Source: Candidatus Hermodarchaeota archaeon
GTDB lineage: Archaea; Asgardarchaeota; Heimdallarchaeia; Hodarchaeales; Hodarchaeaceae
Assembly (NCBI GenBank): GCA_048886185.1
Contig: JBHLKY010000012.1
Coordinates: 67,981 to 99,980 of the forward strand
Length of the DNA: 32,000 bases
Reading direction: 5' to 3'
Under the pieces are notes generated by a model. It did no database searches and was not told where the DNA came from. It saw nothing but the letters and a program-made list of their open reading frames with translations. This document shows, piece by piece, positions 1-32,000 of this stretch (its first letter is position 1; every line of letters begins with the position of its first letter). Position numbers and translations under genes: made by a program.

Positions 1-3000
1 TCATCTGGTCGATGGCTTCAACAACGGGTTCTTTCCACGGTGAAGGTGGGAAGCGCTTCAGAATCTCACTATCCATTTCCAATTCACGAGTTTCTTTCAT
101 AACGCTAGCCATCCTAAATATTGTTTCAGCAACCAAGGATTTGCTATCCACACGATCAAAAACCGCGAGAGCTTGTCCGTACAAATTTTTAGTCCTAGTT
201 GGATCACCCTGATAGTATGCAGCAGTACCATCCTCTACCAGTTTCTGTGCACCAGAAATTGCTCTTATATATTCAAAGTAATCTATATAATTCGATTGCA
301 CGATTTTTAACGCTGTCTGGTAATCTGGCGCTTTCAAACGCGCAGTGAGGAGCATTTGTTTCTCTCTTCTCCGTTTTAACATTGAGAAAACAGCTACAAT
401 GCTTATCAATAGAAGTAATAATCCTACCAGTGCATGGAAAATGCTGAAACTTAGTAATGGAACACTCCAGAAGTTTTTTGGGTTGGTTCCCGCCCGGAAT
501 TCATCAACATTCATGACCCAATCCCCATCTGAATCAATCCATGCATCATTTGGATTAGTAGCATTAAAATCATTCTGGTATTCCCAGAGGTTAGTCATGC
601 CATCATTATCCGCATCACCACTAGCATCATTTGGATCAGAAGCGTTAAGCTCGTGGATGGCTTCGTACTGATTGACCATGCGGTCTTCATCCTTATCAAG
701 TAAAGCATCATTGAAATTTGTTGCATCGAGGCCGTGATAGTACTCATAGAGATTATTCATCAAGTCATTATCCTCATCGAGCCATGAGTCATTAATCTGG
801 GGATTAAGCCCGTGTTTGTATTCAAAGTCATCAGGCATACCATCTAAGTCACTATCACTCTGATTAGCCCAGCTCCCGTAGTGGAACTCCTGCAAGTTAG
901 TCAAACTATCTCCATCCTTGTCTCCAACTCCATCATCGTGCCATGGATCCAATCCCATCTGGTATTCATACAGAGCTGTAATATAATCGCCATCGCTATC
1001 AGTATCATTATCGGGAACAGCAGGATCAGTACCAGATAGGTGTTCCCATCCATCAGGCATTCCATCGCCATCAGAATCTCTTTCTAGGGGATTGCTTCTC
1101 CGGAAATACTCCAAGCTGTTCATGAGTCCATCATTATCCTGATCATTAAACTTATCCCAGAAGTCAACTGGATCAAGGTTGTATTCAGATTCCCAATTAT
1201 CAGGCATTCCATCCAGATCTCCATCTGGATTTGCATTAACGTTCCAGAGTTTGATATTACCATTATTATCACTCGAGACCAGAGTATTCCCATCAGGAGA
1301 GAAATCGATTGAAAAAACGGAAGCAGCAGGGATATAAATCGTTTTAATTGGTGATTTTTCTCCATTGGTCAAGTTCCAGAGCTGGATTACGCCTTCAATA
1401 TTCCCTGCAGCTACCAAATCTCCACCAGGTGAAATCGCTACTGAACTTATCGCGCCGCCTTGTCCTTCCAGCTTTGTAAAGTTCCCGTTTGTAACGTCCC
1501 AGATCCTTACAATGCTATCTGAGCCACCTGAAGCCAAGTGCTCCCCATTGGGCAAAAAAACTACAGATCTAATATATGCTTCGTGATCATTCAAGGTTCT
1601 TATTGGTTGCCTACTTGTGATATTCCAAATAATGATGGTAGAATCCCAGCTTCCTGAAGCCAATAACGAACCATCAGGAGATAATGCTAGGCTACTAACA
1701 TCATAACTATATCCTTCTAGGGATGGTAATAATTCTTTTTCATCAGTAACATTCCACAGCCTGATAGCATTTTCTGGGCGATAGCTTCCAGACATTACAA
1801 CCGTTCCATCAAGCGAAAAAATAACGGGCCATACGGCCATAGTATTAGCATGATGTGCAAGAGGAGAAGCTGGGGGGGGTAATTCTATTCCCTCGGTCAC
1901 ATTCCAGAGCCTAACAGTAGTGTCCCGGCTACCTGAAACTAACAGCTTACCATCAGGTGAAAAGGCAACTGAATGAACTGCAGCATCATGACCTGCCAAT
2001 TCAAACATTTTTTCATAAGTAGTAACATTCCAGAGGATAATGTTATTGTCATAGCTCCCTGAAGCAAGAGTCTGGCCATCAGGAGAAAAAACAGCTATAT
2101 AAACGGTACTCTGATGACCAATGAAGTTTCCTTCTTCAGCTCCTCTTGCCACGTTCCACAACCAGATAATACCATCATAACCGCACGCTGCTATCATCGA
2201 TCCATCAGGTGAGAAAGCTACGGCATCTACTACTCTGGTATGACCTGCGAAGACCTTAATTTGCTCTTTAGAGGTGACGTCCCACAACCTGACAGTTTCA
2301 TCCCAGCCACCTGTTGCTAGCAGCTTCCCATCAGGTGAAAAGTCGATTGCATCCAATCCGATTCCATTAACGTGTCCTTCCAGAGTTTCAGGATCCCTGC
2401 TCTCCAAATCATATAACCGCGTATCAGCTGCTCCTGCAAATGTACCCGTCCAGCAGCCAGTGGCAAAATGTTTCCCATCAGGTGAAAAGCGGATAGCTGT
2501 AGGTCGTTGAGAAAGATAGGTTTCACTATCTAGCTTCCATCTTGTCATATCCCAGAGCCTGAAATAATGATCATCCCCACATGACGCTAGTAACTTTCCA
2601 TTAGGGGAAAAGTGGACTGAGTTTATCGCTACACTTGCATGATGAGAAAAGGGTGTTTCAATTTCTGCCCAGTTATCTGTTCTCCAAATCTTTATGGTTC
2701 CAAAATCGCCACCTGAAGCAAGTAATTTACCATTAGGGGAAAAATCAACAGATAGTACATTCCCAAGAAAACCGGGTAGGATCTTTATAACATCTCCGTT
2801 TTTAATGTTCCAGATAACAATGTTTGTGTCCACGCCACATGAAACCAGCATCTTACCGTCAGGAGAAAACGTTAAATCTTTTATTGCACCAGTGTGCTTC
2901 TCTAATTTCCTTATTTCATTTCTCGTTTCCGTTTCCCACAATTTAACAACACGATCTTCCCCACCTGTTGCAATAATCTTTCCGTCAGGCGAGTAAGCAA

Positions 3001-3322
3001 CAGCAAATAGCTTGCCAGAGTGTGTGTTTATTCCATACACCGTTTTTCCATAACCTGGGTTGGGACGGTTTAAATCAGCTATTTTTTCATTCCCCGTATT
3101 TCCCGCTGTAAAGGTACCCGTGGGAATGGATAGTAAATCTTGCTTTCCTGTTCTTTCTACTCCCTGATGGTCACTTGCTTTACCTGCTTCTCGTTCGTAA
3201 TTGCGGTCTTGAAAATAATAAGGGAAATCTACACTAGTATGGTAGAATGAACCAGAGAAAATTGGTATCGAAATGGTTGAAACTAGAAGTAACAGCAAAT
3301 AAATTTGTTTTTGGTGAACCAC
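1..3322 (-). CDS. Receptor-like type I membrane protein: signal peptide, 14 WD40 repeats, 10 DxDxDG Ca-binding (TSP3-like) repeats, TM helix, cytoplasmic TPR-like region (C-terminus beyond the window edge)
   Basis: Hand translation of the minus strand gives an open frame from GTG at 3322 (MVHQKQIYLLLLLVSTISIPIFSG...) to the window edge with no stop, about 1107 codons. An in-frame TAG lies just upstream of the GTG. The ORF track omits it, presumably because its stop lies outside the window. Confidence 0.93.
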   Translation of the reverse strand, partial: MVHQKQIYLLLLLVSTISIPIFSGSFYHTSVDFPYYFQDRNYEREAGKASDHQGVERTGKQDLLSIPTGTFTAGNTGNEKIADLNRPNPGYGKTVYGINTHSGKLFAVAYSPDGKIIATGGEDRVVKLWETETRNEIRKLEKHTGAIKDLTFSPDGKMLVSCGVDTNIVIWNIKNGDVIKILPGFLGNVLSVDFSPNGKLLASGGDFGTIKIWRTDNWAEIETPFSHHASVAINSVHFSPNGKLLASCGDDHYFRLWDMTRWKLDSETYLSQRPTAIRFSPDGKHFATGCWTGTFAGAADTRLYDLESRDPETLEGHVNGIGLDAIDFSPDGKLLATGGWDETVRLWDVTSKEQIKVFAGHTRVVDAVAFSPDGSMIAACGYDGIIWLWNVARGAEEGNFIGHQSTVYIAVFSPDGQTLASGSYDNNIILWNVTTYEKMFELAGHDAAVHSVAFSPDGKLLVSGSRDTTVRLWNVTEGIELPPPASPLAHHANTMAVWPVIFSLDGTVVMSGSYRPENAIRLWNVTDEKELLPSLEGYSYDVSSLALSPDGSLLASGSWDSTIIIWNITSRQPIRTLNDHEAYIRSVVFLPNGEHLASGGSDSIVRIWDVTNGNFTKLEGQGGAISSVAISPGGDLVAAGNIEGVIQLWNLTNGEKSPIKTIYIPAASVFSIDFSPDGNTLVSSDNNGNIKLWNVNANPDGDLDGMPDNWESEYNLDPVDFWDKFNDQDNDGLMNSLEYFRRSNPLERDSDGDGMPDGWEHLSGTDPAVPDNDTDSDGDYITALYEYQMGLDPWHDDGVGDKDGDSLTNLQEFHYGSWANQSDSDLDGMPDDFEYKHGLNPQINDSWLDEDNDLMNNLYEYYHGLDATNFNDALLDKDEDRMVNQYEAIHELNASDPNDASGDADNDGMTNLWEYQNDFNATNPNDAWIDSDGDWVMNVDEFRAGTNPKNFWSVPLLSFSIFHALVGLLLLLISIVAVFSMLKRRREKQMLLTARLKAPDYQTALKIVQSNYIDYFEYIRAISGAQKLVEDGTAAYYQGDPTRTKNLYGQALAVFDRVDSKSLVAETIFRMASVMKETRELEMDSEILKRFPPSPWKEPVVEAIDQM
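465..1231 (-). repeat. 10 tandem acidic DxDxDG-hxx-xxE calcium-binding repeats (prokaryotic TSP3-like)
   Basis: e.g. DGDLDGMPDNWE, DSDGDGMPDGWE, DSDLDGMPDDFE, DADNDGMTNLWE, DSDGDWVMNVDE; period about 24-27 aa. Confidence 0.88.
1241..3022 (-). repeat. 14 tandem WD40 repeats (probably two 7-bladed propellers)
   Basis: Repeats such as HSGKLFAVAYSPDGKIIATGGEDRVVKLWE, HDAAVHSVAFSPDGKLLVSGSRDTTVRLWN and HEAYIRSVVFLPNGEHLASGGSDSIVRIWD; 14 counted by hand. Confidence 0.92.
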
Positions 3323-3454
3323 TTTTTTCTATCTTCCTGAACAGCTGTTGTCTTGATAATGATGAAAAAACCTGGTCAAACAGGTATTCTAAGAAAAAGG
3401 AGGGGATCTTGCGAGCACCTCACTGTAGCGGTAACCATTGACCACGCTGGAGTG

Positions 3455-5320
3455 CTAGTCACGTTTCCTCCTGCGACTTGTTAAGACGATAGGCACTACC
3501 AATACTGCTGGGGCCAGGAATGTAAATCCAGGTACACCTGGAGGAGGAGTACTCGTAGTAGCTGTAGTTGTAGTTGTCGTTGTCGAAGTATCGTCACGGG
3601 TAGATGGGCACGGCCAGGTGATATCCAAGTCGGGATCGTTTCCTCGAAAATAAGGCCATGTGTACCGTTGAATCCCGTCCGGTGACCAGTTCAAATAAAA
3701 GTCCGCCCCGAAATTAGCATTTGAGGTTGCTTTGATAGTATAAGAAAACGTTACCTTTTCTCCCGTGGCTATCTCTAGCCCTGGGCTATATACAATATAA
3801 TTCTTGATTGTATTTGGAGCGCTCAGTATCCATTTATCGATAGTGCTACCCGTCCAGTTTAGCTCAGCAATTTTTCCGTTAATCTTGAAATCCTCCACAG
3901 TCAGGTGATCGAGCGAATCAACACCTGCACTAAATACACAAATATGAAAAAAAGGGCTAGGATGGTTAGGGACAACTGCGTTACCCAGTCCGAAGTATGC
4001 CTTCTCTTCAACTGAATCTGCCCAGTAGAGCAAGTGGTTTTCGCTACCTAGCTGGAAAACCTTTGATTGCCCGTTAACGGTATGGTTCCTGATCCACCAT
4101 GATGGATAATCCATTTCTAAAATAGCATAAACGTGAATTTCAGCTGTACCATCAATTATGTTCGCATCATACTTGCGCGTACTGCTACCTGCCCACTTCA
4201 CGTTGAAAATGTCTGTTTGATCACCATCACCGTTCAAGTCCATGCCTAACTCACTCTCGTTAAGCGCTCCCGCTCCGAGGGGTAAATCCATTAGATATAA
4301 GAGATCTTCCTGTGATGATTGCACTGTACCTGCCGGTATCGGGAGACCGTAGTTGATGAAAGTCCCATTGAAGTTAAGCTCACCTGTTTTTCCTTCCGTG
4401 TAAGAATAATCAAGTGTCCAAAGAAATGGTAGGTCCAGGGCCTGAGTCGGTACTGGTATTTCGATAAGTTTCCAGTTTTTTCTTGCGTTACCATCGGGTG
4501 ACCAGTTCATGAACAGACCTAGGTACGCTGTCGTAGCTTCGCTAGCCACGAGGATAAATGATAGACTTACATTTTTTCCTGCATCCAGCTCGAATGCTGG
4601 GCTTGAAATGATATACCGAGTCGTGGTTGACCAGTTTCCTTCCGAGTAGACTTCCCTCGTTCCAGAATAGTTCTTTTCCACGAGATTATTGTCGATCCTC
4701 ATGTCAACCACGCTTATACTCGAAGTGATCTCCAGTTCCAGGTGTGGACAAGAATGTGTCTTTATAACCGCTCCAAATCCGAAACGGGCTGTATTGTTGT
4801 CTGCTCCGTAAAGCACATGTTTCTGATTGCCGAGCTGGAATAGTTTTGACATGCCATTGATATCGAAGGTCTGATTGCTCCACGGGTTATCAATTGGTCC
4901 TTCCCACAGGGAATATGCGCGTATATCCTCAGCACTTCCGTTTATAACCGCATCCCATGGGCGGTTAGCGTTGTGAAGCCATGTTACGTTATATATTGTC
5001 GTCTTAGCCCCATCCCCATTCAGATCGTGATCCATGATGGTTTCATTTAACATTCCCGTCCCGTTATCAAGCACCAGTTCGTAATAGAGGTTTTCCCACG
5101 TGATTGACACATTACCTGATACTGCCGCAGCGCTACCGTTGTTCTTAATCCTTGTACCTATATAGTGCAAACCTGGTTGTATTTCCCACGGGTCGAGATC
5201 TTCTACCAGCATGAAATCAGGTTCATCATCCAGTGTTGATAGTCGTGAGCTGGAAATAACGCTCACCGAGCTGAATAAAATGGATGTTATGAGTAAAGAC
5301 AGTAATAATATCCTTTTCAC
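3455..5320 (-). CDS. Secreted cell-surface glycoprotein with two copies of an unknown domain, a Thr-rich linker and a PGF-CTERM sorting signal
   Basis: N-terminal signal peptide (MKRILLLSLLITSILFSSVS), many N-x-S/T sequons, and C-terminal TSTTTTTTTATTSTPPPGVPGFTFLAPAVLVVPIVLTSRRRKRD (PGF, hydrophobic helix, basic tail). Confidence 0.88.
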   Translation of the reverse strand: MKRILLLSLLITSILFSSVSVISSSRLSTLDDEPDFMLVEDLDPWEIQPGLHYIGTRIKNNGSAAAVSGNVSITWENLYYELVLDNGTGMLNETIMDHDLNGDGAKTTIYNVTWLHNANRPWDAVINGSAEDIRAYSLWEGPIDNPWSNQTFDINGMSKLFQLGNQKHVLYGADNNTARFGFGAVIKTHSCPHLELEITSSISVVDMRIDNNLVEKNYSGTREVYSEGNWSTTTRYIISSPAFELDAGKNVSLSFILVASEATTAYLGLFMNWSPDGNARKNWKLIEIPVPTQALDLPFLWTLDYSYTEGKTGELNFNGTFINYGLPIPAGTVQSSQEDLLYLMDLPLGAGALNESELGMDLNGDGDQTDIFNVKWAGSSTRKYDANIIDGTAEIHVYAILEMDYPSWWIRNHTVNGQSKVFQLGSENHLLYWADSVEEKAYFGLGNAVVPNHPSPFFHICVFSAGVDSLDHLTVEDFKINGKIAELNWTGSTIDKWILSAPNTIKNYIVYSPGLEIATGEKVTFSYTIKATSNANFGADFYLNWSPDGIQRYTWPYFRGNDPDLDITWPCPSTRDDTSTTTTTTTATTSTPPPGVPGFTFLAPAVLVVPIVLTSRRRKRD

Positions 5321-5579
5321 CAGTTGTTCACCTCTAAAGATGATGATAAAAAGATTTGAACTCCACTCGCTATCTAATTATTGTTAATTATTATGGGAGT
5401 ACCAGACTTGTATATTAGTTTTTCTTGTCTAGAAAATATTGTCATTCACATTCAGACTCTCACATTTACCTTCCAATTGTTGAAATAGCATAAGTAGAAA
5501 ATTTTTACTTTCCATGACTGCCGAATTTTAACGGAACGGGCTTCCAAGTTTAACTTTGAGGCTAGATTTTTAAGTGACT

Positions 5580-5613
5580 AGAGTAAAGATTCCAGAATTC
5601 GAATCTTTACTCT
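5580..5613. other. 13-bp perfect inverted repeat (hairpin or operator)
   Basis: AGAGTAAAGATTC (5580-5592), 8-nt loop, GAATCTTTACTCT (5601-5613). Function unknown. Confidence 0.6.
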
Positions 5614-5659
5614 CCTGTAAGAAAGTTTCAACAATTTAGAAGAAAAGGAAGCTGAATTT

Positions 5660-6403
5660 CTAAACCTGAATAGAAAATTCATGTGCCCTTCCTCTTGACC
5701 CAACACGACGTAAGATTCCTAATCTACATAGACTATAAGTCAAACATCCTGAAATTCGACGGATCCTTCGTAAACCTCCTTGAATTTCTAATCCTGATGC
5801 GATATCACGATTAGTAAAGGTATCTGGTAATCCTTTAGGCAAAATGTGGATGAAATCCTTTTTTGAGAGGAATTTTTTTGTTTTATGAACACTTAGTAGA
5901 TCTCTCTGGACAATTTTGTATCTCCGCCTCATACTACTCCTCCAAAAACCAATACTTTCTTTTAGAACATGTTCTTTGATAAATAAGATGTCAAAATCCA
6001 TTCTTTGAGGGATAAATTTCAATTTAAAAAAAACCAATTTTTCAAATAAAGTATAAATATCACCCCCTTTGTTGTAATGGCTGATTCCAATAGTCTTTCC
6101 TTGAGTCATTCGAGTCACTTTTTGATTTACTACAATAGGATGTACAATAACTATTTTCAAATCTGTTAATTGGATTAGTTGCTTAATCTTTTCAGAGAAC
6201 CTACCTCCAAAATTTGACCGATGGATTTCAAAAGCTGTTCTATGTTCCTCATTAAGAATATCTACTCGGTATTTTCGTCCATTGGCATGTAAAACAGTTT
6301 CCTCCGTACCTCCTACCTTCATCAAATACAGATTCTTCAGCTTCTGATGCAACCATGTTTGATTGCTTTGAAAATCCACTGCAGTACAATTTACATTTTT
6401 CAC
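5660..6403 (-). CDS. Putative PD-(D/E)xK-family nuclease-like protein with a C-terminal winged-helix-like region
   Basis: LHQKLKNLY...ETVLHANGRKYRVDIL...AFEIHRSNF fits the E..D..ExQ/K restriction-like pattern; C-terminal LPDTFTNRDIASGL...LGILRRVGSRGRAHEF. The exact start is uncertain. Confidence 0.6.
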   Translation of the reverse strand: MKNVNCTAVDFQSNQTWLHQKLKNLYLMKVGGTEETVLHANGRKYRVDILNEEHRTAFEIHRSNFGGRFSEKIKQLIQLTDLKIVIVHPIVVNQKVTRMTQGKTIGISHYNKGGDIYTLFEKLVFFKLKFIPQRMDFDILFIKEHVLKESIGFWRSSMRRRYKIVQRDLLSVHKTKKFLSKKDFIHILPKGLPDTFTNRDIASGLEIQGGLRRIRRISGCLTYSLCRLGILRRVGSRGRAHEFSIQV

Positions 6404-6706
6404 TGATATTCACTTGGATTCGAGAGGGAGAGTGTAAAAACATCCATGTCATGGTAATTATGTTAATTAAGTTGATGTGTAAGAATGGGTTTAAATGGCG
6501 TCAGGAACCAAAATTCTATAGATTTTTCCTTTTATGTATCTCCTTTTTCAAGCTAAGAAGAAATGGCTATTCCCTTGTGGTTGATATCTTTGTCTTATCA
6601 ATAGCTTTCGTTTCGATAAGGAAGCTTAAGAAGAGGGAATAGGTAAAATTTTGTTTCATACTTTAGAAAGAGGAGCAGGGGATGTGTATTGTTATTACTT
6701 TCAATT

Positions 6707-8530
6707 TTAAACAATCTGACCATCTTTCATATTTACAATCCGGTCTGCAAATTTTGCCATCTCTTCATCATGGGTAACAATAACAAACGCGATACCCTTC
6801 TCATCGCAAAGCTTTCGGAAGTTTGACAAGACTTGCTTGCCAGTTTCACTATCTAAATCTCCTGTAGGTTCGTCTGCAAAAACAATTAATGGATTATTGA
6901 TACATGCTCGAGCTATAATAAGACGCTGTAATTGTCCTCCAGATAGTTTTGTTGGATCCTGCTTTGAATATTCTACCAATCCAAGACTCTCTAATAATTC
7001 GTGTACTCGGTTATCTAGATGCTTTATATTCCCAGCCATTATTGCTGGGAGGGCTACATTTTCATACACTGTAAGCCGAGGATCTAGAATGTACTGTTGA
7101 AAAACAAAACCAATCTTGTGTCTTCGAAAATCCGAGAGTTTATTGTCATTCATCAATGAAATGTCAATTCCCTCGAGAAAGACTTTTCCTCGGTCTGGGA
7201 CATCTAAACCAGCCATAATATTTATGAGAGTCGTTTTTCCTGATCCTGATGGTCCTAATACTGCAACAAATTCTCCCTGCTGAATCCTCAGATTCGCACC
7301 TCTGAGTGCGTATACTGTGCTGTTAGAGGGGCGATAAGTTTTATGGAGACCAATTGCTTCTACTATGGTTCCTTTTTCATGCTTATGGATTACATTATCT
7401 TGCGATGATTCTAGTGCTACCCCTCCAGATTCAGGAGATAAAAAAGCAATATCTATGAATCGATCAGCCCAGATTTTTACTTCTCTTAATTGAATTGGTA
7501 ATTCTATTATTGAAGAATGAAAATCTTCAAGATTAACTTGGATTTTACCTTGTTGAACATCTTTTTGGAGATTCTGGATTGATATCTTAAGATCTTTTAA
7601 GGACTTGATATTCTCCTCGAATCCAGTTTTTAACTCAGAAATGTTTTTCCCATTATTCACACGGACTCTAATTTCCTTCCCGAATCCATTCAGTAATTCT
7701 ATCTCTTCATAAGCAGATGATTGAATCTCGTTAATCCTTGTGATTTGGCGAATGATTGTTCTGAGTGCATCAATACCTCCTACTAAATCTCCCACAAGAA
7801 TTCCGAATGCTTCAGCTGCTAGACCGGGGTCAGATATTGAAATGACATTTGATCCTGCAAAGGAATCTTTAACATTATTCACTCGTTTGGTAATGTCATT
7901 TAATAATTGACTCAAAGATCTTAAGAAAGAGTGCCCAAAGTTAAGGATTAACAGTTCGTCAAAAGCATGAAGTGCCGAAGAATCATTCCTTTTATCATAT
8001 TCTCGATGAAATGTGCCATCATGTACAACTATTCGATCCTTTCCTTCTTGGTTGAATGCCCAAAAAATCATCCAAGAACGATCTACTATATAATCAATGG
8101 CTTTTTCGATAAAATGAACCATTTTGAGATTTTCTTGAATAATTACCTTTTCAGGATTTGAAGGACAATTGGGTGTTGTTTTTAGAAATTTTGCTAAAAT
8201 TTGCTGAGCTTCACGTTCAGAACGATTACATTTAGTTCGGGAGTGTAAAAGCTTTAAAGCTCTTTCAGCATACTCTTGGTACAGAGAATGAATAGTTTCT
8301 TCAATGTCGACTCTTGTTTCAAATTCAATGCAATATTCAGCTTTACAATGACCGTTTGCTAGCATGAAAGTATTAAACTCACCAGTTTTTGGTTTTGATT
8401 TCCCAATACAGAGTTTTTTTTCCAAAACTTTTTGCAATTTCCTCTCTAGTTTATCATTTCCTTGTTGATCTAATTTATCAATAAGAAATCCAGTTATTAA
8501 TTCATTATTCAAATTATTAATAATCCTCAT
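6707..8530 (-). CDS. LolD/MacB-family ABC ATPase fused to a ~385-aa unknown N-terminal region
   Basis: C-terminal ~220 aa carry Walker A GPSGSGKT, Q-loop GFVFQ, signature LSGGQLQR, Walker [12 protein letters not shown] and H-loop VTHD. Its ATG overlaps the TGA of the upstream ATPase at 8530. Confidence 0.9.
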   Translation of the reverse strand: MRIINNLNNELITGFLIDKLDQQGNDKLERKLQKVLEKKLCIGKSKPKTGEFNTFMLANGHCKAEYCIEFETRVDIEETIHSLYQEYAERALKLLHSRTKCNRSEREAQQILAKFLKTTPNCPSNPEKVIIQENLKMVHFIEKAIDYIVDRSWMIFWAFNQEGKDRIVVHDGTFHREYDKRNDSSALHAFDELLILNFGHSFLRSLSQLLNDITKRVNNVKDSFAGSNVISISDPGLAAEAFGILVGDLVGGIDALRTIIRQITRINEIQSSAYEEIELLNGFGKEIRVRVNNGKNISELKTGFEENIKSLKDLKISIQNLQKDVQQGKIQVNLEDFHSSIIELPIQLREVKIWADRFIDIAFLSPESGGVALESSQDNVIHKHEKGTIVEAIGLHKTYRPSNSTVYALRGANLRIQQGEFVAVLGPSGSGKTTLINIMAGLDVPDRGKVFLEGIDISLMNDNKLSDFRRHKIGFVFQQYILDPRLTVYENVALPAIMAGNIKHLDNRVHELLESLGLVEYSKQDPTKLSGGQLQRLIIARACINNPLIVFADEPTGDLDSETGKQVLSNFRKLCDEKGIAFVIVTHDEEMAKFADRIVNMKDGQIV

Positions 8531-9231
8531 CAGTTACCATCCTCTACAACTTGTCCATCACGAAGGCGGATAATCCGTTCACATTGTTCTCCAATCCATT
8601 CCGAATGAGTCACAAGGATAAGTGTTTGACGATTATCGGTATTTAATCGTTTTAACATTTCCATAAGATCTTCTGAGGTTATCGAATCTAAATCTCCTGT
8701 CGGTTCATCCCCTAGAATGATTACTGGTCTAGTAATTAATGCCCGAGCTATTGCAACTCGCTGTTGTTGTCCTCCTGAAAGTTCAGGGGGAGAATGATAG
8801 ATTCTATCCCCTAACCCAACCTCTCGTAAAACCATTGTAGCTTTTCGTGTTGCTTCAGGATAGCTAACACCTTGAGCTAATAATGGAACCATTACATTTT
8901 CCAATGCGTTCATATAATCAAACAGATTAAAGAGTTGGAATACGAATCCAATATAATCTCTACGAAATGAAGTCATTTTTTCATCAGAGAACGTAGTGAT
9001 ATCAGTGCCGTTTATTTTAACCTTACCAGAAGTTGGGGAATCAAGACCTCCACAAATATTCAGCATAGTTGTTTTTCCACAACCTGATGGCCCCATAACA
9101 GCTACCATCTCCCCGTGTTTGATTCTAAGGTTGATACCTCTTAATGCATGAACCTCATTAGGTGTGTTTTCTCCATATATTTTATGAAGATCTTTAAGTT
9201 CAACAATATTTCCAGTCATTTCTTCATTCAC
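8530..9231 (-). CDS. LolD/MacB-family ABC transporter ATP-binding protein
   Basis: [49 protein letters not shown] start abuts the permease stop. Confidence 0.95.
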
Positions 9232-12200
9232 CTAACCATGATATCGAAGAGCCTCACTTGGTGGTATTCGTGCAGCAAGCCAACCTGGAACTAATGCTGC
9301 TACTATAACAGAACCTAAAATGAAAATACCATATGTTCCAACTTGAGTCCAAGGAATAATCAATTTCCAATTCACAAGATCTGTAAAAACCCAAGCAAGG
9401 TAATTCCCAGTCAAAAATCCAACGAAAAAACCTAAGATTCCCAAAAACAATAGTTCCAAAAGGACTGCTAATGAAATTGCTTTTCTAGAAAAACCTACTG
9501 ATCTCAACATACCAATTTCTCTTTTTCGTTCCTTAACAGAACGATGAGAAACAACAAGAAGGCCTATAACTCCAATAATAAGACCAGATGCGATTGATAT
9601 CTGTAGAAAATTCAAAGCATTTGCGTTTGTTGCATTTAGATGATAAAACACATCCCATAAATGATGTGCTGTGATACCATAGAAAGTCCCATCACTGTAG
9701 GCAAAGAGGGAATTTGATCCCTTCTTATTGGAAAATGTTTCAATTTGACTACTGATTTCTTCATTCTTGTCATAATCATAACCATTTGAGGTTTTCACTA
9801 GAAATTCTTTAGCTCCATAACCTAAAAGACTGAATTGTGAAGCAATTTCACTACTAACAATTATGCCAAGGGGAAATTCATTAATGCGAAGATTAAAGGA
9901 AGGAAAATAGGATAATGATCCTGCATATATCATTTCGATTAAACTACCGTTCAAAGTAGGAAAAGTTACAATATCACCGACTTCTAGGAAGTATAATCGT
10001 TCACCCAGAAACATAGGTAACCCAAATGGATCGTTTGAATCTACAGGCTCTTTTGAAGAACGATGAATCTTTTGACCTGCCAAGAATGCCTTCCAGAATA
10101 TTGTTGCTTCTTCGCGTGCTTGATCACGATCTTCCAATCTGTTGATCATTGACATGTGAGTATAATAAGGCAGAAGCTCATCAAACACAAATGAATAAAG
10201 CGGTTCTCCATCCCTTTTAAGGTAGGAGGAAAAATCAAGACCAACAAGTTTCGAGTAGAAAATGTCATTCTCTGGAGAAATTTCGTCACTCGGCCCCCTG
10301 AATGGTAATACTCCTCCAGTTAACAAAGGACTAATTTGTGTAATATCAATAAATTGATCTTGAAGAATTTCAGAGTAGTTAACAGAGGATAAATTGAAGG
10401 GTGTTTGAGACTCAATAACAAGAGAGACCCCAGACATGTAGTACTCCCACGTATGACTTGAGCCAGAAACCTGTGAAACAGCGTAAGAGCCTATAAAGAA
10501 GTTCAAGGAAAGAATAACAGCGAAAGTAGCGAAAGTAAGAATAGCTCGTGATTTTCTTGAATTGATATAGCGAGTAGCAACCAGTCCTGTCGCTCTGGTC
10601 CTATTATACAACGAAAAACATTTTCTCAATCCAGTGGTTAGTGTCTCCAAATTCGCGCCTACTATTATAGTTGCACCTATAACCGCAGATAATAGACCAT
10701 TTAAAGCAATACTATTTGCGTTTCCTCCCTCGTTAGCCCAACCTACAGCAACCTGAAAACCCCAAACAGTAAGCATTATTAGTAAAAAACCACCAATAGA
10801 TAAACTGAGTCGTCGATAACGTATCAATCTGAAACTAAGGAAAATAAGTCCTAAACCAACGTAGAATAAAGCTTGGAAATTTGCAGCCGCTTCCTCATCT
10901 ATATTATGGAATCCTTCTGGAGCGTAGAATGGCTTTCCTTGCTGAATGAGATCAACAAGAGTCATAGAACCTAAAATTATTATTAGTCCACCAATTATGA
11001 GCGGCCATATGGGCTTTTTGCTATTTATGGAAGAAATGACATTTTTTGATTTAGTTCCGCGTACGATTTCAATTATTGAGATCCCCCGAGCTCGTAATGC
11101 AGGGATCATACCTGTGAAAAAAGAGAGACCAATAGCACATGTTAGAGATAATACTAATGTCCCTGGGACAACGACTACGTCAAAAATCGACTGTGTCATT
11201 TCAGGATTACCCATTGCTGATAGCATATCTCTACTTAAATCATTTAACCAAATACTGATACCTATTCCTAAAAGTAAACCAAAGATTCCACCTAATACTC
11301 CTGTGAGAAAGGTTTCAATTGAATAAGAAAGAAAAATGTCTCGTTTCTTTGCACCAATTGCTCTCAACATTCCAATTTGTTCTTCACGTTCCTCCATGTT
11401 CATTAGTTGAATATTTGTAATGAGTAATAAACCCGCAATAACTATAACAACACCAAACATCTGAAAAGTGCTTGCTAAGCTTGAAACTCCCTCCTCAAGT
11501 CCTTCTCGATTGTTCTCTCTTATTGTAACAACACTTAGCATTAAATCTTGAAAGTTTTGATCCAAAACTGTTTCAATCTGATCCCTGGCTGCATCACTTC
11601 GTTCTCGTCCTAAAAAAGGCTTATTTTTATGGTCTTCGATTCCAATTGTTACTTGAGTAATTGGTCGATCAATACTACTTGGAATAAGTGATTGAACTGC
11701 TTGTTCGCTCATCAATATTCGTCGAAAGTCGTTAGGATTACCTGTTCTTCCATATTCGTTATAGCTATAGATATTTTTAACCGTTATATTATGAAAAAAC
11801 GGATTTCCATTATCATCACGCAAACTTATTGTTACCTGAGCGCCAATTCCAGCATCTAATGAGTCAGCCAATTCTGGAGAAATTATCATCTCATTTTCTT
11901 TTAATGATGTAACCTCTAGTTTCTCTCCAGTTGAATTTGAATATATTTGTCCCCAAAAATTTCCATCGAAAGATGTCCCAAGTGTTTCGATCCTCACCCC
12001 TTGTTCAAATTGGCCCTTATCAGGATAATAAACAGTCGTTGAATATGCAATCTGTGGAAATATACCTTCAAAATGTGAGCTGAGTCCTTGAATTAATGTG
12101 TCTGAGACATTTTGAGGAAAATATATCTGATTTACCGAAAAAATAATGATATCAGTATTTCCAAATCCTTCAACTAATATTTCTTTGTAGTTTCTTTCAA

Positions 12201-12327
12201 CGGTGTCACTAAGGATTTGTGTTTGGACAACTAATGAAATTCCAAGTGCAATAACAAATGCTGTAAGGCAAAAATTTCGTTTCCGTCGACTAATACCTCT
12301 TAATGTATATCTAAAGGCATAATTCAC
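9232..12327 (-). CDS. ABC3 (MacB/FtsX-like) permease with two fused halves
   Basis: Two FtsX-type motifs (EREEQIGMLRAIGAKKRDI; ERKREIGMLRSVGFSRKAI), two large extracytoplasmic domains and multiple TM helices. Confidence 0.92.
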   Translation of the reverse strand: MNYAFRYTLRGISRRKRNFCLTAFVIALGISLVVQTQILSDTVERNYKEILVEGFGNTDIIIFSVNQIYFPQNVSDTLIQGLSSHFEGIFPQIAYSTTVYYPDKGQFEQGVRIETLGTSFDGNFWGQIYSNSTGEKLEVTSLKENEMIISPELADSLDAGIGAQVTISLRDDNGNPFFHNITVKNIYSYNEYGRTGNPNDFRRILMSEQAVQSLIPSSIDRPITQVTIGIEDHKNKPFLGRERSDAARDQIETVLDQNFQDLMLSVVTIRENNREGLEEGVSSLASTFQMFGVVIVIAGLLLITNIQLMNMEEREEQIGMLRAIGAKKRDIFLSYSIETFLTGVLGGIFGLLLGIGISIWLNDLSRDMLSAMGNPEMTQSIFDVVVVPGTLVLSLTCAIGLSFFTGMIPALRARGISIIEIVRGTKSKNVISSINSKKPIWPLIIGGLIIILGSMTLVDLIQQGKPFYAPEGFHNIDEEAAANFQALFYVGLGLIFLSFRLIRYRRLSLSIGGFLLIMLTVWGFQVAVGWANEGGNANSIALNGLLSAVIGATIIVGANLETLTTGLRKCFSLYNRTRATGLVATRYINSRKSRAILTFATFAVILSLNFFIGSYAVSQVSGSSHTWEYYMSGVSLVIESQTPFNLSSVNYSEILQDQFIDITQISPLLTGGVLPFRGPSDEISPENDIFYSKLVGLDFSSYLKRDGEPLYSFVFDELLPYYTHMSMINRLEDRDQAREEATIFWKAFLAGQKIHRSSKEPVDSNDPFGLPMFLGERLYFLEVGDIVTFPTLNGSLIEMIYAGSLSYFPSFNLRINEFPLGIIVSSEIASQFSLLGYGAKEFLVKTSNGYDYDKNEEISSQIETFSNKKGSNSLFAYSDGTFYGITAHHLWDVFYHLNATNANALNFLQISIASGLIIGVIGLLVVSHRSVKERKREIGMLRSVGFSRKAISLAVLLELLFLGILGFFVGFLTGNYLAWVFTDLVNWKLIIPWTQVGTYGIFILGSVIVAALVPGWLAARIPPSEALRYHG

Positions 12328-12791
12328 AATCTATCCTTCCATACATAAATTATCTCGAAATTCATTTTGCAATTGATAATAATGAATGAATTAAGACTCT
12401 CTTCTAGAATCTTATAACATTCCATTAACAATATCCGTCATTCCCAAGCACTAGTATAATTACTCTAAGATATCGGCGATAAATTCCTTAGCAAACTTAA
12501 ATAATTTATATCTACTCTTATGTACAATATCTTATAATCAGAATTATTCAGGTAGTCAATGTGAAAAAAGTTTAAACAAGCAAGTAAGATGTTTAAATAA
12601 GAATACAGCTATAAAATGGAAGAATAATGACATAAACCAATCTACAATAATTATTATTAAAAATAATTAAAAAAAAGGGGAGAAAAAACCGAAATAACAA
12701 AATGTTCACAAATAGAAACTATTAAGTAGGATTGGAAGTACTAATTTCTATGATAATGTGTAATAAGATAAAAAGCGTACAGGTAAAAAAA

Positions 12792-13703
12792 ATGAAATCA
12801 ACGGTTGAATTTGTGAATTTAACAAAATTTTACGGAAATAATCGTGGTATAGAAGATTTAAATATTCAAATTAATCCAGGGATCATTTTTGGTTTTTTAG
12901 GGCCGAATGGATCAGGCAAAACTACAACAATACGCTGCTTACTCGGAATTTTGAAACCTACAAAAGGTTACGTAAAAGTATTTGACCGTGACATCACTAA
13001 TTGGAGTTCTGAATTATCACTCAAGGAAAATATTGGCTATCTGCCAGGTGAATATGATTTATACAAACATTTCACAGTTAAAGGTATTTTAGATTATTTT
13101 GCTTCATTAAGAAAGAGACCAGCCTCACTCAGGGTAGAATTGGTTGATACTTTTGAATTAGATGAGTCAAGGAAGATTAATGAGCTAAGTAAAGGAAACA
13201 AACAGAAAGTTGGGTTAATTCAAGCCCTTATGCATGATCCTGATCTCCTTATCCTTGATGAACCTTCGGTAGGATTAGATCCATTAATACAGCAACGCCT
13301 TTATCAAGTATTAAAGGATTTTAGAGATCGAGGAAAGACTATTTTCTTTTCATCACATAATTTAACAGAGGTCCAAAAGATCTGTGATGAAGTTGCCATT
13401 ATCAGGGAAGGCTTTCTCATAAGTCACGATCATATTAATCAATTAAGTCAACGGGTCCGACAAAAGGTAATACTCACCATAAGAGAACCAATTGATTCCT
13501 TGCTGACTCAAAATCCACTTATAAGCCATTATGAAAAATTTCAAACCAATGAAAATGGTTATCGATATTCTATTTACCTTAAATCAGCACGATATAATTT
13601 CTCTGACCTCTTTCAATCCCTACAACACCAGTTCATAAAAAATGTAGTAATTCCAGAACCAAGCTTAGAGGATTATTTTTTGCAATACTATGATGAGAGG
13701 TGA
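12792..13703 (+). CDS. ABC-2 type (drug/peptide exporter) ATP-binding protein
   Basis: GPNGSGKTT, LSKGNKQKVGLIQAL, LLILDEPSVGLDP, FSSH. I prefer the ATG at 12792 (MKSTVEF, preceded by AGGT) over the track's 12732. Confidence 0.93.
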   Translation: MKSTVEFVNLTKFYGNNRGIEDLNIQINPGIIFGFLGPNGSGKTTTIRCLLGILKPTKGYVKVFDRDITNWSSELSLKENIGYLPGEYDLYKHFTVKGILDYFASLRKRPASLRVELVDTFELDESRKINELSKGNKQKVGLIQALMHDPDLLILDEPSVGLDPLIQQRLYQVLKDFRDRGKTIFFSSHNLTEVQKICDEVAIIREGFLISHDHINQLSQRVRQKVILTIREPIDSLLTQNPLISHYEKFQTNENGYRYSIYLKSARYNFSDLFQSLQHQFIKNVVIPEPSLEDYFLQYYDER

Positions 13704-15438
13704 CACCTTTTTGTCAATGTGGTTACATAGTATCAAGCTGATTCTCAGAAAACACTGGTTAATATACACGATTTTGTTTGTAATAGGATTTCTTGGAGCA
13801 TTAATTACATATATCACCTTTCCAGGAGAGGAAGGGATTCAAGCTTTGTTGGGGATGGCGGATACACCCTTTGGAACGATATGGGGGGAGTTTATTAGAA
13901 ATTTAGATTCAGAGAATTCTGCATTTTTTCTTTATTTTATTTATTTATACTTTATAGCATATATGGCAAACATTTATCCCATCATAGGGGTATGGTTGGG
14001 AGGAGCTGGAACACCAAATGAAGTTAAATCTGGAATGGCTGATATTTTCATTGCTAGTCCTCACAAAAAAGGAGTATTAATAGGTCGTCACCTAATTACT
14101 CACTTGATTCTCCTCACACTCTTTACTTCTTTGATTTATGCCCTAATTCCCCTTAGCTACAACTTTTTAGGTGCAAGTATCAATTATGACAGAGTTTTTT
14201 TAGCTTTCATCTTACTCTGGATTTCTGGGGTAGTCTTTTTTTCTATTGCGTTTTTTATTACCTCAGTTACACTAAATGGTGATATTGGTCGTGGAATCGC
14301 TGGTATAATCTTTCTTTTGTCTTTTCTTATGAAAAGTATAGTTAATATGAATTCAACATATGAAGATCTCCAATATTTAAACATACTCCATTATACGAAC
14401 CCTAATCCAATTCTTATAATGGGAGAAATACTTAAAATCAATAATTTTATACCTCTTCTTTTATCAGGACTTTTATTTATATGTGGAACGATAGTTTTCA
14501 TATCAAGAGATCCTTTGCCTTTACAGCTTAATCGAAACCGAAATATAAATGAGGATATCGAAAAAGAGGGATCCGAACACAAATTTTTGAAAAAAATCAA
14601 AATAGAAGATTACATCCAACACGGATTTCAAAAATTCTCTTCAATATCAGCGGAACAATGGGTGGCAGATCGAACAATTTTTCTCATCTTTGCTATTCTA
14701 TGTTTTTTTGGGGGTCTTTCGATAATTGCAGGTTTTCCAACGGGGGAGGGAGGATTTGCTGAGATGTCACAAATATATCGAAATAATCCACTAGTTAAAG
14801 CTATTGTTCGAGATTCGATGGAACTAATAATAAATGATCCTCTGGGCCCAATTTATCCACAATTTTACGGATATACTTGGTTATACTTTTTTCCATTTGT
14901 GATTATTCAAGCTGGAAGAGTTTTGAGTAGAGACAAGAATAGTGAAACAATTGATTTGATTCTTGGAACCCCAATTACACCTAAACGTCTGATTATAGCT
15001 CGTGTATTTACAATTATGATTGAATTGACTATTTTGACAACAATGACGCTTTTAATTATCATAATTGGCGAGTTCTACCTTGGTATTAATTCAAAATTAA
15101 TAGAACAATTACTTGCTTTTATCATCATCCCATTCACTTATGGAACCATTCTATGTTTTTTTATCGCAGTTGCTCTACTTATGCCCTCACCAAATAATCG
15201 AAAAAGAATGGTTTATGCATTGGGCGCTTTTACAGTTATTTGTGTTACAATCCCATATTTCAGTGAACCTCTTCTGCCACTGAGATTCCTTTCACTTCTC
15301 TATTACATGGATCTAATTGGATTGATTGTTCAGGGGTATCAATTTGAACATGTGATTTTACTTCTAGTTCTTCTTGTAGTTTTAATGTGTTCATTAACAG
15401 TGATCAACCGAATAAGTGATAGGACCAGTTATGTGTAG
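13690..15438 (+). CDS. ABC-2 type permease with two fused halves (about 12 TM)
   Basis: Highly hydrophobic; two related halves (EVKSGMADIFIASP / DKNSETIDLILGTP); overlaps the ATPase stop. Confidence 0.85.
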   Translation: MMRGDTFLSMWLHSIKLILRKHWLIYTILFVIGFLGALITYITFPGEEGIQALLGMADTPFGTIWGEFIRNLDSENSAFFLYFIYLYFIAYMANIYPIIGVWLGGAGTPNEVKSGMADIFIASPHKKGVLIGRHLITHLILLTLFTSLIYALIPLSYNFLGASINYDRVFLAFILLWISGVVFFSIAFFITSVTLNGDIGRGIAGIIFLLSFLMKSIVNMNSTYEDLQYLNILHYTNPNPILIMGEILKINNFIPLLLSGLLFICGTIVFISRDPLPLQLNRNRNINEDIEKEGSEHKFLKKIKIEDYIQHGFQKFSSISAEQWVADRTIFLIFAILCFFGGLSIIAGFPTGEGGFAEMSQIYRNNPLVKAIVRDSMELIINDPLGPIYPQFYGYTWLYFFPFVIIQAGRVLSRDKNSETIDLILGTPITPKRLIIARVFTIMIELTILTTMTLLIIIIGEFYLGINSKLIEQLLAFIIIPFTYGTILCFFIAVALLMPSPNNRKRMVYALGAFTVICVTIPYFSEPLLPLRFLSLLYYMDLIGLIVQGYQFEHVILLLVLLVVLMCSLTVINRISDRTSYV

Positions 15439-15511
15439 TTTGCCATTATAGATTCCTTTTAAAACTAAATTCAAGTACGACATTCTCTAATTAATCATCT
15501 TAATCTGAGGA

Positions 15512-16828
15512 TTGAAGGTGACAGAGTACATAACTTCCAAGGAAGAACCCGAAACTAACCTTCGTGGTTACTTGATTTTCCTGATTGGCCAGTGGGTCTC
15601 GCAGTTCGGATCGAACGTTGTTGGATTCAGCATTATTTGGTTCTTAACTGTCACTACAGGAAGTACGTTCATTCTTGGTTTATCAACTTTTTTGAATTTC
15701 GCTCCTTTTCTGATAGCAACACCAATAGCTGGTGTTTTTATCGACCGTTGGAGTCGAAAAAAGGTTATCGCTTTTGTAGACTTTATGCAAGCATTTTTCA
15801 CATTGGTTCTTATTGGCTTCTTTGTAATGGATATATTTAGTGATTTAGAACTAGTAGCTATTCTTTTAGCTCTAAATACAGTTCGAGCACTATTCGGAGC
15901 CTTTCATACATCTGCTGTGGATACGCTGCTCCCAATAATGGTTCCCAAAAAGTATTATAGCAGAATGTTTAGTGTAAATAATTTTGTGAATGGTATTCTT
16001 GGTGGAATTGCTGGACCACTCATAGGAGCCATTCTATTAGAACTATTTTCACTGAAGACTATATTATGGATAGATGTTATAACGTTTCTATTTGCTATTG
16101 TTCCTACTGTATTAGTCCATTTTCCCCAAGTACTTAAGAAAGATATAGAGAGAAAAGAGAAAAATCCATTTAGAGTTGAATTTACTGAAGGATTGCAGTT
16201 TATCATTGGAAAACCTGGATTATTTGCTCTTCTTTTCGTCTTTGCTGGTGCCAACTTCTTTATGCCTCCCTTCTACATTCAACTCCCACTTTTTGTAACA
16301 TCAATTCACCTTGGTGGAGCCTCTCACCTTGCTTTTCTTTTCGCGATTCAACAAGCGGGTACACTCTTAGGTTCACTCGTCATGACAATTTGGAAAGGAT
16401 TTGAGAATCATGCCAGGGGAGTTGCATTAAGTATGTTCATAGCATATGTTGGCTTTATCATTATGTTATCAGCACCAATTGGTTATTTTGAGATTATTGG
16501 TCTTGGTTTATTCATTGCTGGATTTACTCTACCAACTGTCAATGCCTCTAGTGAGGCAATTTGGGCGAGTACTGTACCAAGAGAACTATTAGGTCGTGTT
16601 TATGCGGTCCGTCGAACACTAGCTCAGATCACCGCACCTGTTACAATGTTGTTGTCGGGGATAGTAGCTGAATTTATTGGCCTATACACAGTATTAACAT
16701 TATCTGCTTTATGCGGTCTCTTAATTCTCGGATATTCCTGGTTCCTCACTCCTCTACCTGAGGTGGAACAAAGTATACAAGAGCCCAAGGAAGAAATTAT
16801 TGAAGAAGCACAACCCACTCTAAACTAA
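15512..16828 (+). CDS. MFS transporter (DHA3/macrolide-efflux-like)
   Basis: About 12 TM; motif-A-like GVFIDRWSRKKVI; ELLGRVYAVRRT in the C-half. TTG start (GTG at 15518 is an alternative). Confidence 0.92.
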   Translation: MKVTEYITSKEEPETNLRGYLIFLIGQWVSQFGSNVVGFSIIWFLTVTTGSTFILGLSTFLNFAPFLIATPIAGVFIDRWSRKKVIAFVDFMQAFFTLVLIGFFVMDIFSDLELVAILLALNTVRALFGAFHTSAVDTLLPIMVPKKYYSRMFSVNNFVNGILGGIAGPLIGAILLELFSLKTILWIDVITFLFAIVPTVLVHFPQVLKKDIERKEKNPFRVEFTEGLQFIIGKPGLFALLFVFAGANFFMPPFYIQLPLFVTSIHLGGASHLAFLFAIQQAGTLLGSLVMTIWKGFENHARGVALSMFIAYVGFIIMLSAPIGYFEIIGLGLFIAGFTLPTVNASSEAIWASTVPRELLGRVYAVRRTLAQITAPVTMLLSGIVAEFIGLYTVLTLSALCGLLILGYSWFLTPLPEVEQSIQEPKEEIIEEAQPTLN

Positions 16829-16852
16829 ATTCGCATCTTTTTCAAAATCAAG

Positions 16853-18361
16853 CTAATTTAACCCAAAGAAACCTTTTAAAGCAGGGTTCATTTCAGTAAC
16901 TCTCTCCTTACTTATCAATTCAATGTATTGCCTCATAATACTGACTGAAAGTAGGATACCCATACCAGATCCTATTGCTCCGAGGAAATCTGCAAATGCC
17001 GCTAAGGAACCTATGAATAATCCACTTATTATTGCTATTGTTGGAATATACATTTCTAGTCGTCGTTTGATGATTTTCTTATTTCGTCGCCATCCTGTGA
17101 TTTGTACTCCTGATTGTAAGAACTGTTCTGCCACGTCACGAGGACCAATTCCTGCTGTTTCCAACCACATGAATGAAAAAATGACTGAGAGAGTAATTAG
17201 GATCAAAGCATAAATTATTGCACGAATTATTGATCCTAGGGTATCAATGGGATTAATTACTCCAAAGTCACCGATAAATGATCGAGGAGGGGTTAAAAAA
17301 TAGACAAGCCCTGAAATTGGAACATATTGTTTAGTCGTTTCATCAAGAGTAAATCTTCCCAATAATAGGGCTAGGGGATTAGCTGTATCCTCTCTACCAG
17401 TAGCATTCCAAACCATCTGAGCAATGAAGTAAATATCAGCAAATACTGCAGAAGAGAGGATAACAGGGATATTCGAGACATAAAGTAATTTTATTGGATA
17501 GGTTGAATGAATCCCTTTGTATTCTGCATAGGAAATTGGAATTTTTAAATGCATGGATTCAAAAAAAATGACAATTATGAATACAAGGATGGTAGCTAAC
17601 ACTGAAAGAAGAGAATGGGTTGGTAAATTCACACTTTCAGCTGGACTGTATCTGAAAAATAGACCCTTAATCGCTTCAATGGGACCTCGTTGAGTTGTCC
17701 AAGCAATTAGTGCAAGAATAATACCTCTCATTGAATCAACAGGGGAATTAATTGGGCCTTCAGCAAATCTTTGTATTGAGAATAATCCTTGAAAAATCTG
17801 TAATCCAACACCACCAGCAATAAATAGAGAGATCCCTGATCCTAAACCCCAACCTTTCTGAATCATTTCATCAAGAAGAATAATGATAATGCCTGCTACT
17901 AATAATTGAGTAATTATTGCTAATTGATCCTCAATACGAAGATTTGTTCCATAACTCCCTCCAAACATGAATGCTATTACCTCAATGAATGTTAATATTA
18001 CAGACATGACCTTCTGCGAACCAGTATAGAGAGATCTCTCTTCTGGATCCCCCATATTCACAGAAATGATTTTAGATCCAACTAAGATTTGCATAATGAG
18101 TCCTGCTGTTACTATCGGTCCAATTCCTAACTCAGCTAGTGACCCTTGGGTTGAAGCAGTAATTGTACGCATAAGAGCAAGAGGGTCACCTTCCTCTAAA
18201 TCAGCCCCAATGATTGGAGTCGATGCCATTACAAAATAAATGACCAAAGCAATAAATGTCCAAAATACTTTTTCATTGAAATGAATCTTACGAGTTGGTT
18301 TGACAACTTCCGGTGTTATTGACATGAGTGGTCGTATGGCTTGAAGAAATTTAGATGTCAT
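16853..18361 (-). CDS. secY: Protein translocase SecY / Sec61alpha
   Basis: KPTRKIHFNEKVFWT, GSLAELGIGPIVTAGLIMQIL, GWGLGSGISLFIAGG, YPIKLLYVSNIPVIL, FADFLGAIGSGMGILLSV. ATG at 18361 preferred over GTG at 18391. Confidence 0.97.
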   Translation of the reverse strand: MTSKFLQAIRPLMSITPEVVKPTRKIHFNEKVFWTFIALVIYFVMASTPIIGADLEEGDPLALMRTITASTQGSLAELGIGPIVTAGLIMQILVGSKIISVNMGDPEERSLYTGSQKVMSVILTFIEVIAFMFGGSYGTNLRIEDQLAIITQLLVAGIIIILLDEMIQKGWGLGSGISLFIAGGVGLQIFQGLFSIQRFAEGPINSPVDSMRGIILALIAWTTQRGPIEAIKGLFFRYSPAESVNLPTHSLLSVLATILVFIIVIFFESMHLKIPISYAEYKGIHSTYPIKLLYVSNIPVILSSAVFADIYFIAQMVWNATGREDTANPLALLLGRFTLDETTKQYVPISGLVYFLTPPRSFIGDFGVINPIDTLGSIIRAIIYALILITLSVIFSFMWLETAGIGPRDVAEQFLQSGVQITGWRRNKKIIKRRLEMYIPTIAIISGLFIGSLAAFADFLGAIGSGMGILLSVSIMRQYIELISKERVTEMNPALKGFFGLN

Positions 18362-18601
18362 GAGGAAAACCCCAGATGTGAATGTTGACACCAGAGTATG
18401 GTATAGGTATTCAAAGTCATTTTTTTGTGAATAAGTGCATCAATAACTGTTATAGCGCACTTTAACTCTTAATAGAAACATTGATGTTCTTACATGAAGG
18501 TTGACTCTAGTAATATATCTACCGATGCCCAAATTTTAATATACAGATTAATTATGAATAATTACTAATCATTCCCTCTTCATCTATTATTTTATAACTT
18601 T

Positions 18602-18659
18602 GTGGTACAATTTTCTTACTTCTTTTTGATATGGAAGGTAGTAGTACAATTTTCTAACT
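18602..18659. promoter_or_regulatory. Pair of 19-bp direct repeats (candidate operators)
   Basis: GTGGTACAATTTTCTTACT (18602-18620) and GTAGTACAATTTTCTAACT (18641-18659), 17/19 identical, between the divergent secY and wHTH genes. Confidence 0.5.
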
Positions 18660-18661
18660 AA

Positions 18662-18676
18662 CAGAAAGTATAAAAA
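18662..18676 (+). promoter_or_regulatory. Archaeal BRE-TATA promoter of the wHTH gene
   Basis: CAGAAAG followed by TATAAAAA (18669-18676), centred about 27 nt upstream of the ATG at 18700, consistent with a leaderless transcript. Confidence 0.6.
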
Positions 18677-18699
18677 GCAGTAATCACTAGTCAGAAATT

Positions 18700-19443
18700 A
18701 TGGTGGGGTCAATTTTTAGCAAAAGGATGAAAAAAAAACTTCTAGGTTTCTTGATAGTTATCCTCCTTTTTTTATCCATTTTTCATTTTATGTCAATCTT
18801 CAACGTTTTCCATTCAACTAGAGGTAATGAAGTTCTTACTCTTTCTGTGAACCCACCGAATCGCATCGAATCAGTAAGAAATTTTATTACCCAAAGTACC
18901 GATGGAATTAATCAAATTAAGAACATCATTAAATTAGAAACAGTATTAAAGTTCAAATTATTCTTTTTCGGAAAAATAGGAATAAATAATTTTCAAGATG
19001 AAAACCATAAAAGAGAAAACTCAGCTAATAGATCAATTATTGAGAGAGTAATAGAACAAAATCCTGGAATCACCCTACGGAAAATTCAAAGGGTGACGGG
19101 GCTTGCTTTAGGAGTCATTCAATATCATATAAATCAACTTGAATCCTCTGACATTGAAAGTTTAAGATTAGGCAGGTGTAAACATTTTTTCTTGAGTCAT
19201 TTTCATTTTTCATTCCAAGAAAAAATGTTATTAGCAGTCACACAGAATAAGAATATCAGAAAAATATTGCAATTCTTGATATCAAACAAGAATACTGGCT
19301 TCCAGAAAGACATCGTGTTTTTTACAGGAATCAGCAAAGTGATGGTCTCTTACTATGTCAAACAACTTGAACATCTTGGGATAATCAAGCGTCAACATCA
19401 TCAAATACAAATCACTAAGGATTACATTTTTGATATAAATTAG
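18700..19443 (+). CDS. Double winged-helix-turn-helix transcriptional regulator (COG3398-like) with an N-terminal hydrophobic segment
   Basis: HTH1 RSIIERVIEQNPGITLRKIQRVTGLALGVIQYHINQLE; HTH2 IRKILQFLISN...QKDIVFFTGISKVMVSYYVKQLEHLGII; N-terminal LLGFLIVILLFLSIFHFMSIF. Confidence 0.85.
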   Translation: MVGSIFSKRMKKKLLGFLIVILLFLSIFHFMSIFNVFHSTRGNEVLTLSVNPPNRIESVRNFITQSTDGINQIKNIIKLETVLKFKLFFFGKIGINNFQDENHKRENSANRSIIERVIEQNPGITLRKIQRVTGLALGVIQYHINQLESSDIESLRLGRCKHFFLSHFHFSFQEKMLLAVTQNKNIRKILQFLISNKNTGFQKDIVFFTGISKVMVSYYVKQLEHLGIIKRQHHQIQITKDYIFDIN

Positions 19444-19539
19444 ATCTCAACTTAATTCCTTCATTTTCATCATATTTATCAAAGTATACAGAATTTAAGG
19501 GAAATGTCTCGAAAGAAGTTTAAAACATAGGTAATCCTA

Positions 19540-19917
19540 ATGACTTGCCCAGATTCTTTAAAAGAATTACAATCAATGGTTGCTGATTTTGTTACTCATC
19601 GAGATTGGAATAAATACCACACAGCCAAAAATTTATCAATGTCAATTTCGATTGAAGCAGCTGAACTAATGGAATTATTTCAATGGTTATCTAATGAAGA
19701 AGTATCAGAAAAAATACGAATAGATCCCAATCTTAAGGCAAATTTAGAAGATGAACTTGCAGATATCTTAATATATTGCTTGAGTTTAGCCTATCATATG
19801 AAAATCGACCTTAATGATGTCATACGAAAAAAATTAATTCGGAATGAGGAACGTTTCCCAGTTGAAGTTGTTTCTGGCCGATTAGGACCATACTCCGTCC
19901 ATCCTTCAAAGAAATAA
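19540..19917 (+). CDS. MazG-like nucleotide pyrophosphohydrolase (dCTP pyrophosphatase family)
   Basis: RDWNKYHTAKNLSMSISIEAAELMELFQW...LEDELADILIYCL. Confidence 0.93.
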   Translation: MTCPDSLKELQSMVADFVTHRDWNKYHTAKNLSMSISIEAAELMELFQWLSNEEVSEKIRIDPNLKANLEDELADILIYCLSLAYHMKIDLNDVIRKKLIRNEERFPVEVVSGRLGPYSVHPSKK

Positions 19918-19954
19918 TGAGTTTTGATCTTTTAAAACCTCCCTCAAAATTAGC

Positions 19955-21028
19955 TTATAGGTCTTTTTTGTTAAAGAAAGGGGCAGTTTTTCGAAGATCA
20001 TATTCTTTGGAAGTAAAAGCTTGCTCTTGAATCCATTTGAATATCTGTATCAACGTGGTTTGTAGTGATGTTCCCCGACCACCCGCTGCTCTAGGATGTC
20101 CTCCCCCAGAGAATTTCTTCGCCAGATGATCTACGCGGCATCGTTCTAGTTCAGATTCTGGTACATTAGGATTAACTCTTAGTGAAATTCCAGTAAATTT
20201 TTTACCTGGAAAAATGAAGCAGGATATTTTAACTCCTTTCTCGAAAAGTTTATGCACTAGAGCTGATGTCATTATCCTCTCTTTCCCTTGGATAATAATG
20301 ATTACCTCTGCTAAGTCAAATCGATCTCCTATCTCCCGACTTTTCTTCCTTAGTGTTCGTAAGTTAAAGATTTTTTGTTGATAAACCATATTATTGAAAA
20401 TGTCTAAGCCCTGCTGGGAAATATCTTGAACGAGAGTAAAAACTGCTTGTACTGATTCAGGAGTTCGACAAATGTCGTCTAATAACCATGCTTGTTCTTG
20501 ACGTGTTGCTTCAAGGAAGTTTGGTGTGTATTTTTCTGGTGGAGGAATTGTGAATCCAGCTGTATCAGTTATGGTTGTCAGGTCTGCAAGAATCTTTAAA
20601 CTCTCAGGTAAACGATCTTTAAAATACTCACACAGCAGATAAGCCGCACTAGGAGCCTTTTCATCAAAAAGAACTACCTCTGCATTTTTAGTTCGTGACT
20701 TATTCGAGAAATGGTGATCTATATAGAGAGCTATATTAGATTCATTAAATGGTGGAAGATCAACTATGGCAATCCAGTTTAAAGAAGCAAGAAATTGATT
20801 GAATTTATAATGGTGAATAACCTGATATCTTAGTGGAATAAAAACTGCGGTTTTAAATTCTTTCAATGCCTTTAAGATTGAGGCAGAAATAACTCCATCC
20901 GCATCTGCAGCATGAAATGCAACCTTGGGGGCTGGTATGAGAGAAAGAGAGTGAATGAATCGAAGATCTCTTTTCATTTCCTCAGAAAAATCAGTGAGAA
21001 TACTTTCTAGGTCGACCAAAGCAGTCAT
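19955..21028 (-). CDS. DHH/DHHA1 family phosphoesterase (NrnA-like)
   Basis: HAADADG, IVDLP, IDHH, TDTAG, GGGHPRAAGG motifs all present. ATG at 21028 or GTG at 21037. Confidence 0.88.
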   Translation of the reverse strand: MTALVDLESILTDFSEEMKRDLRFIHSLSLIPAPKVAFHAADADGVISASILKALKEFKTAVFIPLRYQVIHHYKFNQFLASLNWIAIVDLPPFNESNIALYIDHHFSNKSRTKNAEVVLFDEKAPSAAYLLCEYFKDRLPESLKILADLTTITDTAGFTIPPPEKYTPNFLEATRQEQAWLLDDICRTPESVQAVFTLVQDISQQGLDIFNNMVYQQKIFNLRTLRKKSREIGDRFDLAEVIIIIQGKERIMTSALVHKLFEKGVKISCFIFPGKKFTGISLRVNPNVPESELERCRVDHLAKKFSGGGHPRAAGGRGTSLQTTLIQIFKWIQEQAFTSKEYDLRKTAPFFNKKDL

Positions 21029-21109
21029 GATGTTCACATGCTTTACTCTGCTATAAAACTTAGTATTCGTGGAAGATGATTCTAATAACTCTGTTAAGCT
21101 CTTGTTTAA

Positions 21110-21757
21110 TTAAAGAATAATTACTTGACTAAGAGGGATATTTCTTTCCTCAAGATAATTTATAGCTAATAATGTAGTTCCTAAACTTTCTTTATGATGA
21201 GCGTCGGAACCAATAGAATACCAGAATCCATCATCTAGATAATTGAACCAATGATCCATATAATTGCCATATCCAGTGTTCATTTCAACAATAATTTCGT
21301 ATTCACGAATTTTTTCAAGTACATAATTTATTTTTGCCTCTGATACACGTGTAAACCGTGTATGAGCTAAACCAACTTTGGAGTGAGGATTTTTTTTCTT
21401 GAAATTAAGCAATTGCTGAAATTTTTTTTCCCATCCAGATTGGGCAAATACATATTCAAATAGAATTAAATCCCACTGGATTTCTTGGAGGGAATCTAAA
21501 GCCTCAATCGAAGAGAAATCTACCTCTATTCCGATGAATACTTTCACTCCTAATGACTCGTTCTTCCTGAGATTATCAATTGTTACATAATACTCTTCAA
21601 AATCTGCAGAAGAAAGAGCTGGTTTCCAATTAGAGTAATGATCTGTAATACATACTTCTCGAACTCCTTTTTCTGCAGCTGCTAGAATCATTTCTCGAGG
21701 ACGTAAAAATCCATCCGAAAATGATGTATGAATGTGATAATCAATGATTCTAGCCAT
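21110..21757 (-). CDS. PHP domain phosphoesterase
   Basis: DYHIHTSFSDG, ITDH, GIEVD, LAH and GSDAH metal-binding motifs. Confidence 0.92.
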   Translation of the reverse strand: MARIIDYHIHTSFSDGFLRPREMILAAAEKGVREVCITDHYSNWKPALSSADFEEYYVTIDNLRKNESLGVKVFIGIEVDFSSIEALDSLQEIQWDLILFEYVFAQSGWEKKFQQLLNFKKKNPHSKVGLAHTRFTRVSEAKINYVLEKIREYEIIVEMNTGYGNYMDHWFNYLDDGFWYSIGSDAHHKESLGTTLLAINYLEERNIPLSQVIIL

Positions 21758-21811
21758 CAGATAAAACCTCTTTAATTTGTAGACTCAAAAAACTGTTGTT
21801 TCAGTTTTTAT

Positions 21812-21831
21812 ATTATGTTAGATAACATAAT
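21812..21831. promoter_or_regulatory. Palindromic candidate operator in the PHP/GGGPS divergent region
   Basis: ATTATGTTA-GA-TAACATAAT (perfect 9-bp arms), directly next to a second inverted repeat AAAAACTG-N6-CAGTTTTT (21788-21809). Confidence 0.4.
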
Positions 21832-22033
21832 CAAATTATTACTCTCACTATGCGTTGAAAAGATATTCCACGTATCTTAAATTAACATATTCGTCTCAAG
21901 GATATTCCTTTTCGCGTGGTGTAAAAGTATATTATCTTTCAGGGGTTATCACCAATTACGAATAGTTTTATCATAATGAGTATTTCCCCATCAAAAAACA
22001 TGAATAACGTTATCTACATTCGTTTTTAACACT

Positions 22034-22839
22034 ATGGTTCAATTAACTGGAGTTGTAAAACGATTACCAAACTAGCTATTCTAATTGATCCTAACAAAGG
22101 TGATGCTACAGAACGAATGTTTCAGGCACTAAAAGGGATATTAACTGAATGTGATGATCCAACAATACTTCCCTTGGAGATCTGGGTTGGTGATAGCTCT
22201 GAAATATATCGTGGAGTTCATCGTTACTTAAGGAGATTACATAACCTTGACATTAAATTACCTCCAGTAGTTATTTTCCCAGGTCATCCGTTGCAGATCT
22301 CCCCTTTAGCTGATTACATTCAAATGCCCACGCTCCTCAACACATACCACTTCAGGATTAAAGTAATACTTAAGCTAGGTAAGAAGTATCATTGGCTATC
22401 TAAATGGTGGAGGCGAATCATAGGAAAACATTGGCCAATTGATCGTAAGTATGGCTATATGGTTCTTAGTCCTCAATCATCAGTGGGTAAGAAACTCCGA
22501 GCCAAAGAATTAACAGATGAAGAAGCTTTCAAGGAAATTACAACAAAATGGAGAAAATATTGGTCGATGATTTACCTTGAAGCTGGTTCAGGACGATTTG
22601 ATGCCTCAATAGCGAATAGATTGGAACTGGTAAAGCAGGTAAAACAATATTGTTCACAAAAGAACGCCACTTTAATTACAGGTGGAGGAATTCGAACAAA
22701 AAAACAAGTAAAAGACTTGACAAATGCTGGATCAGATCTAATTGTCGTATCCTCTGTACTAGAAAAAGCTAAGGAGCCCAGAATATTAATGGAAGAATTC
22801 CTTGTGGCAGTTAGCAAAATTGAGGAAAAAATCTCCTAA
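22034..22839 (+). CDS. Geranylgeranylglyceryl-phosphate synthase (GGGPS/PcrB)-like protein, divergent, with an apparent 1-nt deletion near the 5' end
   Basis: VIFPGHPLQISPLADY, LLN, YLEAGSG, GGGIR and AGSDLIVV match the GGGPS family. The LAILIDPNK strand-1 motif lies in frame upstream of the track ATG (22117) but has no standard start of its own; the ATG at 22034 is in another frame and stops at TAG 22073-22075. Confidence 0.78.
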
Positions 22840-22856
22840 TTATACTTCATTAAAAG

Positions 22857-23036
22857 TTAAAGCTTTATGGATTTCAATTTTTTCTGAGTCTTCTTATCAA
22901 AGGGAGGTTTCATCTCTTTCATAATTCTGAGGTCAAACTTCGAATGAATACCCAATATAGGGAGAGGTCCATTATCTTTCTTTTTAAATCTCCTCTTTCT
23001 CTCTGATGGAAGTATTTTTTTTCTTTTATGCCTCAA
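22857..23036 (-). CDS. Small, very basic hypothetical protein (59 aa)
   Basis: TTG start with GAGGT ending 6 nt upstream; MRHKRKKILPSERKRRFKKKDNGPLPILGIHSKFDLRIMKEMKPPFDKKTQKKLKSIKL. It fills the gap after the small-subunit gene and is just below the track's apparent 60-aa cutoff. Confidence 0.5.
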   Translation of the reverse strand: MRHKRKKILPSERKRRFKKKDNGPLPILGIHSKFDLRIMKEMKPPFDKKTQKKLKSIKL

Positions 23037-23161
23037 ATTTATACCTCAATCTTTTATTTCTAGAATTCAACTATTCAGTAATGAAAGATAAATTCTCAAG
23101 CTATAAAATCCCAATTAGATATATGATACTTTCCATTTCGGAATTAGCTACCTCCTAATCG

Positions 23162-23695
23162 TTATTCAAACTTTTTTCCATATTCAAATAAAGTACCTGC
23201 ATGATAAATATCTAATTGAACTTGAGATAATGGGGAACCTGCTTTTAAGGGCTGATTCTTAGTAATATTAGCGATTTCTCCTGTTTCTAGATTAACTTTA
23301 ATCTTATCTCCATTTTCGATTTTATCACTCATTATGTTTGGAGCTATCATGAGAGGTAGGCCAGAGTTAATAGCATTTCGCTTATAAATAGCTCCAAAAG
23401 ACTCACCAATGATCATTTGAACGCCTAAGGCCTGAAAACAATCAACAGCTTGTTGTCTACTGCTTCCAGCTCCAAAATTCTTCCCAACAACAAGAATATC
23501 TCCATTTTGAGCTATTTCAGAAAATTTTTCCCATCCTCGGAGATTACCAAAGGCAAATTGTCCCATTTCATTAATGTTGGTAATATGTAGATGTTTATTA
23601 TGAAAAATCATGTCAGTATCTATGTCATCAATAGGATTGTTCTTTTCATCCTTAACCAATATGGCTTTCCCTTTAAGAATCGTTGATTTTTTCAT
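23162..23695 (-). CDS. leuD: LeuD/HacB-family dehydratase small subunit (copy 1; substrate uncertain)
   Basis: DDIDTDMIF, VVGKNFGAGSSRQQA, ESFGAIYKRNAINSGLP. The symbol is a family-level assignment only. Confidence 0.88.
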   Translation of the reverse strand: MKKSTILKGKAILVKDEKNNPIDDIDTDMIFHNKHLHITNINEMGQFAFGNLRGWEKFSEIAQNGDILVVGKNFGAGSSRQQAVDCFQALGVQMIIGESFGAIYKRNAINSGLPLMIAPNIMSDKIENGDKIKVNLETGEIANITKNQPLKAGSPLSQVQLDIYHAGTLFEYGKKFE

Positions 23696-23717
23696 TTTAA
23701 AACCTCTTTCTTCTTAT

Positions 23718-24974
23718 TTATATTTCAGGTACCGTTATTTCTCCCCAAAGGGCCGATGTGGCAGCAGTTGCCGGAGAAGCTAAGTATGTTTCACCTGATC
23801 CTTGTTTTCCAGCAAAGTTACGATTTCCAGTAGAGACTTGCACCTCACCCTCACCAGTCATTCCAATTTGACCTGCAGCGCATCCACCGCAACCTGGATT
23901 AGATATTATTGCACCAGCTTCATACAATATATTGATCAGACCATCATGTAATAATTGCCCATAAACCTCTCTGGTTGCGGGTACAATCTTCATCATGACG
24001 TCTGAATGGACTTTTTTGTTTTTAAGTATTTTAGCTACGATCGCTATATCTTCATATCGTCCATTGGTGCAACTCGCAACAACAACAGAATCAACTGATC
24101 GTCCAGCGACTTCAGAGACGGATTTAACATTCGCAGGAGACGGTGGTAAGGCAATAAGTGGTTCAAGCCCCGTAAAATCAAAATCTAATCTTTCAAAATA
24201 ATCAACATCCGAATCTGACTTATAAACGGGGAATTCTCTTCCACTACGTTTTTTGCAGTATTGTACTACTTGATCATTTGGAGGAATCATACCAATAATA
24301 CCCCCCATTTCAGTAACCATTGAAGCGAGAGTTATTCTTCCGGATAAATCAAGAGATTCAACTGTTTCACCATAAAATTCGATAGATTTTCCAAGAGCTC
24401 TTTTTGAACCAATTTGCTGAAGAACTCCTAAAGTAATATCTTTAGCGGAAGTGTTTTGCGCAGGTCTGCCTTGAATAGTAATAGCTATTGTTTCAGGCAC
24501 TTCAAACCATGTTTTACCTGTTTTAAATGCGAAAGCGATATCCTGATCACCCATACCTTGACCAAAAGAACCAATAGCGCCTAGTATATTCAAATGAGAA
24601 TCTGTACCCACAACCGTTGAACCAGGAACAGCTAATCCCTGTTCGATCATAACATGAGACCCAATTCCTGCATCAACATCGTATAGATTTTCCTTGGGAA
24701 GATGTTTACGTGCAAAAACTCGAGCAATGTGTTGATTCTCTGCATAACCAATTGTTTTAGCAGGCACAACACAGTCAAATGTAAAAAAAGTCTTTTTAGG
24801 ATCTGCTATTTGTGACTCATTTGGATAATACTTTTGTAAATTCTTAACTACATTAGCACCACCAAAATCTCGGGCAGAACGAACGTCAATTTCCATCCAG
24901 ACGATATTATTAGGTGCCACATCCTCGGTTGTGTGATTTGCAATAATTTTTTCAATGATTGTCTTTCCCTGCAT
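23718..24974 (-). CDS. leuC: LeuC/HacA-family dehydratase large subunit (copy 1; substrate uncertain)
   Basis: GTDSH, ASCTNGR, PGCGGC (three cluster Cys) and STGNRNFAGKQG. The DH motif is replaced by DC. The symbol is a family-level assignment only. Confidence 0.88.
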   Translation of the reverse strand: MQGKTIIEKIIANHTTEDVAPNNIVWMEIDVRSARDFGGANVVKNLQKYYPNESQIADPKKTFFTFDCVVPAKTIGYAENQHIARVFARKHLPKENLYDVDAGIGSHVMIEQGLAVPGSTVVGTDSHLNILGAIGSFGQGMGDQDIAFAFKTGKTWFEVPETIAITIQGRPAQNTSAKDITLGVLQQIGSKRALGKSIEFYGETVESLDLSGRITLASMVTEMGGIIGMIPPNDQVVQYCKKRSGREFPVYKSDSDVDYFERLDFDFTGLEPLIALPPSPANVKSVSEVAGRSVDSVVVASCTNGRYEDIAIVAKILKNKKVHSDVMMKIVPATREVYGQLLHDGLINILYEAGAIISNPGCGGCAAGQIGMTGEGEVQVSTGNRNFAGKQGSGETYLASPATAATSALWGEITVPEI

Positions 24975-25183
24975 TCAAGCAACCTCTTTCATGTTAATGA
25001 GCTTTAATTTTTTTATCAATAAAACCAATATGATCATTTTGTACTTTATGAGAAAAACATCTGAAATTACATACCGATAACAATATGATTATAAAGGATG
25101 AGACATAACTACATTCATGAATTAACTAAAAGAATTGAAGAGTATATTTGGATTTGAAGGATTTCTCCTAGGATGCGAGAACA

Positions 25184-25396
25184 TTGACCTTAGATATCAG
25201 AGAAGATGTCGATCAGCTTCACAAAGCCGAATTAGAACTAACATGCCCATGGTGTCATACTCATACCATTCAAACTACTGTAAATCATAATACACTTCGT
25301 TTAAGGTGTCGTGAATGTAATATGAACGCATTTGTAACTCGTATCCCCTCGAATAAGAAAATTAACGATTATATCTCACGAAGGTCAATTTCGTGA
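25184..25396 (+). CDS. Small zinc-ribbon protein
   Basis: CPWC-x17-CREC in a 70-aa ORF with a TTG start, upstream of and co-oriented with the second large subunit. Confidence 0.65.
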   Translation: MTLDIREDVDQLHKAELELTCPWCHTHTIQTTVNHNTLRLRCRECNMNAFVTRIPSNKKINDYISRRSIS

Positions 25397-25475
25397 ACAA
25401 AATCAATCTCTTCTGATTCTCACAAAAGAATTTAACTGCTGTCACTATCTCACCTGGATCAAGAGGAATTAGGTA

Positions 25476-26738
25476 ATGACTGGGCAAACATTGATCCAGA
25501 AAATCCTTGCAGTAGCAGGAAGAAGGAAGGAAGAGGGTGTGGCAGAGAATGAGATTGTTTTTGTTTCTCCCCATATGGTTCTTAGCCACGATAATTCTGC
25601 CGCTATTTCAAAAACTTTTTACCAAATAACAGGACCAGATGGAAAGGTTTGGGATCCAGAAAGAATTTTCATTGATCTAGATCATGCAGTCCCACCTCCC
25701 GATTATAAAAAAGCAGAGAATCACAAAGTAATCAGAGAATTTGTAAAAAAACAGGGAATACGCCACTTTTATGATTGTGGTACAGGAATTTGCCATCAAG
25801 TCCTCCCAGAAGAGGGACTAGTCCCACCAAATGTTATAATTCTTGGTTCTGACTCTCATTCTACAACTCATGGGGCTTTTGGAGCTGCTGGTATTCCAAT
25901 AGGCCGTACAGAAACTGCCTCAGTTTGGGCAATAGGAGAAACATGGTTAAAAGTCCCTGAAACTATAAAAATTGTCTTTGACAACTATTTGCCGAGTGGA
26001 GTATATGCTAAAGATGTCATTTTAGATATAATCGGGAAAATTTCCGCCGATGGAGCAACCTACAAGTCAATAGAATTTTATGGAAAAGCAGTAAGTAAAA
26101 TGTCAATCAGTGATCGAATGACCATCAGTAATATGACAGCAGAGGCAGGTGCGAAAGCTGGAATCTTTCCAGTTGATAATGTGACTGAAAATTGGAATAA
26201 ACCCTTTAATTTTACATATGAAAAGATTGAAGCTGATCAAGACGCAGATTATGAGCAAGAAATCACCTTTGATCTAGCAAACCTTACACCAAGGGTAGCA
26301 AAGCCTCACAAAGTTGATAATGTTGTACCAATTGAAGATCTGCCAAAAACCACAATTGATGTAGCGCTCCTTGGGACCTGCACTAATGGAAGAATTGAAG
26401 ATCTTCGTATCGCTGCAAAAATACTAGAGGATAAAAAAATCAATCGCAATGTAAGACTACTTATTTATCCAGCTTCAAGAAACATCCTTAATTTAGCAAT
26501 AAAAGAGGGTATAATGGAAATTTTAATCGAAGCTGAAGGGCAAATCGGTGTACCAGCATGTGGCCCTTGTTTAGGGGAATATGGAGGTACCTTGGCTCCT
26601 GGGGAAACAGCCATATCTACAGCAAATAGAAACTTTCGAGGAAGAATGGGTACCAGAGATGCCGAGATTTATTTAGCTAACCCTGAAGTTGTTGCCAAAT
26701 CGGCAATTGCAGGGTATATTACAAATGAAGAGGTCTGA
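25476..26738 (+). CDS. hacA: LeuC/HacA-family large subunit (copy 2), homoaconitase-like
   Basis: LSHDNS, DLDHAVP, GSDSHSTTHGA, GIPIGRTE, GTCTNGR, ACGPC, STANRNFRGRMG. The SHDN and PIxRT features recall Lys4-type homoaconitases, so the symbol is tentative. Confidence 0.85.
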   Translation: MTGQTLIQKILAVAGRRKEEGVAENEIVFVSPHMVLSHDNSAAISKTFYQITGPDGKVWDPERIFIDLDHAVPPPDYKKAENHKVIREFVKKQGIRHFYDCGTGICHQVLPEEGLVPPNVIILGSDSHSTTHGAFGAAGIPIGRTETASVWAIGETWLKVPETIKIVFDNYLPSGVYAKDVILDIIGKISADGATYKSIEFYGKAVSKMSISDRMTISNMTAEAGAKAGIFPVDNVTENWNKPFNFTYEKIEADQDADYEQEITFDLANLTPRVAKPHKVDNVVPIEDLPKTTIDVALLGTCTNGRIEDLRIAAKILEDKKINRNVRLLIYPASRNILNLAIKEGIMEILIEAEGQIGVPACGPCLGEYGGTLAPGETAISTANRNFRGRMGTRDAEIYLANPEVVAKSAIAGYITNEEV

Positions 26739-26742
26739 AGAC

Positions 26743-27264
26743 ATGAAATTTGTTGGAAAAATATGGATTTTCCCCGATGATGACATTAATACTGATGTTA
26801 TTTTTCCTGGGAAATATACTTATGAGCCTTTAACTCCAAAGCAGATGGCAGAACATGCTATGGAGGATTATGACCCCAACTTTGTAAAACAGGTGAAAGA
26901 AGACGATATTATCGTCGCAGGAAAGAATTTTGGGTGTGGAAGTAGTCGTGAACAAGCTGTAATCTGTCTTGCTAAAGCAGGAGTAAGCTGTATCATTGCG
27001 AAGTCATTTGCTCGAATTTATTATAGGAACGCTATTAATCAAGCGCTACCACTTGTCATCTCAGCCAATTGCTCTGATTTTGTTATTGACAATAAAAATA
27101 ATCTCAAAGATGAGAAAATATCTGTAGATTTTGATATAGGTATTATTAAAGTGCAAGACAAGGAATTTCAATTCCCCAAACTTGATAATCAAGCATTAGC
27201 GATATTTAAAGCAGGTGGATTAGTCGAATATACCCGAAAGCGATTAAAAGAAGGAGTAAAATAA
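26743..27264 (+). CDS. hacB: LeuD/HacB-family small subunit (copy 2), homoaconitase-like
   Basis: DDINTDVIFPGKYTY, AGKNFGCGSSREQA, KSFARIYYRNAINQALP. ATG at 26743 follows GAGGT; the symbol is tentative. Confidence 0.85.
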   Translation: MKFVGKIWIFPDDDINTDVIFPGKYTYEPLTPKQMAEHAMEDYDPNFVKQVKEDDIIVAGKNFGCGSSREQAVICLAKAGVSCIIAKSFARIYYRNAINQALPLVISANCSDFVIDNKNNLKDEKISVDFDIGIIKVQDKEFQFPKLDNQALAIFKAGGLVEYTRKRLKEGVK

Positions 27265-27294
27265 AAAAGAAGGGAGTAAGGTCAAAGGAATTTC

Positions 27295-28572
27295 TTACTT
27301 CTTTCCCTTCTTAGGTGTAAGGTCGATTAATTCATAGTCTCGAGATCCAATACCCTGTGCATGAGCAGCTGCGAGCTGTGTCTCGACAATAATTGGTCTA
27401 GATTTAGGATCTACAAAACGACTTAATAGACCGAACTTCGGGTTATTAGGCTCCATCGCTTCGGGTATGGGATCAATTCTTCCATGGGGAGAATCTAAAC
27501 CAGTTTCAGCGGGGGATTCAGGTATTCCTGGGGCTTTTGTCACAAGATCTACACTTGCCTGATCAATAGCAATTGGATCTGTAGAGTATAAAATTCCTTG
27601 ATCAGGAACGAGTAGATTGCCACCTGCACTCATACAATCGCAATGGCTTGTTATATCTACGGCGATATTGATAAATCGAAGTCTATCATCCCCATCACTA
27701 TTAATTCCTTTTACTACTCCAGCAGCATTGTCCATCATTCGTTCTACCTGTTCAACGCTAGGAATTCTCCTTCTCAGTGCAAAAATCCGTTTCTCCTCTA
27801 GTTCTTGAGGTGGAATGTCAACGTGACATTTAGCAAAACACGAAGTACATGCAATGCATTTGTTAGAATCTAATGAAATTTTTTGATTTTCATCTAACGA
27901 TAGAGCTTGAGTTGGACAGATTTTAAGACATTTGCGACAACCTGTACAATTGTCTGGATTTTTTACATATACATTCTCTCCACCCCCCATATGAGCGGCA
28001 CCCTTACCCTCATTACCTACACACCCAATTCCCAATTGTTTAAGAGCACCTCCAAATCCCGCACCATCATGCCCTTTAAAACGGGATACAATCAACACTT
28101 TATCAGCAATTCTTAACCCCATAGCCATCGCTACTTCTTTAATGTATTTTCCTTTTTCGTTAGGAACCCGAAATACTTCTGTTCCAATTATTCCATCGTC
28201 CATTACAACAGGCGCGTTCAACGCTCCAATGTTAAATCCATGTCTATTTGCTAAAGATATGAAACCAGGACCATTTGACATGGTGAATTCTCTATTACCC
28301 TCATCTCTGAATAAGCCCACTCCCTCACAGACCCAAGGTATCCCTTTAGCTTCACGAACTAAATCAACGATTTTCCTAATATACATTGGACGAAGATGTC
28401 GAGTTTGATTTCGACTACCAAAATGGGTTTTAATTGCCACAATTTCTCCCTCCTTTATCCAGTCTTTTAATCCAACATCTTCATGCTTCCATAAGTGATC
28501 TAAGCGATCCACGAGCGAATCTTCTACTCCCATTCCCTTTGTATTTACCATAAAAACTTTTGTTATACTCAT
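27295..28572 (-). CDS. DUF362 family Fe-S protein with an inserted 2x[4Fe-4S] ferredoxin domain
   Basis: VAIKTHFG, SRFKGHDGAGFGGALKQLGIGC, CTGCRKCLKICP, CIACTSCFAKC, SHCDC, DPIAIDQASVDL. Confidence 0.88.
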   Translation of the reverse strand: MSITKVFMVNTKGMGVEDSLVDRLDHLWKHEDVGLKDWIKEGEIVAIKTHFGSRNQTRHLRPMYIRKIVDLVREAKGIPWVCEGVGLFRDEGNREFTMSNGPGFISLANRHGFNIGALNAPVVMDDGIIGTEVFRVPNEKGKYIKEVAMAMGLRIADKVLIVSRFKGHDGAGFGGALKQLGIGCVGNEGKGAAHMGGGENVYVKNPDNCTGCRKCLKICPTQALSLDENQKISLDSNKCIACTSCFAKCHVDIPPQELEEKRIFALRRRIPSVEQVERMMDNAAGVVKGINSDGDDRLRFINIAVDITSHCDCMSAGGNLLVPDQGILYSTDPIAIDQASVDLVTKAPGIPESPAETGLDSPHGRIDPIPEAMEPNNPKFGLLSRFVDPKSRPIIVETQLAAAHAQGIGSRDYELIDLTPKKGKK

Positions 28573-28771
28573 AATATTCACTACACATTCCTATTCAATT
28601 TAAAGATAATTAAAAGTTTGTACGGACTGTTTTCATTTAGAGTTTTATAGTCATAGTACGGGTGATTCACTTAAGTAGGTAGAATGTTGAAATAACTATA
28701 ATTAATTCTCATTAGTAACTTTTGAAAGATTTGTATCGGAATTTTTGAAAATAGTTGAATTGAAGTGAAAA

Positions 28772-29030
28772 ATGATGATGACCCTTAGAATTGAAGTAAT
28801 TGCGATATTAGAAGAAGGAAAATGTAATTATGGACATAAGAAAGGGCATATGTATAACTATCCTGAAGATAAAGGAAATTTTTGTTTGGTTGCTTGGACA
28901 ACACTTTTCTCTATTTAAGTGGACGCCAATACGGAGTATAGTATCTATGGGAGGAAAGTAAAAACAGTTTTACTCTATGTTGCCACGATTATAAAAATCC
29001 TGCTGGATTTAAGATCAAACAAGCAGAATA
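28772..29030 (+). pseudogene. Degraded TIGR04076-like small Cys-containing protein gene
   Basis: Frame A (28772-28918): MMMTLRIEVIAILEEGKCNYGHKKGHMYNYPEDKGNFCLVAWTTLF. A different frame continues FLYLSGRQYGV*YLWEESKNSFTLCCHDYKNPAGFKIKQ. Together they resemble the family pattern as I recall it (C..GHK.G...FC..AW..LFP....YGG..PW.....CPD..NP..FKI). Confidence 0.6.
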
Positions 29031-29083
29031 TAAGATTCGAAATACTTTTTATGGATTTGAACTTAACTATATAGATAAAAACA

Positions 29084-29569
29084 ATGAGAAAGTTAAATCT
29101 AATGCCTCTTGACAAAAAAAAGCTAGACGCTTTACTAGAGGAAATTAAACTTTTAGAGGAAAAACCAATCGAAAAACATAAAATTCCTCACCATCCCATT
29201 GTTTCCACAGACATTCCATCTGTTTCGCTTGCAAAAAAAGACTACTTACTCCTAACGGAAAAAAAAGCATACTTCACGATTAATCATTATTATAAGTTAG
29301 TGATGTTATCGATTGATGACGCCTCTACAGGTTTTGAGATTTGGATCAAGGGTGTTTTGCCACTGTTGCTTCAACGACATAGTCTCGATCGTGAGGAATG
29401 GGAAAGAATATGTGATTTAGGGGATAGAGATTCTCAAATCGAGAAAGAATTAACCGAGGATTGGAGACTTTTTTACAGAGATACTATTCAAAAAGGCCTC
29501 ATTGATTCTGAGATCTTAACTTTAATCAATGAAGGTAGGTTACGCGTTAAGAAAATGAGACCAGAATAA
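29084..29569 (+). CDS. Hypothetical protein (helical, charged)
   Basis: 161-aa ORF filling the gap before the AOR 3' end; no recognised motif. ATG at 29102 is an alternative start. Confidence 0.7.
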   Translation: MRKLNLMPLDKKKLDALLEEIKLLEEKPIEKHKIPHHPIVSTDIPSVSLAKKDYLLLTEKKAYFTINHYYKLVMLSIDDASTGFEIWIKGVLPLLLQRHSLDREEWERICDLGDRDSQIEKELTEDWRLFYRDTIQKGLIDSEILTLINEGRLRVKKMRPE

Positions 29570-29648
29570 GAAATATCTCATAAAAGAAAATTTCTTATTT
29601 CACTAAGTACTTTCTTCTAAACAATGGAAAGAAGAAAAAGGAAGAGAA

Positions 29649-31829
29649 TCACTGATAAGGAGAAACAGTCTCAAAGACATCACTAGAATCGATTCCAAGT
29701 TCTTTAATTTTCGCAATGGTAGGACAACCATGTTTACTCCATCCACGACGTTCGTACGCAGCATCTTGAAGTCTTGTATAGTTTTCTTCACGGTATTTCC
29801 GAAGAATTGCCATTTTCTCTTCCGTGGTTTTTCCAGTAGGATCTTCTCCGATCTCTTCCTTGATCTGAGTATCATACCGTTCAACACGACTCTCATATTC
29901 AACTTTGGTTACGGGCCCCATAGCACGATAGGGGAAATTAGAATCGTGTTCTTTCAGGCCTTTTCCTTGTCGTACATTAAAAATCCTCTGAAAATTATAT
30001 ACTCGCTCTGACATCTTAATGAGATCATCAGGTGTGGAATTTCTCCCAGTCACACTACTGAAATATTGAGAATACCAGTTTACATGCTTTGGGATTTTTG
30101 CACGAGCATTAGGTAATGTTAAAGGTTTTTGGGGGTTATCTATGTTGTCATTTGGGATAACATCGTTCCATGGTAACTTACAGAGACCATTAAGCCCAAA
30201 CCAAGTCCTCCAGAATGGAAACCATGCCAAAGCTTCAGCTTTATCTTCAAATGTGGGAAGATTCCCCCTTACAGAATCTTCAAAGATTAGCCATGCCTCA
30301 TCATGTTGTGGGCCTTTCAAAGTTAAACCGTAACCACCTTGTTGTGCCAAAGATTCTTTAGTAACATATTCAGAGAATTCCAAGCCCTTATGCTCCATTC
30401 CGATGTCTTGAAGAAATTGAGGATCAGCACCGTACTTTTCAGCAAAGACCTTCTTCATTTCCGCAATACCTTGCCCCACGATAACTCCAAATCCTTCACC
30501 TCGAGCCATTTGGTGGATTAATTCGAGAGCTGCCTCTCCATTTCCAAAATTCAAGTCTAGTCCCCCCGTAATTTTCTCATTTAAAACTCCTGCTTCGAAA
30601 CATTCCATCACAAAGGCAATCCCAGTTCCTACTGAAATTGTATCTAATGCATAGTTATCACAGTAAAAGTTTGCTTCTAAGACCCATTTTGGATCCCATA
30701 CACCCCAATTACTCCCGCATCCTGCGATGGTCTCATACTCAGGTCCATCCACATGTACTTCTTGACCCTTAAAAGGTCCCGTGAGGGCTTTGTGGCCTTT
30801 AGAAATGTGACTACACGCAATGGTACATCCAATCCAACAACCATCAGTACCTTTTCCAGTATCCGTATAAATTGATCGCATTACCTCACGTGTGTAAGGA
30901 AAATGTTCTCCTTTCAACTCTTTGTGAGCACCAAATCGAAAATTTTCTGTAGGGAGGAGGTCGAAATCATTCATGATTTCAGGGAGATGACCTGTTCCAA
31001 CTACACGCATCTCATTCTGTTCAGGATCATTCTTAATAATTTCAAGATTATGCTGCTTTCCGACATTTTTTGCCGTATCAAGATCTGAAGGATTATTAAT
31101 CTTAGCATCAATCCTTGGTGAGCGACATACTAGAGCTTTTAGATGCTTATTTCGGAAAACGGTACCAATTCCCCCACGTCCAGCTTGTTTATAACTAGCC
31201 CATTCTCGCTTCTTATTATACCATGAAAAATTCAAACAACCCCACTTAGAATACTCTGCTCCTTTTCCAGATGAAACAACACTAACCCGATGCTTTTCTT
31301 TATCGGTTGAATTCACAGCATATCTCTCTGTTAACTGTTGAGTCAACAAATATGCATCATCAGGTATATTCTCAGCCTTTTCTATACGGACAGTTCCTTC
31401 ATCACCATTTATGAAGATTACAATGTCTTTTTCTGCTTTTCCCTGGATTTCAATTGCATCAAATCCTGAAAATTTGAGATAAGGCCCAAAATATCCTCCA
31501 ACATTACTATCGATCACAATACCTGTTAATGGGGAGATTGTTGTAACAATAGATTTTCCAGACCCAGGATAAAATGTACTCCCTCCTAGCGGGCCAGAAG
31601 CAATACATATCTCATTTTCGGGATCATCCCACTTCACAGGATGCTTTGGTAAACCGTGCCACATTAAGTTTAGGTTGAATCCTTTTCCTCCGATAAATTT
31701 CTCCTTCATTTCATCAGTAACAGGCTTAATCTTTATTTCATTAGAATCTAAGTTGATATATAGTGTTCTATTTGCATATCCTTTCTCAACTGGTTTTAAT
31801 TCATAAGATAATTCTGATATGACAGCCAT
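29649..31829 (-). CDS. aor: Aldehyde:ferredoxin oxidoreductase family (tungstopterin enzyme)
   Basis: QAGRGGIGTVF, DGPEYETIA, DTISVG, GPQHDE, GLCKLPW; GGAGG ribosome-binding site upstream of the ATG at 31829. Confidence 0.93.
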   Translation of the reverse strand: MAVISELSYELKPVEKGYANRTLYINLDSNEIKIKPVTDEMKEKFIGGKGFNLNLMWHGLPKHPVKWDDPENEICIASGPLGGSTFYPGSGKSIVTTISPLTGIVIDSNVGGYFGPYLKFSGFDAIEIQGKAEKDIVIFINGDEGTVRIEKAENIPDDAYLLTQQLTERYAVNSTDKEKHRVSVVSSGKGAEYSKWGCLNFSWYNKKREWASYKQAGRGGIGTVFRNKHLKALVCRSPRIDAKINNPSDLDTAKNVGKQHNLEIIKNDPEQNEMRVVGTGHLPEIMNDFDLLPTENFRFGAHKELKGEHFPYTREVMRSIYTDTGKGTDGCWIGCTIACSHISKGHKALTGPFKGQEVHVDGPEYETIAGCGSNWGVWDPKWVLEANFYCDNYALDTISVGTGIAFVMECFEAGVLNEKITGGLDLNFGNGEAALELIHQMARGEGFGVIVGQGIAEMKKVFAEKYGADPQFLQDIGMEHKGLEFSEYVTKESLAQQGGYGLTLKGPQHDEAWLIFEDSVRGNLPTFEDKAEALAWFPFWRTWFGLNGLCKLPWNDVIPNDNIDNPQKPLTLPNARAKIPKHVNWYSQYFSSVTGRNSTPDDLIKMSERVYNFQRIFNVRQGKGLKEHDSNFPYRAMGPVTKVEYESRVERYDTQIKEEIGEDPTGKTTEEKMAILRKYREENYTRLQDAAYERRGWSKHGCPTIAKIKELGIDSSDVFETVSPYQ

Positions 31830-31944
31830 AATAGCGTTCCTCCATTAGAAACAAGATGACACACGATAATAGGGGCGTAGAGCTTTCAAACAACTAATTT
31901 AAATAAAACTATATTAATTTGATTCATTGAGGATGTAGCAAGAA

Positions 31945-32000
31945 ATGAGTAAAACTGAAAGACATCGTTGTGAGCTAGAAATTCTCTTTTCTGATTTTTT
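31945..32000 (+). CDS. 5' end of a gene running off the window
   Basis: ATG at 31945, MSKTERHRCELEILFSDF..., open to the edge, GAGG upstream. Too short to identify. Confidence 0.35.
   Translation, partial: MSKTERHRCELEILFSDF

Follow-up and report, generated by a model that had tools for sequence, protein, structure and literature searches.

The window analysed here is a 32,000-nt stretch (C12:67981-99980) of the genome of a Hodarchaeales (Asgard) archaeon. At its left end lies a real open reading frame on the minus strand (window 2-3322), which begins with a GTG start codon, is open throughout and extends for a further 521 nt beyond the window edge to its stop. The full gene occupies C12:67460-71302 and encodes a product of 1280 aa, called the receptor below after the reading that we favour; its in-window part (window 1..3322, minus strand) covers aa 1-1107 of the 1280, and the final 173 codons, with the stop, lie to the left of the window (C12:67460-67980). 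The initial annotation had taken this protein to be unannotated and entirely missed by the ORF track. The public gene calls do include it, as an identical 1280-aa record, and "unannotated" is right for its function and wrong for its gene calling. NCBI lists its relatives as "WD40 repeat domain-containing protein" or "eIF2A-related protein", and in Pfam and NCBIfam neither the tail alone nor the whole architecture is assigned to any family. Directly upstream is a gene for a 621-aa secreted protein (window 3455..5320, minus strand), discussed below. The 132 nt between the two genes (window 3323-3454) contain T-runs, without a clear promoter. Downstream of the receptor gene, purH is unrelated and is not kept at orthologous loci.

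Domain organization of the receptor

The protein begins with a signal-peptide-like segment (aa 1-25, window 3248..3322, minus strand), in which the basic n-region MVHQKQ is followed by a core of ~18 hydrophobic residues (hydropathy peak at aa 6-25) and by the small residues SGS. Where a homologue begins at a start codon, it mostly has a similar hydrophobic segment, which agrees with the signal peptide proposed initially. The following linker (aa 26-94, window 3041..3247, minus strand) is the least conserved stretch of the receptor and is predicted to be disordered over ~60 aa (AF2 pLDDT <35 over model residues 1-60); a Pfam search with the N-terminal 100 aa returned nothing meaningful.

The head was delimited by Pfam matches, blade ends and AF2 strands into a first propeller (blades 1-7, aa 95-390, window 2153..3040) and a second one (blades 8-14, aa 391-697, window 1232..2152), both on the minus strand. 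The receptor scores 401 bits against Pfam WD40 (PF00400; cutoff 27) over 11 stretches, and the pattern search found 13-14 blade ends plus one degenerate blade (aa 256-346), with the blade total given as 14. The AF2 model of the ectodomain (pLDDT 86.5, pTM 0.75) contains ~55 strands between aa 94 and 694. These three lines agree with one another and with the 14 repeats and double propeller read from the sequence at the outset, and the model is consistent with two seven-bladed WD40 propellers. In the second propeller, five of the seven blade ends have the form W-N-x-T. A structure prediction had been recommended by the initial annotation, and it gave propeller strands in the ectodomain and a helical solenoid in the tail.

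Between the head and the membrane there is a stalk (aa 698-952, window 467..1231, minus strand) of exactly ten TSP3_bac-type repeats, matching the ten DxDxDG repeats counted before. Each repeat is 22-27 aa long and has an EF-hand-like DxDxDG....E loop, with D1, D3, D5 and E12 invariant, and one short helix in the AF2 model (pLDDT around 90). The assignment to PF18884 (TSP3_bac) is marginal for the whole receptor, at 25.1 bits against a gathering cutoff of 25; when repeats were scanned singly, three of the ten matched (best E 1.4e-7). The repeat profile matches weakly the EF-hand loops of calaxin and parvalbumin, and phmmer of the stalk against PDB sequences gave no match. In NCBIfam (NF047639, NF033765), the stalk has local matches to MtsD (46.4 bits, cutoff 800) and CglD (22.3 bits, cutoff 400); these are repeat matches only, and neither equivalog cutoff is reached. 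Judging from the motif, the stalk repeats would bind Ca2+. The genome encodes further giant surface proteins that contain TSP3-type Ca-loop repeats. The stalk is followed by a conserved juxtamembrane motif, FWSVPLLSFS, and a transmembrane (TM) helix (together aa 953-985, window 368..466, minus strand). By hydropathy, the hydrophobic core (aa 964-982, window 377-433) falls exactly where the initial annotation had placed it, before KRRRE.

The first part of the cytoplasmic tail (aa 986-1107, window 2..367, minus strand) comprises KRRRE, a helix pair that we call APDY, and a first canonical TPR. The initial annotation had recognized at least 120 aa of helical TPR-like sequence and had left room for a stop just past the edge and a trivial tail; the extended gene gives an all-helical tail of 295 aa, of which 122 aa lie in the window, and at this length it is not trivial. 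The AF2 model of the tail (pLDDT 92.5) has 14 helices in a TPR-like solenoid. Only one TPR is canonical (tail residues 38-69), and it is there that consensus TPR proteins are matched, by the profile built from 45 tails only; Pfam retrieved no TPR family for the tail at E values up to 10 and nothing meaningful for its first 65 residues, where the conserved APDY helix pair belongs to no known family. Three residues are invariant (P14, W141 and Y281), and identity between paralogues is 44-46% in the tail versus 32-39% in the propellers. To judge from these alignments, the tail is under selection and is conserved as much as the head or more.

With Foldseek against the PDB, the best tail matches are the TPRs of LGN/Pins, Rap and SNAP, all weak (E about 1e-3, TM 0.4), with generic TPR solenoids only and no match at E <1e-3. 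HMMER connects the tail to soluble TPR_12 proteins, and TM-scores to predicted TPR_12 proteins reach 0.58-0.67; overall, the nearest folds are from bacterial signalling proteins, namely the TPR domains of LuxR, Pkinase, CHAT, GGDEF and Rap types (TM-scores 0.6-0.67), and from LGN/Pins. Soluble relatives that have the tail region in common carry HisKA/HATPase or wHTH domains. In the receptor itself, Pfam and NCBIfam revealed no enzymatic or known output domain, including HisKA/HATPase or MCP signalling domains, HisKA/HATPase being found only in one soluble relative (P0064). A complex prediction with two copies of the tail scored 0.02, a value that speaks neither for nor against self-association.

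Topology and the wider family

Several features support a type I layout, with the head and stalk outside, a single TM helix and a substantial domain of protein-binding type inside, as first suggested. The charges at both hydrophobic segments obey the positive-inside rule, and the Ca-loop repeats of the stalk are of a kind that other giant surface proteins here have too. Across 28 family members, N-x-S/T sequons are 1.6-fold enriched in ectodomains (401 observed, 251 expected) and depleted in tails (24 observed, 33 expected), and 91 of 188 blade ends (48%) have W-N-x-S/T, although these counts, like the pairing counts below, are not independent because the sequences tallied are related. Within this genome, the same blade-end motif occurs at 16 of 36 blade ends in membrane-bound WD40 proteins versus 0 of 11 in two cytosolic ones. 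Also, relatives have SBP_bac_5 or NosD beta-helix domains in place of the WD40 head, and both families are known as extracytoplasmic.

WD40 propellers are mostly cytosolic. In this genome five of the seven WD40 proteins appear extracellular, the reverse of what is usually expected for the fold, and for this reason automatic names such as "eIF2A-related protein" are misleading for the genes with extracellular WD40 domains.

A search for the tail in relatives, another check that had been proposed, showed that it recurs with different ectodomains. The constant stalk-TM-tail module carries double or single WD40 propellers, NosD beta-helix, SBP_bac_5 and uncharacterized domains, and heads are thus exchanged on this module. 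A protein is assigned to the family proposed here if the tail profile matches over its full length immediately behind a TM helix, with TSP3 repeats ahead of that helix; the receptor and three paralogues of the same genome have this arrangement (stalk, TM and APDY/TPR tail, in Hodarchaeales). About 60 representative clusters match the tail profile, and the full-length tail was found only in the GTDB genus of the window, in which 16 of 21 genomes encode it in 1-5 copies each. In the literature searched on Asgard or Hodarchaeales WD40, thrombospondin and beta-propeller receptors no such family turned up, a general remark on tethered WD40 proteins being the only relevant one. We regard the receptor as a member of an undescribed, lineage-specific modular family with the order signal, variable head, Ca-loop stalk, TM helix, APDY and TPR. 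A sister form elsewhere in the genome (C4:218540-220951) has an equivalent head and stalk and a Cys-rich, RING- or zinc-ribbon-like tail; it would be in keeping with a repertoire of cytoplasmic effectors that can replace one another.

A conserved gene pair

The 621-aa protein encoded directly upstream of the receptor gene has two repeats, a Thr-rich tract and a PGF-type C-terminal sorting signal, and is proposed as the partner of the receptor. A protein-similarity search with it gave scores of at most 0.82, to archaeal DUF11/CARDB-like surface proteins, to be read as a lead only. Each of the four receptor genes of this genome has directly upstream, on the same strand, one for an anchored surface protein, which belongs in two cases to the 621-aa family and in two to SBP_bac_5 (solute-binding proteins, SBPs). 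In two gene pairs, the gaps of 125-132 nt hold T-runs. Outside this genome, ten of the 12 readable WD40-headed loci have an adjoining gene whose product is a surface protein anchored at its C-terminus, the two without such a neighbour being L031 and L032, the latter a tandem receptor pair. The receptor and a C-terminally anchored surface protein form a conserved gene pair. Orthologues of the receptor at 65% and 49% identity retain the ~620-aa partner despite differing outer flanks, and the receptors paired with this family form one clade.

Seven further WD40-headed loci have an SBP gene upstream on the same strand, and one more has it in divergent orientation. Conversely, eight receptors with a fused SBP head, all of one clade, have no adjacent SBP gene, and these natural fusions support a pairing between receptor and binding protein. 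No ABC importer gene (permease or ATPase) was found within 10 kb of the SBP-paired loci, and an importer operon was rejected on this ground as the setting of the paired SBPs. Further upstream, the window has ABC/FtsX genes of the MacB type, which orthologous loci do not retain.

Possible roles and comparison with known systems

As the best explanation we favour, with a probability of roughly 0.6, a type I surface receptor or adaptor with a single membrane pass, which would act together with a co-encoded binding protein. On the Ca-stiffened stalk, the N-glycosylated double propeller would stand clear of the membrane and would dock the co-encoded anchored protein, which here would be the 621-aa two-repeat protein and elsewhere an orphan SBP_bac_5. 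Occupancy of this partner may alter the clustering or orientation of the receptor, and the cytoplasmic TPR solenoid may then recruit one or more putative cytoplasmic partners. Such a logic would resemble that of bacterial binding-protein-dependent sensors, but with a scaffold domain as output rather than an enzyme. Hodarchaeales are the archaea placed closest to eukaryotes, and to our knowledge almost nothing has been reported on how Asgard archaea sense or hold their surroundings and partners. Asgard sensing and attachment bear on models of the origin of the eukaryotic cell, and the family offers a concrete, testable Hodarchaeales system, with a defined extracellular head, a likely adjoining co-receptor and a conserved scaffold domain.

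Counting against a receptor, a range of one genus and 1-5 copies per genome are also typical of fast-evolving adhesion families. Given that the stalk repeats are closest to the Myxococcus cohesion and gliding proteins MtsD and CglD, an adhesin fits as well, and the main alternative, which we regard as possible, is a structural protein for adhesion or cell-cell cohesion, with propellers that bind surfaces or partner cells directly. The stalk would then be a spacer, the TPR tail would only anchor or organize the protein (e.g., on a cortical lattice or the cytoskeleton), the neighbouring protein would be displayed alongside, and no signal would pass. The stalk matches to the cell-cell cohesion protein MtsD and the gliding lipoprotein CglD are below threshold, but they point in this direction, as do the giant TSP3-repeat surface proteins of the same genome, the multi-copy, narrow distribution and the lack of an output domain in the tail; moreover, an Asgard preprint reads membrane-tethered WD40 proteins as surface structures. 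However, a plain anchor has no need of 295 aa whose conservation exceeds that of the head, tails of only 5-10 residues suffice for other surface proteins here, and the stable pairing with orphan SBPs, together with the fused-SBP variants, favours ligand sensing over adhesion.

The SBP partners could also be taken to indicate nutrient capture, with the propeller holding anchored SBPs near an unlinked transporter for uptake and not for signalling, as the partners of two paralogues and of eight relatives are SBP_bac_5 of the Opp/Dpp/Nik type. This is very unlikely, considering that the SBP-paired loci lack importer genes within 10 kb, that the partner of the present copy is not an SBP and that the conserved cytoplasmic TPR domain would be left without a role. 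Hardly credible is a reversed topology or a soluble protein, with cytosolic WD40 domains and hydrophobic segments that do not span the membrane. The usual location of the fold and a propeller-then-solenoid order recalling the protocoatomer layout discussed for Asgard proteins would speak for it; against it stand two strong hydrophobic segments, each flanked by basic residues where the type I layout puts the cytoplasm, the excess of sequons in the head and their deficit in the tail, and the SBP_bac_5 and NosD heads of relatives at the equivalent position. The protocoatomer reading itself was rejected because propeller and solenoid are not contiguous, with ten Ca-loop repeats and the TM helix between them, and the protein has a signal-like start.

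Regarding the favoured receptor or adaptor, LuxP-LuxQ, TorT-TorS, ChvE-VirA and MBP-Tar are bacterial transmembrane sensors that depend on binding proteins. In both settings an SBP lies beside, or is fused to, a membrane receptor that carries a signal inward, although for the Asgard protein this would be the proposed role. Unlike them, the present receptor has no histidine kinase or MCP domain and ends in a TPR scaffold. Docking in the bacterial sensors is through PAS/Cache domains or a four-helix bundle, and here it would be through a WD40 propeller; the SBPs paired here are orphans without importer genes, and the protein paired with this copy is no SBP.

The layout had also been likened to that of integrin alpha, without sequence homology, and the likeness stands as an analogy only. 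Both have a seven-bladed propeller head with Ca sites, then a leg or stalk and a single TM helix, and the receptor would couple to cytoplasmic proteins as integrin alpha does. Integrin alpha has FG-GAP blades, thigh and calf domains and a short GFFKR tail, whereas the receptor has WD40 blades, two propellers, a TSP3 stalk and a TPR tail of 295 aa. Homology was rejected, since FG-GAP is absent from the 25 top-ranking Pfam families listed for the receptor, all of them WD40-type propellers. A stronger version, in which the glycosylated head reads the co-encoded surface protein or a partner cell and the tail recruits cytoskeletal, membrane-remodelling or ubiquitin-like machinery, is in our view unlikely; if true, this outside-in coupling would make the family a prokaryotic equivalent of integrins and similar adhesion receptors.

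Membrane-tethered WD40 propeller proteins have already been reported in another Asgard archaeon, Nerearchaeum marumarumayae, where they are read as tethered globular heads on the cell surface (bioRxiv 10.1101/2025.07.22.663070). They are likewise described with a signal sequence, one or two outside WD40 propellers, a spacer and a membrane anchor, but the spacers are of fibronectin or adhesin type, and the passages found by a term search mention no TSP3 stalk, TPR tail or paired binding-protein gene. That organism is of a Loki-type lineage and not of the Hodarchaeales, and the likeness is one of description.

For the stalk, the tandem extracellular DxDxDG acidic loops are common to TSP3 proteins at large (PF18884, Myxococcus MtsD and CglD, and the type 3 repeats of eukaryotic thrombospondin/COMP), but the head and tail of the receptor are unrelated, and its scores against MtsD and CglD are far below the cutoffs. 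For the tail, an all-helical solenoid is likewise found in MalT-like, TPR_12, Rap/RNPP and LGN/Pins TPR proteins; the receptor tail differs in being tethered to the membrane, in starting with APDY and in falling in no Pfam TPR family.

Gene, domain organization and membrane topology

The receptor is encoded on the minus strand by a frame (2..3322 of the window) that begins with GTG and remains open past the window edge. In the contig of the 4.84-Mb source genome (G000, 75 contigs; the window is G000:C12:67981-99980), the stop lies 521 nt beyond that edge, yielding a product of 1,280 aa (P0002). The initial annotation had called this protein unannotated. The public protein collection already holds an identical 1,280-aa protein, and its relatives from Candidatus Hodarchaeales (Asgard) are named "WD40 repeat domain-containing protein" or "eIF2A-related protein". 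Thus, the gene is real and had been called, and the earlier statement stands only in the sense that the functional name is meaningless. The sequencing runs containing this stretch were sediment DNA runs only.

All elements listed initially were recovered where they had been placed, based on Pfam, hydropathy, repeat and AF2 evidence. The signal-like N-terminus (aa 1-25) consists of a basic stretch, a hydrophobic stretch and small residues, and a similar hydrophobic segment is present in most homologues whose sequence starts at an initiation codon. After a linker predicted by AF2 to be disordered (aa 26-94) come 14 WD40 blades (aa 95-697; Pfam WD40, 401 bits), 13 recognized from their blade ends and one degenerate; the predicted structure of this region, with ~55 strands at a pLDDT of ~90, fits two 7-bladed rings. 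The stalk (aa 698-952) comprises ten repeats of 22-27 aa (consensus DxDxDGMxNxxEYxxGLNP) with an EF-hand-like loop and invariant D1, D3, D5 and E12, motifs that suggest Ca binding. These repeats barely attain the gathering score of PF18884 (TSP3_bac), and also match locally the Myxococcus surface proteins MtsD and CglD. The TM helix (core aa 964-982, window 377-433) is preceded by a conserved FWSVPLLSFS and followed by KRRRE.

Several independent lines of sequence evidence argue for a type I topology. By charge, both hydrophobic segments of P0002 obey the positive-inside rule. The same Ca-loop repeats form other very large surface proteins of G000, which have a TM helix and a basic tail of 5-10 residues at their C-terminus, and in relatives the position of the WD40 head is occupied by SBP_bac_5 or NosD beta-helix domains, both extracytoplasmic families. 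Across 28 family members, N-x-S/T sequons numbered 401 in ectodomains versus 251 expected and 24 in tails versus 33 expected, and W-N-x-S/T was found at 91 of 188 blade ends, with the classical W-D kept at just 45, counts which are descriptive rather than independent tests, since the sequences are related. P0002 itself has five W-N-x-T blade ends, all in the second propeller. Both hydrophobic segments are present in 5/7 WD40 proteins of G000, and, with the same descriptive reading, W-N-x-S/T blade ends amount to 16/36 in these five versus 0/11 in the two cytosolic ones. Such motifs suggest that the propellers are glycosylated.

Long runs of TSP3-type DxDxDG repeats were also observed in two paralogous giant surface proteins (C4:138703-145500 and C4:167518-174195, both minus strand; open frames of 2,266 and 2,226 codons), in which a very short basic tail follows the C-terminal TM helix, and in a third, 972-codon open frame (C39:16600-19515, minus strand).

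The cytoplasmic tail and its exchanged heads

No family was found for the 295-aa tail in Pfam or NCBIfam. Its AF2 model, built from an alignment of 45 tails, has 14 helices (pLDDT 92.5), and consensus TPR proteins match tail residues 38-69. The nearest PDB folds are the TPR solenoids of LGN/Pins, Rap and SNAP, these being weak matches with a predicted structure as query, and TM-scores of 0.58-0.67 were obtained against TPR_12 domains of bacterial signalling proteins. Three further copies with the same layout are encoded in G000 (C19:23587-27216, C19:6466-9909 and C7:15326-18856). Between paralogues, identity is 44-46% in the tail versus 32-39% in the propellers; the tail is therefore constrained at least as much as the head.

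With the tail as query, an exhaustive HMMER search retrieved 161 representatives in two classes. In the membrane class, the tail is placed after a TM helix and TSP3 repeats, and the heads differ: double or single WD40 propellers, NosD beta-helices (P0019, P0099, P0105, P0133), SBP_bac_5 (P0017, P0027) or unassigned domains (P0016, P0041). The initial annotation had raised such a recurrence with different ectodomains, and this is what was found. Soluble-class members (460-850 aa, TPR_12 or MalT-like TPR type) match tail positions ~45-285 only, and include fusions to HisKA/HATPase (P0064) and to ArsR/MarR-type winged-helix domains (P0143, P0094). Across the 400 phylum genomes searched, matches over the full length of the tail (E below 1e-90) were confined to the GTDB genus to which the window belongs (16 of its 21 genomes, 1-5 copies each), and outside it only soluble-class-like matches were obtained. 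The protein search also matched one distant member encoded in the Heimdall LC_3 assembly.

A fifth G000 protein of 803 aa (C4:218540-220951, minus strand; L008:2001-4412 in the extracted locus) has a signal-like segment, a single 7-bladed WD40 propeller with W-N-x-S/T at 5/7 blade ends, a stalk and a TM helix, followed by a Cys-rich tail of ~185 aa unlike the TPR tail, with sub-threshold matches to a double zinc ribbon and RING. Judging from this sequence, tails may be exchanged like heads.

The tail search also returned three otherwise unrelated proteins (P0153, P0154, P0164), in which the first ~50 tail residues, a helix pair with the sequence LxAPDYxTALKI, are present as 3-5 tandem copies; two of them terminate in weak zinc-ribbon or RING-like motifs. 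The helix pair has no Pfam family and may be an unnamed small domain.

Paired binding-protein genes and the proposed mechanism

In G000, all four TPR-tail receptors have, directly upstream on the same strand, a gene for a C-terminally anchored secreted protein. For the C12 receptor (P0002), this is a 621-aa protein (window 3455-5320, minus strand; gap of 132 nt) with two internal copies of a ~280-aa domain, a tract rich in Thr and, at the C-terminus, a sorting signal of the PGF type. Each half aligns to its 354-aa one-repeat homologue (C19:22415-23479), the neighbour of the C19b receptor (gap of 125 nt). The genes preceding the C19a and C7 receptors encode SBP_bac_5 proteins (642 and 708 aa), and one of the two attains the Loki-CTERM sorting-signal model. 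No Pfam or NCBIfam family was found for the 621-aa protein, and a protein-atlas search yielded nothing beyond weak leads to DUF11/CARDB-like surface proteins of archaea. A ~620-aa neighbour is retained at orthologous loci (65% and 49% identity), where the outer flanks differ; at locus L012 the neighbour itself shows 65% identity by direct comparison.

Within 20 loci from genus-mates, two truncated by contig ends, an anchored SBP_bac_5 gene immediately precedes seven WD40-headed receptors and lies next to an eighth in divergent orientation, whereas none of the eight receptors with SBP_bac_5 as their own head has an adjacent SBP gene. The binding-protein neighbour is absent at two loci, including L032 (G070:C57:8290-20602), which carries tandem receptors of 1,228 and 1,236 aa (4190-7873 and 8118-11825, plus strand). 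A tree built on the TM-plus-tail region groups the fused-SBP receptors in one clade (support 100/98) and those paired with the 621-aa family in a separate one (98/95), so the pairing has descended with each receptor lineage. Around the SBP-paired loci, 10 kb to either side, neither an importer permease nor an importer ATPase was found. Overall, the binding protein is carried either as a fusion or by the adjacent gene, the classic signature of a functional link, short of proving physical contact.

Just upstream of the C19b pair, C19:20476-22317 (plus strand) encodes a 613-aa protein in which a hydrophobic segment at the N-terminus precedes a beta-rich ectodomain and a TM helix; its short helical tail contains a TPR-like motif. 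The window also encodes a 607-aa ABC ATPase (6707-8530, minus strand), assigned to ABC_tran only from residue 409 and with an unassigned N-terminal region; after it come another ABC ATPase (8530-9231) and then a 1,031-aa MacB/FtsX-type permease (9232-12327).

Architecture, topology evidence, modularity, tail constraint and gene pairing are the basis for what we consider the most likely mechanism (probability of about 0.6), a receptor in which the Ca-loaded stalk would keep the glycosylated propellers at a distance from the membrane and the co-encoded anchored binding protein would dock on them. Its occupancy would change receptor clustering or orientation, and the TPR solenoid would recruit cytoplasmic partners. 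The main rival, a structural adhesin or cohesion protein with the tail merely as an anchor, is possible though clearly less probable: the stalk's likeness to MtsD and CglD and the narrow, multi-copy distribution fit it, but a large, conserved tail and the SBP pairing argue against it. A scaffold for nutrient capture seems unlikely, and a reversed or soluble topology most improbable.

Comparison with known systems

Among single-pass receptors or adhesins of the cell surface, the present proteins are an unnamed, lineage-specific family. That WD40 heads can be extracellular in Asgard archaea is not a new idea, since a 2025 preprint on another Asgard archaeon describes many WD40 propeller proteins that carry signal sequences, membrane anchors and fibronectin-type spacers (bioRxiv 10.1101/2025.07.22.663070). 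In the literature on Asgard or Hodarchaeales WD40, beta-propeller and thrombospondin proteins, we found no description of a TSP3 stalk, a membrane-tethered TPR tail, head exchange or a paired binding protein. The working logic is like that of bacterial binding-protein-dependent sensors; however, those have kinase or MCP domains, which the present receptors lack, and the latter are thus not members. The resemblance to integrin alpha is by analogy only. A protocoatomer-type protein was considered and rejected, because in P0002 the membrane lies between propeller and solenoid.
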